Part shown: positions 1-64,000 of the stretch, piece after piece
Numbering within the stretch: position 1 is the stretch's first letter
Layout: each line of letters starts with the position of its first letter
NCBI GenBank assembly: GCA_964244175.1
Contig: CAXTHY010000009.1
Location: 29-64,028 of the forward strand
Direction: 5' to 3'
From: an uncultured Jatrophihabitans sp.
GTDB lineage: Bacteria > Actinomycetota > Actinomycetes > Mycobacteriales > Jatrophihabitantaceae
DNA length: 64,000 bases
Notes under the pieces: generated by a model
Databases searched by the model: none
What the model saw: only the letters and a program-made list of their open reading frames with translations
Told to the model about the DNA's origin: nothing
Position numbers and translations under genes: made by a program

Positions 1-1362
1 CTCGAGTGGTTCGAGAACCTGGGCCAGTACACCGGCCAGGACCCGCTGCAGTTCGCGTTCAACATCATGACCCGCAGCCGCCGGGTCACCTACGACAACC
101 TGCGCGTGCGCGACCCCGAATTCGTCGAGTCGGTCGACGCGTGGTTCGCCGGGCACGAGGCCGCGCGCGGCCTGGGCGACGGCGAGGTCCGGCCGCCGAT
201 GTTCCAGCCCTTGCGGCTGCGGGGCCTGGAGCTAGTCAACCGCGTGGTCGTCTCGCCGATGGATATGTATCGCGCTGTCGGCGGGTTGCCGACCGACTTC
301 CACCTCGTGCACCTCGGCGGCAAGGCGCTGGGGGGCGCCGGCCTGGTCATGACCGAGATGGTCTGCGTCTCCGACACCGGACGGATCACCCCGGGCTGCA
401 CCGGTATCTACACCGACGAGCAGGCGCGGGCCTGGCGCCGGATCACCGAGTTCGTGCACGCCGAGTCGAACGCGAAGATCGGCATACAGCTAGGGCACTC
501 TGGGCGCAAGGGCTCGACCCGGCTGATGTGGGAGGGCATCGACGAGCCGTTGCCGGACGGGAACTGGGCGGTGGTCGGGCCATCGCCGCTGCCATATCGC
601 GCCGGGATCAACCAGGTGCCGCGCGAACTCGGCGTCGCTGATTTGCGTGCGATCGAGCAGCAGTTCGTCGACTCCGCCGGGCGCGCCGACGCCGCCGGCT
701 TCGACCTGCTCGAGCTGCACTGCGCGCACGGCTACCTGTTGTCGTCGTTCATCTCGCCCCTCACCAATCAGCGGGGCGACCAGTACGGCGGGTCGCTGGC
801 CAACCGGCTGCGCTTCCCGCTCGAGGTGTTCGCCGCGGTCCGCGCGGTGTGGCCGGCCGACAAGCCGATGAGCGTGCGCATCTCGGCCACCGACTGGGAC
901 GACAACGGGGTCACCGAGGTCGACTCGGTCGAGATCGCGCGCGCCTTCGCCGCGGCCGGCGCCGACATCGTCGACGTGTCGTCGGGGCAGGTCACGGCCG
1001 ACGAGAAGCCGGCCTTCGGCCGTTCGTACCAGACGCCGTTCGCCGACCGCATCCGCAACGTAGCCGGCATCGCCACGATGGCGGTCGGGATCATCTCGTC
1101 CTACGACGACGTCAATTCGATCCTGCTCGCCGGTCGCGCCGACCTGTGCCTGCTCGGCCGCGCGCACCTCTACGACCCGAACTGGACGCTGCACGCGGCC
1201 GCCGAACAGGACTACGACGGGCCGGCCGCAGCGTGGCCGACGCCGTGGCGGGCCGGGGCGCGGCGCCCGCAGGCCGGTCGCCTCGAGGGCCCGAAACCCC
1301 GGCTGCAGCTCATTCGGGCTGGGCCGACCGGCACCGCGCATCGCCGCTGGGCACCGGGGTGA
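1..1362 (+). CDS. C-terminal part (5' end cut by the window edge) of a bifunctional flavin monooxygenase / Old-Yellow-Enzyme-type NADH:flavin oxidoreductase (salicylyl-CoA 5-hydroxylase / 2-aminobenzoyl-CoA monooxygenase-reductase-like)
   Basis: Frame 1 is open from base 1 (LEWFENLGQYTGQDPLQFAFNIMTRS...) and runs into the 67..1362 ORF. OYE hallmarks are present: VVSPMDMY, GIQLGHSGRKG, ELHCAHGYLLSSFISPLTNQRGDQYGGS. The stop overlaps the next start (GTGA at 1359-1362). Confidence 0.8.
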   Translation, partial: LEWFENLGQYTGQDPLQFAFNIMTRSRRVTYDNLRVRDPEFVESVDAWFAGHEAARGLGDGEVRPPMFQPLRLRGLELVNRVVVSPMDMYRAVGGLPTDFHLVHLGGKALGGAGLVMTEMVCVSDTGRITPGCTGIYTDEQARAWRRITEFVHAESNAKIGIQLGHSGRKGSTRLMWEGIDEPLPDGNWAVVGPSPLPYRAGINQVPRELGVADLRAIEQQFVDSAGRADAAGFDLLELHCAHGYLLSSFISPLTNQRGDQYGGSLANRLRFPLEVFAAVRAVWPADKPMSVRISATDWDDNGVTEVDSVEIARAFAAAGADIVDVSSGQVTADEKPAFGRSYQTPFADRIRNVAGIATMAVGIISSYDDVNSILLAGRADLCLLGRAHLYDPNWTLHAAAEQDYDGPAAAWPTPWRAGARRPQAGRLEGPKPRLQLIRAGPTGTAHRRWAPG

Positions 1363-2120
1363 GCAAACCGCCCCGGACGGCGCTCGTCACCGGCGCCGGG
1401 CGCGGGATCGGCGCCGCGATCGCCGGGCGACTCAGCGGCGCGGGCTTTCGCGTCGCCCTCACCGCCCGCAGCGCCGACGAGTTGGCCGCGGTTGCCGGGC
1501 AGTGCCCGGGCCCGACGATGGTCGTGGCCGCCGACATCACCGAGGTGGACGCGGCCGACCGGATCTTTGCCGAGGTCGAGGCCGCGTGGGGATCGGTGGA
1601 CGTGCTCGTGGCCAATGCCGGCTCGGGCATCTCGGCCCGGGTCGAGAAGACCTCGGACGCCGACTGGCAGCGCATGCTCGACGTCAATCTCACCGCGCCG
1701 TTCCGGTGCATCCGTCGCGCCGTGCCGTCGATGCGCGCCGCCGGGCACGGGCGGATCGTGGTGATCGCGTCGGTGGCCGCGCGGATCGGCGAGCCGTACA
1801 TCGCGGCGTACACCGCCAGCAAGCACGGCGTGCTCGGACTGGTCCGTTCGGCTGCGGCTGAGCTCGCCGCGACCGGGGTCACGGTGAACGCGGTCTGCCC
1901 CGGTTACGTCGACACCCCGATGACCGATGCGACGATCGAGGCCATCATGGCCGCGTCCGGCCGCAGTGCCGACGAGGCCCGGCAAGCACTCGAACGCAAA
2001 CAGCCCATCGGCCGCCTGATCACGACCGACGAGGTGGCCGCGGCCGTGCTCTACTGCGTGCACAACGGGGCTGTGACCGGGCAGGGGATCACCGTCGACG
2101 GAGGAGCCGTTCAGGCATGA
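1359..2120 (+). CDS. Short-chain dehydrogenase/reductase (3-hydroxyacyl-CoA dehydrogenase-like)
   Basis: GTG at 1359 is in frame with ORF 849..2120. Motifs: TGAGRGIGAAIA (TGxxxGxG), NAGSG, YTASKHG (YxxxK). Start and stop are 4-nt coupled to both neighbours. Confidence 0.85.
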   Translation: MSKPPRTALVTGAGRGIGAAIAGRLSGAGFRVALTARSADELAAVAGQCPGPTMVVAADITEVDAADRIFAEVEAAWGSVDVLVANAGSGISARVEKTSDADWQRMLDVNLTAPFRCIRRAVPSMRAAGHGRIVVIASVAARIGEPYIAAYTASKHGVLGLVRSAAAELAATGVTVNAVCPGYVDTPMTDATIEAIMAASGRSADEARQALERKQPIGRLITTDEVAAAVLYCVHNGAVTGQGITVDGGAVQA

Positions 2121-2515
2121 GCATCGAGCGCGTCAATCCGCCGGAGCTGGCCGAGCCGAAGGGCTTCGCGCACGCCGTGATCGGCCACGGGACGACGGTG
2201 TTCCTGGCCGGGCAGACCGCGCTCGACGCCGACGGCCGCATCGTCGGCGACGGCGTCGTCGCGCAGTTCGAGGTCGCGCTCGGCAACCTGTTGACGGCGC
2301 TGCGGGCCGCCGGTGGCCGCCCAGAGCAGCTGGCCGCCCTGACCGTCTATGTCGTCGACATGGACGACTACCAGGCGCACGCCCGCGAGATCGGCGGCGT
2401 GTGGCGCCGGCTCGTCGGCCGTGACTACCCGGCGATGGCCGGCATCGGCGTCGTCCGCCTGTGGGACGCCGAGGCGCTTGTCGAGGTTCAAGGCTTCGCC
2501 GTCCTCGACGACTGA
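2117..2515 (+). CDS. RidA/YjgF/TdcF family protein (enamine/imine deaminase-like)
   Basis: 132-aa ORF with typical size and sequence (GFAHAVIGHGTTVFLAGQTALD...). ATGA overlap with the SDR gene, and GGAGGAG upstream. Confidence 0.8.
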   Translation: MSIERVNPPELAEPKGFAHAVIGHGTTVFLAGQTALDADGRIVGDGVVAQFEVALGNLLTALRAAGGRPEQLAALTVYVVDMDDYQAHAREIGGVWRRLVGRDYPAMAGIGVVRLWDAEALVEVQGFAVLDD

Positions 2516-2900
2516 CGCTCGCCCCGTCCCGACACCCCCGCGCGTCTTGACAGCCGCGGACCCAGCCTTCAGTATACCGTCATGCATTCATTGCACAGCA
2601 GTGCAACTAATGAATTGGAGATAGCGATGACCGCAATGCTGGAGCGCACCGCGCCCCGCACCGCAGCAAGGCAACGCGCACCGTTTGCGCGTCGCGCCCT
2701 GTGGGCCGTGATCGAGATCCTCGGCGCGGCCTCCTGGTGCAGTCCGATGGGCTCCCCCGCGGCAGGCCTGGCCCTGATCGGACGACGGCTGGACGATCCG
2801 GCACGCACAACCTGTTCCGACGGGTGTTCGGTGACCTGCCCTACCTCCGACCACCTAGCCCGCCTCCCGCGGCGTGCGCGTGCCCTACGCCCCGTAGGCG

Positions 2901-3737
2901 TCAGCGGCCGGTCCAGCGCGGCGGCCGTTTCTCGTTGAACGCGGCATGGAACTCGGCGTGATCCTTCGTGGTCATCAGCAACGCCTGGGTCATCGCGTCG
3001 AGTTCCATCGCGGCCGGCATCGGCATGTCGAGCTCACGGGTCAGCAGCGATTTCGTCTGCGCATAGGCCAGGGTCGGTCCGGCCGCCAGTGTCGCGGCCA
3101 GCTCTCCCACCGCCGCGTCGAGGTCGACGTCGGCGACGAGTCGGGAGGCCAGGCCGTACTTGTCGGCCGTGGCGGAGTCGATGGTGCCGCCGAGCATCAG
3201 CAGATCGGTCGCCCGCCCGAGACCGACCACGCGCGGCAACAGGTAGGCCGCACCCATGTCCCCGCCGGACAGCCCGACCTTGGTGAACAGGAACGCAAAC
3301 CGGCCCGAGGTGCTGACGATCCGGAAGTCCGACGCCAGCGCGACGACCGCCCCGGCCCCGGCCGCGATGCCGTGGATCGCGGTGATGATCGGAATCGGGC
3401 ACTCGCGCATGGCCCGGATGACGTCGCCGGTCATCTTGGTGAAGCGCATGAGGTCGCGCGGTTCCATCTTGATCAGCTCGCCGATGATCTCGTTGACGTC
3501 GCCGCCGCCGCAGAAACCCCGGCCCTCACCGCGGATCACCAGCACCCGCACGTCCTGGTGGTGGGGCAGCTCGGCCAGCAGATCGCGCAGGTCGGCGTAG
3601 CTCTCGAACGTCAGTGGGTTGAGCTTCTCCGGACGGTCGAGCGTGACGGTCGCGACGCCGTCGGCCTTGGCGAAGCGGAAATGCTGCCAGTCCGTCGTCA
3701 GCGGCGCCGACGCGCGGAAACGGTAGTCCGAGGTCAT
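2901..3737 (-). CDS. Enoyl-CoA hydratase/isomerase (crotonase) family protein
   Basis: 278 aa. Motifs: LDRPEKLNPLT, GRGFCGGGDV, HGIAAGAGAVVALASD. ATGA overlap with the upstream acyl-CoA dehydrogenase. Confidence 0.9.
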   Translation of the reverse strand: MTSDYRFRASAPLTTDWQHFRFAKADGVATVTLDRPEKLNPLTFESYADLRDLLAELPHHQDVRVLVIRGEGRGFCGGGDVNEIIGELIKMEPRDLMRFTKMTGDVIRAMRECPIPIITAIHGIAAGAGAVVALASDFRIVSTSGRFAFLFTKVGLSGGDMGAAYLLPRVVGLGRATDLLMLGGTIDSATADKYGLASRLVADVDLDAAVGELAATLAAGPTLAYAQTKSLLTRELDMPMPAAMELDAMTQALLMTTKDHAEFHAAFNEKRPPRWTGR

Positions 3738-4915
3738 TGCACCGAGGCCTTTCCGATGACGGCCTTTCCGATGACGGCCCTTCCGATGACGGCCCTGGCG
3801 ATGATCGAGCGCTGGATCTCCGACGCACCCTCATAGATTCGCAGCGAACGCACGTCACGGTAGAGGTGCTCGAGCAGGTGCCCGCGCTGCAGGGCGCGGG
3901 CGCCGTGCAGCTGGACGCACCCGTCGATGATCTGCTGGGCGGCCTCGGTGGCGTGCAGCTTGGCCATCGCCGAGCGACGCGGCTGCTGGTCCGGCTCCGC
4001 CCCCTCGTCGTAGGCCGCTGCGGCGGAGTAGACGAGCAACCGCGACGCCTCGAGCTGGGTCGCCAGGTCGGCGATCTTGTGGGCCACGGACTGTTGCGCG
4101 GCCAGCGCAGCGCCGTACACCTGCCGCTCGCGGACGTGCGCCACGGTCGCGTCGAGCGCCGCTTGGGCCATGCCTACCGCGAAGGCGCCGACGCTCGGCC
4201 GGAACAGGTCGAGCGTGCGCATGGCCACCGCGAAGCCGGCATCGACCTCACCCAGGACGGCGTCCCGGCCGACGGCTACACCGTCGAAGACGAGCCGACC
4301 GATGGGGTGGGGCGAGAGCAGGTCAAGGTGTTCGCCGCTCAGGCCCGGGGTGTCGCCCGGCACGGCGAAAGCGGTGACGCCCCTGGCGCGGGTGCCCGGC
4401 GTCGTGCGGGCAAACACGGTGTAGATATCGGCTTCGGGCGCGTTCGAGATCCACAACTTCTCCCCCGACAGCCGCCACCCGACGCCGTCAGGATCGGCCC
4501 GCAGGGCCAGCGCCGCGGCATCGGAGCCCGCGTCCGGTTCCGACAGCGCAAACGCCGCGACGGCCTCACCGGAGACCACGGGCGGCAACCAGCGCGCGAC
4601 CAGTTCGGCCGAGCCGGACTGCAGGATCGGGTAACTGCCGAGCCCTTGCAGGGCCAGCGCGGTCTCCGCCGCACGGCTCACTTGCGCCAGCGACTCGCGC
4701 AGCAGACACAGCTGCAACGCCGCGGCGCCACGGACGGGGTCGCCCGGTGCCCCACCGAACAGGCCGCGCAGCAGACCGAGTTCGCCCATCGCCAGCAGCA
4801 GTGTGCGGTTGACCCGACCGTCGTCGGCCCGGGTCAGCGGCTCGACCGAGTCGACGGCCACACGGCGCACCCAGCGGGCGTACTCCTGCTGCGCCTCGGT
4901 GAGGTGGAACGGCAC
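3734..4915 (-). CDS. Acyl-CoA dehydrogenase with a repeat-extended C-terminus
   Basis: 393 aa, GTG start. Motifs: ALSEPDAGSDAA, WISNAP, IYEGASEIQRSII. The C-terminal tail is AVIGR-AVIGK-AVIGK. Confidence 0.9.
   Translation of the reverse strand: MPFHLTEAQQEYARWVRRVAVDSVEPLTRADDGRVNRTLLLAMGELGLLRGLFGGAPGDPVRGAAALQLCLLRESLAQVSRAAETALALQGLGSYPILQSGSAELVARWLPPVVSGEAVAAFALSEPDAGSDAAALALRADPDGVGWRLSGEKLWISNAPEADIYTVFARTTPGTRARGVTAFAVPGDTPGLSGEHLDLLSPHPIGRLVFDGVAVGRDAVLGEVDAGFAVAMRTLDLFRPSVGAFAVGMAQAALDATVAHVRERQVYGAALAAQQSVAHKIADLATQLEASRLLVYSAAAAYDEGAEPDQQPRRSAMAKLHATEAAQQIIDGCVQLHGARALQRGHLLEHLYRDVRSLRIYEGASEIQRSIIARAVIGRAVIGKAVIGKASVQ
3746..3805 (-). repeat. Tandem 15-bp repeat (three near-identical units plus one degenerate unit) inside the 3' end of the acyl-CoA dehydrogenase gene
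   Basis: Read directly: ggcctttccgatgac / ggcctttccgatgac / ggcccttccgatgac / ggccctggcgatgat. It encodes the AVIG(K/R) pentapeptide repeats. Confidence 0.9.
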
Positions 4916-4934
4916 GCCTGCGACCCTAGTTGCC

Positions 4935-4956
4935 TTCGTTGACGACCGTCAACGAA
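4935..4956. promoter_or_regulatory. Perfect 10+2+10 palindrome, candidate operator upstream of the acyl-CoA dehydrogenase operon
   Basis: TTCGTTGACG-AC-CGTCAACGAA lies 20 nt upstream of the GTG start at 4915. The 2-nt spacer is too short for a stable hairpin loop, which favours a dimeric protein-binding site. Confidence 0.45.
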
Positions 4957-4975
4957 ACGTTATGGGCCTCGACAC

Positions 4976-6436
4976 TCAGGTGACGACGGCCGACTCGTCG
5001 GGTTCGGCCGCCGGCGCACTCGGTGCAGGCGCGAAATGCGCGGGCATCAGCGACACCACGACCGCCGTCAGCACCGCCAACACCAGCACGGCGACGAACA
5101 CGTGGTGCACGGCATCGCTGAGCCGCAGCCGGTCGGTGTGCGCCGCCTGGATCGCCGATGTGGCGCCACCCAGAGTCGCGTTGGCCACGGCCCCGAACAC
5201 GGCGACGCCGAGGGCGCTGCCGAGTGAGCGGGCGAACAGGTTCGCGCCGGTGACGACCCCGCGTTCGCGCCACTGCACGGACGACTGCGCGGCGATCAAG
5301 GTCGGCGCGGCGAGCAACCCCATGCCCAACCCGATGAGGAAGCAGGTCGCCCCGACCTGCACCACACTCACCGTGGCGTCGAGCAACAGGAGCAGCGCGC
5401 CGCCGGTCACGACCAGGCTGCAGCCGATCAGCGCACAGGCGCGGACCCCGGCGCGCAGGTACAAGCGGCCGGCCTGCGCGGCCGCCAGTGGCCACCCCAA
5501 CGTCAGCATGGCCAACGCGAACCCGGCCACGAGCGGGCCCGTCCCTAGCACGTCCTGCACGAAGGTCGGGATGTAGGAGCTGAGGCCGATCAGGATCGCC
5601 CCCACGCCGAACGACACGAGGCTGCTCGTCGCCAGCAGCCGCCGCCGGAACACCCAGAGCGGCATCACCGGCTCCGGCGCGCGGGTCTCGACCGCGACGA
5701 AGACGGCGACGAGCGCGACGCCGGCGGCCGGGATGAGCACGCCGGCGGCCGAGGACCACGGCCACGCCTGGCCGCCCTCGAGCACGCCGAGAATGAGCAG
5801 GGTGAGCCCGGAGGTCAGGAACCCGGCACCCAGGTAGTCGATCTGGGGCCGCTTGCGATGCACGTCCTCGCTGAAGCGCCGGCTGATCATGGCCCCGGCG
5901 ATCAGGCAGATCGGGATGTTGAGGAAGAAGATCCAGCGCCACGAGACGTACTCGCTGAACACGCCACCGAGGGTCGGGCCGACAACCGACGAGATGCCCC
6001 ACACGCTGGCCAGGTAGCCCTGCACCTTGGCTCGTTCCTCGATCGAGTAGAGGTCGCCGATGATGGTGAGACTCATTGGCTGGATCGCGCCGGCCCCGAC
6101 GCCTTGCACGGCCCGGAAGGCAATCAGGATCGTCATGTCCCACGCGAACCCACACATGATCGATCCGGCCAGGAACGTCGCGATGCCGAACAGCAGGACT
6201 GGCTTACGGCCGAACAGGTCGGCGACCTTGCCGTAGACCGGCACCGTGAGCGCCTGCGCCAGCAGGTAGATCGAGAACAGCCACGGGAACTGCGCGAAGC
6301 CACCGATACTGCCGACAATCGACGGGACGGCGGTGGCGATGATCGTCGCGTCGATGGCCACCAGGGCGGTGGACATCATCAGGGCCAGCAGGATCGGTCC
6401 GCGCTCCGAGCGCAGCCCGACGTTCGAACGACTCAC
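4976..6436 (-). CDS. MFS transporter, DHA2 (EmrB/QacA-like, 14-TMS type)
   Basis: Long hydrophobic protein with MFS motifs ([33 protein letters not shown]). Start placed at GTG 6436. The ORF is open to 6511, but that extension is Arg/Pro-rich and hydrophilic. Confidence 0.8.
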
Positions 6437-6528
6437 CCCATGAGTGTCCCGGCGAGCACCCGGAATGCCCAACGGGCGGACCGGGGTTGCACACTGAGAT
6501 TGCCCGCCCATCGAAAGGTCGTCGTCTC

Positions 6529-7521
6529 ATGGCTGTGCCGCTGTCCATCCTCGACCTCGCGCCCGTGCGGCGCGGCGAGACGGCGGCCGACAGCTTCGCC
6601 GCGAGCGTCGCGCTGGCCCGGCTGGCCGAGGACGCCGGGTACCGGCGGGTCTGGTACGCCGAGCACCACAACATGCCCAGCATCGCGTCGTCAGCCACCA
6701 GCGTGCTGATCGCGCACGTCGGCGCCCACACCGAGCGCATCCGCCTCGGCGCCGGCGGGATCATGCTGCCCAACCACGCCCCGCTGCTGATCGCCGAGCA
6801 GTTCGGCACCCTCGAGGCGCTGCACCCGGGCCGCATCGACCTCGGCCTGGGCCGCGCGCCCGGTTCCGATCGCGCGACGATGTACGCGTTGCGCCGCGAC
6901 CACACCTCGGCCACCCGGTTCCCCGACGACGTGCAGGAGCTGCAGGGCTTCCTCGGCGCCGAATCACTCGTCCCCGGTGTGCGCGCGCATCCGGGGCAGG
7001 GTTCGCACGTGCCGCTCTACATCCTCGGCTCGTCGCTGTTCGGGGCCCAGCTCGCCGCCGCGCTCGGCCTGCCGTACGCGTTCGCCTCGCACTTCGCGCC
7101 GGCCGCCCTGCAGGCCGCCGTCGAGATCTACCGCCGCGACTTCCGGCCGTCCGAACAGCTCGACCAGCCCCACGTGATCGCCGGGGTCAACGTCATCGCC
7201 GCCGACACCGCGGCGGCCGCGGCCGCGCAGTTCCAGCAGGCGAAGCGTGCGCGGGTGCGGGCGCTGGCCCGGCCCGGGCTGTCGTTCACCGACGAACAGG
7301 CCGACGCCGTGCTGGCCTCACCGCAGGGTGCGCAGATCGAGCAGATGGTCGTCCACTCGGCCGTCGGGACGCCGGCCGAAGTCCGGGAGTTCCTCGACGA
7401 CTTCACCAAGTACGCCGACGCCGACGAGCTCATGGTCGCGCTGCAGTCACCGGCGATCGACGCCCGGCTGCGCTCGGCCGAACTGCTCGCCACCGAGATG
7501 CAGCTCGTGGCGGCCCCGTGA
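6529..7521 (+). CDS. LLM-class (luciferase-like) flavin-dependent oxidoreductase
   Basis: [13 protein letters not shown]..., [11 protein letters not shown], and TIM-barrel LLM-like length. Start chosen at the second ATG (6529) of ORF 6487..7521. Confidence 0.8.
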
Positions 7522-7570
7522 CCGCCACCCTGCGTGTCCGGCCTCGTCGCCGTGGTGCGGACGGCGAACG

Positions 7571-8050
7571 GTGAGCGCCGACATCGAGGTCGAGCAGACC
7601 GATACCAGCATCGAGGTACGCACGAGCGCGCCCGAGTCGCCGGCCCGGCTGTTCGCGGTGCTGGCCGATCCGCGCCGGCATGTCGACATCGACGGCTCAG
7701 GCATGCTGCAGGCTGACGTCGCGGCCGTCCCGATCGAGCACGTCGGTCAGGTGTTCACGATGGCCATGCGCTACCCGTCGCTGGGCGACTACCGCACCGA
7801 CAACCACATCGTCGGCTTCAAGCCCGCTCGCCGCATCGCGTGGGCGACGGCCCGCGAGGGCCAACCGCCGGCCGGCGTTGTGTGGTCGTGGGAACTCGCC
7901 GAGGAGCCCGACGGCCGGACGCGGATCGTTCACCGTTACGACTGGTCGGGGGTCACCGATCCCGCGATCCTGGCCCGGGTCAGCTTCCCGCGGGTGTCGG
8001 CCGAGCAGTTGCAGGGCAGCGTGTCCGGCCTCGTCGCCGCGGCCCGGTGA
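7571..8050 (+). CDS. SRPBCC (polyketide cyclase/START-like) family protein
   Basis: About 160 aa from GTG 7571, in frame with ORF 7247..8050. Typical SRPBCC layout (IEVRTSAPESPARLFAVLADPRRH...WSWELAEEPDGRTRIVHRYDW). Confidence 0.7.
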   Translation: MSADIEVEQTDTSIEVRTSAPESPARLFAVLADPRRHVDIDGSGMLQADVAAVPIEHVGQVFTMAMRYPSLGDYRTDNHIVGFKPARRIAWATAREGQPPAGVVWSWELAEEPDGRTRIVHRYDWSGVTDPAILARVSFPRVSAEQLQGSVSGLVAAAR

Positions 8051-8053
8051 GGC

Positions 8054-8884
8054 TCAGGCGGTGGCGGCGAAGGACGCCGTCAGGGCGGTGAAGGCCGTCC
8101 CGGTCGGTGCCATCAGGGAGTACACCCGGCCGTTGCTGTCGAGCGCGCTCAGCACGCTGAGTGTGGTGCCGGGGGAGGTGACGACCTCCATGCTCCAGGC
8201 CGGCCGATGCCGGTAGGTCGTCCGCTTCGCGTGCTCGACGGTCCCGCCGCCCGAAAGGTGCAGGCCGGCGCTGCGCAGCAGTTGATCACGCGCAGCCGCG
8301 CTGGGTGGCTGGCTCAGATCGAGCGATTCGACGCCGACGTGCAGCTCGAAGCACGCGACGGTGTGGTAGCTGTACCGCACGTTCTGCTCGGTCGTGCTCG
8401 CGGTCGACGTCTGTGGCCGGTAGGGGAAGCGCGCCGCGAGGTGCGCGTCCGGGAAGGCATAGCGCGAACCCGATTCCGGGAGAGCGGATTCGACCGGGCC
8501 GCCGAGCGACGGCGTCGGCTTGGCGACGGCTGAGGTCTTGGCCTTCGCGGTGGTCTTGCGGGGAGCCGGCCTGGTCTTGCTGCGCCCCTTGGCCTTGGCC
8601 TTGTGGGTGGCCGTGGCTTTGTGGGTGGCCGTGGCCTTCGCCGCAGTCGGGTGCGTGGCCGAACTGGTCGGGGCCGCGGCGCCGGCACTCGGCCCGGTCC
8701 GCGGGTCGGACGCCCAGGTGATGCCGACGTAGACCGCGCCCAACAGCACACCGAACAGCACAACGCCCATGAAGCCGAGCCACAACCCGCGGCGGCTGCG
8801 CCGGGGCGCGACGAGCGGGACGAACTGCGGGCTCGGCTCAGCGCGGCTGTTCGACGCGTCCGGCGATTCGCGGTCCCTCACCAT
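8054..8884 (-). CDS. Hypothetical single-pass membrane protein with a Lys/Thr/Ala-rich repeat linker
   Basis: One clear TM helix (GLWLGFMGVVLFGVLLGAVYVGITW), then ATATHKATATHKAKAKGRSK..., then a C-terminal globular region of about 150 aa. Start uncertain (ATG 8884 or 8935). Confidence 0.55.
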   Translation of the reverse strand: MVRDRESPDASNSRAEPSPQFVPLVAPRRSRRGLWLGFMGVVLFGVLLGAVYVGITWASDPRTGPSAGAAAPTSSATHPTAAKATATHKATATHKAKAKGRSKTRPAPRKTTAKAKTSAVAKPTPSLGGPVESALPESGSRYAFPDAHLAARFPYRPQTSTASTTEQNVRYSYHTVACFELHVGVESLDLSQPPSAAARDQLLRSAGLHLSGGGTVEHAKRTTYRHRPAWSMEVVTSPGTTLSVLSALDSNGRVYSLMAPTGTAFTALTASFAATA

Positions 8885-8953
8885 CGACACATCGGCCGAT
8901 GCCGCCGCAACCTGATGGCAACCGGGAAGATTCACCCGGCGGCGCGCGGCCCC

Positions 8954-9928
8954 TCAGCTGCGGCGTTGGCGCAGTTCGGCGTTGATCGCGGGCACGATCT
9001 CGTGCAGGTCGCCGATCACCGCGTAGTGCGCCTTGGTGACCATGGGGGCCTCGGGATCGGTGTTGATCGCGAGGATGGTCTTCGCCGACTGGCACCCGGC
9101 CCAGTGCTGGATCGCACCGCTGATGCCGCACGGGATGTAGACGTCGGGGGCGATGCGGCTGCCGGTCTGCCCGACCTGTTCGCTGTGCGGACGCCAGCCC
9201 AGGCCGGTGACGACGCGCGAGACGCCCAGGGCGCCGCCGAGCAGCTCGGTGAGTTCGAGCAGGTCGGTGAAGCCGTCGGCACTGCCGGCGCCGCGGCCGG
9301 CGCCGACGACCACGCGCGCGCTGGTCAGGGCACCGGTGTCGTCGGTCTCGGTCGCCTCCACCCGGGTCACCCGGGCGACAAGATCGCGCTCGGCGATCTT
9401 CGGGACGTACGTGACGACCTCGGTCTCGGCCGGCGCCGCCGCCGGCTGCGCGTCGCAGGCGTGCCCGGCCACCGAGACGACGGCCACGCGGTCGGGCAGC
9501 CGCAGCTCCTCCAGCACCGACCCGCCGACCACCTGGCGGGTCACCACGAACGGATCGGGCGTGTTCACCTGCACCACGTTGGCGGCCATCGCGACGTCGA
9601 GGCGGGTCGCGACGTGCGCGAGCACCTCCATGCCGCGCGGCGTGCCGGCCGCCATCAGCACATCCGCTGCGGCGGAGTCGACGACGTCCACGACGGCCGC
9701 GGCCCACGCCGCGGCGGAGTAGGCCGCCAGCCGCTCGTCGTCAGGGTGGTGGACGACGCCCACGCCCTGCTCGCCCAGCCGCGTCAGCACCTCGTCGGTG
9801 ACCTCACCCACGACGACGGCCTGCACCGCGTCGACCGAGCGCGTGCTCAGCTCGCGGGCGAAGGTCAGCACCTCTTGCGAAACGCCCATGACGCCCTTCG
9901 CGTCGGTCTCGACCAGAACGATGATCAT
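8954..9928 (-). CDS. etfA: Electron transfer flavoprotein, alpha (large) subunit
   Basis: 324 aa with the C-terminal FAD-binding signature PDVYIPCGISGAIQHWAG. ATGA overlap with etfB. Confidence 0.9.
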   Translation of the reverse strand: MIIVLVETDAKGVMGVSQEVLTFARELSTRSVDAVQAVVVGEVTDEVLTRLGEQGVGVVHHPDDERLAAYSAAAWAAAVVDVVDSAAADVLMAAGTPRGMEVLAHVATRLDVAMAANVVQVNTPDPFVVTRQVVGGSVLEELRLPDRVAVVSVAGHACDAQPAAAPAETEVVTYVPKIAERDLVARVTRVEATETDDTGALTSARVVVGAGRGAGSADGFTDLLELTELLGGALGVSRVVTGLGWRPHSEQVGQTGSRIAPDVYIPCGISGAIQHWAGCQSAKTILAINTDPEAPMVTKAHYAVIGDLHEIVPAINAELRQRRS

Positions 9929-10698
9929 GCCGACACCACCCCGAGCTCGACCAGCAGGTCGACGACGGCCGGCGCGGCCGCTGCGCCGCGACCGAGGACC
10001 TGCACGGTGCTCGGCCGGCGCGGCGGCAGCGTGAGTCGTACTCGCCGCGAGCCGCGGGGCTCGAGCGTCGGGGTCACCGTCTCGATCGGGGCGCGCTTGG
10101 CCTTCATCCGGCCGGGGATCGACGGGTAGCGCGGGCTGACGCCGCCCTCCATCACGGCCACGACGGCGGGCAGCGGCAGCTCGAAGATCTCGGTGCCCTC
10201 GGGTCCCTCGCCGCGGGCCACGGCGTGGTCGCCTGCGAGCTCGACCGTCGAGATGCCGGTGACCACCGGGCGGTCGAGTGCGTAGGCCAGCCGGATCGGC
10301 ACCTGGAAATCGCCGGTATCGGCGGCGTCGTTGCCGAGCAGGACCAGGTCGTAGGTCGTACCCGCGTCCTCATGGGCGCGCACCACGTCGGCGATCGCCG
10401 CAGCGACGTCGACCGGGCCGAAGCGCTCGGCGTCGGCCTCGATGAGCACACCGTCGGTGCAGCCGACCGCCAACGCGCTGCGCAGCTGCTCGACGGCCTC
10501 GGCCGCCCCGAGCGTCAGCACGGTCACCGTGCCACCGGACGCCTCGGCCAGCTGCGTCGCGAGCTCGACCGCGCACTCCTCGTGCGGGCTCACGGTGAAG
10601 CCGACGTGCCGGGCATCGACCGCCTGCTCGTCGGCGGTGAGCAGGACCTCCCCGGACACGTCCGGGACCCGCTTGATGCAGACCAGGATGTTGCTCAT
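9925..10698 (-). CDS. etfB: Electron transfer flavoprotein, beta (small) subunit
   Basis: 257 aa with N-terminus MSNILVCIKRVPD typical of EtfB/FixA. Starts 4 nt after the upstream dehydrogenase stop. Confidence 0.9.
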   Translation of the reverse strand: MSNILVCIKRVPDVSGEVLLTADEQAVDARHVGFTVSPHEECAVELATQLAEASGGTVTVLTLGAAEAVEQLRSALAVGCTDGVLIEADAERFGPVDVAAAIADVVRAHEDAGTTYDLVLLGNDAADTGDFQVPIRLAYALDRPVVTGISTVELAGDHAVARGEGPEGTEIFELPLPAVVAVMEGGVSPRYPSIPGRMKAKRAPIETVTPTLEPRGSRRVRLTLPPRRPSTVQVLGRGAAAAPAVVDLLVELGVVSA

Positions 10699-10702
10699 GA
10701 AC

Positions 10703-13219
10703 TCAGCTCCGGATCCGCTCGTTCTCGGGGTCGAACAGCGCGCTCGCGTCGGCCGCGGCGACCGTCACCGGGTAGCGCTCCTCGAAGTAGTCGACGGCGA
10801 GCTTGGTGCCGACGATCGCGGTCTCCGGCGGCAGGTAGGCCATCAGCACGTGCTGGCCCAGGGAGGGCGCCGAACCGGCCGTCGTGACGTAGGGGCGGTG
10901 CCCGTGGCCGTCGACCAGCGGCTCGCCGTCGGGGGTCACGATCGGCTCGCCGCCGAGCATGTAGCGCAACGTCCCGTCAGCCGACGTGTGGTCGTCGACG
11001 GTCAGCGAGCACAGCACCGCCTCGGGCGCGTTGTCACGCTGCTTGAGGTAGGCCTCGCGACCGACGAAGTCGGCGTCCTTCACCTTGGGTCGCATCATCC
11101 CGGCCTCGACGATCGTCCGCTCACTGTCGAGCTCGGCACCGTACGCGCGGTAGCCCTTCTCGATGCGGCCGGTCGTGCCGTAGACGCCGATGCCGACCGG
11201 CACCGCGCCGTGGGGCCGGCCGGCCGCCCGGACGAGGTCCCACAGGCGGGCGCCCTCTTCCATCGGGACGTACAGCTCCCAGCCGAGCTCGCCGACGTAG
11301 GAGATGCGCGAGGCCAGCACCGCCAGCGACTCGATCTCGAGATCGCGGCACGTCCCGAACTTGAACGCGTCGCCGCTGACGTCATCGGCGGTGAGCGCGC
11401 CGAGGATGTCGCGGGCCCGCGGGCCCCACAGCCCGATCGTGGTGAACGACGACGTGAGGTCGACGATCTGGGCCGAGCCGTCGGCCGGCAGGTGGTCGCG
11501 GAACCATTTGCGGTCGAGGTTGCCGTGCGCGCCGCCGGTGACCACGCGGAACCGGTCCTCGGCCAACCGCATGATCGTCAGGTCGGCGCGGAACCCGCCG
11601 CGCTCGTCGATGATCGGCGTGTAGACGACCTTGCCGGGCGCGACGTTCAGCTGACCGACGGCGATGCGTTGCACTGCGTCGAATGCGCCCGGCCCGACGA
11701 CGTCGAAGATCACGAAGGCCGAGAGGTCGACGTAGCCGGCCCGCTCGCGCATCGCGAGGTGTTCGGCGTTGATGATCGGCGACCACCAGCGCGCGTCCCA
11801 CTCGGCCGCGCGCGGCATGACGGCCGCGCCGTACTCGCCCAGCAAGGCTTCGTTCGAGGCGTACCAGTGGGGGCGCTCCCAGCCGGCCGTCTCGTAGAAG
11901 AAGGCGCCGAGCTCGCGCTGGCCGGCGTGCATCGGCGCCAGACGCACATCGCGATTGCTGCCCCACTGCTCGGCCGGGTGGATGATCCCGTAGGTCTTGT
12001 TGAAGCCCTCGCCGGTGCGGGCCCAGATGTGGTGCTTGGTGCGCTGGTGTGGGTAGAAGCGGGCGATGTCGGCGCCGTGCACGTCGATCTCGGGATTGCC
12101 GTCGGTCATCCACTCGGCGACGGTGCGTCCGACGCCCGGGCCTTCCTTGATCCAGACGGCCGCGGCCGACCAGACGCCCTTGACCTCGGGGCTCTCGCCC
12201 AGCACCGGCGCGCCGTCGGGGGTGAGCGACAGCAGGCCGTTGATGGCGTAGCGGATCTCGGCCGCCTCGTTGCCCAGCAGCTGCGGCATCAGCTCGAGGG
12301 CCTGCTCGAGCTGGGGGTCGAAGTCGTCTTCGGTGAAGGGCATCTCGGTCGGACTGAGCTTGGCCTGGTCGATGGACGGGATGTCCTCGGCGTCCATCAG
12401 GATCGCGCGGTGGGCGTAGGAGCCGACCTCCATATCGCTGCCGTGCTGGCGCTCGTAGCAGAACGTGTCCATGTCGCGCACGATCGGGTACGAGATCTCA
12501 CCGGGCTTGTCGGCCAGCTCGGGCACCGGGCCGACGCTGATCATCTGGTGCACCGCGGGCGTCAGCGGGATGTGCACGCCGGCCATCTTGGCCAGCTTCG
12601 GGCTCCAGACCCCGCACGCGATGACGACGGTGTCGGTGTTGATGTCACCGCCGCTGGTGCGCACGGCCCTGATCTGGCCGCCCTCGACCGTCATGGCCGT
12701 GACCTCGACGTTGGGGACGACGGTGAGGGCGTCGAGTGCCTGCGCCTTCTCGCGCATGATCGTCCCGGCCCGCAGCGAGTCGACGACGCCCACGCTCGGT
12801 GTGTAGAAACCGCCGATGATCACCGAGGGGTCGAGGAAGGGCACCTTCGCGGCGATCTGCTCAGGCGTCAGCAGCTCGGAGGCAATCCCCCAGGCCTTGG
12901 CGCTGGACATGCGCCGGCGCAGTTCCTGCATGCGCTCCTCGGTGCGGGCGACCTCGATGCCGCCGCATTCGGTGAAGACGTCCATTTCCTTGTACTGCCG
13001 CATGCTGTCGAGCGTCAGATCGGTGATCTCGCGCGAGTGGTCGACCGGGAAGATGAAGTTCGACGCGTGCCCGGTGGAGCCGCCCGGGTTCGGCAGCGGC
13101 CCTTTGTCGAGCTGCACGATGTCGCGCCAGCCGAGGCGGGCCAGGTGGTACACGAGGCTGTTGCCGACGATGCCGGCCCCGATCACCACGACCCGGGCGC
13201 TGCTCGGAACCGTTGCCAT
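10703..13219 (-). CDS. Dimethylglycine/sarcosine dehydrogenase-type flavoprotein (DAO FAD domain plus GcvT-like folate-binding aminomethyltransferase domain)
   Basis: 838 aa. VVVIGAGIVGNSLVYHLARLG (GxGxxG). STGHASNF resembles the covalent-FAD histidine region of this family. Long C-terminal GcvT-like region. First gene of an operon with etfBA. Confidence 0.85.
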   Translation of the reverse strand: MATVPSSARVVVIGAGIVGNSLVYHLARLGWRDIVQLDKGPLPNPGGSTGHASNFIFPVDHSREITDLTLDSMRQYKEMDVFTECGGIEVARTEERMQELRRRMSSAKAWGIASELLTPEQIAAKVPFLDPSVIIGGFYTPSVGVVDSLRAGTIMREKAQALDALTVVPNVEVTAMTVEGGQIRAVRTSGGDINTDTVVIACGVWSPKLAKMAGVHIPLTPAVHQMISVGPVPELADKPGEISYPIVRDMDTFCYERQHGSDMEVGSYAHRAILMDAEDIPSIDQAKLSPTEMPFTEDDFDPQLEQALELMPQLLGNEAAEIRYAINGLLSLTPDGAPVLGESPEVKGVWSAAAVWIKEGPGVGRTVAEWMTDGNPEIDVHGADIARFYPHQRTKHHIWARTGEGFNKTYGIIHPAEQWGSNRDVRLAPMHAGQRELGAFFYETAGWERPHWYASNEALLGEYGAAVMPRAAEWDARWWSPIINAEHLAMRERAGYVDLSAFVIFDVVGPGAFDAVQRIAVGQLNVAPGKVVYTPIIDERGGFRADLTIMRLAEDRFRVVTGGAHGNLDRKWFRDHLPADGSAQIVDLTSSFTTIGLWGPRARDILGALTADDVSGDAFKFGTCRDLEIESLAVLASRISYVGELGWELYVPMEEGARLWDLVRAAGRPHGAVPVGIGVYGTTGRIEKGYRAYGAELDSERTIVEAGMMRPKVKDADFVGREAYLKQRDNAPEAVLCSLTVDDHTSADGTLRYMLGGEPIVTPDGEPLVDGHGHRPYVTTAGSAPSLGQHVLMAYLPPETAIVGTKLAVDYFEERYPVTVAAADASALFDPENERIRS

Positions 13220-13249
13220 CCGTCCACCCCTTTACTGCCGTCCAGCCAG

Positions 13250-13265
13250 TGTTGCGTATCGTACA
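13250..13265. promoter_or_regulatory. Candidate IclR operator box A (TGTTGCGTATCGTACA), upstream of the dehydrogenase-etfBA operon
   Basis: 16-mer located 31 nt upstream of ATG 13219. It matches 15 of 16 positions of a box at 14191-14206. It is followed by CATCATGC, which also occurs next to box B. Confidence 0.45.
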
Positions 13266-13308
13266 ACATCATGCACCATAAGCAACGCCCCCGCCAACCC
13301 CTCGTTCT

Positions 13309-13371
13309 CTTCTCGGGTGCTGAGCTGACCACTTTTCGCCGTCGAAAGTGGTCAGCTCAGCACCCGAGAAG
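13309..13371. repeat. Long perfect palindromic element (27-bp arms, 9-nt loop); also a likely terminator of the IclR gene
   Basis: CTTCTCGGGTGCTGAGCTGACCACTTT-tcgccgtcg-AAAGTGGTCAGCTCAGCACCCGAGAAG. A degenerate copy lies at 53176-53238 and arm-terminus motifs lie at 32526-32556. Confidence 0.85.
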
Positions 13372-13395
13372 GGGCGGACAGTGGGGGGACGCGGG

Positions 13396-14169
13396 TCAGG
13401 TGGGCTGCCAGCCGAGGCGGTGCGAGACCTCGCCGGCGGCCGTGACCAGGTCCGGCAGCACCTCGGCCACCCGCTCCTTGTCGAGGCGCAACGTCGGTCC
13501 GGACAGGCTGAGCGAGGCGACGATGTCGCCGTGCGCATTGCGGATCGGCGCGGCCACCGCGGTCAGCCCGACCTCCAGCTCGTCAATCGCCACCGCGTAA
13601 CCGGCGCCCCGCACCTCGTCGATCTCGCGCCGCAGCTGCTTCTTCGTCGTGATCGTCGCGTCGGTGTACGCAGCCAGGGTGCCGAGCGTCTCGTTGAGCT
13701 CGCCCGGGCTCAATTCGCTGAGCAGCACCTTGCCGTTGGACGTGGCGTGCAGCGGGATGTGCTGGCCGACCCAGTTGTGCGCCTGCAGCGACGACGCGCC
13801 GGCGACCTGATCGACATAGAGCGCCGAGTTGCCCGACAGCACGGCGATGTTCACCGTCTCGCCGGTGGTGGTCGCGAGCCGACGGCAGACGGGCCGAGCT
13901 TCCTGGACGACGTCGAGACGGGCCGTGGTCGCACCGGCGAGGCGCAGGATGCCCATGCCGAGGCGGTACTTGCCGCGATCACCGGCCTGCTCGACCAGCC
14001 CGGCGTTCTCCAACGCCGACACGAGCCGGAACGCGGTGCTCTTGTGCACGCCGATCTCGGCCGCGATCGCGGTGACGCCCTCTTCGCCGGCGCGGGCCAG
14101 GATATCGAGGATCGTCAGCGCCCGTTCCACGGACTGCACCCCGGACGGCGCGGCGTCGCTGTTGCTCAT
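13396..14169 (-). CDS. IclR family transcriptional regulator
   Basis: 257 aa. N-terminal wHTH (VQSVERALTILDILARAGEEGVTAIAAEIGVHKSTAFRLVSAL) plus an IclR-type effector domain. Confidence 0.9.
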   Translation of the reverse strand: MSNSDAAPSGVQSVERALTILDILARAGEEGVTAIAAEIGVHKSTAFRLVSALENAGLVEQAGDRGKYRLGMGILRLAGATTARLDVVQEARPVCRRLATTTGETVNIAVLSGNSALYVDQVAGASSLQAHNWVGQHIPLHATSNGKVLLSELSPGELNETLGTLAAYTDATITTKKQLRREIDEVRGAGYAVAIDELEVGLTAVAAPIRNAHGDIVASLSLSGPTLRLDKERVAEVLPDLVTAAGEVSHRLGWQPT

Positions 14170-14190
14170 TATGCGACACTAGCGCAGGCA

Positions 14191-14206
14191 TGTTGCGTAT
14201 CGCACA
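14191..14206. promoter_or_regulatory. Candidate IclR operator box B (TGTTGCGTATCGCACA) in the iclR/purU divergent region
   Basis: Near-identical to box A. It is flanked by two copies of ATGCGACA (14171-14178 and 14221-14228) and by TGCATCATGC. Confidence 0.45.
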
Positions 14207-14243
14207 CTCGGTTGTGCATCATGCGACAGACGAGAGGCCTGAG

Positions 14244-15110
14244 ATGACAGCCGCGCGGCACCCCGAGTACGTCCTGACCATCGTCTGCCCGGACCGCCCT
14301 GGCATCGTCTACGCCGTCGCGTCGTTCCTCGTGCACAGTGCGGGCAACATCCTCGAGAGCCAGCAGTACGACGACCGGATCGAGGAGCGCTTCTTCATGC
14401 GCGTCCACTTCGAGGTCTACGACGAGGCGATGACCCTCGACCGGCTGCGCCACGGCTTCCAGGCGGTGGCCGACGCGTCGCAGATGACGTGGCAGATGTG
14501 GGCGGCCGACGCGAAGTACCGCACGCTGGTGCTGGTCTCGAAGGAAGGCCATTGCCTCAACGACCTGCTCTACCGGCAGAGCATCGGCGCGCTGCCGATC
14601 GAGATCCCGGCCGTGATCTCGAACCACACGAGCCTCGAGCGGCTCGTCACCTCCTACGGGATCGACTTCCACCACGTCCCGGTGACGGCGGAGAGCAAGG
14701 CAGCGGCCGAGGCCGAGCTGATGGCGCTGGTCGACTCGCTCGGCATCCACCTGGTGGTGCTGGCCCGCTACATGCAGATCCTGACCGACGAGACCTGCGC
14801 CGCTCTACAGGGCCGAGCCATCAACATCCATCACTCGTTCCTGCCCTCGTTCAAGGGTGCGCGGCCCTACCAGCAGGCTTACGACCGCGGCGTGAAGCTG
14901 GTCGGGGCGACTGCGCACTATGTCAGCCCGGACCTTGACGAAGGGCCGATCATCGAGCAGGACGTGATGCGCGTCGACCACGCGCTCAGCGGCCCGCAGC
15001 TGGTAGCGGCCGGACGCGATGTCGAGAGCCAGGTGCTCTCCCGAGCGGTGCGCTGGCACGCCGAGACCCGCGTGCTGCTCAACGGCCACCGCACGGTTGT
15101 GTTCCGCTGA
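14244..15110 (+). CDS. purU: Formyltetrahydrofolate deformylase
   Basis: N-terminal ACT domain (LTIVCPDRPGIVYAVASFL) plus a formyltransferase core (INIHHSFLPSFKGARPYQQA, GATAHYVSPDLDEGPIIEQD). ATG 14244 is preceded by GAGAGG. Confidence 0.9.
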   Translation: MTAARHPEYVLTIVCPDRPGIVYAVASFLVHSAGNILESQQYDDRIEERFFMRVHFEVYDEAMTLDRLRHGFQAVADASQMTWQMWAADAKYRTLVLVSKEGHCLNDLLYRQSIGALPIEIPAVISNHTSLERLVTSYGIDFHHVPVTAESKAAAEAELMALVDSLGIHLVVLARYMQILTDETCAALQGRAINIHHSFLPSFKGARPYQQAYDRGVKLVGATAHYVSPDLDEGPIIEQDVMRVDHALSGPQLVAAGRDVESQVLSRAVRWHAETRVLLNGHRTVVFR

Positions 15111-15128
15111 CCGGCCGGCCCGACGGGG

Positions 15129-16568
15129 TCAGTCGCCGAGTTCGGCCCGGCGGCGCACGACGTACTCCTCGAGCTCGGCCCGGATCGCGTCGTTGAGCGG
15201 CGGGGCCTCGTACTCCTCGAGCTTCTTCTGGTAGATCTTCGTTGCGCGCCCGGCCGCGTCGACCCCCCCGTTGCGCATCCAGCGCTCGTAGTTCTCCGAG
15301 GACGAGAGCAGCGGCCGGTAGAAGCAGGTACGGAAACGCTCCATGGTGTGCATCGCGCCCAGGAAATGGCCGCCGTGCCCGACCTCGACATGCGCACCGA
15401 AGGCCAGCGAGTCGTCGTCGATCTCGAGCGGGGTGAACTGCTCGCGCATCATCTGCAGCAGTTCGATGTCGACGATGAACTTCTCGTAGCCGGCGACCAG
15501 GCCACCCTCGAGCCAGCCGGCTGAGTGCATCACCCAGTTCGCCCCGGCGAGGAACGTCGGCATCAGCGTCATCAGCGCCTCGTAGCCGGCCTGCGCGTCG
15601 GGCACCTGCGACGACGTCATCGCGCCGCCGGAGCGAAACGGCAGCCCGAAGTGCCGGGCGATCTGCCCGGTGCACAGCAGGCCCATCGCCGACTCGGGCG
15701 TCCCGAACGTGGGCGACCCCGACTGCATGTCGATGTTGGACAGGAACGACCCGAAGACCACCGGGCAACCGGGACGGATCAGCTGCGAGAGCGCGATACC
15801 GGTCAGCGCCTCGGCGATCTGCTGCACCAGCGCCGCCGGGATCGTCACCGGCGACATCGCGCCCATCAGGATGAACGGGGTCAGCACGACGGCCTGGTTC
15901 GCGGCGCTGTACTCCATCTGCGCGTCGAGCATCCGGTCGTCCCAGCGCAGCGGCGAGTTGCAGTTGATCAGCGAGATCGTCGTCGGCGTCTGCTCGATGG
16001 CCGCGCGACCGCCGAACAGGATCGAGCTCATCTCGATGGTGTCGCGGGCGTTGACCCCGGACACGACGTTGCCCATGTAGATCTTGTCGGTCAGTGTCTG
16101 CAGCGCCAGCGTCATGTCGAGGTGGCGCGAGTCGAGCGGCGTGTCGTTGGGCTCGCAGATGACGCCGCCGGCCGAGTCGAGCACCCCGAAGGTCTGCGAG
16201 AGCTTGGTGAAGTTGCGGAAGTCCTCCATCGTCGCGTCGCGGCGCACCTCGCCCGCGCGGACGAACGGCGGCCCGTAGACCGCGCCGAAGGCCATCGAGT
16301 CGCCCCCGATGTGGATCGAGTTGGCCGGGTTGCGGGCGGCGACATCGAACTCGCGCGGGGCCTTGGCCACCTGTTCGAGGACGAACTCGGGGTCGAAGAA
16401 GACGGTGTTCTCCTCGACGCGCTGGCCGGCCTGGCGGAACAGTTCGAGCGCCGGCTCGGCCATGAACTCGACACCCACCTCGCTCACGAGCCGACGCCAG
16501 CCCGCGTCCAGCTTCGCCATCGCGTCCTGCGACAGGACCTCGTAGCGCGGCATGACGTTTCGGAACAT
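15129..16568 (-). CDS. MttB-superfamily (trimethylamine methyltransferase family) substrate:corrinoid methyltransferase, non-pyrrolysine type
   Basis: 479 aa from ATG 16568, with AGGAGG 6 nt upstream. Full-length similarity by eye to MttB/MtgB-type proteins (MFRNVMPRYEVLSQDAMAKLD...). The frame is uninterrupted, so there is no amber codon. Confidence 0.85.
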   Translation of the reverse strand: MFRNVMPRYEVLSQDAMAKLDAGWRRLVSEVGVEFMAEPALELFRQAGQRVEENTVFFDPEFVLEQVAKAPREFDVAARNPANSIHIGGDSMAFGAVYGPPFVRAGEVRRDATMEDFRNFTKLSQTFGVLDSAGGVICEPNDTPLDSRHLDMTLALQTLTDKIYMGNVVSGVNARDTIEMSSILFGGRAAIEQTPTTISLINCNSPLRWDDRMLDAQMEYSAANQAVVLTPFILMGAMSPVTIPAALVQQIAEALTGIALSQLIRPGCPVVFGSFLSNIDMQSGSPTFGTPESAMGLLCTGQIARHFGLPFRSGGAMTSSQVPDAQAGYEALMTLMPTFLAGANWVMHSAGWLEGGLVAGYEKFIVDIELLQMMREQFTPLEIDDDSLAFGAHVEVGHGGHFLGAMHTMERFRTCFYRPLLSSSENYERWMRNGGVDAAGRATKIYQKKLEEYEAPPLNDAIRAELEEYVVRRRAELGD

Positions 16569-16618
16569 CGGGTGCCTCCTTGACCTGGCTGGGTACGTCG
16601 CGCATCCTAACCCCGTAT

Positions 16619-16651
16619 TATGGAAGTGCAGTTCCATATTGTGAAACTGCA
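16619..16651. promoter_or_regulatory. Two interlocked inverted repeats in the mttB-like/iclR divergent promoter region
   Basis: TATGGAA-gtgcag-TTCCATA (16619-16638) and TGCAGTT-n11-AACTGCA (16627-16651), inside an unusually AT-rich stretch. Confidence 0.4.
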
Positions 16652-16677
16652 TCCTCGACGGTGGGACTCCGGAGACC

Positions 16678-17439
16678 ATGACCAACACGGGCGCACAAGC
16701 CGTCGACCGCGCGGCTCAGTTGCTGACGCTCGTCGTCCAGGCCGACGGGCCCATCACCTACACCGAGCTGGTCGAGGACGCCGGCCTGGCCCGCTCGACG
16801 ACCTCGCGCCTGCTCGCTGCCCTCGAGGCCAATCACCTCCTCGAGCGCGACGCCCACGGCGCCTACCGCTCGGGCGCACTGTTCGCGCTGTACGCGGCGC
16901 GCCACGATCCGTGGTCGCAGGTGGCCCGGCTGGCCGATCCGATCATGCGCACGGTCGGCGCGCTGACCGGCGAGACGGTGAACCTGGCCATCGCGCGTGG
17001 TGACGCCGTCGTGCAGATCGCGCAGGTCGACTCGACCTTCATGCTCAGCGCGCGCGACTGGATGCAGGTCGACGTCCCGCCGCACTGCTCGGCGCTGGGC
17101 AAGGTGCTCTACGCCTTCGGCGCGCTCGATTTGCCGATCGGCCGCCTCGAGCAACTCACGCCGCACTCGCTGCCGACGCCACAGGTGCTGGCGCGCGAGA
17201 TCGCGATCATCCGCCGGCGCGGCTACGCCGTCGCCCGCGAGGAACTGGAAATCGGCCTGGACGCCGTAGCCGCTCCCGTGCGCGGCACCGAGGGTGACGT
17301 CGTCGTCGCGCTCGGCGTGTCTGGCCCGAGCGCGCGCCTCGGTAAGAAAACCGACGAGATTGGACAGCTGCTGGTCGAGCATGCGAGCTCGCTGTCGCAG
17401 TTGCTCCGTCCCCGCATGCGAAAGAAAGGCGTGGCCTGA
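16678..17439 (+). CDS. IclR family transcriptional regulator (second copy)
   Basis: 253 aa. wHTH (AVDRAAQLLTLVVQADGPITYTELVEDAGLARSTTSRLLAALE) plus an IclR effector domain. Confidence 0.9.
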   Translation: MTNTGAQAVDRAAQLLTLVVQADGPITYTELVEDAGLARSTTSRLLAALEANHLLERDAHGAYRSGALFALYAARHDPWSQVARLADPIMRTVGALTGETVNLAIARGDAVVQIAQVDSTFMLSARDWMQVDVPPHCSALGKVLYAFGALDLPIGRLEQLTPHSLPTPQVLAREIAIIRRRGYAVAREELEIGLDAVAAPVRGTEGDVVVALGVSGPSARLGKKTDEIGQLLVEHASSLSQLLRPRMRKKGVA

Positions 17440-17440
17440 C

Positions 17441-18102
<662 letters not shown>

Positions 18103-18106
<4 letters not shown>

Positions 18107-18978
18107 CCACAACGCGTGAGACAAGGCTGCGCTCAGCCACCAAAGAGGTCGTCATCGGCCACGACCGGCCGTTCTGCCTGATCGGTGAGCGGATCAACCC
18201 GACCGGCCGCAAGATCTTCCAAGAGCAGCTGCGCGCCGGCGATCTGTCGGCCATCGAGCGGGACGTCGCGATGCAGGTGGCCGGCGGCGCCGACGTGCTC
18301 GACGTCAACATGGGCGTGCCACTGACCGACGAGGCCGAACTGCTGGCCAAGGCCGTCACGTTGATCCAGCAGCTCACCGACCTGCCGATCTGCATCGACT
18401 CGTCCGTCGTCGAGGCGCTCGAAGCCGGGCTCGCCGCCTACCACGGCCGGGCCCTCGTCAACTCGATCACGGCCGAGGACGACCGGATGGCCGCGATCCT
18501 GCCGCTGGTGAAGAAGTACGACGCGGCGATCATCGCGTTGCCGAACGACGCCGACGAGATCCCGATGGAGTCGGACAAGCGGCTCGACCTCGTGGGCAAG
18601 ATCGTCGAGGTCGCGACGACGGAGTACGGCATCGCGATCGAGGACATCGTCATCGATCCGCTGGCCATGCCGATCGGCGCCGACACCTCGCACGTGCAGA
18701 CGACGCTGACGACGATCCGCCGCATCCGCGACGAGTTCGGGTTGAACATGACCTGCGGCGCCTCCAACGTCTCGTTCGGCATGCCGGGCCGGCACCAGCT
18801 CGGCGCCGCCTTCCTGCCGATTGCGATGTCGGCCGGCCTGACCAGCGCGATCATGGATGCCCGGACGCCGCAGATCGTCGAGGCGGTCAAGGCCGCCGAC
18901 CTGCTGCTCGGTCACGACGAGTGGGGCATGGCCTGGATCGCGGCGCATCGGGCCCGGCAGGCTGCGGCCGCCACGTGA
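18103..18978 (+). CDS. Pterin-binding methyltetrahydrofolate:corrinoid methyltransferase (MtgA/MtrH/AcsE-like)
   Basis: 291 aa. Motifs: LIGERINPTGRK, DVLDVNMG, VNSI, CGASNVSFG. ATGA overlap with the corrinoid protein gene. Confidence 0.85.
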
Positions 18979-18988
18979 GTCACCCCAC

Positions 18989-20929
18989 GTGACCGAGCGG
19001 CCACCGGCCCTCGACGCCGACCTCGACAGCTACCGGCGCGAGGGCTTGATCGAACCTCCGGCGAACGCCGCCGAAAGCCGAGCCGCCGAGCACGACGGCA
19101 GCGGGCGCGTCGACCTGACGCTGCTGCCGGCGGGACGGACGGTGCGGGTCCCCCCGGGCGTGACGGTGTTCGACGGCGCGAGCTGGAACGGCATCGCCAT
19201 CGACTCGACCTGTGGCGGCCACGGCACGTGCAAGAAGTGCAAGGTGCAGATCGTCTCGGGGTCGGTGCCGGTATCGCGGCTGGACACCCGCGCGTTCACC
19301 GCCGACCAGCTGCGCGCCGGCTGGCGGTTGGCCTGCCTGGCCCAGGCGACGCAGCACCTCACCGTCGAGGTGCCGCCGCTGCTGACCCGGCCGAAGGCGG
19401 CCACCGTCGGCGTCGGCCGGCAGGTCATCCTGCGCCCGGCCGTGCAGAAGCGCTACGTCGAGCTCGGCGAACCGACGCTGACCGACCAGCGGCCCGACCT
19501 CACCCGGCTGCTGGCGGCCATCGACGACCTCGCACCGCAGCCCGACCTGCATCTGCTGCGGCGGCTGCCCACGGTGCTGCGGGCGGCCGACTACAAGATC
19601 ACCGCCGTCATCGTGGACGAGGCGCTGATCGACGTCGAAGCCGGCGACACGACGGCCCGGCAGTTCGGCATCGCCTTCGACCTCGGCACCACCACCGTCG
19701 TCGCCACGCTCGTCGACCTGACCACTGGCACGCCGGTCGCGGTGCGCTCGATGCTCAATCGCCAACAGCCCTTCGGCGGCGATGTGATCACCCGCATCAG
19801 CGCGACGATGATGGATCCCGAGGCGCTGGGCCGGCTGACGAGGGCGGCGCACGACACGCTGGCCGAGCTGGCGGCCGAGGTGTGCACCGAGGGCGAAGTG
19901 GCCCTGGCCGAGGTGTACGAGATCGCGGTCGCGGGCAACGCGACGATGACCGCGCTGGCGTTGGGCATCGACCCCGAGCCGCTCGGCGTCGCGCCGTTCG
20001 TCATGTCGTGCTCGACCCCGCCGGTGGTGCTGGCCAGCGACCTGGGCGTGCCGGTCCACCCGGGCGCGCGGGCGGTGACGTTCCCGGCCCTGGGCGCATA
20101 CGTCGGCGGTGACATCGTGGCCGGCATCCTGGCCACCGGCATGGACCGCGACAAGCGGCTGCGGCTGTTCATCGACGTCGGGACGAACTGCGAGATCGTG
20201 CTCGGCGACGGCGAACGCATCCTGGCCACGGCGGCGCCGGCCGGGCCGGCGTTCGAAGGCGGCGCGATCCGCTGCGGCATGCGCGCGGCCGACGGCGCGA
20301 TCGAGGTCGTGAAGCTCGGTGACGACGTCACCCTGGGCGTGATCGGCGACGTCACGCCGGTCGGGCTCTGCGGTTCGGGCCTCGTCGACGTCGTGGCCGA
20401 ACTGGTGAAGGTCGGCCTGGTCGACGCGTCCGGCCGGTTCGTCCCCGAAGACGCTGCCGCCACCATCGCGCCGGCGTTGGCCGATCGGCTGACCAAGGTG
20501 GGCGAGGAACGCGTCTTCATCCTGTACCGCCCGTCGCCGACGTCCGAGCCGCAGGACACCGTGTACCTCTCGCAGCGTGACATCCGCGAGTTGCAGTTCG
20601 CCAAGGCCGCCATCGCCACCGGCTGGGCGCTACTGGTCGAGGAGTTCGGGGTCGAGCCGCGTGAGGTGCAGCAGGTGCTGTTGGCCGGGTCGTTCGGCAG
20701 TTACCTGTCACCCTCGTCCGCGATCCGCATCGGTTTGGTGCCCAAGCTGCCCGTGCTGCGCATCGTCTCGGCCGGCAACGTCGCCGGCGAAGGGGCGAAG
20801 ATGGCCTTGCTGAGCCGCCGCGAACGCGAGGGCGCAGCCGCGCTGCTTGAGGAGGTGCGCTATGTCGAACTCTCCGACCGGACCGACTTCAACGACAAGT
20901 TCGTCGACCAGCTCGCCTTCCCGGGCTGA
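18989..20929 (+). CDS. RACo-type reductive activase of corrinoid proteins (2Fe-2S ferredoxin domain plus ASKHA ATPase-like domain)
   Basis: N-terminal CGGHGTCKKCKV...LACL cysteine pattern. C-terminal ASKHA-like motifs FDLGTTTVV and IDVGTNCEIVLG. GTG 18989 lies 10 nt after the previous stop. Confidence 0.8.
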   Translation: MTERPPALDADLDSYRREGLIEPPANAAESRAAEHDGSGRVDLTLLPAGRTVRVPPGVTVFDGASWNGIAIDSTCGGHGTCKKCKVQIVSGSVPVSRLDTRAFTADQLRAGWRLACLAQATQHLTVEVPPLLTRPKAATVGVGRQVILRPAVQKRYVELGEPTLTDQRPDLTRLLAAIDDLAPQPDLHLLRRLPTVLRAADYKITAVIVDEALIDVEAGDTTARQFGIAFDLGTTTVVATLVDLTTGTPVAVRSMLNRQQPFGGDVITRISATMMDPEALGRLTRAAHDTLAELAAEVCTEGEVALAEVYEIAVAGNATMTALALGIDPEPLGVAPFVMSCSTPPVVLASDLGVPVHPGARAVTFPALGAYVGGDIVAGILATGMDRDKRLRLFIDVGTNCEIVLGDGERILATAAPAGPAFEGGAIRCGMRAADGAIEVVKLGDDVTLGVIGDVTPVGLCGSGLVDVVAELVKVGLVDASGRFVPEDAAATIAPALADRLTKVGEERVFILYRPSPTSEPQDTVYLSQRDIRELQFAKAAIATGWALLVEEFGVEPREVQQVLLAGSFGSYLSPSSAIRIGLVPKLPVLRIVSAGNVAGEGAKMALLSRREREGAAALLEEVRYVELSDRTDFNDKFVDQLAFPG

Positions 20930-21521
20930 GGCCGCGGGGCGACGGGTCGCGTTGATCGCCTGCGGTGCGCTGGCCCAGCCGGCCGAGCAGATCGCGGCGC
21001 GGCGCGGGTGGCCGGTCGACGTCCACCCGCTGCCCCCGTTGCTGCACAACCAACCGCAGTTGATCGCCGGGCAGGTGGAAGCGTTGGCGGCGCAGTTGCA
21101 ACCGCGCTACCGCTCGGTGGTGGTCGGTTATGCCGACTGCGGGACGTACGGCGCGTTGGACGACGTGTGCGCGCGGCTCGGTCTGCAGCGCCTCGGCGGC
21201 CTGCACTGCTACGACGTGTTCGCCGGCGCTGATCGGCTGCGCGCGTTCTTCGCTGCGCAGCCGGGGACGTACGTGCTGACCGACTTCCTGGTGCGGTCCT
21301 TCGCCCGGACGGTCGAGCGCGAACTCGGCCTCGACCGCTATCCCGAGCTGCGCGACACCTACTTCGGTAACTACACCCGCGTGGTATGGCTGGCGCAGGA
21401 GCCCGACGACGAGTTGCGCGCACTGGCCGCCGCGGCCGCCGCCCGGATCGACCTGCCGCTGACCGTCGTCGACACCGGCACGGACGGGCTGGAACGCGAG
21501 CTGGCCGCGCTGCTGCGCTGA
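20862..21521 (+). CDS. DUF1638 domain protein (function unknown)
   Basis: Motifs: RRVALIACGAL, VVGYADCGTYGALD. ATG 20862 has AGGAGG 6 nt upstream and overlaps the activase 3' end by 68 nt in another frame. Confidence 0.7.
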   Translation: MSNSPTGPTSTTSSSTSSPSRAEAAGRRVALIACGALAQPAEQIAARRGWPVDVHPLPPLLHNQPQLIAGQVEALAAQLQPRYRSVVVGYADCGTYGALDDVCARLGLQRLGGLHCYDVFAGADRLRAFFAAQPGTYVLTDFLVRSFARTVERELGLDRYPELRDTYFGNYTRVVWLAQEPDDELRALAAAAAARIDLPLTVVDTGTDGLERELAALLR

Positions 21522-21528
21522 GCCCGGC

Positions 21529-22386
21529 TCAGGCGTCGACCGACGCGCCGAGTCGGTGCAGCAGGCCGCGGCGCCACTGCTCGGTCTCGGCCACCTGATT
21601 GAACGTGAACACGTGCAGGCCCTCGACCCGCGCGTCCGGGGCGGCCAGCGCCGGGGCCAGCTTCTCGAGGAAGCGCTCGCCGGTGAATCCGCCGGGCGCG
21701 GCCAGCCGGGTGAGCGTGCGCCGGTGCTTGGCCAGGAACTTCGTCGACTCGCCCACACCGATCTTCGTCGCCATCAGCACCAGCTTCGTGCGATCCACCG
21801 GCCCCGGCACACCGACCAGCAGCGGGATGGTGATCCCGCGCCCACGCATCCGGCGCAACCACGTCTGCACCAGGGCCGGGTCGAAGGTCAGGTTGCTGAC
21901 CACCTGGGTGGCGTGCCGGCGCTTGTCCCACATGGCCTGCACGGTCAGGTCGTCGTGGATCGACGGGTGCGACTCGGGATAACCGGTGACGCCGACGTTC
22001 GGGAACGGCCGGCCGAGGGCCTCGAGATCCTCGAGCAGGTCGAGGGCGGCGTGGTAGTCACCGGCTGGCGGATCGGCGTCGCCGGCCGGCACGAAGATCG
22101 TCCGCACGCCGGCGGCCCCGAGCCGGTCGCTGATCTCGGCCAACTCGCTTCGCCCGGACACCATCCGGGCGGCCAGGTGGGGCACGACCTGGTACCCGTG
22201 GCCGGCGAGCCGCTCGGCCAGGTCGAGCGTGGCCGCGATTCCCTTCGACGGCGAGGCCGTGATCGTGACGGTGAATCCGGCCGGCAGGTGCTCCAGCACC
22301 GCCGCCTCGGCCGCAGCAGTGGGCAGCACCTCGTAGCGGACGTGGGTCAGCAGCCGGCGCAGCGTCTCAGTAGTCTTGTTGCGCAT
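21529..22386 (-). CDS. metF: Methylenetetrahydrofolate reductase
   Basis: 285 aa from ATG 22386. MetF-like TIM-barrel sequence (SPSKGIAATLDLAERL..., GVTGYPESHP, LTFDPALVQTWLRRMRGRGITIPLLVGVPGP). Confidence 0.8.
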   Translation of the reverse strand: MRNKTTETLRRLLTHVRYEVLPTAAAEAAVLEHLPAGFTVTITASPSKGIAATLDLAERLAGHGYQVVPHLAARMVSGRSELAEISDRLGAAGVRTIFVPAGDADPPAGDYHAALDLLEDLEALGRPFPNVGVTGYPESHPSIHDDLTVQAMWDKRRHATQVVSNLTFDPALVQTWLRRMRGRGITIPLLVGVPGPVDRTKLVLMATKIGVGESTKFLAKHRRTLTRLAAPGGFTGERFLEKLAPALAAPDARVEGLHVFTFNQVAETEQWRRGLLHRLGASVDA

Positions 22387-22433
22387 AATGCAACTCAATT
22401 CAAATGATGCTACTAATCTTGGCCAGCATACCG

Positions 22434-24137
22434 TCAGTGCTGCGCGGCGAAGTCCTGGCCGCGGATGGTCACGAAGGCGATGACGCCCGCGGCCAGAGCG
22501 ACGATCGCGGCCACCAGCAGGATCAGGTTCAGCCCCGACGCGAACGCGTTCGTCGCGATGCTGCGAACCGTCCCGCGGGCCGAGTCCGGCAGCTTGGTGA
22601 TCACCTTCGCTACCGCCCCCGATTGGATGGCGGTCGCCAGCTCCTGGCCGTGTCCGCGCAGTGCCGACACCCCCGAGACCCGCGAGAGCACCTCGCTGCT
22701 GACGCGCGAGGAGAACAGTGAGCCCAGCATGGCGATGCCAGTGGCGATGCCGATCTGCCGGAACGTCGCGTTGATGCCGGACGCCATGCCGGCCTGGGCC
22801 GGTTTGACGACCCCGATCGCGGTCGAGGCCAGCGGCGGGTTGACCAGCCCGACCCCGATGCCACTGACGATCAGCCCGGGCACCAGGTGCGTCCAGACCG
22901 TCGACGCGTCCAGGCCGCGCATCAGCAACAACCCCACGCCGACAAGCACCAGCCCGGTGCCGATCAGCGCGCGGACCGGAACGTGCCCGCTGGCCCGGCC
23001 GGCGATCGTCGCGGTGACCAGGATGCCGCCGGACAGCACGAGGAGCCGCAGACCGGTCCCGAGTGCGTCGAAGCCGAGCACGTCCTGCAGGTAGAGCACG
23101 AAGTACAGCAGCAGCGCGAAGATCGACGCACTGAGCCCGAATGCTGCCACCGCACCGCCGGTGAAGGTCGGTTTAGCGAACAGGCCGAGGTCGAACATCG
23201 GCGCCTTACTGCGCAGTTCGACGCCGACGAACAATGCCAGCAGCACGCCGGCGGCGATCAGGCAGGCGACGACGCGGGTGGTGCCGAACGAGGTTTCCGA
23301 CGACTCGATCAGCGCGTAGATCAGGCTGGCCAGCGCGGCGGTGAAGATGACGAAGCCGACCCAGTCGGGACGACGGGCCTGCGGCGCCTTTGACTCGGCG
23401 ACCCGCAGTATCGTCAGCACGATCGCCACGGCACCGACTGGCAGGTTGACGAAGAAGATCCACCGCCACGACAGGCCCGAGGTGAGCACGCCCCCCAGCA
23501 GCGGGCCGAGGGCTACCGCCAGCCCGGTGATCGCGCCCCAAATGCCGAAGGCCACGCCGCGGTCCTTGCCGCGGAACGCGTCGGCCAGCAGCGCCAGCGA
23601 CACCGCGAACATAATCGCGCCGCCGAGGCCTTGCAGTCCGCGCGAGAGCTGCAGCATCAGCGTGTCCTGGGCCAGCCCGCACAGTAATGAGGCCGCGCTG
23701 AACACGGCCAGGCCGACGACGTAGAGGCGGCGGCGACCGTACAGGTCGGCCAGGCTGCCGGTGGTGAGCAGCAGCGAGGCCAGCGTCAGCGCGTACGCGT
23801 CGACGACCCATTGCAGGTCGGAGAAGCTGGACCCGAGCGCCGACTGGATGTCCGGCAGCGCCACGTTCACGATCGTCACGTCGAGCAGCAGCATGAAGGT
23901 GCCGAGACATACGGCGACCAGCGTCCACCATTTGTGCGGCTCGGGTCCGGTGCCCTTCGCCTTCGGCGGCGCCGCGGAACGGCCGCCGGCGGACGAAGCC
24001 GGCGACGCCGTTGCGTCGCCGGTCTCGCGCTCGACCAATTCGGCCACCGAGACCGGTGCGGCCGGGTGCTCGTGACGGCCGGCGGTGGGCTCTGGCGAAC
24101 TAGCTTGCGGTGAGTCGGTCACACTTTGCTCCAGCAC
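22434..24137 (-). CDS. MFS transporter, DHA2 family, with a hydrophilic N-terminal extension
   Basis: 567 aa, GTG start. WWTLVAVCLGTFMLLLDVTIVNVALPDI and LADLYGRRRLYVVGLAVF are typical DHA2 motifs. About 14 predicted TM segments. Confidence 0.8.
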   Translation of the reverse strand: MLEQSVTDSPQASSPEPTAGRHEHPAAPVSVAELVERETGDATASPASSAGGRSAAPPKAKGTGPEPHKWWTLVAVCLGTFMLLLDVTIVNVALPDIQSALGSSFSDLQWVVDAYALTLASLLLTTGSLADLYGRRRLYVVGLAVFSAASLLCGLAQDTLMLQLSRGLQGLGGAIMFAVSLALLADAFRGKDRGVAFGIWGAITGLAVALGPLLGGVLTSGLSWRWIFFVNLPVGAVAIVLTILRVAESKAPQARRPDWVGFVIFTAALASLIYALIESSETSFGTTRVVACLIAAGVLLALFVGVELRSKAPMFDLGLFAKPTFTGGAVAAFGLSASIFALLLYFVLYLQDVLGFDALGTGLRLLVLSGGILVTATIAGRASGHVPVRALIGTGLVLVGVGLLLMRGLDASTVWTHLVPGLIVSGIGVGLVNPPLASTAIGVVKPAQAGMASGINATFRQIGIATGIAMLGSLFSSRVSSEVLSRVSGVSALRGHGQELATAIQSGAVAKVITKLPDSARGTVRSIATNAFASGLNLILLVAAIVALAAGVIAFVTIRGQDFAAQH

Positions 24138-24245
24138 TCGGCAGGATCCGTTGACGTGTCTACGGTACGTAGTCGTGCCCCGGAACGGGACGGCGATGCG
24201 CTCCGGGGCGGCCGGTCACCAGGCCGCCGGTGACAAGGCGCGGGC

Positions 24246-25196
24246 TCAGCCGACGGTGATCGCGTCCAGCCGCTCGCGCAGGAAGTCGGCCGAGCGCACC
24301 GGCCGGTGTTGGTTCGGCCGGCCGACGGGGGGCGGCAGCGCCTCGATCGTCGCGTCACGGTCAGCCTCGTAGAAGTAGACGAGCGAGACGAGGTCCTCGT
24401 CCGGCGCCGCGGCCTGCGGCGGCAGCACGCGATGCCGGTTCGACGTCCACCGGTCACCGCTCCACCGGGCGAGCAGGTCGCCGGTGTTGACGGTGAACGC
24501 GTCAGGCACGAACGGCGCGTCCTCCCAGCCGTCGGACTCGGTCCACACCTGCAGGCCGCCCTTACCCGGCTCGCGATCGAGGATCGTCACCGTGCCGAAG
24601 TCGGTGTGCGGACCGATGCGGTACTGGCCGTCCTCGGGGGCGCCGGTGACCCCCATCGGCGGGTACCAGTTGATGTTCATGGTGTGCGTCGCGTGCTGAG
24701 TGTGCCGGGTGAAGAAATCGGGCTCCAGGCCCAGCGCCGTGCCGCACAGGCGCAGCAGTTCGTCGGCCAGCGTCTTCATCGTGTGCAGGTACTGCGTCAC
24801 CGCCGGCTCGAGGGCCGGCACCTCGGCCGGGAACACGTTGCGCTGGAACCAGTAACCGTCCAGCGGTGCGGTCGTGTCGTCGGCGCCGACGGAGAACGAC
24901 TCCTTGAGGTCCGGCGGCGTCTCGGTGCCCTCGGCGTAGCCGTTGGCCTCGACGCCCGGCGGCAGCCAGCCGCGCCCGGCCACCGTCACCGCGTAGGGCT
25001 GCTTGGTCGCCGCAGGCAGCGCGAAGAACTCGCGGGCGGCCGAGCGCAGCGCCGTGCGCGCCTGCGCGGTCACGCCGTGCCCGGTGATCAGGAAGAAGCC
25101 GACGTCCTGCAGCGCGGCGTCGACCTGGGCCGCAACCGGGTCGCGGCCGGTCCCGTCGAACCACGGTTGCAGGTCGATCACGGGCACGTGTGTCAT
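24246..25196 (-). CDS. 2-oxoglutarate/Fe(II)-dependent oxygenase, isopenicillin-N-synthase-like family
   Basis: MTHVPVIDLQPWFDG (DIOX_N-like), HTDFGTVTIL (HxD) and distal NRHRV. The ATG shares one base with the upstream stop (TGATG). Confidence 0.85.
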   Translation of the reverse strand: MTHVPVIDLQPWFDGTGRDPVAAQVDAALQDVGFFLITGHGVTAQARTALRSAAREFFALPAATKQPYAVTVAGRGWLPPGVEANGYAEGTETPPDLKESFSVGADDTTAPLDGYWFQRNVFPAEVPALEPAVTQYLHTMKTLADELLRLCGTALGLEPDFFTRHTQHATHTMNINWYPPMGVTGAPEDGQYRIGPHTDFGTVTILDREPGKGGLQVWTESDGWEDAPFVPDAFTVNTGDLLARWSGDRWTSNRHRVLPPQAAAPDEDLVSLVYFYEADRDATIEALPPPVGRPNQHRPVRSADFLRERLDAITVG

Positions 25197-25645
25197 CAGT
25201 CGACTCCGATGTCCTCGTTCCAGATGTCGGGGTGCGCGGCGATGAAGTCGGTCATCATCTGCACGCACGCCAGGTCGTCGAGCAGCACGACCTCGACGCC
25301 GTTCTCGGCCAGCCAGTCGTGCCCACCGTAGAACGTCCGCGCCTCGCCGATCACCACGCGTGAGATGCCGAACTGCCGGATGAGTCCGCTGCAGTACCAG
25401 CAGGGCGAGAGCGTCGTGACCATCGTCGTGCCCCGGTACGACGGCTGCCGGCCGGCCGCCTTGAACGCCGCGGTCTCGCCGTGCAGGGACGGATCGCCGT
25501 CCTGGACGCGCCGGTTGTGGCCGCGGCCGAGCACCACACCGTCGCGGCCGACGAGCGCGCCCCCGATCGGGACGCCGCCCTCGGCCAGTCCGGCCCGCGC
25601 CTCGTCGACGGCAACAGCCAGCCAGGCGTCGTAGTCCTCGCTCAC
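25196..25645 (-). CDS. CMP/dCMP-type zinc deaminase (Fcy1/cytosine-deaminase-like nucleobase deaminase)
   Basis: 149 aa from GTG 25645. Motifs: HGETAAF (HxE) and PCWYCSG (PCxxC). GTGA overlap with the permease gene. Only the last 149 codons of ORF 25196..26953 are used. Confidence 0.85.
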   Translation of the reverse strand: MSEDYDAWLAVAVDEARAGLAEGGVPIGGALVGRDGVVLGRGHNRRVQDGDPSLHGETAAFKAAGRQPSYRGTTMVTTLSPCWYCSGLIRQFGISRVVIGEARTFYGGHDWLAENGVEVVLLDDLACVQMMTDFIAAHPDIWNEDIGVD

Positions 25646-27081
25646 GCCAGGCGCGCGCCCACGCTCGGCGACTCGGTGGCCGGGGCGCCGTCGTCGACCG
25701 GCGGTCCGAGCTTCGGGCGCAGCGCGTAGAACAGCGCGGTGTAGACGACGGCCGCGATGACGAACCCGATCTCGAAGGTCAGATCGCCCAGCGCAGGATG
25801 ATCCTTGACCAGCAGGCCGACGTACTTGGACTGGTTGGAGAACAGCCAGATCGACAGGCCGCCGCCGACCAGCATGGCGATGGGGCCGGCCCAGTTCTGG
25901 TAGCGCCGATCGCCGATCAGCTCCTGGATGCTCGTGCCGCGTCGCAGCAGGCGGTCGAGAAGCACGACCCCGAGCCAGGGCCCGATCCAGTACGAGATGA
26001 TCAGCAGGAAGTCCTCGTAGTTCGTCCCCGCGTTCTTGATGCCAGGAAACGCGACCGCGAGCCCGATGAGGCTGAGCACCAGGGCCACCGCCGCGCGCGA
26101 GCCCTTCGTGGGCAGCCGGATACCCAGCGCCATGAAGGAGATCGAGCCCGAGTACATGTTCAGGGCGTTGGCCGAGATCGCCCCGATGACGACCGCGAGC
26201 AACGTCAGCTTGCCCAGCCAGGTCGGGACGAGGTTCGTGAACGAGGACGGCTCGAAGGCGCTCTGCCCGGCGGTGACGACGGCCGAGCCGGCGGTCTCGA
26301 GCAGCACGCAGGAGGCGAACACCCCGAGGCTCGACCACAGCCCCACCGACGCCGGCTTGGCGTCCGTCGGCAGGTAGCGCGTGTAGTCGGCGGCGTAGGG
26401 GTTCCAGCCGGCGGCGTACCCGAAGGTCGCGCCAACCATGATGAGGAAGCCGCCCGGGATCGTGTGGTGCGCGGCGCCCGGGTGCGCCTTCGTCAGCACC
26501 CACACGCTGACGACGACAAAGATCACCGTGAGCAGCGGAAAGGCGTAACGCTCGAACGCCTGCACGAGGTTGTGGCCGAAGAACGCGAGCAGCAGTTCGG
26601 CCGCCACGACGATGACCAGGCACAACCCCTTGGGGAACGCGTCGATGAGCGAGTGCAGGGCCAGCGCACCGCTGATGCTGTTGACCGCGAACCAGCCGAC
26701 GCCGGCCACCACGGTGTTCAGCCCGGCCGGCAGGATGTTGCCGAAGAAGCCGAAACCGCTGCGACTGAGCACCATCTGGGGCACCCCGTGGCGCGGACCC
26801 CACGTCGACAGGATCCCCTGCGTGCCGGCGCCGACCGCCGTGCCCAGCACGATCGCCAGGAACGACTGCCAGAACGAGAGCCCGAAGAACAGCGGCCCGA
26901 GGATGCCGACGCCCACGGTCGCGAATTCCATGTTCGGCGACGTCCACGTCCACAGCATCTGCAGCGGTGAGCCGTGGCGTTCGTCCAGCGGGATGAACTC
27001 GACCCCGCCCGGTTCGACCGCGACGATCTTGCTGCCGTAGTTGCGTTCCGGGTCATCAACGATGGGCAAGGTGGCCGTCAT
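25642..27081 (-). CDS. NCS1 (purine-cytosine permease, CodB-like) family transporter
   Basis: 479 aa, 12-TM type. N-terminus has IPLDERHGSPLQMLWTWTSPNMEF, typical of cytosine/purine permeases. Confidence 0.85.
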   Translation of the reverse strand: MTATLPIVDDPERNYGSKIVAVEPGGVEFIPLDERHGSPLQMLWTWTSPNMEFATVGVGILGPLFFGLSFWQSFLAIVLGTAVGAGTQGILSTWGPRHGVPQMVLSRSGFGFFGNILPAGLNTVVAGVGWFAVNSISGALALHSLIDAFPKGLCLVIVVAAELLLAFFGHNLVQAFERYAFPLLTVIFVVVSVWVLTKAHPGAAHHTIPGGFLIMVGATFGYAAGWNPYAADYTRYLPTDAKPASVGLWSSLGVFASCVLLETAGSAVVTAGQSAFEPSSFTNLVPTWLGKLTLLAVVIGAISANALNMYSGSISFMALGIRLPTKGSRAAVALVLSLIGLAVAFPGIKNAGTNYEDFLLIISYWIGPWLGVVLLDRLLRRGTSIQELIGDRRYQNWAGPIAMLVGGGLSIWLFSNQSKYVGLLVKDHPALGDLTFEIGFVIAAVVYTALFYALRPKLGPPVDDGAPATESPSVGARLA

Positions 27082-27182
27082 GGCGCATACCTTTCACCCG
27101 CGTTGTGTCGTGCGGGTTACGAACCGCGCGAGACAGGGTTGCGATGGATGAGGACCGCACCCACGAGGGGCACGATGGAAGC

Positions 27183-28199
27183 ATGGAATTCAGATACCTC
27201 GGCGGCTCCGGCCTGCAGATCTCAGAGATCACCTACGGCAACTGGCTCACCCACGGCTCGCAGGTCGAGAACGACGTCGCGACGCAGTGCGTACGGGCCG
27301 CTCTCGACGCCGGCATCACCACGTTCGACACCGCTGACGCGTATGCGAACGGCGCCGCCGAACAGGTGCTCGGCGCGGCGCTGAAGGGCGAGCGGCGCGA
27401 ATCGCTCGAGGTGTTCACCAAGGTGTACGCGCCGGTCGGGCCCGACCCCAAGGGCAAGAACGACACCGGCCTGTCGCGCAAGCACATCCTGGAAGGCATC
27501 GACGGGTCGTTGCGGCGCCTGCAGATGGATCATGTCGACCTCTACCAGGCGCACCGCTACGACACGTTCACGCCGCTGGAGGAAACGATGCAGGCCTTCG
27601 CCGACGTCGTGCGCGCCGGCAAGGCGCTCTACATCGGCGTCAGCGAGTGGACGGCCGAGCAGATCCGCGCCGGGCACGCGTTGGCCCAGCAGTTCGGCGT
27701 CTCGCTGGTGTCGAACCAGCCGCAGTACTCGATGCTGTGGCGCGTCATCGAGGACGAGGTCGTGCCGACCTCGCGCGCCCTGGGGCTCGGGCAGATCGTC
27801 TGGTCGCCGATCGCCCAGGGCGTGCTCACGGGCAAGTACCAGCCGGGCGAGGATGCGCCCGAGGGTTCGCGCGCGACCGATACCAAGGGCGGCGCCGACA
27901 TGATCTCGCGCTGGATGAGCGACGACGTCCTGACCCGGGTGCAGGAACTGCGTCCGATCGCCGACGACCTCGGGCTGTCGATGGCGGCGCTGGCCGTGGC
28001 CTGGGTGCTGCAGAACGACAACGTCTCGGCCGCGATCATCGGCGCGTCCCGTCCGGAGCAGGTGGGCGAGAACGCGAAGGCCGCGGGCGTCACGATCCCC
28101 GACGACGCGCTCAACCGGATCGACCAGGTACTCGGCGACGCGGTCACCCGCGATCCGGCCACGGTGGCGAAATCGACGCCGAAACGACGCGCCGTCTGA
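27183..28199 (+). CDS. Aldo/keto reductase (Kv-beta-like subgroup)
   Basis: MEFRYLGGSGLQISEITYGNW, FDTADAYANGAAE, and a conserved C-terminal IIGASRPEQV. Confidence 0.9.
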   Translation: MEFRYLGGSGLQISEITYGNWLTHGSQVENDVATQCVRAALDAGITTFDTADAYANGAAEQVLGAALKGERRESLEVFTKVYAPVGPDPKGKNDTGLSRKHILEGIDGSLRRLQMDHVDLYQAHRYDTFTPLEETMQAFADVVRAGKALYIGVSEWTAEQIRAGHALAQQFGVSLVSNQPQYSMLWRVIEDEVVPTSRALGLGQIVWSPIAQGVLTGKYQPGEDAPEGSRATDTKGGADMISRWMSDDVLTRVQELRPIADDLGLSMAALAVAWVLQNDNVSAAIIGASRPEQVGENAKAAGVTIPDDALNRIDQVLGDAVTRDPATVAKSTPKRRAV

Positions 28200-28235
28200 C
28201 CGAGCGCCGGCAGCTGCGCAAGATCGTCACCAGCA

Positions 28236-28427
28236 TCAGTCGGGCGTCTGCACCGACTCGCGCTTTGTCTTCTCCGGTTGCGCGGTGCGCTCATCGGAAT
28301 CCTCGAGCACCGCGCGCGCCTGCGCCTGCGGGTCGTCGCTGCCGACCGCCTGCTCCTCAGGCAGCAGGGTCGCGCGTTCGTCGGTCCGGCTCTGGTCCGG
28401 CTGGGTGTCGTCGGTCGGCTCACTCAT
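28236..28427 (-). CDS. Small acidic hypothetical protein (about 63 aa)
   Basis: MSEPTDDTQPDQSRTDERATLLPEEQAVGSDDPQAQARAVLEDSDERTAQPEKTKRESVQTPD. Codon usage is consistent with coding, but there is no recognisable family. Its start overlaps the divergent PLD start. Confidence 0.35.
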   Translation of the reverse strand: MSEPTDDTQPDQSRTDERATLLPEEQAVGSDDPQAQARAVLEDSDERTAQPEKTKRESVQTPD

Positions 28428-30030
28428 GCCCATCCCGTACCCACGGTTGCTCGCCTTCCCACACCGCTCGCCCGGCGTTGTCGGTGGGGCGGCGTTGACT
28501 GGAGCCGTGCCACCCGCATACTTCCCCCCTGCGAGCGACGAGTGCCCCACCTTCGTCGACGACAGCGAATGGCATCCGCTGGTCGACGGCGAGGAGTACT
28601 TCGGGCAACTCGACGCCTTGGTGCGCGACCTGGGTGCGGGCGACGCCGTGCTGATCGCCAGCCTGACTGTCGACCCGGGCATCGACCTGCACGGCCGGCG
28701 GCCGGGCGACGACGGGTACCTGCCATTGGGCGAACTGCTCGCCCGCGCGGCCGATCGCGGCGCGCTGGTGCGCGTCCTGGTCGCCGGGCGGGTACTCGCC
28801 TCGTCCCTGCCAACCTCGGCGCTCGGCGACTTCCGCGGGAACACCCATCGGGCCCGGCTGATGCGGTCCTGGCAACCGGAGGGCTCCCACTCGACACCGC
28901 TCGACGGAAACGTGATCGTCGACTTCGGGGGGTCGCTACCCGGTTCGAACCACCAGAAGGTCGTCGTGGTGTCCAAGGGCGGCGCGCTGACCGCGTTCGT
29001 CGGCGGCATCGACCTCGAGGACAACCGGTACGACGCCGCCCCCCACGATCGTCTGCGTCACAAGGGCGCACGGTGGGGCTGGCACGACCTGGTCGTACGG
29101 GTGCGCGGACCGGCGGCCGAACGCGTCTGGCGCATCCTCGCGGTGCGCTGGGCCGAGGCGACGACGTTGCCGCGCAAGCGCTACCGGCCCGACCCACTGC
29201 ACCTGGTCCCGCTCAACCCCGGCACCCTCGCCGCCCCACCCCCCGAACCCGAGCCCCAAGCGCCCGTCGTGGCCCAAGGAACTTCGGTGCGGGTGCTGCG
29301 CTCACTAGCCCGGCGCAAGTTCGAGTCCCTGCTACCGGGCCGCAGCATCAAGTGGGACGTCCTCCCCGACTCGGGCTACCAGCAGATCTTCGAGACGTTG
29401 ACGACGGCGATCGACGCCGCGCAGCGCTACGTCTACATCGAGGACCAGTACCTCGGCGAAGAACTCGGCGGCCGCAAACGCTACGAGCTGTACCCGCACC
29501 TGCGCGCGGCCGCCGCCCGTGGGGTGAAGCTGATCTTCGTCGGCTCGGGCACCCGTGATCCCGACGACCCGGGCTTTCACCCCCGCCCCATCAACCGGTC
29601 GCTCAACAGCGACCTGCGCACCAAGATCGTCGAGCCGCTCGACCGCGTCGACCGCGCCAACGTCGCCGTGTACCGGATCGAGCACGCCACTGTCCACGCC
29701 AAGCTCGTCATGATCGACGACGCCTTCGCCTGCATCGGTTCGGCCAACATGTTCAGCCGCTCGATGGGCGGGGTCGACAACGAGATCAGCGCGGCCGTGC
29801 AGACGAGCACCTCACTGGTGCGCGAGCTGCGCGTGCGCATCTGGGCCGAGCATCTGCGTACTCCGTTGACCGACGACGTACGAGCCGCGCTGGACGAGCT
29901 CGACCTCGCGCTCGGTATCTGGGACGAGCGGTGGCTGCCGCTGGGGGCCCCGGCCGTCACCTGGCGCAAGCGGGGCGAGCCCGCCGGGTTCGCACCGACC
30001 GAGACGGTCCTGCGTCGGGTGGACGAGTAG
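28426..30030 (+). CDS. Phospholipase D-like (two-HKD) family protein
   Basis: Two HKD motifs: HQKVVVVSKGGALTAFVGGIDL and HAKLVMIDDAFACIGSANMFSRS. Start uncertain (ATG 28426 or GTG 28507). Confidence 0.8.
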   Translation: MPIPYPRLLAFPHRSPGVVGGAALTGAVPPAYFPPASDECPTFVDDSEWHPLVDGEEYFGQLDALVRDLGAGDAVLIASLTVDPGIDLHGRRPGDDGYLPLGELLARAADRGALVRVLVAGRVLASSLPTSALGDFRGNTHRARLMRSWQPEGSHSTPLDGNVIVDFGGSLPGSNHQKVVVVSKGGALTAFVGGIDLEDNRYDAAPHDRLRHKGARWGWHDLVVRVRGPAAERVWRILAVRWAEATTLPRKRYRPDPLHLVPLNPGTLAAPPPEPEPQAPVVAQGTSVRVLRSLARRKFESLLPGRSIKWDVLPDSGYQQIFETLTTAIDAAQRYVYIEDQYLGEELGGRKRYELYPHLRAAAARGVKLIFVGSGTRDPDDPGFHPRPINRSLNSDLRTKIVEPLDRVDRANVAVYRIEHATVHAKLVMIDDAFACIGSANMFSRSMGGVDNEISAAVQTSTSLVRELRVRIWAEHLRTPLTDDVRAALDELDLALGIWDERWLPLGAPAVTWRKRGEPAGFAPTETVLRRVDE

Positions 30031-30101
30031 GCCGCGCCAGCTCGAGGTGAGTCGAGACCGCCGCTGACGTCTGGGGCCGAGCGTTCTGCCACGCTGCTGA
30101 C

Positions 30102-31256
30102 ATGGATCCGTTGTTCGCACCCGTGTTCGGGGCGACGGCCGTGTCGACGGCCACCGACAGTCGCGCGTGGCTGGGTGCGCTGTGCGAGGTCGAGACCGCG
30201 CTGGCCCGCGCCTGCGCCCGCGCCGGGCTGATCGAGACGGTGACCGCGCTCGAGATCGCCGCGGTTGCCGACGAGCTCGGCCGCGGCGATCCGGCCGAGC
30301 TGGGGCGCGACGCCGTCGCCGGCGGCAACCCGGTCATCGCGCTGGTTGCCCGGCTACGCCGCGCCGTGGCCGCCCGCGCCGGCGACGACGCGGCCGCGGC
30401 CGTCCACCTCGGCGCCACCAGTCAAGACATCATCGACACCGCGATGATGCTCGTCGCGCAGCGCGCGACCGGGGTCATCACCGCCGGCCTCGGGGCGTGC
30501 GCCGACGCCGCCGCCACCATGGCCGGCGAGCACCGCGACACCCCGATGGCCGGCCGAACGCTGCTGCAACAGGGCGTCGCGACGAGCTTCGGCGCCCTCG
30601 CCGCGGTATGGGGCGCCGGGCTCGACCGGGCCGGCGCCCGGCTGGCCGACGTGCGCGCGACGCTGCCCGTCCAGCTCGGCGGGGCCGCCGGCACGCTCGC
30701 GCCGCTGTACCCGCACGGGCCGGCGGTGCGGGCGGCGTTGGCCGACGAACTCGGCCTGGCCGACCCGCACGCGGTCTGGCACACCGAGCGCACCCGCATC
30801 GCCGAGCTGGCCGGCGCGCTGGGCGGAGCCTCGGTGGCGATCGGCAAGGTCGCCGGCGATCTGGTGCTGCTGGCCCAGACCGAGATCGGCGAGGTGCGCG
30901 AGGCCGCGCCGGGCGGTTCGTCGGCGATGGCCCACAAGCAGAACCCCGTCGCGGCGGTGACTGCGCGCGCCGGGGCCGCCCGCGCACCCGGCCTGGTCGC
31001 CACGCTGCTCACGGCCGGAGCACACGAGCTGCAGCGCGCGGCCGGCCCGTGGCACGCCGAGTGGCCGACGCTGACGGAGCTGCTGACGGCCGTCGGCGGC
31101 GCGACGTCACGGCTGGGCGACGCACTGCGCGGCCTGCAGATCGACCCGTCGGCCATGGCTGGCAATCTCGCGTTGCTAGCCGGGTACGTCGACGTCACCA
31201 ACCTTGGCCACGCGAGTGACCTCGTGGACGACTACCTCTCCGGGAGGACACCGTGA
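30102..31256 (+). CDS. pcaB: 3-carboxy-cis,cis-muconate cycloisomerase (fumarate-lyase superfamily)
   Basis: Signature GGSSAMAHKQNPV. N-terminal LFAPVFG...AWLGALCEVETALARA is typical of PcaB. 4-nt overlap with pcaL. Confidence 0.75.
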   Translation: MDPLFAPVFGATAVSTATDSRAWLGALCEVETALARACARAGLIETVTALEIAAVADELGRGDPAELGRDAVAGGNPVIALVARLRRAVAARAGDDAAAAVHLGATSQDIIDTAMMLVAQRATGVITAGLGACADAAATMAGEHRDTPMAGRTLLQQGVATSFGALAAVWGAGLDRAGARLADVRATLPVQLGGAAGTLAPLYPHGPAVRAALADELGLADPHAVWHTERTRIAELAGALGGASVAIGKVAGDLVLLAQTEIGEVREAAPGGSSAMAHKQNPVAAVTARAGAARAPGLVATLLTAGAHELQRAAGPWHAEWPTLTELLTAVGGATSRLGDALRGLQIDPSAMAGNLALLAGYVDVTNLGHASDLVDDYLSGRTP

Positions 31257-32374
31257 GTCTCGCCTACCGCATCGACGGCTCCGGCGATGCGCCACCGCTG
31301 ATGCTGCTCAATTCGCTCGGCACGACGACCGAGATGTGGGACCCATGCCTGGGCCCGCTGGCCGAGCGCTTCCGGGTTGTCCGCATCGACACCCGCGGGC
31401 ATGGCGGGTCGGCGCCCCAGCCGCCGTCCGACGGCGTCACCATGGCTGACCTGGCCCGCGACGTCCTCGATGCCCTCGACGCGCTCGAACTGGGGCGGGT
31501 GCACATCGCGGGTGTGTCGGTCGGCGGCATGACCGCGATGTGGCTCGCCGTACATCACCCGGAGCGGGTGGGGCGGCTCGGGCTGATCTGCACCTCGGCC
31601 GCGCCGCCGAACCGCGACGCCTACTGGTCGCGGGCCCGCAACGTGCGCAGCGAAGGGATGTCGGCCGCGGTGGGCGCGGCCGACCGGTGGCTGACAGCCG
31701 GGCTGCGCGACCGCGAACCCGTGCTCTACGGCACGTTGCGGGCCATGCTGACGGGCATCGACGCCGAGAGCTACGCCGAATGCTGCGAGGCGATCGCGTC
31801 CTTCGACATCACGCCCGACCTCGCCCGCATCGCGGCACCGACCCTCGTCATCGCCGGACACGAGGACGAGGCGCTGCCGGTCGAGCACGGCCAGCTGGTC
31901 GCGTCGTCGGTGGCCGGTGCCCGCTACGTCGAGCTCAGCCCGGCCGCGCACATCCCCACCTACGAACAGGGCGGCCCGCTGGCCGCGTTGCTGCTCGACC
32001 ACTTCGGGGGCAACCCGGCGCTGGCCGCCGGCTACACCATGCGGCGCGCGGTGCTCGGCGACGAGCACGTCGACCGCGCGGTCGAGGGCACCACCCCGTT
32101 CACCGCGCCGTTCCAGGACTTCATCACCCGCTACGCGTGGGGCGAGGTGTGGTCGCGGCCCGGGCTCGACAAGCGGGAACGCTCGCTGCTCACGCTCGCC
32201 TGTCTCGTCACGCTCGGGGCCGAGGACGAGCTCGCGATGCACGTGCGCGGCGCCGTCCGCAACGGGTTGAGCGCCGACGAGATCGCCGAAGCGCTACTGC
32301 ACACCGCGCTCTACGCCGGGCTGCCGCGCGCCAACCGCGCCGTCGCCATCGCCCGCGACACTCTCGCCGAGTGA
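31253..32374 (+). CDS. pcaL: Fused 3-oxoadipate enol-lactonase / 4-carboxymuconolactone decarboxylase
   Basis: N-terminal alpha/beta hydrolase (LLNSLGTTTEMWDP, GVSVGGM) plus a C-terminal CMD domain (WSRPGLDKRERSLLTLACL...HTALYAGLP). Confidence 0.85.
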   Translation: MSLAYRIDGSGDAPPLMLLNSLGTTTEMWDPCLGPLAERFRVVRIDTRGHGGSAPQPPSDGVTMADLARDVLDALDALELGRVHIAGVSVGGMTAMWLAVHHPERVGRLGLICTSAAPPNRDAYWSRARNVRSEGMSAAVGAADRWLTAGLRDREPVLYGTLRAMLTGIDAESYAECCEAIASFDITPDLARIAAPTLVIAGHEDEALPVEHGQLVASSVAGARYVELSPAAHIPTYEQGGPLAALLLDHFGGNPALAAGYTMRRAVLGDEHVDRAVEGTTPFTAPFQDFITRYAWGEVWSRPGLDKRERSLLTLACLVTLGAEDELAMHVRGAVRNGLSADEIAEALLHTALYAGLPRANRAVAIARDTLAE

Positions 32375-32448
32375 CCTGGGCCCCGCGCTCGGTCCGCGCA
32401 ACCCGCCCCGCCGCGTCCGGCCGCGATCAACCGGACCCTCCTCTCGAC

Positions 32449-32556
32449 GCTTTGCTCTGCTCACCTATACCGAGCGCTCGATCACACCGAGCAGAGCAAA
32501 GCGATCACAAACAGGTACCCCGCCCGCTGAGCACCCGAGCGCCGCTGAGCACCCGA
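32449..32556. repeat. Composite intergenic repeat: a 14-bp inverted repeat plus a tandem pair of the palindromic-element terminus motif
   Basis: GCTTTGCTCTGCTC (32449-32462) pairs with GAGCAGAGCAAAGC (32489-32502). GCTGAGCACCCGA occurs twice, 18 nt apart (32526-32538 and 32544-32556). Confidence 0.6.
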
Positions 32557-32632
32557 ACGCCGCGCGCGGTAGTAACTTGCCTCGCTAGTTTGAGGGCACC
32601 GGCCGTCGCGGTCGCCACTTGGAGGTTCTCTC

Positions 32633-33556
32633 ATGCGCGTACTTGTCACCGGCGCGTCCGGCTGGATCGGCTCGGCCGTCGTGCCCGAGCTCATCGGCGC
32701 GGGCCATCAGGTCGTCGGGCTGGCTCGCTCGGACGCCTCAGCTGCTGCCCTCGTCGCCGCCGAAGCGCAAGTGCAGCTCGGCACTCTCGACGACCTCGAC
32801 GGCCTGCGCACTGCCGCGGCGGCAGCCGACGGCGTCATCCACCTGGCGTTCAAGCACGACCTTGCGTTCTCCGGGAACTTCCAGGGCGCGGCCGACGCTG
32901 ATCGCGCGGCGATCGACGCGTTCGGTGACGTGCTGGCCGGCACCGACCGGCCGTTCGTGATCGCGTCCGGCCTGCTCGGGCTCGCTCCCGGCCGAGTGAG
33001 CACCGAACGGGACGGGCACGGTTCCGACTCGGACGCGCCACCCCTGACCGGTGGCCCGCAGACCCGGATGGCCAATGCCGAGACGACGCTCTCGTTCGCT
33101 GCGCGCGGCGTGCGCTCGTCCGTGGTGCGCCTTGCGCCGACAGTGCACGGCGACGGCGACACCGGGTTCGTGGCCACGCTGGTGGGTATCGCTCGCGACA
33201 AGGGGGTGTCCGGATACCTCGGCGACGGATCCAACCGCTGGCCCGCCGTCCACCGCCTCGATGCCGCCCGCCTGTTCCGTCTGGCTCTGGAGGAGGCGCC
33301 GGCGGGATCGACGCTGCACGCCGCTGCCGACGAAGGTGTGCCGATTCGCGAGATCGCCGACGTGATCGGGCGGCACCTCGACCTGCCGGTGGTGGCGATC
33401 TCAGCCGATGACGCCGCCGCGCACTTCACGTGGCTGGCGCACTTCGTGGCCGCCGACAGCCCGGCCTCAAGCAGACTCACCCGCGAGCAGATGGGCTGGG
33501 AGCCGAGCCATCCTGGTCTCATCGACGACCTCGACGAAGGGCACTACTTCCGCTGA
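32633..33556 (+). CDS. NAD(P)-dependent epimerase/dehydratase-type (atypical SDR) protein
   Basis: MRVLVTGASGWIGSAVVPELIGAGHQVVGLAR (Rossmann GxxGxxG). GGAGG RBS at 32621-32625. Confidence 0.8.
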   Translation: MRVLVTGASGWIGSAVVPELIGAGHQVVGLARSDASAAALVAAEAQVQLGTLDDLDGLRTAAAAADGVIHLAFKHDLAFSGNFQGAADADRAAIDAFGDVLAGTDRPFVIASGLLGLAPGRVSTERDGHGSDSDAPPLTGGPQTRMANAETTLSFAARGVRSSVVRLAPTVHGDGDTGFVATLVGIARDKGVSGYLGDGSNRWPAVHRLDAARLFRLALEEAPAGSTLHAAADEGVPIREIADVIGRHLDLPVVAISADDAAAHFTWLAHFVAADSPASSRLTREQMGWEPSHPGLIDDLDEGHYFR

Positions 33557-33588
33557 AGCGGTTCCGGCCGGCCTAGGACGGCGCGCGG

Positions 33589-34311
33589 TCAGGCCTCGAG
33601 GGCGGCCTGGGAACGGTCCTTGATCTTGACCCCCGACTCCCCCAGCTCGAACGACGCAGTCAACAGACCGGCGACCGCGTTGGCCGCCTTGGCGTAGCTC
33701 AGGCCGCCAGGCTGGTGCACGTTCGACACGCAATTGCGTTCGGCGTCGCTGCGCCCGGCCCGCGGCGCGTAGGTCAGGTAGCAGCCCAGGCTGTCGTTGA
33801 CCGACAGGCCCGGACGCTCGCCGATCAGCACCAGCACCGCGCGCGCGGCCAGCGCCGCGCCGATGTAGTCGCCGATGCCGACGCGGGCCTGCGTCGCGAT
33901 CACCGGTGCGGCCATGGTGCCGTCCCACCGTTCGCGCAGGGCTGCGATCACGGGTGCCGCGTGGGCCGACACCGCCCGCGCGGACAGCCCGTCCGCGCAG
34001 ACAACCACCAGGTCGGACGGGTCGCCGGAGGCCTCGAGCGGCGCACTGAGTTCGCGACCGAGATCGGGCCGGCGCAGGTACTGCGCCCGCGTCGCGGCCT
34101 GGCTGGCGACGACCACCGGGTCGCCCAGGTCGAGCGCCGCCAGCTGCGACACCAGATCGTCGACGTCGAGCTCGTCGTGCACCGCGTCGCGGGCGGCGGC
34201 GTGGGCGGCGCGGAAGCGCAGGTCGGCGCTGGTCGGCAACCCGTTGCCGGAGCGCCCGAGCCCGATGCGCGCCTGGGTGGTGCGGCGCAGTTCGTCCCAG
34301 AACGAGGTCAT
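33589..34311 (-). CDS. eutC: Ethanolamine ammonia-lyase, small subunit
   Basis: 240 aa. N-terminal WDELRRTTQARIGLGRSGNGLPT is typical of EutC. ATGA overlap with eutB. Confidence 0.85.
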   Translation of the reverse strand: MTSFWDELRRTTQARIGLGRSGNGLPTSADLRFRAAHAAARDAVHDELDVDDLVSQLAALDLGDPVVVASQAATRAQYLRRPDLGRELSAPLEASGDPSDLVVVCADGLSARAVSAHAAPVIAALRERWDGTMAAPVIATQARVGIGDYIGAALAARAVLVLIGERPGLSVNDSLGCYLTYAPRAGRSDAERNCVSNVHQPGGLSYAKAANAVAGLLTASFELGESGVKIKDRSQAALEA

Positions 34312-35708
34312 CGGCCGATGGCCAGCAGCGGCGAGGCCTCGACCGGCAGGACCGTCCCGGCGTCGTCGATCATGCCGAGGCCGCGCAGCCAGACCTCGAA
34401 CTCTGGGGCCGGCCGCAGTCCCAGCGCGCGGCGCACGTAGAGCGCGTCGTGGAAGGACGTGCTCTGGTAGCCGAGCATCACGTCGTCGGCCCCGGGCACC
34501 GCGATGACGTAGGTGCAGCCGGCGACGCCCAGCAGGGTGAGCAGCGTGTCCATGTCGTCCTGGTCGGCCTCGGCGTGATTGGTGTAGCAGACGTCGACGC
34601 CCATCGGCAGGCCGAGCAGCTTGCCGCAGAAGTGGTCCTCGAGCCCGGCCCGCACGATCTGCTTGCCGTCGTAGAGGTACTCCGGGCCGATGAAACCCAC
34701 GACGGTGTTGACGATGAGCGGTTCCAGATGCCGCGCCAACCCGTAGGCCCGGGCCTCCAGCGTCTGCTGGTCGACCGGCCGACCGTCGACGCCCAGATGC
34801 GCATTGGCCGACAGCGACGAGCCTTGACCGGTCTCGAAGTACATGACGTTGTTGCCCACCGTGCCGCGCTCGAGCCCGAGGGCGGCCGCGCGCGCCTCGT
34901 CCAGCACGGCCAGGTCGACGCCGAACGCCGTGTTCGTCCCCTGCGTGCCGCCGATCGACTGGAACACCAGATCGACCGGCGCCCCCTGCTCGATCAGCTC
35001 CAGCGTCGTCGTCACGTGGGCGAGCACGCAGGTCTGGGTCGGGATCTCGTAGCGCGCGCGGATGTCGTCGAGCAGGTGCAGCAGGTCGCGGGTCGCGGTG
35101 GGCGAGTCCGAGGCCGGGTTGACGCCGAGCACGGCATCACCGCAGCCGAGCAACAGGCCGTCGAGCGTTGCCGCGGCCACGCCCCGCGGATCGTCGGTGG
35201 GGTGGTTCGGCTGCAGCCGGGTGGCCAACCGGCCGGGCAGGCCGAGGGTGTCGCGGAAGGCCGTCGTCACACGCACGCACTGCGCGACCGCGATGAGGTC
35301 CTGGTTGCGCATCAACTTGCTGACCGCGGCCACCATCTCGGGCATCAGCCCCGGCGCCAGCGCCGCCAAGCCGGCGGCGGCGTTCGGCCCGGCCGCGGTC
35401 TCGAGCAGCCAGTCGCGCAAGCCGCCCACGGTCAGGTGTGACACGGCGGCGAAGGCCCGGTGGTCGAAGGTGTCGATGATCAGCCGGCTGACCTCGTCAT
35501 CGTCATAGGGCACGACGAGGTCGTCGAGGAACGCGGTGAGCGGCACCTCGGCCAGCGCCCACTGCGCGGCCGCCCGCTCGGCCGCCGACTCGGCTGCGCA
35601 ACCGGCCAACTCGTCACCGGAGCGCTGCGGGCTGGCCTTGGCCAAGAGCTCGACCAGTCCGCGGAACCGGTAGCCGTGCCCGTCGAGCTGCTGCGTGTAG
35701 ACCGTCAC
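34308..35708 (-). CDS. eutB: Ethanolamine ammonia-lyase, large subunit
   Basis: 466 aa, EutB-like throughout (YRFRGLVELLAKASPQRSGDELAG...). GTGA overlap with the permease gene. Confidence 0.9.
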   Translation of the reverse strand: MTVYTQQLDGHGYRFRGLVELLAKASPQRSGDELAGCAAESAAERAAAQWALAEVPLTAFLDDLVVPYDDDEVSRLIIDTFDHRAFAAVSHLTVGGLRDWLLETAAGPNAAAGLAALAPGLMPEMVAAVSKLMRNQDLIAVAQCVRVTTAFRDTLGLPGRLATRLQPNHPTDDPRGVAAATLDGLLLGCGDAVLGVNPASDSPTATRDLLHLLDDIRARYEIPTQTCVLAHVTTTLELIEQGAPVDLVFQSIGGTQGTNTAFGVDLAVLDEARAAALGLERGTVGNNVMYFETGQGSSLSANAHLGVDGRPVDQQTLEARAYGLARHLEPLIVNTVVGFIGPEYLYDGKQIVRAGLEDHFCGKLLGLPMGVDVCYTNHAEADQDDMDTLLTLLGVAGCTYVIAVPGADDVMLGYQSTSFHDALYVRRALGLRPAPEFEVWLRGLGMIDDAGTVLPVEASPLLAIGR

Positions 35709-37297
35709 GTGGTCATCGTGGCCGCCGACGCGTCAGTAGTCACGGGCGGCGTCTCCAGCGTCGACTTCGGGCCGGTGAACCAGTTCTTCACCGACACGTG
35801 CCACGCGATCCACAGGATGAGCAGCAACCCAATGACGACGAGCGGCGTGTAGTTGACGAACTTCCAGGCGAAGCCGTCATACCACGGCGCCCCACCGGTC
35901 GAGGTCGGGAACATCGCCACGAGCGAGGTCAGCAGGATCTCGAGCACGGCCAGCGGGGCCATCCAGCGGTACTTGCCCCCCAACGTCCACTTGCCGACCT
36001 TGAACGCGCTGCCGGCCTTCCACCGCAGGTAGATCGGGATCGCGAAGGCGAGGTACAGCCCGACGACGCCGATCGAGACGACGGCGAAGAACGCCACCGG
36101 CACCGGTGCGCCGTTGATGTCAACCTTGATCAACGCCGGCAGCGTCAGCACCACCGCGATCACCGCCGACGCGAGCACACCCTGCACCGGCACCCGCTTG
36201 GCGTTGAGCCGCGACAGGTACTTCGCCCCGGGCACGGCGCCGTCGCGGCTGAACGCGAACATCATCCGCGACGTCGAGGTCATGCAGGCGACGGTGCAGA
36301 AGAACTGGCCCGCCGTCGAGATGATCAGGACGAGACCGCCCCAGTTGCTGCTCAGCGCCTGCTGGAAGATCGAGATCGAACTGCCGCCGGCCTTGGTGAC
36401 CCCGCTTTCGTCCTGCACCGCGAACAGGAAGCTCAGCAGCAGCACCCAACCGCCGATCGCGGAGTAGAGGATCGAGCGCCAGATGCCCTTGGCCGACGCG
36501 TTCGCAGCCGATTTCGTCTCCTCCGAGAGGTGGGCCGACGCGTCGTAGCCGGTGATCGTGTACTGCGTGAGGATGGCCGACAGCGGCAGCACGATCAGGA
36601 TGAAGCCGGCGCCGCTGGTGTGCCCGCCGAAGAAGCCGGTGTTGTTCACGGTGTGGGTGAATACCGACGACACGCTGGCGTGATGCTTCGGGACCACGAC
36701 CAGGATCAGCACGACCGCCAGCGCGCCGGCCACATGCCACCAGACCGAGATGTTGTTCAGGATCGCCAGCAGGTGGGACGAGAAGATGTTCACCGCCGCG
36801 GCCAGGGCCAGGATGATCACGAACTCGAGGAAGACCCGGTTGAGGCTGTAGTCGGCCGCCCACGAGTCGCTGTAGGTGCCGACCACCGTGTCGAAGAACG
36901 AGGCGCAGCCATAGGCGACGGACGCATCGATCGCCAGCAACCCCACCAGGTTGAGCCAGCCGGTGTAGTAGCCGGCCTTCGCGCCACCGAGCTTGGACGC
37001 CCACCAGTAGATGCCGCCCGAGGTGGGCATGGCCGAAACCAGCTCGGACATGCACAGCCCGATGACCAGGATCAGCGCGGCGACGACCGGCCAGCCCCAC
37101 GCGATCGCGGCCGGGCCGCCACCGTTCCAGCCCAGCCCGAAGCTGGTGAAGCAGCCGGCCAGGATCGAGATGATCGAGAACGAGATCGCGAAGTTGGAGA
37201 AGCCCGACCACGACCGGTTCAATTCCTGCTTGTAGCCGAGTGCGGCCAGCTCGTCCTCGTCGGTGTCGACGGGCGGTTGTTCGGCGATGGTCGACAC
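35705..37297 (-). CDS. APC-family amino acid/ethanolamine permease
   Basis: 531 aa from GTG 37297, with GGGAG upstream. 12-TM APC pattern (FSNFAISFSIISILAGCFTSFGLGW..., SGGIYWWASKLGG). Only the 3' third of the 1379-aa ORF 35705..39844 is used. Confidence 0.85.
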   Translation of the reverse strand: MSTIAEQPPVDTDEDELAALGYKQELNRSWSGFSNFAISFSIISILAGCFTSFGLGWNGGGPAAIAWGWPVVAALILVIGLCMSELVSAMPTSGGIYWWASKLGGAKAGYYTGWLNLVGLLAIDASVAYGCASFFDTVVGTYSDSWAADYSLNRVFLEFVIILALAAAVNIFSSHLLAILNNISVWWHVAGALAVVLILVVVPKHHASVSSVFTHTVNNTGFFGGHTSGAGFILIVLPLSAILTQYTITGYDASAHLSEETKSAANASAKGIWRSILYSAIGGWVLLLSFLFAVQDESGVTKAGGSSISIFQQALSSNWGGLVLIISTAGQFFCTVACMTSTSRMMFAFSRDGAVPGAKYLSRLNAKRVPVQGVLASAVIAVVLTLPALIKVDINGAPVPVAFFAVVSIGVVGLYLAFAIPIYLRWKAGSAFKVGKWTLGGKYRWMAPLAVLEILLTSLVAMFPTSTGGAPWYDGFAWKFVNYTPLVVIGLLLILWIAWHVSVKNWFTGPKSTLETPPVTTDASAATMTT

Positions 37298-37330
37298 GAT
37301 GCGGCTCCCTGACTCGGTGACCGCACAACT

Positions 37331-38341
37331 ATGGGAGGGCTCTTTACGGACCCGGTGTCCGGCGCGTTGCCGCCGTGTTTCCGCGATACTGGCCGGGTGC
37401 CTGACGACGACACCCCCCTCGGCCCGGTCGACGCGGCGCTCGTCCCCCGCTACGCCGGGCTGACGACCTTCGCCCGCCTGCCCCGCCGCGAGGACGTCGC
37501 CCGCATGGACGTCGCCGTGGTCGGCGTGCCGTTCGACTCCGGCGTCAGCTACCGCCCGGGCGCGCGGTTCGGCCCGTCGCACATCCGGCAGAGCTCGCGG
37601 CTGCTGCGCCCGTACAACCCGGCGCAGGATCACGCCCCGTTCGCGACCCAGCAGGTCGTCGATGCCGGCGACATCGCGGTCAACCCCTTCGACATCCAGC
37701 AGGCCATCGCCGAGATCGAGGCGGCCGCGCGCGAACTCAGCGCCGGGGCCAAGCTGCTCACGCTCGGCGGCGACCACACGATCGTGCTGCCGTTGCTGCG
37801 GGCGATGCACGCGCGGCACGGCCCGATCGCGGTGCTGCACTTCGACGCCCACCTCGACACCTGGGACACCTACTTCGGCGAGCCCTACACGCACGGCACC
37901 CCGTTCCGCCGCGCGTCCGAAGAGGGCCTGCTCGACCGTGAGCACTGCATGCACGTGGGCATCCGCGGGCCGCTGTACTCCGAGCGCGACCTGCCCGAGT
38001 CGGCCGACCTCGGCTTCGCCGTCGTGCACAGCACCGAGCTGGACGAGCTGGGCGTCCCCGCCGTCGTCGAGCGTGTCCGGGCCCGACTGGGTGATCGGCC
38101 CGTGTACGTCTCGGTCGACATCGACGTGCTTGACCCGGCGCACGCACCCGGCACCGGCACACCCGAGGCCGGCGGCCTCACCTCGCGCGAGCTGCTGGCC
38201 ATCGTGCGCGGGCTGGCCGGGCTCGACGTGGTGTCGGCCGACGTTGTCGAGGTGGCGCCGGCCTACGACCACGCCGAGATCACCGGCATCGCCGCCGCCC
38301 ACGTCGCTTACGAATTGTTGTCGCTGTTCGCTGCGAAGTGA
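37331..38341 (+). CDS. Ureohydrolase (agmatinase / guanidino-acid hydrolase family)
   Basis: Mn-binding motifs: [35 protein letters not shown]. Start uncertain (ATG 37331 or a downstream GTG). Confidence 0.85.
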
Positions 38342-38368
38342 CACTATCCCGCGGGTAGGACAGGACGC

Positions 38369-39856
38369 ATGGCGACGCCCACGCAGGACAAGTCCGCGCC
38401 GGAGAAGAAGATCAGCGGCCTGGAGACGCGCTCGATCGACTACGTCCCCCTGGACGAGCGGCACGGCAAGCTCTGGCACCTGGGCCCGCTGTGGTTCATG
38501 TCCAACGCGCAGATCGCGACGCTGGCTGTCGGGCTGATCAGCATCACCGAGGGCGGCACACTGCTGTGGTCGATCATCGCGATCGTGGCGGGCATTCTGC
38601 TCGGCACGCTGTTCATGGCCTTCCACTCGGCGCAGGGGCCGCAGCTCGGGCTGCCGCAGATGATCCAGTCGCGGCCGCAGTTCGGCTACCTCGGCGCGCT
38701 GCTGGTCTGGCTCTTCGCCTACATCCAGTACGCCGGCTTCAACGTGTTCAACAGCGTGCTCGGCGCCGAGGCCATGCACACGACCGCGCACGGCAGCACC
38801 AAGCTCTGGATCGTCGTCGTCACCGTCGTCGCGTTCGTCATCGCGATGGTCGGCTACGACATCATCCACAAGGCCGAGCAGGCGCTGACCTACCTCATGC
38901 TCGGCATCTTCGGTCTGTTCACCGTCGCCCTGTTCTTCCTGCACTACCCGGCCGGCACGTTCGAGCTCGGCACCTTCAAGACCACGCCGTTCCTGGCCCA
39001 GTTCGGCGTCGTGGCCGGCTACCAGATCAGCTGGGCCATCTACGTTTCGGACTACTCGCGCTACCTGCCGCCGGGCGTCACCGTGCGCAAGACCTTCTAC
39101 TGGACGTACTGGGGTTCGGCCCTGGGCGGCGCCTGGCTGATGATCGTCGGGTCCGTCCTGGTCGCGTGGGTCGGGCTGAACAAGTTCGACGGCTCGGGCA
39201 TCGCCGAGATCAACGCCGCCGGCGACCATGTGTTCAACGGCTTCGGGGCGATCGTGCTCATCCTGTCGGCGCTCGGGCTCGTATCGGTGATGGCCCTCAA
39301 CATGTACGGCGGCTCGCTCACCCTGATCAGCGCGATCGACTCGTTCAAGCGGGTCCGCCCGACGGTCGGCGTACGCATCTTCACCGTCGGCCTCACCGCG
39401 GTGCTGTCGCTCGTCGGCGCGCTCGCGGCCAGCGCGAACTTCCTCTCGAACTTCAACAACTTCTTGCTGATGGTGCTCTACCTGTTCATTCCGTGGACGG
39501 CGGTGAACCTGGTCGACTACTACGTCGTGCGCCGCGGTCATTACGCCATCGCCGAGATCTTCAACCCCAACGGCATGTACGGGCGGTGGGGGTGGCGCGG
39601 AATCATCTCCTACCTCGTCGGCTTCGCGGCCATGATCCCGTTCTTCTCGGTCGGCGCCCCGCCCAACGACCTGTTCATCGGCCCGGTGGCGAACGCCCTC
39701 GACGGTGCCGACATCTCGCTGTTCATCGGCCTGCCGGTGGCCGGGATCCTGTACTGGTTGCTGTGCCGCAGCATCGACGTTGCGGCCGAGACCAAGGTGG
39801 CCGAGGCCGAGGCGAAGGAACTGGAGAAAGCCGCGCACGAGCACCAGCAGCCGTGA
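38369..39856 (+). CDS. NCS1 (purine-cytosine/hydantoin-type permease) family transporter
   Basis: 495 aa. YVPLDERHGKLWHLGPLWFMSNAQI plus a 12-TM pattern. GTGA overlap with the amidase gene. Confidence 0.85.
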   Translation: MATPTQDKSAPEKKISGLETRSIDYVPLDERHGKLWHLGPLWFMSNAQIATLAVGLISITEGGTLLWSIIAIVAGILLGTLFMAFHSAQGPQLGLPQMIQSRPQFGYLGALLVWLFAYIQYAGFNVFNSVLGAEAMHTTAHGSTKLWIVVVTVVAFVIAMVGYDIIHKAEQALTYLMLGIFGLFTVALFFLHYPAGTFELGTFKTTPFLAQFGVVAGYQISWAIYVSDYSRYLPPGVTVRKTFYWTYWGSALGGAWLMIVGSVLVAWVGLNKFDGSGIAEINAAGDHVFNGFGAIVLILSALGLVSVMALNMYGGSLTLISAIDSFKRVRPTVGVRIFTVGLTAVLSLVGALAASANFLSNFNNFLLMVLYLFIPWTAVNLVDYYVVRRGHYAIAEIFNPNGMYGRWGWRGIISYLVGFAAMIPFFSVGAPPNDLFIGPVANALDGADISLFIGLPVAGILYWLLCRSIDVAAETKVAEAEAKELEKAAHEHQQP

Positions 39857-41244
39857 CCGACGCCTGGGCCGCGGCCGCGGCGATCCGTTCGGGTTCGGCC
39901 TCGGCTCTCGACGGCGTCGAGGCGGCGCTGGCGCGTATCGCGGCCGTCGATGGTGAACTCAACGCGTTCACCGTGGTCACGGGCGCGGCCGCGCGGGCGC
40001 GGGCCGCGGCCGTCGACGCGGGCTCAGTGCACGGGCCGCTGGCCGGCGTCCCGATCGCGATCAAGGACCATGTCTGGCTGGCCGGTGTGCCCGCCACCAA
40101 CGGCTCCCGCGCGCTGCGTGACTACGTGCCCGATCGCAGCTGCGCCTGCGTTTCGCGGCTCGTCGAGGCGGGCGCGATCGTCGTCGGCAAGACCAACAAT
40201 CCGGAGTTCTGCTACCGCGGCGTCACCGACAACGAGCTGTTCGGGCCGACCCGCAACCCGCGTGACCGCACCCGCACGACCGGCGGCTCGAGCGGCGGAT
40301 CAGCGGCTGCGGTCGCCGCCGGGCTGGTGCCCCTGGCGGTCGGCACCGACGGTGGCGGCTCGATCCGCATCCCGTCGGCGTTCTGCGGCACATACGGGCT
40401 GAAGCCGACCTTCGGGCTCGTCCCCAAGCTGCCGGGCTTCCGCGGCTGGCCGACGCTGTCGGTGACTGGCCCGATCGCCGGGTCGGTGCGCGATCTCGCG
40501 CTGGCGTTGTCGGTGATGGCGGGTCCGTCCGCAGACGACCAGCTCTCGTGGGTCGGCGCGCCCGGTGACTACCTGGCGGCGGTGACCGCGCCGTCGTGGG
40601 CCGGAGTGCGGGTGATGGTCTCGGCCGACCTCGGTTTCGCCGAGCTCGACCCGGACGTGCGGTCGTCGTTCGCAGCGGCCGTCCAACTCGTGACGGCGGC
40701 CGGTGCACAGATCGTCGAGATTGCGCCGCCCACGGAAGACCCGACGCAGTTGTGGGACGCGATCGCGCTGCCGGAGGGCTACGCATCGGACGGTCCACTG
40801 GTCGAGGCGCAGCCCGAGCTCGTTGGTGCGGACGCGGCCGCGATCGCCCTGGCCGGGCGTGACGTCTCGGCGCGGGCCTACCTCGACGCGCAGGAGGCCC
40901 GGTACGCGTACGCCGCCGGGTGGGACGCGTTCTTCACCCAGGCCGATGTCGTGCTGACGCCGACGATGCCGGTGACCGCGTTCGATGTCGGCCGCCTGGC
41001 CCCGGCCACGATCGACGGCCGGGCCGTGCCCGAGTCGTTCGATGCGTGGTGCGCGCTCGCGTTGCCGGCGAACCTGGCCGGGCTGCCCGCGGCCAGCGTG
41101 CCGATCGGCGCGGGCCGCGACGGGCTGCCGGTGGGGCTGCAGGTGCTGGGCCGCCGCGGTGACGACACTGCGGTGCTGCAGGTCGCGGCCCTGGTCGATG
41201 CCGCCGTCCGCGCTGCCGTCCGCGCCCCGTCTCCTTCGCGATGA
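39853..41244 (+). CDS. Amidase-signature family amidase
   Basis: 463 aa from GTG 39853. Motifs: GVPIAIKD, GKTNNPEF, GGSSGGSAAAVAAG, GTDGGGSIRIPSAFCG. Confidence 0.85.
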   Translation: MTDAWAAAAAIRSGSASALDGVEAALARIAAVDGELNAFTVVTGAAARARAAAVDAGSVHGPLAGVPIAIKDHVWLAGVPATNGSRALRDYVPDRSCACVSRLVEAGAIVVGKTNNPEFCYRGVTDNELFGPTRNPRDRTRTTGGSSGGSAAAVAAGLVPLAVGTDGGGSIRIPSAFCGTYGLKPTFGLVPKLPGFRGWPTLSVTGPIAGSVRDLALALSVMAGPSADDQLSWVGAPGDYLAAVTAPSWAGVRVMVSADLGFAELDPDVRSSFAAAVQLVTAAGAQIVEIAPPTEDPTQLWDAIALPEGYASDGPLVEAQPELVGADAAAIALAGRDVSARAYLDAQEARYAYAAGWDAFFTQADVVLTPTMPVTAFDVGRLAPATIDGRAVPESFDAWCALALPANLAGLPAASVPIGAGRDGLPVGLQVLGRRGDDTAVLQVAALVDAAVRAAVRAPSPSR

Positions 41245-41289
41245 TCGCGGTGCCTGCACGCGAATCTGCGTGCAGGCACCGAGATCATC
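41240..41289. terminator. 22-bp-arm hairpin between convergent operons (probable bidirectional terminator)
   Basis: GATGATCGCGGTGCCTGCACGC-gaatct-GCGTGCAGGCACCGAGATCATC, with one arm mismatch. It starts at the amidase stop codon, and the creatininase gene ends at 41323. There is no U-tract. Confidence 0.55.
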
Positions 41290-41322
41290 AAGCAGTGGGA
41301 CGCGCCGGCCCGCCACGAACCT

Positions 41323-42099
41323 TCAGCTGGGCAGGAAGGTCGCGATCTCGTGCAGCGCGTCGACGCAGCCGGCGACGCCCGCCTCGAAATGCGCCTTGCC
41401 CGCCTCGGCGCTCGCCCCGGTCGGGTCGCCGATGGTGCCGTCGGTGCCGAAGTCGTCGGACAGCCAGCCGAAGCTGACGGGCTTGCCGAAGCCGACCTTC
41501 GCGTAGCGCGCAACGTTCTCCGGAACCGAACGCACCGCGCTTTCCATGTGCACGAGGTCCGGACGCAGGTGCAACATCACCGACGTCTCGGTGTGCCCGC
41601 CGTGGATGCCGAGCCCGAGCTCGTCAGGAACGTTGCCGCGATCGGGGCCGCCCTGGTCGATGGGCACGCTGGGGTGCATCAGGAATGTCCGCAGCCCGAA
41701 TTCGCGGCGCAGCTCGCGGCAGGCCACCTGCAGCAGCGCGCTGTTGCCGCCGTGCCCGTTGAGGAACACCAGCCGTCGGGCGGGTGACGCGGCCACCGAG
41801 CGGCCGATGTCGACGAGCACCCGCATCAGCGTGTCCCACGACAGCCAGATCGTGCCCGAACTCCAGGAGTGCTCGTCGGACTTGGTGAAGGCGAGTGTGG
41901 GCAGCCGCCAGATGTCGAGGCCGGCGCCGGCGGCCTCGGCGGTGACGGCTGCGCTCGTCGCGTCGGCCACCGTGTAGTCGGTCGAGACGGGCAGGTGCGC
42001 GCCGTGCTGCTCGACCGCGCCGAGGCCGAGCAGCACGATCGAGTCGGGGCCGAGCGTGGCCACCGAGCCGGGGCCGGTGAGATCGACGAACTCGGGCAT
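41323..42099 (-). CDS. Creatininase-family amidohydrolase
   Basis: 258 aa. LGLGAVEQHGAHLPVSTD and NGHGGN motifs. GAGGAG RBS, and 15 nt after the upstream stop. Confidence 0.85.
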   Translation of the reverse strand: MPEFVDLTGPGSVATLGPDSIVLLGLGAVEQHGAHLPVSTDYTVADATSAAVTAEAAGAGLDIWRLPTLAFTKSDEHSWSSGTIWLSWDTLMRVLVDIGRSVAASPARRLVFLNGHGGNSALLQVACRELRREFGLRTFLMHPSVPIDQGGPDRGNVPDELGLGIHGGHTETSVMLHLRPDLVHMESAVRSVPENVARYAKVGFGKPVSFGWLSDDFGTDGTIGDPTGASAEAGKAHFEAGVAGCVDALHEIATFLPS

Positions 42100-42114
42100 G
42101 ACGCTCCTCGGGTC

Positions 42115-43437
42115 TCAGGCGGCGGCGAGCTTGCCCGGGTTGAGCAGGCCCTTCGGGTCGTAGCGGTCGAGCACGGCGCGGATGCCGTCGATGCGCCGAT
42201 CGAGAATCCACGTGTGCGGGCTGTGGATGCCGACGCCGAGCTCGCCCAGCTCGCGCATCCCGCGGTAGACGTCGTCCTCGCTGACGTAGGGCGCCATCAG
42301 CATGCCGACGAGCGCGTCGCGCATCTTCTCGAGGTGGATGACGCTGCCGGCATAGACCGCGCGCACGTCGTCCGGACGGTCGCCGAGCACGTCGCCGCCG
42401 ACCTCGAGGTGGAACCAGTGGTCGGGCGTGCGCTTCTGCATGTGGAACGTCGTGTGGTTGAACGACAGGGACGTCACGCGATCGGAGCCCTTGCCGCCGG
42501 GGCGCACGTCGAGCACCTCACCACCGTGCTCGACCAACAGCGCGCGGGCCGCGTCGACCGTCCCGATCTCGACGATGGCCCGCAGAGACAGGCGCTGCGG
42601 GTCGAGGGCGCGCCGATCGCTGGGCAGGTCGGCCACGATGCTGGCCTCGTCGCCGGAGATCAGCCGCGGCGCCTCGGCCAGGCCGACGGCGAGCGCCCGC
42701 ATGGCCGCCACCAGCGCGGCGTAGTCGGTGAAGGCGGCGAACAGGCCGGCCCACTCATGGATCGGCTCCGTCATCACCGTGGCGCGCGAGATGATCCCGG
42801 TGGTGCCGTAGGCGTGCACGAACGGCAGCGTCTCGGCGCCCTCGATGTGGCGCAGGCCGGGTTCGCCGTCGCACGCGGCGACGTCCAGGGCGCGCACGAA
42901 CCCGTCGGCGTTGGTGCCGTGCCGCAGCGAGCCGGTGCCGCCGCTGCCGCCGGCGAGGAAGCCACCGAGCGTCGAACCCTTGGTCGACGGGAACATCCAC
43001 AGCTCGCGGCCGTGCTCGGCCAGCACGTCCTCGAGATCACGCATGCGCACGCCCGCCTCAGCGGTCACTGTCTCGTCGTCGACGGACAAGATGCGGCGGC
43101 AATCGCTCACGTCGATGACCACGCCGCCGTGCAGCGGGATGGCCTGGCCGTAGTTGCCCAGGCCGGTGCCGCGGGCGGTCACCGGCACGTCCAACTCGTA
43201 GGCGTGCGAGACGACGACGGCGATCTCGTCGGCATTGCGCGGCGTCACGACGACATCGGCCAGCCCGGCCGGCAGCTTGGCGGTGAGGATCGGCGACATG
43301 TGGGCCCAGTCGACCGACAGCCGCTCGCGGCGCTGCTCGTCGAGCGTCACCGACTCCTTCCCGAGCTCCGAGCGCACCCGCGCCACGAACTCGGCGATCC
43401 GCAACTCGCGTTCGGTGCTGGTGTCGGCCGCCGTCAC
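42115..43437 (-). CDS. FAD-binding (FAD_binding_4 / GlcD-like) oxidoreductase
   Basis: PRNADEIAVVVSHAYELDVPVTARGTGLGNYGQAIP. Start uncertain: GTG 43437 is preferred because it leaves 77 nt to the divergent gene. The ORF is open to ATG 43512. Confidence 0.75.
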   Translation of the reverse strand: MTAADTSTERELRIAEFVARVRSELGKESVTLDEQRRERLSVDWAHMSPILTAKLPAGLADVVVTPRNADEIAVVVSHAYELDVPVTARGTGLGNYGQAIPLHGGVVIDVSDCRRILSVDDETVTAEAGVRMRDLEDVLAEHGRELWMFPSTKGSTLGGFLAGGSGGTGSLRHGTNADGFVRALDVAACDGEPGLRHIEGAETLPFVHAYGTTGIISRATVMTEPIHEWAGLFAAFTDYAALVAAMRALAVGLAEAPRLISGDEASIVADLPSDRRALDPQRLSLRAIVEIGTVDAARALLVEHGGEVLDVRPGGKGSDRVTSLSFNHTTFHMQKRTPDHWFHLEVGGDVLGDRPDDVRAVYAGSVIHLEKMRDALVGMLMAPYVSEDDVYRGMRELGELGVGIHSPHTWILDRRIDGIRAVLDRYDPKGLLNPGKLAAA

Positions 43438-43514
43438 CCGAGCGAACCTAATCGGGCCATGTTTCGCGCCGGTGACGAGACGTGCCGGAAACACCCGGGT
43501 GCTGTGCTGCACTG

Positions 43515-45074
43515 GTGAACGACCTGCCGGCCACCGCGGACGTGGTCGTGGTCGGTGGCGGGCACAACGGGTTGGCCTGCGCCGCCTACCTGGCCCGGGC
43601 CGGCCGCCTGGTGGTGCTGCTCGAAGCGCGCGCGTCGCTCGGTGGCTGCGCCTCGACCGTCGACGCCATCGGGGCGCGGGTCAACATCTGCAACTGCGAC
43701 CACACGATGGTGCTGGCCAGCGGCATCGTCGACGACCTCGACCTGGCTGCCCACGGGCTGCGCTACCTCGACGTCGATCCGGTGTCGGTCGCTGTCGGGT
43801 GGGACGAAGCGACGCCGCCGTTCGTGCAATGGCGCAGCATCGAGCGCACGATCGACGGGCTGCGCCGCACCGACCCGACCGCCGCAGACGCGTACCGGCG
43901 TTACCTGGCCGCGGCGTTGCCCGTCGCCCGGCTGATGCTGGAGGTGCAGCGCGGCCGGCCGACCATGACGGCGATCGCCGCCGCGGCCGGTCGACGCAGG
44001 CTGCGCGGCAGCACCACCTTGCTGCGCTGGGCCCGCTCGACCGTGCTCGACGTGATGAGCGGCTTCGGCCTGCCGTCGTGGCTGATCGCCGCCGTCGCGA
44101 CCAGCGGGCCGGCCGTGTGGGGACTGCCACCCGACGCCGCCGGCACCGGTCTGGCCGCGCTGGGACCGGCGGTGCGGCATCTGGTCGGGGTGGGTCGCCC
44201 GGTGGGCGGTAGCGGTTCGTTGCCGGCGGCGCTCGCGGCCTGCGCCATTGCGCACGGCGCCCGACTGGTCACCGGCGTGCCGGTCGACGGCCTGCTCGTC
44301 GAGCACGGGGCCGTGCGCGGAGTGCGTACGAGAGCCGGCGAGGTCCGCGCGCGTTCTGTCGTCGCGGCGATCGACCCGAATGTCGTGGTGCGTGACTGGC
44401 TCGGCGCGGTCGAGGCCGGTACGGCCCTGCGCGCCGCCTATGCCCGTGCCGAACCCGGTGACGGGTACGAGTCGAAGCTCGACGCCGTGGTGGGTGCGGT
44501 GCCGGTGCCGCAGGCGCTGCTCGCCCTGCCCGAGGACGTCCTGCCCGCCGCCTCGCGCGGCGTCGCCACGACGCTGTTCTGCCCGACGCCGGCGCAGCAG
44601 ATCGCCGCGGTGGCCGCGCGGCGGGCAGGGCGGGTGTCGGATCCGCCGATGTTCCTGGTCAACGTCGCGTCGGTGCTCGACGAGACGATGCGGCCCGCCC
44701 CCGACGCGCACCTGCTCAGCCTCGAGGTGCTGTGGACGCCGTACGCCCTGGCCGGGGGCTGGGCCGGGTCGAGCGAACCGTACGGCTGGCTCGAGCGGCT
44801 GGCCACGCAGTGCGCGCCCGGCCTGCTGGACTCGGTGCGCGAGTGGCGGGTGGTCACCCCGGTTGACTACGAGCGCGACTTCGGGTTGGCCCGCGGGTAC
44901 GCGCCGTCGTACCCGGGCAGCGTGCTGGCCACCCTGCTCGGCCGCCGCCGTGAGCTGTCGCGCTACCGCACGCCGGTCGACGGGCTTTACCTCACCGGGG
45001 CCGGCACGTTCCCGGGCGCCGGCGTGTGGGGAGCGAGCGGACGCAATGCCGCGGCCACCGTCCTGGCCGCGTGA
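43515..45074 (+). CDS. NAD(P)/FAD-dependent oxidoreductase of the phytoene-desaturase (CrtI-like) family
   Basis: GTG 43515. DVVVVGGGHNGLACAAYLARAG dinucleotide-binding motif. C-terminal LYLTGAGTFPGAGVWGASG. Confidence 0.8.
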   Translation: MNDLPATADVVVVGGGHNGLACAAYLARAGRLVVLLEARASLGGCASTVDAIGARVNICNCDHTMVLASGIVDDLDLAAHGLRYLDVDPVSVAVGWDEATPPFVQWRSIERTIDGLRRTDPTAADAYRRYLAAALPVARLMLEVQRGRPTMTAIAAAAGRRRLRGSTTLLRWARSTVLDVMSGFGLPSWLIAAVATSGPAVWGLPPDAAGTGLAALGPAVRHLVGVGRPVGGSGSLPAALAACAIAHGARLVTGVPVDGLLVEHGAVRGVRTRAGEVRARSVVAAIDPNVVVRDWLGAVEAGTALRAAYARAEPGDGYESKLDAVVGAVPVPQALLALPEDVLPAASRGVATTLFCPTPAQQIAAVAARRAGRVSDPPMFLVNVASVLDETMRPAPDAHLLSLEVLWTPYALAGGWAGSSEPYGWLERLATQCAPGLLDSVREWRVVTPVDYERDFGLARGYAPSYPGSVLATLLGRRRELSRYRTPVDGLYLTGAGTFPGAGVWGASGRNAAATVLAA

Positions 45075-45134
45075 CGCCGCAGCCGTCGGCCATCCGGCCC
45101 CGCGGGCGACAACCCGCGGGACCGGCAGCCTGCG

Positions 45135-46313
45135 TCAGCCCGGCAACTTGATCGCCTTGTCGAGGAACTGGTTGTCGACCAGGTCGGACGGCTTGAGCCC
45201 GGCCTTGAGCTTCTTGCCCGACTTCGAGTAGATCGGGGTCAGGATGTCGATCAGGTGTTGCACCCGGGCGGTGTCGAAGTCGCCGAGTGTGCCGCTCTTC
45301 GGGTCGTTGCCGAGGATGCCGAGCTTGGTCATCGTCGACACCGCGTAGCTCGCCACCCCGGGTGTGTAGACCCAGCCGTTGTTGTACGCCTTCACCAGCT
45401 GGAGGATCAGCTTGTTCGTCGCCGTCGGGTCCTTGGCGAAGTCGACGATCGCCTGTTGCATGATCGGCACCAGCTTCGTCAGGCACTTCTTCAAGCCGGG
45501 CAGCGCCGCGGCCCGCACCCCGATCTGCTGCTGGTAGAAGTCGAAGCCGGCATCGGCGATGAGCTGGTACTTCATCGGCTTCATCCAGGCCTTGACCTCG
45601 TGCTGGTAGGTGTAGGGCTCGGACGTGGCGAAGCCCTGCACCGCGAACTGGCCGCGCGAGCCGACGAACTCCGTCGGCGTGCCGTCATACCCACCGTCGA
45701 TCTGGCTCTTCTTCAGGATCCCCTTGCCCACCAGGTAATCCATGTACGCGGCGCCCTGGAAGTACAGCACCTTCGTATTGGTCTTGCCGATGTCGGCGAT
45801 CGTCTTCCAGGTCGGGTGAACCTGTGGCGACCACTGGATGATCTGCGGGCTCTTCTGCAGCCCGGCCAGCACCGCGACCGTTGGCAGCGTGGCCGACAGC
45901 GACACCTGCTCGTCGGTACCGAGGTAGCCGAGCGTGATCGACTTGTCCTTGTACAGCTGCGAGGTGACGGTCTGGAACCCGACCGCCGGACCGCCGGAAC
46001 GGATCTGTACCTTCACCCCGGTCGCGTGCCCGGACGCGTACAGATCACCGGTCACCGATTTCTGCGCGGCGTTGATCGTCGGGTTGGGCCCGACCAGCTG
46101 GTACTGCCCACCGTGTTCGCTCTCGGGGTTCCAGTCGGTCTGGATGCTCACCGTCGCCGGGCAACCGGCCGCCTTGAGGTCGTACTTGGAGGCCGCGGCG
46201 CTCTTCGCCGGTCCAGCGGACTTGGCGGCACTGTTGCACGAGGCCAACAGAACGGCCACGCCGATACACGCCATGGCGCGCGACGCATGTCGCACGGCTC
46301 GGGTTCGGGTCAC
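45135..46313 (-). CDS. ABC transporter substrate-binding lipoprotein (NitT/TauT - NMT1/ThiY-like family)
   Basis: 392 aa from GTG 46313, with GAGGAG upstream. Signal peptide with lipobox LLASC. NMT1-like body. Confidence 0.8.
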   Translation of the reverse strand: MTRTRAVRHASRAMACIGVAVLLASCNSAAKSAGPAKSAAASKYDLKAAGCPATVSIQTDWNPESEHGGQYQLVGPNPTINAAQKSVTGDLYASGHATGVKVQIRSGGPAVGFQTVTSQLYKDKSITLGYLGTDEQVSLSATLPTVAVLAGLQKSPQIIQWSPQVHPTWKTIADIGKTNTKVLYFQGAAYMDYLVGKGILKKSQIDGGYDGTPTEFVGSRGQFAVQGFATSEPYTYQHEVKAWMKPMKYQLIADAGFDFYQQQIGVRAAALPGLKKCLTKLVPIMQQAIVDFAKDPTATNKLILQLVKAYNNGWVYTPGVASYAVSTMTKLGILGNDPKSGTLGDFDTARVQHLIDILTPIYSKSGKKLKAGLKPSDLVDNQFLDKAIKLPG

Positions 46314-46363
46314 ATGTGCTCCTCTGGAAGGTGGCCGGGACGGCCGTGATGGGTGTGCAGTGA

Positions 46364-47242
46364 TCAGCCGCGGTTGGCGTTGTACCAACGGCCGACGACG
46401 CGGTTGTTGAGCCAGCCGAAGATGACGAAGACGGCGACCCCGAGCAGGCTCGAGAGCAGCACCGCGGCGAACAGCGGTGGGAAGTCGACGCGCGAGGTGT
46501 AGACCGAGAGCAGCGTTCCGAGACCGGCCACGCCCTGCTTGAAGTACAGCTCGCCGACGATCGCGCCGATCACTGAAAGCCCTGCGGCCACGCGGAATCC
46601 GGCGAACATCGCCGGCAGCGCGGCCGGCAGCTGCAGCTTGAGCAGTCGGGTCAACCGCCCGGCCTTGTGCAGCGTGAACAACTCGTGCGACCCGCGGTCG
46701 GCCGACTTCAACCCGAACACCGTGTTGGAGACGATCGGGAAGAACGAGATCAGCACGCAGACGACGATGCGGCTCGACAGTCCGTAGCCGAACCAGAAGC
46801 TGATCAGCGGGATGAGGGCCAGCACCGGCACCGTCTGCAGGATGATCGCCCAGGGGAACAGCGACGCCTCGAGCCACTTCGTCTGCGTCATGATCATCGC
46901 CGAGAGCACGCCCAGCACCATCGAGATGCCCAGCCCGATGAAGGTCACCTCGGCCGTGTTGCCCAGCCCGCTGAGCAGTTCGCTGCGGGTGGCCGAGTCG
47001 ACGAAGCCGCGGTCGATCACCTCGTGCGGGGCCGGGAGCTCGAAGCGCAGGTCGGGCTCGAGCACGACGTAGGTGACGAAGTACCAGGCCCCGATGATGA
47101 TCGCGAACACGATCGTCGGGCCGATCATCGATTTGAGCACGGCCCTGACGCTGCGCCTTTTCGCCCGCGGCTGCCGGGTGAGCAGGGCGGTATCTGCCGG
47201 TCCGGGCACGACCGGAGCGTCCTTCTTGACGACGGTGGTCAC
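46364..47242 (-). CDS. ABC transporter permease (NitT/TauT-type)
   Basis: 292 aa from GTG 47242. Six hydrophobic segments. GTGA overlap with the ATPase gene. Confidence 0.85.
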   Translation of the reverse strand: MTTVVKKDAPVVPGPADTALLTRQPRAKRRSVRAVLKSMIGPTIVFAIIIGAWYFVTYVVLEPDLRFELPAPHEVIDRGFVDSATRSELLSGLGNTAEVTFIGLGISMVLGVLSAMIMTQTKWLEASLFPWAIILQTVPVLALIPLISFWFGYGLSSRIVVCVLISFFPIVSNTVFGLKSADRGSHELFTLHKAGRLTRLLKLQLPAALPAMFAGFRVAAGLSVIGAIVGELYFKQGVAGLGTLLSVYTSRVDFPPLFAAVLLSSLLGVAVFVIFGWLNNRVVGRWYNANRG

Positions 47243-47985
47243 GACACGCTCCGTAGGTGGTGGCTGACCTCGCCGGAGAGTTCGGCGAACTCGGCGGTGT
47301 AGCGCAGGTCGGGTTCGCGTGGGTAGGCGAATGGCACGTCGACCTCGGCGACGATGCGACCCGGCCGTCCCGACATCACAACGACCCGGGTCGACAGGAA
47401 CACCGCCTCGGCGACCGAGTGCGTGATGAACAGGCCGGCGAAGCTGCGGGCCGTGAACAGCTTGAGCAACTCGTCGTTCAGGCGTTCGCGGGTGATCTCG
47501 TCGAGTGCGCCGAACGGTTCGTCGAAGAGGAAGATGTCGGGTTCGAGGGTGAGCGAGCGGGCCAGCGAGGTCCGCATCTTCATGCCGCCGGACAGTTCGT
47601 GCGGGAGGTGCTCCTCGAAGCCGGTCAACCCGACGAGCTCGATCGCCTCGTTGGCCCGCTTGCGCCGCTCGGCCTTCGGCACGTCCTCGAGCTCGCAGAA
47701 CAGCTCGATGTTGGCCCGCACCGTCCGCCACGGCAGCAGCGTCGCGTCCTGGAAGACGTAGCCGACGTTACGACCGTTGATCTGCACCTCGCCGCCGGTC
47801 GCCTTGTCGAGACCGCTGGCGATACGCAGCAACGTGCTCTTGCCGCAGCCGGACGGGCCGACGACCGACACGAATTCGCCCGGCCGCACCAGCAGGTCGG
47901 CGTCGGTGAGCGCCACCGTGCCGTCGCGGAACCGCTTGCTGACTCCGGTGAAGCTCATCGCCGGTTCGGCGAGCGCTGTACTCAT
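47239..47985 (-). CDS. ABC transporter ATP-binding protein
   Basis: Walker A GPSGCGKST, signature LSGGMKMR, Walker B IFLFDEPFGALD. ATG 47985 with a GGAGG RBS. ATGA overlap with the amidohydrolase gene. Confidence 0.9.
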   Translation of the reverse strand: MSTALAEPAMSFTGVSKRFRDGTVALTDADLLVRPGEFVSVVGPSGCGKSTLLRIASGLDKATGGEVQINGRNVGYVFQDATLLPWRTVRANIELFCELEDVPKAERRKRANEAIELVGLTGFEEHLPHELSGGMKMRTSLARSLTLEPDIFLFDEPFGALDEITRERLNDELLKLFTARSFAGLFITHSVAEAVFLSTRVVVMSGRPGRIVAEVDVPFAYPREPDLRYTAEFAELSGEVSHHLRSVS

Positions 47986-49202
47986 ACTGGTACCTCCACC
48001 TCGAGTGGGCTGGACAGCTGGGTCTCGACGCGGGTACGCGCGACCAGCCGGCCGGCGCGAAAGACCATCCGTTGCGGGCTGGCGGCGCCGAGCACCTCGT
48101 TGGCGTCCACGGCCTGCACGGCGACGAGGTCGGCCGGACTGCCGGCGGCGATGCCCACGGGGGGTCGTCGCAGCGCCGCCCGCCCGGCCGCGGTCACTGC
48201 ATGCAGCGCTTCGTCGACGAGCAGGTGGCCGTCGGTGACGAGTAGGGCGCCGACCTCGAGCGCGTCGCCCCGACCGACCGGGTGGAAGGCGTCGCGCAGG
48301 TTGTCGCCGCCGGCCGCGACGATCGCGCCGGCGTCGAGCAGCGCGCGCACGGCCGTCAGCCCCCGCGGGGTCGACTGCGGGTGCGCGCGGCCCTGCAGGT
48401 AGAGGTTCGTCTGGGGCAGGGCGACGATCGCGACGCCGGCGGCGGCGATCTTCTCGGCCACCCGGCGCTGGGTCGACATCGGCTGCACGCCGAGGCTCAC
48501 GCAGTGGCTGGCGGTGACCCCGGGCGCGAAGCCGGTGGCGGTGACGAGGTCGGCCAGCCGCTCGAGCGTCAGCATCTCGGGGTTGAGCGTCTCGTCGGTG
48601 TGCAGGTCGAGGGGCACACCGAGCTCGCCGGCGATGTCGAGGCAGGCTCCGACGCCAGCGATCGGATCGGGATCGAGGTGCGGGCAACCGCCCGCGACAT
48701 CGGCCCCCTCGGCCATGGCCCGGCGCAGGTCGAGGCCGGCCGCGCCGGTAAGCGGATGCCCGACGAGCGCGACCAGTTCGAGGTCGACGAGTGGACGCCA
48801 GCGTTCGCGCACCTCGACCAGGGCCTCCAGCGCCCGCAGCCCGAAGGCGTGGCCGATGTTGACGTGGCTGCGCACCGTCGTCGTGCCGAACGCCAGGTGC
48901 AGGCGCAACGCTGCCTCGGCCCGCGCGACGAAGTCGGCGTGCGTGAACGTCTCGGCGATCTCGCCCATCGCGATGATCGCGCCGAGCAGATCGCCGGTCG
49001 GATTCACCGAGCGCGACACCGTCAGCGCCTTGTCCAGGTGCGCGTGCGGCTCGACGAACGACGGCATCAGCACGTACCCGTCGAGGTCGATCACCTCGGT
49101 GCCGGCCGCGGCGGAACCGACCCCCGCGATCCGGCCGTCGGCCAGCGTCACGTCGGCGACCGTGCCGTCGAGCAGCCGCGCGTTGCGCAGCACCGTCGTC
49201 AT
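47982..49202 (-). CDS. Metal-dependent amidohydrolase, CodA (cytosine deaminase)-like
   Basis: 406 aa from ATG 49202. Motifs: FVEPHAHLDK (HxH), LHTDE, ASHCVSL, GGDNLRD. ATGA overlap with the upstream gene. Confidence 0.8.
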   Translation of the reverse strand: MTTVLRNARLLDGTVADVTLADGRIAGVGSAAAGTEVIDLDGYVLMPSFVEPHAHLDKALTVSRSVNPTGDLLGAIIAMGEIAETFTHADFVARAEAALRLHLAFGTTTVRSHVNIGHAFGLRALEALVEVRERWRPLVDLELVALVGHPLTGAAGLDLRRAMAEGADVAGGCPHLDPDPIAGVGACLDIAGELGVPLDLHTDETLNPEMLTLERLADLVTATGFAPGVTASHCVSLGVQPMSTQRRVAEKIAAAGVAIVALPQTNLYLQGRAHPQSTPRGLTAVRALLDAGAIVAAGGDNLRDAFHPVGRGDALEVGALLVTDGHLLVDEALHAVTAAGRAALRRPPVGIAAGSPADLVAVQAVDANEVLGAASPQRMVFRAGRLVARTRVETQLSSPLEVEVPV

Positions 49203-50233
49203 GTCAGCACCGGATGCGGTTGCTGTGCGCGGACCGCGACTGCGATCTCGGCCAGTGCGCCGGCCGTGGCCAGTTCGTCGCCGGGTTGGGTCCCACCGGA
49301 CAGGTTGACGCCGTCGACGCCCGGCATGGCCAGCATCTGCAGGCTGAGCTCCACGGCGGCCGCGACACCGGCCGCCCTTGGATCGGCGGCGGCGACGATG
49401 CCCTCGACGTAGCCGGTCGGCACCCGCCCGGCCGCGAACGACAGCAGGACCAACGCAGTGGCTTGGTTCAACACGAAGGGGACGCAGGCCAGCACGGTGC
49501 CGGCGAATCCGGCCGCACGCAGTTCGGCAGTCGCGTCCGCCACGTGCGTCGGGCCACCGCAGTGATCGACGAACACGGTGTCGGCGCCGGCGGCGATCTT
49601 GGCGAGCAACCGCGGCAGGCGGATGGCGGCCGGCGGCACGTCCGGCGCGTGAGCCACCGAGCATGGCCGTCCGCGATCGGCCGCGAACTCGATCAGCTCG
49701 ACCGAGTCCAGGTCGAAGACCGGCGCGGCGTCGGGTCGCAGGCCCAGCGCCGGGTGGTCACCGGTGACGCAGTGTAGGCCCGCGGCGCCGGCATCCAGGC
49801 ACGCCGCGATCTCGCCTTCGAGCGCGACGCGGTTGCGGTCGCGGCAGTTCAGCCCGACCCAGGCGGGCACTCCGGCGTCGGCGAGCAGGCGCGCACGGTA
49901 GGACGGCGGGAACTGCACCCGGGCGCCGCCGTGATCGCCGGTCAGGACCGCATCGACGGTGCCGGTGAGGACACCGGCCACCTCGCGCAGGGACGTCGAC
50001 GACAGCGGTGCGGCCGGGAGATCCACGACCACCAGCGGGCGGTTGGGCGGCGGGCGGCCGGTAACGGTCGTGGCGTCATACGGCCACAGGTCGGCCGGCA
50101 GCTCGATGAAGGTGCAGCGTCCGATACCCGGAACCTCGCAGTCGCCGGCCGGCGTCACGCCGGCGCAGGGGCCGTTGGCCATCGATTTCGGGCAGCGCGC
50201 GGCGGCGTCGACCCAGTCGTCCGCCCGCTGCAC
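49199..50233 (-). CDS. Fusion of a MetV-type Cys-rich motif (MTHFR C-terminal-domain family) with a methylenetetrahydrofolate-reductase-like barrel
   Basis: N-terminus CPKSMANGPCAG...GDCEV...GRCTF (four Cys in 27 residues, CPKxMxNGPC motif), followed by a MetF-like region (LTGDHGG, GLNCRDRN, HCVTGDHP). First gene of a 5-gene operon. Confidence 0.65.
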   Translation of the reverse strand: MQRADDWVDAAARCPKSMANGPCAGVTPAGDCEVPGIGRCTFIELPADLWPYDATTVTGRPPPNRPLVVVDLPAAPLSSTSLREVAGVLTGTVDAVLTGDHGGARVQFPPSYRARLLADAGVPAWVGLNCRDRNRVALEGEIAACLDAGAAGLHCVTGDHPALGLRPDAAPVFDLDSVELIEFAADRGRPCSVAHAPDVPPAAIRLPRLLAKIAAGADTVFVDHCGGPTHVADATAELRAAGFAGTVLACVPFVLNQATALVLLSFAAGRVPTGYVEGIVAAADPRAAGVAAAVELSLQMLAMPGVDGVNLSGGTQPGDELATAGALAEIAVAVRAQQPHPVLT

Positions 50234-50277
50234 GGCACCAATTTCTGTCGCGGCTGTCGACAGCGGGTTTCCCGGTC

Positions 50278-50736
50278 ATGAACAGTGCGTTTCGCCCCCC
50301 GCGGCGGGCGGATATGGTCGCGGTCGTGGAGGACGTCGACCGCACGCAGCGACCGGTCATGCCGCCGACCATCGCGCCGCCGGCGGCGCGCTATGCGCAC
50401 GCCATCCTGGTCACCAACCCGACGCGCTGGCTGCACTCGTCCGGGGTGGTGCCGATTACGCCGGACGCGACGGTGCCGGCCGGGGTCGCGGCCCAGGCCG
50501 AGGTCGTCTGGACGAACATCGCCGCGATCCTCGACGACGCCGACATGGGACCGGCCGACATCGTCAGCGTCACGACCTACGTGGTGGCCGAGGCGATGGG
50601 CGACGGATTGGGTGAGGCGATGGCCGCGCGTGATCGTTTCCTCGGTGGCCGGCTGGTGGCCAGCACACTGGTGACCGTGCCGGCCCTGGCCCAGCCGGCC
50701 TGGCTGATCGAGATCGCCGTCGTCGCTGCGTCCTGA
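50278..50736 (+). CDS. RidA/YjgF-like family protein
   Basis: YAHAILVTNPTRWLHSSGVVP...EVVWTNIAAILDDADMGPADIVSVTTYV. Start uncertain, with several in-frame ATGs between 50278 and 50358. Confidence 0.7.
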   Translation: MNSAFRPPRRADMVAVVEDVDRTQRPVMPPTIAPPAARYAHAILVTNPTRWLHSSGVVPITPDATVPAGVAAQAEVVWTNIAAILDDADMGPADIVSVTTYVVAEAMGDGLGEAMAARDRFLGGRLVASTLVTVPALAQPAWLIEIAVVAAS

Positions 50737-50758
50737 GACCTATCGTCTCGCGAGCGGG

Positions 50759-51277
50759 TCAACGCCGGCGGCGTTTGATCTCGGGATCCTGGCCCACCAA
50801 CGCCTTCTCGAGCAGGGTGGCCAGCGTCGAGCGCTCGGCATCGGTGAGCGGCGCGAAGATCCCGGCCTCCTCGCTCTCGGCGTCGAGCACCGCGCGCCGG
50901 AACAGCTCCCACCCCGCCCGCGTCAGCGACACCACCATGCGCGTGCGGTTCTGCGGGTCGGGTGATCGCTCGACCAGCCCGCGCTCGACCATCCGATCGA
51001 GGCGGTGCGTCATCGTCGACGCCGATACCCCGGCCGCGTCGGCGAGCAGGGACGGATGCGAGCTCCCACCGCGGCCCTCCATCGCCAGCGCCTGCAGCAC
51101 CGGCCACTCCGTCCGCGAGATGTCGATCTCGTCGAAACGCTTGGTGTAGAAGACATCCAGGCGCCGCGACAGCCGCGACAGGGCGGTGACAATCCGTTGC
51201 ACCGTCTCGGCCGCGCCGGCCTCGGTGTACACCCGGACGGCGCGCTCGTACTCGGCCCAGGGCGTGCGGCGCGTCAT
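50759..51277 (-). CDS. MarR family transcriptional regulator
   Basis: 172 aa. wHTH region (WPVLQALAMEGRGGSSHPSLLADAAGVSASTMTHRLDRMVERGLVER). Divergent from an MFS gene. Confidence 0.9.
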   Translation of the reverse strand: MTRRTPWAEYERAVRVYTEAGAAETVQRIVTALSRLSRRLDVFYTKRFDEIDISRTEWPVLQALAMEGRGGSSHPSLLADAAGVSASTMTHRLDRMVERGLVERSPDPQNRTRMVVSLTRAGWELFRRAVLDAESEEAGIFAPLTDAERSTLATLLEKALVGQDPEIKRRRR

Positions 51278-51369
51278 TCCCGAACCCTACGGGCCCCCGC
51301 GACAAGCGTGGTGAACGCCGTCACCTTCGCCCCGGCCGGTGGAACATCCTCGACCCCCGTCAAGTTATC

Positions 51370-51388
51370 TTCGATATCGAAGTTCGAA
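51370..51388. promoter_or_regulatory. Candidate MarR operator
   Basis: Perfect palindrome TTCGATATCGAA (51370-51381) followed by TTCGAA (51383-51388), in an AT-rich marR/MFS divergent region. Confidence 0.4.
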
Positions 51389-51421
51389 ATAAAAGTCTTT
51401 CTATGTGAAGTGGGTTGTGTC

Positions 51422-52645
51422 ATGCGTTCCACCCACCGCCGACTGGCGGTGCTTCTGCTCGGTGCGTCCCTCGGCGCGGTCGGCTGGGGAGCCGTCCTGC
51501 CGTTCCTGTACGCCGATATCGCCGACGCCCGGCACCTCGGCGCATCCGTCGCCGCCGTGACGTTCTCGGCGTTCGCGCTCGGCGCGTTGCTGGCCGCACC
51601 GCTGGCCGGGCGCCTCGCCGACCGCGCCCGGCCGGTCCGGGTCGCGACGGCGGCGCGACTGGCCCTGGTGCTCGCGATCGCCGGATTGATGTACGCCGGC
51701 ACCGCCGCGCAGCTGTGGGTATCGGCGTTCGCCTACGGCGCCGCGCTGGCCACCGTCCAGCCCTCGATCTCGGTGATGATCCTGGCGCTCACCCCGGCGC
51801 ACCGCCGCCGCGACACCTTTGCCTGGCAATTCATCGGGCAGAACCTCGGCCTGGCGCTCGGCGGCTTCGTCGGCGGCTACCTCGTGAACCTGGACAGCCC
51901 GACCGGCTCGCGGCCGGCCTACGCTTTCGCCGCCGTGTGCAGCCTGGCCAGCGCCGGGCTGGTCGCGGTCAGCGGACGACGCGCCGTACGGTCGCACCTC
52001 GCCGTCGACGAGCCGTCGGCCGAGGCCGGCTACCGCGCCGTGCTGCGCTCCCCTGGCGTGCGCTGGCTGCTGGCCGTGACAGGCTTGCTGACCCTGGCCT
52101 GTTACGCCCAGTTCGACTCGGGCCTGCCCGCGTACGCGCTCAGCGTCCTGCACGTCGCACCCACCACGCTCGGCACGGCGGTCGCGATCAACGCGATCCT
52201 GGTCGCCGCGCTCACTGCCCCCGTCGTCCGCGCGACCCGCGACATCGCCCCGGCCAGACTGCTTGCCACCTGCGCCGTGATCTGGATCGGCGTGTGGCTG
52301 GTGCTCGCCGCCCCGATGCTCGACCTTGCGCCCGCGTCAACTCTGGTGATCGCCGGGTACGCGCTGTTCAGCGTCGGCGAGACGATGCTGGCGCCGGTCC
52401 TGACGCCGCTGGCCGCCGCCCTCGCCCCACCGGGTGCGACCGGGCGCACGCTCGCCGCGCTGAGCGGCGCGCAGACGCTGGCCACCGCGGTCGGGCCGGG
52501 GCTGTCCGGGTTGCTGCTCGGCTTGGGGATGCCGGTCGGGTTCGTCGCACTGCAGCTGGCCTGCTGTCTGCTCGCCATCGCCGGCGCCCGCCGGCTCGGG
52601 CGTACCGACGGCGTCCGGCGTCGTGAGGTCGCACTCGTCGCCTGA
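51422..52645 (+). CDS. MFS transporter (12-TMS type)
   Basis: 407 aa from ATG 51422. Hydrophobic throughout (LAVLLLGASLGAVGWGAVLPFLYADI..., GRLADRARP loop). Confidence 0.8.
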   Translation: MRSTHRRLAVLLLGASLGAVGWGAVLPFLYADIADARHLGASVAAVTFSAFALGALLAAPLAGRLADRARPVRVATAARLALVLAIAGLMYAGTAAQLWVSAFAYGAALATVQPSISVMILALTPAHRRRDTFAWQFIGQNLGLALGGFVGGYLVNLDSPTGSRPAYAFAAVCSLASAGLVAVSGRRAVRSHLAVDEPSAEAGYRAVLRSPGVRWLLAVTGLLTLACYAQFDSGLPAYALSVLHVAPTTLGTAVAINAILVAALTAPVVRATRDIAPARLLATCAVIWIGVWLVLAAPMLDLAPASTLVIAGYALFSVGETMLAPVLTPLAAALAPPGATGRTLAALSGAQTLATAVGPGLSGLLLGLGMPVGFVALQLACCLLAIAGARRLGRTDGVRRREVALVA

Positions 52646-52714
52646 CCCTGATTACTCGAACCGGCCCTGTGGACAACCGCGATGCGGGTCGTCCGCCGGG
52701 TCAGGATCGGTCGC

Positions 52715-53248
52715 ATGACCAAGTCGTTCGAAGCCGTCATCCGTACCGAAGCCGACCTGCACGCCCTGTGGCGCAAGCTGATGGGGCACGACGGCTTCTC
52801 GATGCGCAGCCTGTGGTTGATCTTCCTGGAACAGGACGGGCGGACGCAGCCGCTCATCGTGCCCATCGACGATTTGCCCGATGAGCCCCATCAAGGATTT
52901 CTCGACGGGCTGCGCCGCATCGTCAGCGGGCTGATCACCGAGGGCGTGGCGGCGTCGGTCGCGGTGCTGCTGTCGCGCCCGGGGCACGGCCCGATGACCG
53001 AGGCCGACCGCCGCTGGGCCCGCGGGTTGCGCGCGACGCTCGGCTCCGAGTTCGGCCGCTGGCCGGTGCACCTGGCCACCCACGATCAGGTCCGCGTCTT
53101 CGCTCCGACTCGGTCCGACGCGGCGGCGCTCGCCCCCGACCGCCCCGCCCCTGCGCCCCCGATCCGTCCGTCCCCCTTCTCGGGTGCCGAGATGACCACT
53201 TTCTCGCCCGAATACTGGTCAACTGAGCACCCGACAAGGGCCGGATGA
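52715..53248 (+). CDS. Hypothetical protein whose last ~25 codons lie in a palindromic repeat copy
   Basis: MTKSFEAVIRTEADLHALWRKLMGHDGF...HLATHDQVRVFAP has good codon bias. The frame then reads through repeat-derived sequence (FSGAEMTTFSPEYWSTEHPTRAG). No family recognised. Confidence 0.5.
   Translation: MTKSFEAVIRTEADLHALWRKLMGHDGFSMRSLWLIFLEQDGRTQPLIVPIDDLPDEPHQGFLDGLRRIVSGLITEGVAASVAVLLSRPGHGPMTEADRRWARGLRATLGSEFGRWPVHLATHDQVRVFAPTRSDAAALAPDRPAPAPPIRPSPFSGAEMTTFSPEYWSTEHPTRAG
53176..53238. repeat. Degenerate copy of the 13309-13371 palindromic element
   Basis: The left arm CTTCTCGGGTGCCGAGATGACCACTTT has 2 mismatches to the 13309 copy. The right arm ATACTGGTCAACTGAGCACCCGACAAG has 5 mismatches. 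The arms no longer pair perfectly. Confidence 0.7.
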
Positions 53249-53290
53249 TCTCGACACCGGCCGCCCCCATCCGGCGGCCGGGTCAACCGA

Positions 53291-55288
53291 TCAGCTCAGC
53301 GAGACCGTGACGTCGTCGAGATAGAAGGCGGTGGCGCGCGAACTGTCCTCCCGGCCCGTCCAGCTGATCGTGATCTTCTTGCCCGCGTAGCGCGTGGCGT
53401 CCAGCGTCCGCAGCACGTAGTGCTTGGTGCTGAGGTTGCTGTACGCCTGCCGCGTTGCGCCGTTCACGGCGACCGTCAACTTGTCGTGCGCGGTCTTCGT
53501 CTTGTCGGCACTGCTCACCCGCAGGTAGTAGCGGACGATGGCCTTGCAGCCGGCCGGGATGGTCACCGTCCGCGCGACCCGGTCGGTGTGCGTCCGGCCG
53601 TAGCCGTCCAGTCGGACGTAGTGGGTGCCGCGGTGCGCGAGGCTCGAGTGGTAGACCCGGTTCGACGACATCGCCCAGCCGGCGCGGCCGGACTCGAAGC
53701 CAGGGTTGGTGAGCGTGAGCGAGCACGACGCCGCGATCGTCCAGGTGAACGTCATGCTGTTGGTCGCGCCGGTCGCGTCGGCGGCGGTCACCGAGACCGT
53801 GCGGCGGCTCGTCGTGATCGGCGTGCCCTTGATCAGACCGGACGATGCGTTGATCGACAACCCGGCCGGCAAACCGGTGGCCTGGAAGGTCAGCGCCTGA
53901 GCACCGGAATCGTGGGCCTTGATCTGTAGTCTCGTCGCCCGCCCGACATTCCCGCTGCGAGTGCCCGGGTTCGTCATCGACACCGCATTCGCCCGGGCGT
54001 CGTCGCTGGTGAAGCCGTCGACACCGTTGGGCGTGCCGAGGCCGGTCGGGCCGTCCCATCCGGTGCCGGCATGGCACAGGGCCGCCTGCGCGCAGCTACC
54101 GTTCGAGCCGCTGGTGACATCGTTGAGGTGCGCACGGTCGACGTAGGGCGACGCGCCGGGGTGACTGCCCGCACTCGGGGTGCCGGCCAGGGCGTAGGTG
54201 GCGGCGATGATCGGCGCACTCGCGCTCGTGCCGCCGAAGACCGACCAGCCGCCGGCGGAGCCTTGGTTGTAGGTGAAGTAGACGGCCACGCCGGTGGCCG
54301 GGTCGGCCACGGCCGACACGTCGGCCGTGGCGCGCTGGGCGCAGGTCGAGGTGGCGATGACACTTTGCCAGGCCGGCTTGGCCTCCGAATCCGAACAGCC
54401 GGATCCGGTGCCGCCGTTGTCGTTGTTCCAGACCGATTCGCTCCACTTGCGCGCGGTGGACACAGCGCGGGTGAGATGGGTACCGCCGACCGCGACGACG
54501 CTGGGCGAGCTCGCCGGGTAGGACACGCCGGCGTCGTAGGCGTTGTCGCCGGTCGCGGCGGCGTAGACGACGCCGGTCGGCGCGAAGTAGCGCTTGTCGT
54601 AGGCGGGCTCGGTCCCGTCCTCGGGGCCGCCCCAACTGAGTGAGACGAACCTGGCGCCGAGCGTGTTGGCTTGCTGCACGGCTGTGAACAGGTTCTCGCC
54701 GTCGTCATCGGCCTCGACGAGGGTGATCTTGCAGAGCGGGCAGACGGCCGACACCATCTCGAGGTCGAGTGCGATCTCGGCGGCCCAGCCGTCGTCGGGC
54801 GCAGGGTAGGGGCCGGCCGCGCCCCTCTGGTTCAGCTTGCGAAAGCAGAGGTTGCTTGTGGTGCACGCCGGCAGTCCGTACTTGGCCCGGTAGACCGCGA
54901 GGTCGGCTTCGGCGTTCGGGTTGTCATAGGCGTCGACCACGTAGACGGTCTGGTCGCTGCCCTTAGTGGCCGCGGCTTGGGCGAGCGCGTAGGCCGACTG
55001 CAGGTCCGCTGGCCCGTAACCGCTGAAGGCGGTACTCGCCGCGGCGGCTTTCAGTTGGCGCCGGGCCGTGGAGGGGGGGTCGACCCGTCGCTGCGCGAAG
55101 CAGGAATAGTGCCCGGGCGCCGGCGTCTGGTCGCAGGCGTCGGCCACCTTCGCCGGAGCAGAAGTTGGAGCGGCAGCGGCCGGAGCGGCAGCGGCAGCGG
55201 CCGGCACCGCGGCGACACCGGCGGCGAGCGCGCACGTCGCGAGCACCGCACTCATCGCGCGGAGCGAGCGGGACGTGATCGCAGGCAT
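53291..55288 (-). CDS. Secreted S53 (sedolisin-like) serine peptidase with an Ig-like domain and a C-terminal beta-rich domain
   Basis: Signal peptide (MSAVLATCALAAGVAAVPA). WAAEIALDLEMV (Glu/Asp region) and GGTSASAPIIAATYAL (Ser motif). Then LTFQATGLPAGLSINASSGLIKGTP (He_PIG/Ig-like) and a C-terminal domain of about 150 aa. Confidence 0.75.
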   Translation of the reverse strand: MPAITSRSLRAMSAVLATCALAAGVAAVPAAAAAAPAAAAPTSAPAKVADACDQTPAPGHYSCFAQRRVDPPSTARRQLKAAAASTAFSGYGPADLQSAYALAQAAATKGSDQTVYVVDAYDNPNAEADLAVYRAKYGLPACTTSNLCFRKLNQRGAAGPYPAPDDGWAAEIALDLEMVSAVCPLCKITLVEADDDGENLFTAVQQANTLGARFVSLSWGGPEDGTEPAYDKRYFAPTGVVYAAATGDNAYDAGVSYPASSPSVVAVGGTHLTRAVSTARKWSESVWNNDNGGTGSGCSDSEAKPAWQSVIATSTCAQRATADVSAVADPATGVAVYFTYNQGSAGGWSVFGGTSASAPIIAATYALAGTPSAGSHPGASPYVDRAHLNDVTSGSNGSCAQAALCHAGTGWDGPTGLGTPNGVDGFTSDDARANAVSMTNPGTRSGNVGRATRLQIKAHDSGAQALTFQATGLPAGLSINASSGLIKGTPITTSRRTVSVTAADATGATNSMTFTWTIAASCSLTLTNPGFESGRAGWAMSSNRVYHSSLAHRGTHYVRLDGYGRTHTDRVARTVTIPAGCKAIVRYYLRVSSADKTKTAHDKLTVAVNGATRQAYSNLSTKHYVLRTLDATRYAGKKITISWTGREDSSRATAFYLDDVTVSLS

Positions 55289-55479
55289 GCCGAGCCTTCC
55301 GTCGTCCGGGCCGGACGAATCGGCCGGAGAAAGTGACTCTACCTTTACTTAACACGTACTAAACATTCTGGTAGTTACTCACTGCAACCAACGTCGACAG
55401 ATATCTAACACGCATCTCACAAGCGTGCTATTCTTTGATCAACGATCTGCGGGGGTCGCGCAACAGACGAGGTGACTCC

Positions 55480-55746
55480 GTGACATCGATTCAGCCGCCT
55501 TCCCTCTCGGTCATCGTGCAACGCTCGCGCGGCACCGGCCCTGGTCGCGCCACGGTGCGCGTGGGTAATGTCGAGGCCGGCTACCGCGACCTGCAGACCG
55601 GCGAAGTCCACTGCTCCGACGTCCGGTACTTCGAGATCGTCACCGACGCCACTGCCCCGATCGCCATCGCAACCGCACGCACCGGCCGGCCGCGCACGGC
55701 GCGCGTCGCCGACCTCCGCGACACCCGCTCCGCCGCGACCGGCTGA
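55480..55746 (+). CDS. Small hypothetical protein (88 aa)
   Basis: GTG 55480 in ORF 55435..55746. High G/C at third positions. It stops 15 nt before the GGDEF-EAL start. No family recognised. Confidence 0.4.
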   Translation: MTSIQPPSLSVIVQRSRGTGPGRATVRVGNVEAGYRDLQTGEVHCSDVRYFEIVTDATAPIAIATARTGRPRTARVADLRDTRSAATG

Positions 55747-55761
55747 ACGCTCTCCCCGGCA

Positions 55762-58026
55762 ATGAGGCTCATCTTCTGGCGGGTCTATCTTGCCGCCGGG
55801 ATCGCCATCGTGGGCGGCTATCTATTCGTCCCCGACGGCGTGCCGCAGGACCTCGTCTACGCCCTACTCGGCGGGTCCAGCCTTGCCGCCATCGCCGTCG
55901 GGATCAGGCTGCACAACCCGGCCCGTCAGCTCCCGTGGTGGCTGATGTTCGCCGGCCTGCTGCTCTGGGTGGCCGGCGACGCGCTCAGCAGCTGGTACGA
56001 GGACATCGCCCACGACGCCGCCTACCCGTCATGGGCCGACGCGTGCTATCTCGCCGCCTACCCCGTGATCGCCGCCGGCCTGCTGATCCTGATCCGCGGG
56101 CGGCTGCCGCGTCGCGACATCGCCGGCCTGCTCGACAGCGCCACGGTAACCGCTGGGCTCGGCCTGCTGTCGTGGGTACTGATCGCCCGGCCCACCCTGA
56201 GCGCGTCGGAACACACCCCGGCCGCAGCCATCGTCGGCGTCGCGTACCCGATGGCCGACATCCTGCTGGCCAGCATGCTGATCCGGCTCGTCACCACACC
56301 AGGTGGGCGCACGCCGGCGTTTCGCTGGCTGTTCGGTGCGGTATCTCTGCTGATCGCGGGCGACACGCTCTCGGCTGCCCTCAGTCTGTGGTCGACATCA
56401 TCGACGTCGGCCTTCGAACTCATCTGGCTCGCGTCCTACGTCGCCTGGGGCACCGCCGCTCTGCATCCCTCGATGGCCCGGCTGTCCGACCGCTCTCATG
56501 GCAACGGGGTCGACTTCTCCCGCTGGCGGCTGGCGGCGCTCGGTGTCGCGATCCTTATCGCCCCCGGCACGCTGGCAGTGCAATCGCTGGCCCATGTCAC
56601 GATCGACGTCTGGGCGGTCGTCACCGGATCGGTGGTCCTTTTCCTCCTTGTCGTCGCGCGGATGCACATCGGGATCAGACAGGTCGTCACGGCCAACCGG
56701 GAACGGGCGCGGGCGCAGCACGATCTCGTCTACCAAGCTGCGCACGACGCGCTGACCGGTCTGCCCAACCGGGCCGACGCGCTGCACCAGATCGAGGCGG
56801 CCCTGAGCCGCGCGCAGCGGACCGGCGGCCTGCTCGGGCTGCTGTTCGTCGACCTCGACGGGTTCAAGAGCGTCAACGACAGCTTCGGTCACCGCGGTGG
56901 CGACGAAGTGCTCCGGGTCGTCGGCGGCCGCCTCAGTGACCTGGTGCGCGGCGGCGATCTGGTCGCGCGCCTCGGCGGCGACGAATTCGTCGTACTGCTC
57001 GAGTGCCTCGACTCCGAAACGACCGCGCTGCACGTGGCACTGCGCCTCATCGAAACGATCTCGGCCCCGATCCGCCTCCCCCTGGCCGGCGACCACGTTG
57101 TGAGCGTCGGTGCCAGCGTCGGCATAGCGATCAGCGTGGACGGCTCCACAGACGCCGGTCGGTTCCTGCACGAGGCCGACACCGCCGTCTACCGCGCGAA
57201 GAAGGCGGGCCGGGGCCGGGTCGAGATCTTCGACGACGTGCTGCGCCACGAGCTGGCCGAAAGGGCCGAACTCGAGGCCGCACTGCGGGTCGCGATCGAA
57301 CAAGAGCAGCTGATGGTGCAGTACCAGCCGATCGTCGAACTCGCGACCGGAGGGGTCAGTGGGTACGAGGCGCTGGTGCGCTGGCAGCGTCCGCTTCAGG
57401 GGCTGCTACCGCCGTCCGCGTTCATTCCCACTGCCGAAGCGTCGAACCTTGTCTGCGACCTGGACGCGTGGGTGCTGCGTCACGCCACGGCCCAGCTCGC
57501 GCGGTGGACCGAATCGGGCGGGCCCCGGCGAACGGTGGCGGTCAACATCTCCGGACGGCACATCGGTGAGCCGCGCGTCGTCGACGACGTCCGCGCCGCC
57601 CTGGCCGAGTCTGGGTTGGACGCGCGCCAGCTCGTCCTCGAGATCACCGAAACGGTACTGACCGAGGACATGCGGGCCGTGGACCACCTGCAGCAGTTGC
57701 GGGCACTGGGCGTGGCGATCAGCATCGACGATTTCGGCACCGGCTACAGCTCGATCGCGCGGTTGCAGCACCTGCCCGTCGACGTGATCAAGATCGACCA
57801 CAGCTTCCTCGACCAGCAGCCGTCCTCGCGCGCGCTGCTCGAACTGATGGTGCACGCCGCCCATGCCTTCGGCCTGCCCGTCGTCGCGGAAGGCGTCGAG
57901 ACCGTCGAGCAGCTCGAGATGGTGCGGGCGATGAGCTGCGAGTTCATCCAGGGCTTCCACGTGGCCCGCCCCCTGACGGCCGAGCAGATCGGTCGCCTCG
58001 ACCTCAACTTCGCCGCGGCGTCGTGA
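55762..58026 (+). CDS. Membrane-anchored GGDEF-EAL protein (diguanylate cyclase/phosphodiesterase)
   Basis: About 300-aa multi-TM N-terminus. GGDEF domain (GHRGGDEVL, RLGGDEFVVLL). EAL domain (YEALVRW, DDFGTGYSS, KIDHSF). Confidence 0.9.
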   Translation: MRLIFWRVYLAAGIAIVGGYLFVPDGVPQDLVYALLGGSSLAAIAVGIRLHNPARQLPWWLMFAGLLLWVAGDALSSWYEDIAHDAAYPSWADACYLAAYPVIAAGLLILIRGRLPRRDIAGLLDSATVTAGLGLLSWVLIARPTLSASEHTPAAAIVGVAYPMADILLASMLIRLVTTPGGRTPAFRWLFGAVSLLIAGDTLSAALSLWSTSSTSAFELIWLASYVAWGTAALHPSMARLSDRSHGNGVDFSRWRLAALGVAILIAPGTLAVQSLAHVTIDVWAVVTGSVVLFLLVVARMHIGIRQVVTANRERARAQHDLVYQAAHDALTGLPNRADALHQIEAALSRAQRTGGLLGLLFVDLDGFKSVNDSFGHRGGDEVLRVVGGRLSDLVRGGDLVARLGGDEFVVLLECLDSETTALHVALRLIETISAPIRLPLAGDHVVSVGASVGIAISVDGSTDAGRFLHEADTAVYRAKKAGRGRVEIFDDVLRHELAERAELEAALRVAIEQEQLMVQYQPIVELATGGVSGYEALVRWQRPLQGLLPPSAFIPTAEASNLVCDLDAWVLRHATAQLARWTESGGPRRTVAVNISGRHIGEPRVVDDVRAALAESGLDARQLVLEITETVLTEDMRAVDHLQQLRALGVAISIDDFGTGYSSIARLQHLPVDVIKIDHSFLDQQPSSRALLELMVHAAHAFGLPVVAEGVETVEQLEMVRAMSCEFIQGFHVARPLTAEQIGRLDLNFAAAS

Positions 58027-58068
58027 CCGCGCCGAGCCGGTAGGTTCGCTGGTCGTGAGGAGCGATCG

Positions 58069-60456
58069 ATGACCGAATCGGGGGGCGCCGCGGCCAGCAG
58101 CGCCGTCGCCGATCGGTTGACCGCGTTGCAGGCACGCATCGGCCTCGGTATCACCGATGCGGCGACCAGTGACGCGCTGCGCGGGTTGCTCACCGACATC
58201 GCCGCGGCGCAGGGGACAAGCCCGGCCAGCGCGCCTGACCTGCAGTGGTGGGCTGCCGCGACCCGCGATGCCCTCGCCCTGACGCTCGTCCACCGTGGCG
58301 ACGCGTCCGGGGCGGCGAGGGAGTACCGGCAGGCGGCCGCTGTCTGGACTCAGCTGGGCGAGGACGCGCGCGGCGGTGAGTCCGCAGCTGCCGCGGTCAC
58401 CCAGGCGGTGGCGGCCGGGGGTGCCCTGGACGGCGTGATCACCGATCTCGTCGCCGACCTCGGCGCTGCGCAGGGGCTGCCGCGGGCCGCGCTGTTGGTC
58501 CGGCTCGCTCGGTTGGCCGCCGACGTCGGAGACCACTTCGAGGCCCGGCGCCGCGCCGAAGAGGCCGCACAACTCCTCGTCGGGCTCGGGTACCTGGATC
58601 CGAGCTCCGATCCGGCCGGCGCGTTCGCGACGTGGCTGCCGCCGTCGGCCGACGCGAGGGACGTCGCGACCCTGCGCAAGGTCACCACGGTGCTCACCAC
58701 GTGGGGCGCGCTGCTCGGGGTCCGCGGGGCGATCGGCGACGGCTGGGCCACCGCCGCCCTGCAGGCCCTGCCCGAGCTCAGCCGCCGGCTGATGGCCCAG
58801 GCCGGGATGCCGGCCGACGAGACGGCGCAGCGGGTGCTCCGGTTGTCGGCGCGCCTCGACCAGCTGCAGGACGCGTACGACAACAGCCCCGACACGCCCG
58901 ATCCCGCGACGTGGCAACGGTTGTACGACGCGACGCGTGCCGTCGTCACCGAGGCCGCCGAACTCGATCAGCCGACGGTGGCGGCCATGGCCCACATCCT
59001 GGAGTCGGACCTGCTGACCTGGGCCGGGCGCCCCGCCGACGCGTCGACCGTGCTGGCCACGGCCCGCGTCGAACTGCGCGCGGCACAATCAGCGCCCGAG
59101 GCCATACGCAGCGCGCTGGTGGTGCAGCTGATCCGTCGCCAGGTCGAGATCGCCGCGGCCACGCCGGACTCGGCCGCGGTCTCGCGCTTCGCCGGCGAGG
59201 GCATCGACGCGATCGAGGCCGACCGGCGGCGGCTCAACCTGCCCTACCTGCAGGACAGCTATCTGCGCGACCGGCGCCTGATCTACGTCGCCGGGATGGC
59301 CGCCGCCCGTCGCCTGGACGACCTCGACCTGCTGCTCGAGCGCGCCGACCTCGTGAAGGCCCGCGGGTCGGTGGCCTGGCTGCGTGAGGCACCCGCGCCG
59401 ATCGGGGCGATCCGGGCCTCGCTCGGGCCCGACGAGGTCGTGGTCTACCACCTGTGGGCCGACCGCACCGTGCTCTACGTGCTGAGCGTCGACCGCGACG
59501 AGATCGTCTGCGACCGCAAGCTGCTCACCGAGGGGCAACGGGCTGAGCTGGACTCGCTCGTCGCCGACTTCGCCGGACTGCGCAGCGAGGCGACCTGGCC
59601 GGATCGCGCCATCCCACCGCTCGGCGATCTGCTGTTGCCAACCGACGGTGCCCGCCTGCTGAGCGGCAAGACGCGGCTGATCGTCTCGCCCAACGGCCTG
59701 CTGCACCAGGTGCCGATGCATGCGCTGCGCTGGCAGGGCGGGCCGCTCGTCGAGTCGTTTGCCATCAGCTACGTCCCCAACTTCGCCGCCCTCACCCGGC
59801 GGCCGGCGCGCCCGGCCGCCGGGTCTGCGCTCGTCGTCGGCATCGGGGCGTTCCCGAACGCCCGGACGCTGCGCACGGCCGAGCAGGAGGCCACGGCGGT
59901 CGCCGCCCGCTACCCGCAGGCCGACCTGCTGCTCGGGCCGCAGGCCGACCGGGCCGCACTGGCCGCGCGCGTCGCCGATGGTCGGCTGGGCGGCGTCCCC
60001 ATGATCCATCTCGCCACCCACGGGCAGGACGGCCCGCTCGACGATCCCCTGGCCGCCCGGTTCCTGCTGGCCGACGGCGACGTCGAGGGCACGGCCATGG
60101 CCGGATGGCAGCTGGCGGCCGATCTCGTGGTGCTCTCGGCCTGCTGGTCGGCGCAGCGCGCGGTGCTCGGCCGCGACGGCAGCGAACTGTTCGGCGACGA
60201 GGTGTACGGCCTGCAGTCGGCGTTCTTCGCCGCCGGCGCGCGGCAGGTGCTCGGCGCGATGTGGCCGGCCCGTGACGCGGTCACCACCGCGCTCATGACC
60301 CGCTTCCACGGCCTGCTGACCACGGGGACGCCGGCCGACGTCGCCCTGCAGACCGCGATGATCGAAGCCTGGCGCGCTGACGGGTTGCTTTACCACTGGG
60401 CGCCCTACAAGCTGACCTTTCTCGGCCGCCCGCCCCAGAACATGGAGAATTCATGA
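58069..60456 (+). CDS. TPR-like/alpha-helical repeat protein with a C-terminal CHAT (caspase-fold protease) domain
   Basis: 795 aa. C-terminal region has MIHLATHGQ (His) and DLVVLSACWSA (Cys), followed by YGLQSAFFAAGARQVLGAMW, as in CHAT domains. GAGGAG RBS. Confidence 0.8.
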   Translation: MTESGGAAASSAVADRLTALQARIGLGITDAATSDALRGLLTDIAAAQGTSPASAPDLQWWAAATRDALALTLVHRGDASGAAREYRQAAAVWTQLGEDARGGESAAAAVTQAVAAGGALDGVITDLVADLGAAQGLPRAALLVRLARLAADVGDHFEARRRAEEAAQLLVGLGYLDPSSDPAGAFATWLPPSADARDVATLRKVTTVLTTWGALLGVRGAIGDGWATAALQALPELSRRLMAQAGMPADETAQRVLRLSARLDQLQDAYDNSPDTPDPATWQRLYDATRAVVTEAAELDQPTVAAMAHILESDLLTWAGRPADASTVLATARVELRAAQSAPEAIRSALVVQLIRRQVEIAAATPDSAAVSRFAGEGIDAIEADRRRLNLPYLQDSYLRDRRLIYVAGMAAARRLDDLDLLLERADLVKARGSVAWLREAPAPIGAIRASLGPDEVVVYHLWADRTVLYVLSVDRDEIVCDRKLLTEGQRAELDSLVADFAGLRSEATWPDRAIPPLGDLLLPTDGARLLSGKTRLIVSPNGLLHQVPMHALRWQGGPLVESFAISYVPNFAALTRRPARPAAGSALVVGIGAFPNARTLRTAEQEATAVAARYPQADLLLGPQADRAALAARVADGRLGGVPMIHLATHGQDGPLDDPLAARFLLADGDVEGTAMAGWQLAADLVVLSACWSAQRAVLGRDGSELFGDEVYGLQSAFFAAGARQVLGAMWPARDAVTTALMTRFHGLLTTGTPADVALQTAMIEAWRADGLLYHWAPYKLTFLGRPPQNMENS

Positions 60457-60806
60457 CCGCCTCGTCCGACGCGTCCGCCCCCATCTCGCTCGCGCTGCAC
60501 ATCGAGGGTGATGCTGCCGACGTCGGCGCGCTGCTGGCCGAGGTGCCCGAGGTCGCCACCGTCGATCATGTCTCGACGTCGGACAACCGTGACCTCGCCA
60601 CGATCGCCACCACGCTGGTCACCCTGACGACGATCGCGGCCAACGCGTCGATGCTGATCGCCACCGTCGACAAGGTGATCGACCAGCTCAAGGCCATCGC
60701 GAAGAAGCGGGGCTGGAAGATCTCGGTCGAGGTCGGCCGCAAGAACGTCGACGTCCACAGCGTCACGGCCGAGCAGAAGGAAACGCTGGCCCAGCCCGCC
60801 TCGTAG
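60453..60806 (+). CDS. Small (117 aa) partner protein of the CHAT gene, EACC1-like layout
   Basis: ATGA overlap with the CHAT stop. N-terminal strand plus acidic segment, a Thr/Ala/Ile-rich hydrophobic stretch (LATIATTLVTLTTIAANASMLIATV), and a basic beta-like tail (KKRGWKISVEVGRKNVDVHSV). Confidence 0.6.
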   Translation: MTASSDASAPISLALHIEGDAADVGALLAEVPEVATVDHVSTSDNRDLATIATTLVTLTTIAANASMLIATVDKVIDQLKAIAKKRGWKISVEVGRKNVDVHSVTAEQKETLAQPAS

Positions 60807-60840
60807 CGCCGCCGCCGCCCGGGCTTGGCAGGATCAGGTA

Positions 60841-61371
60841 GTGACCATCGACAGTGAGACCAGCAGCGCGTGGTTGACCCGCGAAGAGCTCGACAACGCG
60901 CGCGAACGGTTGCCGATCCTCTACATCGACGCCATCCCGGTGCGCGTTGATCAGACCGGTGAGGTGACGTCGGTCGGCCTGCTGCTGCGTGCCACCGGGC
61001 ACGGCGGGATCAGCCGGGCGCTGGTGTCCGGCCGCGTCCTCTACGGCGAGCGGGTCCGGCAGGCCCTGCTGCGGCACCTCGAGAAGGACCTCGGGCCGCT
61101 GGCACTGCCCCGCGTCCCGCCCTCGCCGCAGCCGTTCACGGTGGCCGAGTACTTCCCCGTCCCGGGGGTGACGCCGTTTCACGACCCGCGCCAGCACGCG
61201 GTCTCGCTCGCCTATGTCATCCCGGTCGAGGGCGACTGCGCACCCCAGCAGGACGCGCTCGAGCTGGCCTGGATGACGCCGGCCCAGGCCCGCGACGAGC
61301 GCATGCTGGCCGAGATGCACGGTGGTCAAGGAGTGCTGCTGCAGCAGGGTCTCGCGCACATCGGCTGCTGA
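60841..61371 (+). CDS. NUDIX-fold-like protein with a degenerate NUDIX box (possibly the DUF4916 family)
   Basis: GTG 60841. GRVLYGERVRQALLRHLEKDLG fits Gx5Ex7R-U-x-G spacing, but the catalytic REUxEE glutamates are replaced (RHLEKD). Confidence 0.55.
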   Translation: MTIDSETSSAWLTREELDNARERLPILYIDAIPVRVDQTGEVTSVGLLLRATGHGGISRALVSGRVLYGERVRQALLRHLEKDLGPLALPRVPPSPQPFTVAEYFPVPGVTPFHDPRQHAVSLAYVIPVEGDCAPQQDALELAWMTPAQARDERMLAEMHGGQGVLLQQGLAHIGC

Positions 61372-61377
61372 CTCCAG

Positions 61378-63234
61378 TCAGGTCGCCGCCGGTGCCGTCC
61401 ACTCCTGCGCCGGCAATACCTGGGCCAGGTTCTCCATCCGGCGCTGCACCGCGGCCACCTCGCGCACGGCCTGCGCCACCACGCTGCGGTCGATGGGTGA
61501 GAGCAGCTGCATCGTGACCACGTCAGACGGCCGGTGGCCGCGCTGGTGGGCCCGCAGCTGGTAGCGCAGCCGCAAGCGCTGCAGCACCTCGAACACCTCG
61601 ATCAGCGTTGTGGCCTGCTCGTCCGGCAGCATCGTCGACCCGGCCGCCGCTTGCAGCCGGGCGGTGGTCGCAAGCTCCGACGCGCCGACGCTCAGGGCCG
61701 CCCACCGCGCGATGTTGATGATGGGGACGAGGGCGTGGGCTTTCATGTCGAACGTCCCGCCCCGGCGGGCCAGCACGTCGCGGACCGAACGCAGCTTGGC
61801 CCGGTGCGACAGCGATTCGTGCAGCAGGAGCCGCATGGTGCCGGGATGCCGGCGTAGCTCGGCGAACACCTTCGACACGACCGGCAACCCGGGGTCGCCG
61901 TGGATGGGGCGGCCGTCGACGAGCAACGACGTCATGATCGCGCCCTTGTTGTCGGCCGGCGCGGCGAGCCAGTCCTGCGCGGCCGCGCGCCACTGCGTGT
62001 CGGTGCGGGCGAACAACCGATGGGCGGCCGTCGCACCGTGCTCATCGACGCCGACACCGGCCGCCTCGAGGATCTCGTTGACCTCAGCGAAGGCGGCGCG
62101 GTAGCGGTCCTGGTCGGCCGCAGTGATGGAGGCGTGGAAGGCGACGGCCGAGTCGACGTCGGAACTGGGCACCGCCTCCCGCCGGCCGTTGCTGCCCAGC
62201 GACAGCCAGGTGAAGGCGTCGATGTTCAGCTCGGGATGCCGCTCGAAGGTCAGCACGAGCGCGCGGCGCACCATCGTGTCGATGGTGGCCGAGTACACCG
62301 CGATCACCTTGTTGGTGGCCAGGCCGCGGTCGAGCAGGTCGTCGAGCATCGCCGGCGCCCGCCGCCCGCGCTGGACGAGGTCCTCGACGCTGCCCGCTCG
62401 GGCGAGCTGCTGGCGCAGCGCGACCCCGGCCGTCGCCGTCGACACCACGAAGTCGGTGGGGGCCACCGCGCCGCGCAACCGGCCGGCGCGGTCGACCACC
62501 AACAAGAAGTCGGCCTGCTGGTCCAGCAGCGTGATCAGCGCTTCGGCCGCCGACTCGCCCACCGTGGTCGTCGGGGCCGGCGAGTCGACCAGCTTCCCGA
62601 CCGGATCGCTCGGCGGCGTCGCCCCGACGATGACCCGCTCACGCAGCAACGCGTCGGTGATCAGGCCGTACCGCCGCTTCCCGAGATCGACGGCGGCGTA
62701 GGCCACGCCGTGTTCGCCCATGCGCCGCGCGACCTCGCTGATCGGGGTCCGCGGGCCGACGATGACCGGTTCGCGGACGATCAGCTCGTCGACGACCCCG
62801 TAGGAGGGGAACGCCGCGGACCGCGGGGGCGATTGCGATAGGTGCTCGGCCAGGAAGCGCGCCCCGGACGCGGACGAGAACGCCGGCTTGACCGCCGACG
62901 AGGGGATGCGCGCCAGCGTCGTGTCCTGCGTCGCGACCACCCGGGGGCCGACGGAGCGTTGCGTGAGCATTGCTGAGTAGCCGAACACCCCGCCCGGGCC
63001 GAGGGCCTCCTCCGGTTCGTCGGCGCTTGATTCGACGCTGCCCCACAGCTCGACCGCGCCGCTCACCACGACGAACAGCTCGCGGATCGGCTCGACGAAC
63101 GCGTCGATCACCTTTGCCCCGGGGCGGACGCGCTCAATTCGTGCGGCGTCGGCCACCTTGCGCAACGCCGCGTCATCCAGCCCGTCGAAAGGCGCGTGCT
63201 CCGAGAGGAAGCGGGCGAGATCGTCGGCCTGCAC
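61378..63234 (-). CDS. cNMP-binding / tandem CBS / DUF294-type nucleotidyltransferase signal-transduction protein
   Basis: 618 aa from GTG 63234. N-terminal cNMP-binding-like domain (GGVFGYSAML). CBS pair. Pol-beta-type NTase motif LSLGSNGRREAVPSSDVDSAV. C-terminal substrate-binding helical domain. Confidence 0.8.
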   Translation of the reverse strand: MQADDLARFLSEHAPFDGLDDAALRKVADAARIERVRPGAKVIDAFVEPIRELFVVVSGAVELWGSVESSADEPEEALGPGGVFGYSAMLTQRSVGPRVVATQDTTLARIPSSAVKPAFSSASGARFLAEHLSQSPPRSAAFPSYGVVDELIVREPVIVGPRTPISEVARRMGEHGVAYAAVDLGKRRYGLITDALLRERVIVGATPPSDPVGKLVDSPAPTTTVGESAAEALITLLDQQADFLLVVDRAGRLRGAVAPTDFVVSTATAGVALRQQLARAGSVEDLVQRGRRAPAMLDDLLDRGLATNKVIAVYSATIDTMVRRALVLTFERHPELNIDAFTWLSLGSNGRREAVPSSDVDSAVAFHASITAADQDRYRAAFAEVNEILEAAGVGVDEHGATAAHRLFARTDTQWRAAAQDWLAAPADNKGAIMTSLLVDGRPIHGDPGLPVVSKVFAELRRHPGTMRLLLHESLSHRAKLRSVRDVLARRGGTFDMKAHALVPIINIARWAALSVGASELATTARLQAAAGSTMLPDEQATTLIEVFEVLQRLRLRYQLRAHQRGHRPSDVVTMQLLSPIDRSVVAQAVREVAAVQRRMENLAQVLPAQEWTAPAAT

Positions 63235-63250
63235 CCGGCCATCGTGCCTG

Positions 63251-64000
63251 TTACGCCAAGACGGTGGCCAGTTCCAGCACGAAGGCGCGCCACGGCCGGT
63301 GCGGCTTTGCACCGTGCCCAGGATCGACGCCGACGATGCGGGCGTCACTGAGGGTGACGGTGGTGTGCGCCGCGTCCGGGTCGAGCGTGACCAGCCCGGC
63401 CAGCTCGGCATCGCCGCGCACCCAGCGGCGGCGCCAGTCGACGACGCTCGAGTGGCCGTGCACCTGGCTGAACGGCATCGCGCCCGCCGCCTGCCAGCTC
63501 GGCACGAGCTCGGTCGCGGCGGCCGCCCACAGTGGACCGGCGCTCGCGGTCGGCTCGCTGCGCCCGAGCATCTGCCCGGCGGCGAACAACACGTCCTCGT
63601 GCGTGCCGATGAAGGAGTTGATGGCCTTGGCCGCCAGCGTCGCGGCGGCCGGCGCGTCGAGGGCGCGGCGCCAGTAGCCCTCGGTCAGCCCGGCATGCGT
63701 GACAACGAAGTCCTCGCCGCCGCAGCGGACGGCGGCCGCGGCCCGCATCTGCCCGTTCGACCACCAGCGCCGCAGCGTTTCGGCGGCGACGTCCTCGATG
63801 CGGTGCGGCCACTCGAACGCGGGGTCGCGCAGGTACTGCCCCTCGTGGTTGCCGGCCAACTGCACCCACTGCCCGGACTGCGTGCGGAGGTAGCGGTCGA
63901 CGAGCGCGACGACGCCCTCGGAGTCGGGGCCGCGGTGGACCAGGTCGCCGACCTGGATCACGGTCAGGTCCTCGGGCAGGCGCAGCGTCTGCGGGTCGGC
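63251..64000 (-). CDS. Calcineurin-like metallophosphoesterase (5' end beyond the window)
   Basis: Motifs: GDLVHRGPDS, LAGNHEG, VHGHSS. The frame stays open to base 64000 (ADPQTLRLPEDLTVIQVGD...). It ends 16 nt upstream of the next gene. Confidence 0.8.
   Translation of the reverse strand, partial: ADPQTLRLPEDLTVIQVGDLVHRGPDSEGVVALVDRYLRTQSGQWVQLAGNHEGQYLRDPAFEWPHRIEDVAAETLRRWWSNGQMRAAAAVRCGGEDFVVTHAGLTEGYWRRALDAPAAATLAAKAINSFIGTHEDVLFAAGQMLGRSEPTASAGPLWAAAATELVPSWQAAGAMPFSQVHGHSSVVDWRRRWVRGDAELAGLVTLDPDAAHTTVTLSDARIVGVDPGHGAKPHRPWRAFVLELATVLA

Follow-up and report, generated by a model that had tools for sequence, protein, structure and literature searches.

The locus considered here raises the question of whether two overlapping genes, one for a CHAT protease and a short one directly 3' of it, form a conflict or programmed-death module, and of how such a module would act. 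We refer to the whole stretch of DNA that was analyzed, 64,000 nucleotides in length, as the window; all features described below lie on its forward strand.

A TPR-CHAT protease gene coupled to a small gene

The gene layout described in the initial annotation was confirmed from the sequence. The ORF for a 795-aa protein (58069..60456) is followed by one for a 117-aa protein (60453..60806), and the TGA of the first (60454-60456) overlaps the ATG of the second (60453-60455), giving ATGA (60453-60456). As read from the sequence, a Shine-Dalgarno-like GAGGAG (58057..58062) lies 6 nt before the ATG of the CHAT gene, and a GGAG (60444-60447), a 5-nt spacer, and the ATGA together make up a translational coupling signal (60444..60456). 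In GC content by codon position, both ORFs resemble the rest of the genome (GC3 = 0.91 for the CHAT gene and 0.85 for the small gene), and homologues of both proteins are present in independent metagenomes. We thus conclude that both ORFs are real genes.

The C-terminal CHAT domain of the 795-aa protein was matched by Pfam PF12770 over aa 532-782 (59662..60414) with a score of 150.9 bits (E=6.5e-44), the cut-off being 24. The His/Cys dyad claimed for it at the outset was recovered as well, with a putative catalytic His motif HLATHG (aa 647-652; HLATH codons, with His647 and His651, at 60007..60021) and a putative catalytic Cys692 (codon at 60142..60144) in LSACWS (aa 689-694). In three alignments, of 11, 31, and 37 homologous sequences, H647 was conserved in 90% or more of the sequences; C692 reached this level in the two smaller alignments and did not vary in the largest. 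The catalytic His is presumably that of the 'HG' in HLATHG, an assignment which we take from general knowledge of caspase-fold enzymes. Six further loci (L004, L005, and L008-L011) encode full-length homologues of the protein, 33-37% identical to it over ∼900 aa.

AlphaFold2 modeled the protein with a pLDDT of 80.5 and a pTM of 0.78, and the best PDB matches of this model in Foldseek were Csx29 (E=5.6e-13, TM ∼0.46-0.52), DdvA, and separase. SAVED-CHAT was also among the matches, the E values of these proteins ranging from 5.6e-13 to 8e-4, and a caspase/separase-like fold is predicted on this basis. By domain, dyad, and fold, the protein is a TPR-CHAT-type protease, its activity being a prediction. 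Neither a signal peptide nor a transmembrane segment was evident in its 795 aa, and the CHAT protein is therefore presumably cytoplasmic.

The helical-repeat region proposed for the N terminus (aa 1-451; 58069..59421) appeared in the AlphaFold2 secondary structure as ∼22 helices across aa 6-451, that is, as ∼450 aa of TPR-like helical hairpins. The model also returned TPR proteins such as LGN in Foldseek, and no Pfam TPR model matched the 795-aa protein at E<=0.1. In comparisons with ∼950-aa homologues, this region was 27-29% identical versus 43-47% for the CHAT domain. We infer that the alpha-solenoid is a regulatory or sensor region.

The closest architectural parallel, TPR + CHAT, is Csx29 of the type III-E CRISPR-Cas Craspase, the best structural match and likewise a caspase-fold protease, which cuts a specific protein encoded nearby, Csx30. 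The partner in the window is, in contrast, a 117-aa EACC1-like protein rather than Csx30. The hallmarks of Craspase Csx29 were not found: the NCBIfam Csx29 model gave the window protein only 24.4 bits versus a cut-off of 300, the whole 64-kb window contains no CRISPR-like array, and of the genes annotated, those at ∼32-64 kb of the window, none was noticed to encode Cas7-11/gRAMP. The second- and third-best structural groups, DdvA (a CHAT-containing transmembrane anti-sigma factor of Myxococcus) and separase, similarly combine a helical-repeat region with a CHAT/caspase-fold domain, but both lack an EACC1-like partner; DdvA carries an anti-sigma domain along with a transmembrane helix, and separase, a eukaryotic protein, is regulated by securin.

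Remote relationship of the small protein to EACC1

The family of the small protein is rare (23 clusters), and the protein matched no model of Pfam, NCBIfam, or PADLOC, EACC1 included. Pfam EACC1 (PF19953) had no match even at E<=10 in 22 sequences (the window protein and 21 relatives), whereas as a control it matched KrEACC1 (28.2 bits), a Streptomyces homologue (24.3 bits), and a Ralstonia homologue (22.9 bits). The same 22 sequences had no Pfam match at E<=10 to Trypco1/2 (Pepco), gasdermin, or CATASP, all of which we take to have Pfam entries; CATASP was reportedly defined by Burroughs and Aravind in 2020.

Direct hhalign comparison of the window family with EACC1 profiles, which are shallow (1-3 sequences), was not significant, with probabilities of 0.2-1.3%, and a merged profile reached only 15%. 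A link was nevertheless obtained through a sister family, sp113, whose genes occupy the same position 3' of related CHAT genes. The sp113 profile aligned with the window family at 96% (E=4.7e-9) and with bona fide EACC1 at 90% (E=1.5e-6), compared to at most 1.6% for reversed profiles and at most 6.4% for 30 column-shuffled profiles; these profiles are shallow, since sp113 comprises five sequences and bona fide EACC1 three. Pfam EACC1 was moreover the top match in all five sp113 sequences and the sole match in four of them, with full model coverage at sub-threshold E values (6.5e-4 to 0.011). The EACC1-like nature suspected at first thus holds in the form of a remote and transitive relationship: as judged by profile comparison, the small protein is a remote relative of the EACC1 superfamily, and only by way of sp113.

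AlphaFold2 predicted a ferredoxin-like, soluble alpha+beta fold for the small protein (pLDDT 75.8), with the elements E9-18, H24-29, E34-42, E53-62, H65-86, E89-94, E97-100, and H106-113. The segments described earlier were found in the protein, which also has a small-residue patch (TTIAANAS) with flanking alpha+beta elements, but the Thr/Ala/Ile-rich stretch was modeled mostly as a beta-strand (aa 53-62) plus the first part of a helix, and a clear transmembrane helix was not seen in the model. Its Kyte-Doolittle maximum over 19 residues is a borderline 1.60, compared to 1.2-1.75 in relatives and 1.71-1.86 in bona fide EACC1, and in most members of the family a Lys or Arg sits in the middle of it.

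EACC1 was defined by a single conserved transmembrane helix, a central small/Gly patch, and short alpha+beta flanks (PMC7159879), its gene lying 5' of one for a protein with an N-terminal caspase-superfamily peptidase and a variable C terminus (PMC7159879, section 33). We observed this canonical order in the one example examined, the Streptomyces W1SF4 plasmid, on which a Pfam Peptidase_C14 protein is encoded directly after EACC1. The pair in the window resembles these EACC1-caspase systems ('System 4' of Kaur, Burroughs, Iyer, and Aravind, 2020; PF19953; KrEACC1/KrAvs12) in consisting of a stand-alone alpha+beta protein of ∼115 aa beside a caspase-superfamily cysteine protease. The small proteins share a central small-residue-rich hydrophobic segment, a collinear order of secondary-structure elements, and a conserved Asp ahead of that segment which aligns with the modeled KrEACC1 cleavage site, Asp49; the canonical systems, too, are common in Actinomycetota, and the homology is detectable via sp113.

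The core of the proposed CHAT plus EACC1-like pair is hence supported, but its layout is not the canonical one. The protease is a CHAT enzyme (PF12770) in place of a Peptidase_C14-type caspase, the small gene lies 3' instead of 5' of the protease gene, and the protease domain is C-terminal, behind a TPR-like region, whereas in the canonical systems an N-terminal caspase precedes sensor or effector domains that vary, STAND/Avs among them. AlphaFold2 models the hydrophobic segment as strand plus helix within a soluble fold, and neither the Pfam model nor the three-sequence EACC1 profile matches the family directly.

Candidate cleavage site and possible mode of action

The initial annotation gave the mechanism as unknown, a statement that is now outdated, since a 2025 preprint, the single source for the mechanism, reports EACC1 to be a protease-activated pore-former (10.1101/2025.11.14.688446). 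In KrEACC1, protease cleavage removes an N-terminal inhibitory piece, and the C-terminal fragment is toxic and membrane permeabilizing (Evans et al. 2025, 10.1101/2025.11.14.688446). In the window protein, an exposed beta2-beta3 loop (aa 43-52; 60579..60608) of low pLDDT, with values below 50 for aa 45-50, carries Arg46-Asp47 (60588-60593), both residues being at least 90% conserved across 22 family sequences. D47 aligned with the modeled KrEACC1 cleavage site Asp49 in both the joint alignment and the hhalign register. Because sp113 carries Gly and no Asp at this position, the aligned 'cleavage' position is not conserved superfamily-wide. Conservation, the structural model, and the likeness to KrEACC1 together make the Arg46-Asp47 loop the predicted cleavage site, and the predicted fragments of ∼47 and 70 aa compare with 5.7 and 7.1 kDa for KrEACC1.

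On the N-terminal side of this loop, the beta-alpha-beta unit formed by E9-18, H24-29, and E34-42 (aa 9-42; 60477..60578) is a putative autoinhibitory fragment. The C-terminal fragment (aa 48-117; 60594..60803) may represent the effector part. In the model, its Thr/Ala/Ile-rich strand is followed by a long amphipathic helix, then by a beta-hairpin and a last helix, and the fragment is collinear with the toxic part of KrEACC1, which is likewise C-terminal. By the same comparison, the 117-aa protein would be a protease substrate or pro-toxin.

A coupled CHAT gene together with a distant EACC1 relative most likely constitutes a rare and divergent form of a bacterial suicide/defense module that is already known. 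The reading that we favor, at slightly better than even probability, is that of two translationally coupled genes forming a protease/pro-toxin module, which would kill via the cleaved small protein. The N-terminal alpha-solenoid would probably keep the CHAT enzyme inactive and sense the trigger; the CHAT domain might then become active when this region detects, for example, phage infection or some other insult. Most likely, the protease would cleave the small protein in the beta2-beta3 loop, at or next to Arg46-Asp47, removing the N-terminal unit and freeing a toxic C-terminal fragment of ∼70 aa. This fragment would oligomerize via exposed strands and damage the membrane, with cell death or arrest as an abortive-infection or programmed-death outcome. 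Cleavage and its exact site, toxicity, pore formation, and a defense role are all proposed here by analogy with KrEACC1/KrAvs12. The same logic, a latent effector beside an activating protease with cleavage removing an inhibitory piece, is found in bacterial gasdermin and Pepco (Trypco) systems (10.1101/2025.11.14.688446), which differ from the small protein in size and predicted fold and show no sequence relationship to it.

It is possible, although we consider it rather unlikely, that the small protein is instead a ferredoxin/PII-like regulatory or inhibitory subunit that gates the TPR-CHAT protease, whose true substrate (a transcription factor, for instance) would be encoded at another site, in the manner of Csx29/Csx30 or DdvA. 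Foldseek matched the small-protein model to PII-like (CPII and SbtB), ACT, and other ferredoxin-like domains, which have a long beta2-beta3 loop resembling the PII T-loop; the CHAT protein, for its part, has regulatory proteases as structural neighbors (Csx29, DdvA, and separase, the last held by securin), and the window pair lacks a mobile or defense context. Yet the PII-like matches are weak, with a best E value of 0.018 (none reached E<=0.001) and TM scores of 0.4-0.55. The conserved Arg-Asp, given its disordered loop, would suit a cleavage site no less than a ligand loop, and the profile link to EACC1 ties the protein to a family with reported cleavage-dependent toxicity (10.1101/2025.11.14.688446). 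Sequence matches in Pfam or PDB to ferredoxin-like proteins, HMA and AsnC among them, were likewise only weak. The topology that the small protein shares with PII- and ferredoxin-like proteins is a generic one.

Kaur et al. (2020) proposed for EACC1 that the hydrophobic segment inserts into the membrane, senses envelope perturbation, and activates the protease, which then processes itself or other effectors (PMC7159879, section 33). Such a membrane sensor would fit the remote EACC1 relationship and the central small-residue-rich hydrophobic stretch with its maximum of 1.60, but we regard it as improbable here: in the model the stretch is packed as a strand in a soluble domain, and in most family members it is interrupted by Lys or Arg and reaches a hydropathy of only 1.2-1.5. 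Moreover, as judged by Pfam and AlphaFold2, the CHAT protein has no effector domain fused to it that processing could set free, and the experiments on KrEACC1 favor a cleaved pro-toxin (10.1101/2025.11.14.688446).

The pro-toxin reading that we prefer could be taken further, albeit speculatively and with low confidence. The EACC1 superfamily might be much broader than its Pfam model and include CHAT-coupled inverted branches; cleavage of a soluble ferredoxin/PII-like pro-toxin in a T-loop-like beta2-beta3 loop might unmask a Thr/Val-rich beta-hairpin and lead to a beta-type pore; and the pair, with no separate sensor gene, might act as a TPR-triggered resident death switch in a core metabolic neighborhood. 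If so, the beta-type pore would be a mechanism distinct from helical transmembrane insertion.

Genomic setting of the pair and of its relatives

Homologous CHAT genes are followed directly, on their 3' side, by the small gene in the window and in L001, L002, L003, L004, L005, L008, L009, L010, and L011. The two genes still overlap or abut in L002, L003, L004, L005, L008, L009, and L010, the exceptions being L011, with a gap of ∼300 nt, and L001, where the CHAT gene is split; in L006 and L007, only TPR-containing fragments are left upstream of the small gene. Every locus of the small-protein family with upstream DNA thus has a homologous CHAT gene or its degraded remnant directly 5', and adjacency to a caspase-superfamily peptidase, a trait of EACC1, is conserved.

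The relatives' loci contain several CHAT paralogues per island, with transposases, an integrase, and a group II reverse transcriptase nearby, frequent decay, and flanking genes that differ in every locus, all hallmarks of conflict systems. The window itself, however, is no defense island: no mobile elements were seen around the pair, the genes annotated at ∼32-64 kb are ordinary metabolic or signaling genes, and PADLOC models did not match the pair.

Could the pair rather belong to a housekeeping or signaling operon, cotranscribed with a GGDEF-EAL gene (55762-58026) upstream and a DUF4916/NUDIX gene (60841-61371) downstream, the protease serving c-di-GMP-controlled physiology with no conflict role? 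The four genes lie on the same strand with gaps of 34-42 nt and no terminator-like site found between GGDEF-EAL, the CHAT pair, and DUF4916, and native codon usage and metabolic surroundings would also agree with such an operon. We consider it very improbable, however, since no other examined locus with the homologous pair has a GGDEF-EAL or DUF4916 neighbor, an observation that likewise speaks against the GGDEF-EAL protein as the trigger, a role considered in the initial annotation. Conversely, the pair is absent from 80 of 80 loci with DUF4916 orthologues across Actinomycetota. In Modestobacter (L074), a GGDEF-EAL gene lies directly 5' of DUF4916 without the pair between them, which hints that the pair was inserted into an older GGDEF-EAL/DUF4916 adjacency.

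Least probable of all is a decaying module without present function: L001, the closest relative, does have a truncated small ORF beside its split CHAT gene, the CHAT gene has been lost in L006 and L007, and sp113 modules are disrupted in L008 and L095, but in the window both ORFs are intact, and the dyad, R46/D47, the ribosome-binding sites, the ATGA coupling, and a strong codon bias have all been kept.

The CHAT protease and its small partner

The window consists of high-GC actinobacterial DNA (70.7% GC), and the nearest orthologues of a gene neighboring the pair are from Jatrophihabitans and Mycobacteriales MAGs (77 to 81% amino acid identity). An ORF for a 795-aa CHAT protein (58069-60456, +) and one for a 117-aa small protein (60453-60806, +) share the stop/start overlap ATGA (60453-60456, +) that the initial annotation had described, and GGAG is located 5 nt upstream of the start codon of the small gene. 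The codon-position GC bias of both ORFs is that of the genome, with GC3 values of 0.91 and 0.85, respectively.

Pfam assigned aa 532 to 782 of the large protein to the CHAT domain (E = 6.5e-44). The motifs HLATHG (aa 647 to 652) and LSACWS (aa 689 to 694), previously proposed to carry a His/Cys dyad, are present and conserved among CHAT homologues (alignments of 11, 31, and 37 sequences), with C692 being invariant in the 37-sequence alignment. In the AlphaFold2 model (pLDDT 80.5, pTM 0.78), ∼22 helices spanning aa 6 to 451 are followed by a small beta unit and then by the alpha/beta CHAT domain. The top PDB fold match of this model was Csx29, the TPR-CHAT protein of Craspase (E = 5.6e-13), the other best matches being the CHAT-containing anti-sigma factor DdvA and separase. 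The Pfam assignment, the motifs, the helical model, and the fold matches thus confirm that this is a TPR-like CHAT protease, as initially annotated. Membership in Csx29/Craspase itself was ruled out by the NCBIfam search result and by the absence of a CRISPR array from the whole 64-kb window.

The small protein had no match in Pfam, NCBIfam, or PADLOC, a PDB sequence search with it yielded nothing meaningful, and tblastn against plasmids gave no match. A word-indexed search returned a single relative (P0002, 51% identity), HMMER, run exhaustively against 1.84 billion cluster representatives, returned nine proteins at E ≤ 1e-3, and a profile search delineated a window family of 23 clusters. These searches point to a real but rare family, whose members are 103 to 156 aa long, fragments and one gene-call fusion excepted. 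Val34 and Lys80 are invariant within it, and Arg46, Asp47, Gly87, Leu112, and Ala113 are nearly so.

Loci of relatives and surroundings of the window pair

Genomic context was covered for the window and for loci L001, L002/L003, L004/L005, L006/L007, L008, L009/L010, and L011. In every recovered locus except L006/L007, where only TPR-containing fragments lie upstream, the small gene is directly 3' of a homologous CHAT gene, and wherever both genes are intact they overlap or abut, the gap in L011 being ∼300 nt. The CHAT proteins share 61 to 70% identity with that of the window in L001 to L003 and 33 to 37% over ∼900 aa in L004, L005, and L008 to L011, with the helical N-terminal region being less conserved (27 to 29% identity) than the CHAT domain (43 to 47%).

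The flanking genes differ in each locus, and those of the relatives include more CHAT paralogues, IS4/DDE transposases, an integrase, an rve integrase, and a group II intron reverse transcriptase. Two islands, with three CHAT genes (L004:1272-14101) and two CHAT genes (L008:405-11043), carry side by side EACC1-like partners of the window type and of a sister family, sp113; in L008, an IS4 transposase lies between the second CHAT gene and its sp113 partner. Locus L001 (L001:1582-4235), the closest relative, appears decayed: its CHAT gene is split (611 plus 185 aa), and its small ORF is cut off after ∼80 aa, with an opposite-strand HAD gene overlapping it. The CHAT gene of L006/L007 is reduced to fragments (L006:9073-10312), and in L095 ∼60 aa of a CHAT C terminus are left ahead of sp113 (L095:4766-5342). 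All of these modules look decayed, with assembly errors being a possible cause.

A third conserved gene (∼326 to 334 aa, 52 to 94% identity between loci) accompanies the pair of an ∼950-aa CHAT protein and a small protein in at least five metagenomic loci (L009:595-1575, L005:790-1770, L004:6044-6883, and L011:495-1154, as well as L008:3869-4858 and L006:10364-10702, both on the minus strand). The encoded protein combines a hydrophobic segment with a TPR-like C terminus and has no firm Pfam match. Neither the window nor L001 has this gene, which may encode an additional part of the system in the ∼950-aa-CHAT clade.

The window pair is surrounded by genes for EutB, arginase, a permease, creatininase, oxidoreductases, MarR, MFS, GGDEF-EAL, DUF4916/NUDIX, and DUF294. 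These are ordinary genes, and the context is not a defense island. No mobile elements were found near the pair, and neither flanking direct repeats nor surrounding terminators nor, as judged without a tRNA scan, tRNA-like insertion marks were evident. The pair was missing from every one of 80 genome loci in which the downstream DUF4916 gene has an orthologue; the best match in this set had 81% amino acid identity, and the set included no close relative of the window genome. This absence rules out a lineage-wide housekeeping pair and argues instead for a sporadically distributed two-gene module. The proposal that the GGDEF-EAL neighbor supplies a c-di-GMP trigger was rejected upon comparison of the other pair loci, at none of which this neighbor is conserved with the pair.

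In Modestobacter sp. VKM Ac-2982 (L074:6446-8477), the DUF4916 orthologue has a GGDEF-EAL gene as its immediate 5' neighbor, the CHAT pair being missing from between the two. This order hints that GGDEF-EAL and DUF4916 genes were already adjacent before the window pair was inserted; the GGDEF-EAL genes of the two loci share only 39% identity and are of uncertain orthology. The DUF4916/NUDIX gene of the window (60841-61371, +) is highly conserved across Actinomycetota, with more than 570 tblastn-confirmed matches in the genome collection, and adjoins a cNMP-binding, CBS, and DUF294 nucleotidyltransferase gene (61378-63411, −); together with the GGDEF-EAL gene, they form a neighborhood rich in nucleotide signaling. 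Farther upstream, a 665-aa secreted protein (53291-55288, −) has a He_PIG Ig-like domain, an N-terminal two-thirds without a Pfam match, and an Ala-rich signal region (AAAAAPAAAAP) derived from short tandem repeats at 55167-55222.

A remote link to EACC1

Kaur et al. (2020, PMC7159879) defined EACC1 by its small size and by a conserved transmembrane-like helix bearing a small-residue patch; its gene precedes, on the 5' side, one whose product has an N-terminal caspase domain. Our reference set comprised three proteins, namely, KrEACC1 (supplement of 10.1101/2025.11.14.688446), a Streptomyces plasmid protein, and a Ralstonia megaplasmid protein, which the Pfam EACC1 model scores at only 28.2, 24.3, and 22.9 bits, respectively. 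Both plasmid-borne pairs are in canonical order: the partner on plasmid p1 of Streptomyces sp. W1SF4 (L092:4956-6638) matches Peptidase_C14, and the pair on the Ralstonia solanacearum megaplasmid (L093:2860-4947) lies beside an IS1182 transposase, its 541-aa downstream ORF having no Pfam match and lacking annotation in the gene table of PLSDB, a table with known gaps.

Direct searches did not connect the window family to EACC1. The Pfam model matched neither the small protein nor any of its relatives (0 of 22 members, the screen having covered first 8 and later 22 of them, at E ≤ 1 and E ≤ 10), hhalign of the window family against KrEACC1 alone or against two- and three-sequence EACC1 profiles gave nothing significant, and a metagenome scan with EACC1 peptide patterns found nothing. 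Membership of the small protein in CATASP is disfavored by the negative Pfam result only.

The sp113 family (113 to 115 aa) provides a bridge. Its genes share the two islands with window-family genes (L004:13760-14101 and L008:10702-11043), occur in eight more metagenomic loci (L094 to L101), and, like the small gene of the window, immediately follow CHAT genes akin to that of the window (38% identity across the C-terminal 360 aa). EACC1 was the top Pfam match for all five distinct sp113 sequences and the sole match for four of them, at E values of 6.5e-4 to 0.011; these matches score below the gathering threshold but cover model positions 2 to 105 of 107. By hhalign, sp113 matched the three-sequence EACC1 profile (90% probability, E = 1.5e-6, 80 columns) as well as the window family (96%, E = 4.7e-9, 91 columns), whereas controls with reversed profiles and 30 column-shuffled profiles did not exceed 1.6% and 6.4%, respectively. 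These links in both directions, together with the low controls, argue that the window protein is a remote, transitively linked member of an EACC1 superfamily and that it falls outside Pfam EACC1 as now defined. The EACC1-like partner of the initial annotation therefore stands as a remote relationship through sp113, but not as a direct match, and the layout is inverted.

Predicted activation by cleavage and relation to known systems

AlphaFold2 modeled the small protein (pLDDT 75.8, pTM 0.68) with beta1 (aa 9 to 18), alpha1 (24 to 29), beta2 (34 to 42), a low-confidence loop containing Arg46-Asp47 (43 to 52), beta3 (53 to 62), alpha2 (65 to 86), a beta4-beta5 hairpin (89 to 100), and alpha3 (106 to 113), a predicted ferredoxin-like layout. 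PDB fold neighbors were generic and weak (PII-like, ACT, and M20 dimerization domains, E ∼0.02), and a viral-library fold search gave generic ferredoxin-like matches only. The hydrophobic stretch is borderline as a transmembrane segment, with Lys or Arg inside it in most relatives.

KrAvs12 is reported to cleave KrEACC1, structural modeling placing the cut at Asp49; toxicity and liposome permeabilization were ascribed to the C-terminal fragment, and the N-terminal fragment, modeled as pairing with two C-terminal strands, was proposed to be autoinhibitory (Evans et al. 2025, 10.1101/2025.11.14.688446). Collinearity was seen both in the hhalign registers and in a joint MAFFT alignment of the window, sp113, and EACC1 families, and both place Asp47 of the small protein opposite Asp49 of KrEACC1, with Gly at this position in sp113. 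By analogy, the CHAT domain would cut the small protein in the loop at aa 43 to 52, removing its N-terminal beta-alpha-beta unit; the freed C-terminal fragment of ∼70 aa could then oligomerize via exposed strands, and the oligomer would damage the membrane. Within the module, only the TPR-like region is a candidate sensor or regulator.

Canonical EACC1 systems differ from the window pair in gene order, protease family, and domain order, and PADLOC does not recognize the pair. We interpret it, by analogy, as a variant of protease-activated EACC1-type effector systems. The observation and core of the initial annotation hold, with the corrections that the EACC1 link is remote, the layout inverted, and the c-di-GMP trigger unsupported. 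The comparisons suggest that EACC1-like pro-toxins pair with TPR-CHAT proteases too, in an inverted arrangement. The class would be extended accordingly to such proteases, with current models missing a branch: the small partners of the window and its relatives go undetected by Pfam, NCBIfam, and PADLOC. Together with gasdermin, Pepco, and MBL, EACC1 belongs to the protease-activated death effectors now emerging as a common logic of bacterial immunity. Made up of just a protease that carries its own helical region and a 117-aa partner, this minimal pair is compact enough to suit study of how CHAT is switched on, of its cleavage specificity, and of killing by an EACC1-like fragment.

For annotators, sp113 offers a means of extending the EACC1 model. 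A 5,398-aa protein (P0040) contains five weak stretches matching positions 35 to 107 of the small-protein profile (E = 3.1e-4), which could be repeats of an EACC1-like unit or an artifact of composition. Two database entries are annotation artifacts in public data: P0050 (229 aa, NCBI) is a gene call fusing a CHAT C terminus to the small protein, and P0038 (JGI), a small-family member, is labeled by its source "phosphopantetheine adenylyltransferase," a name that is almost certainly wrong.
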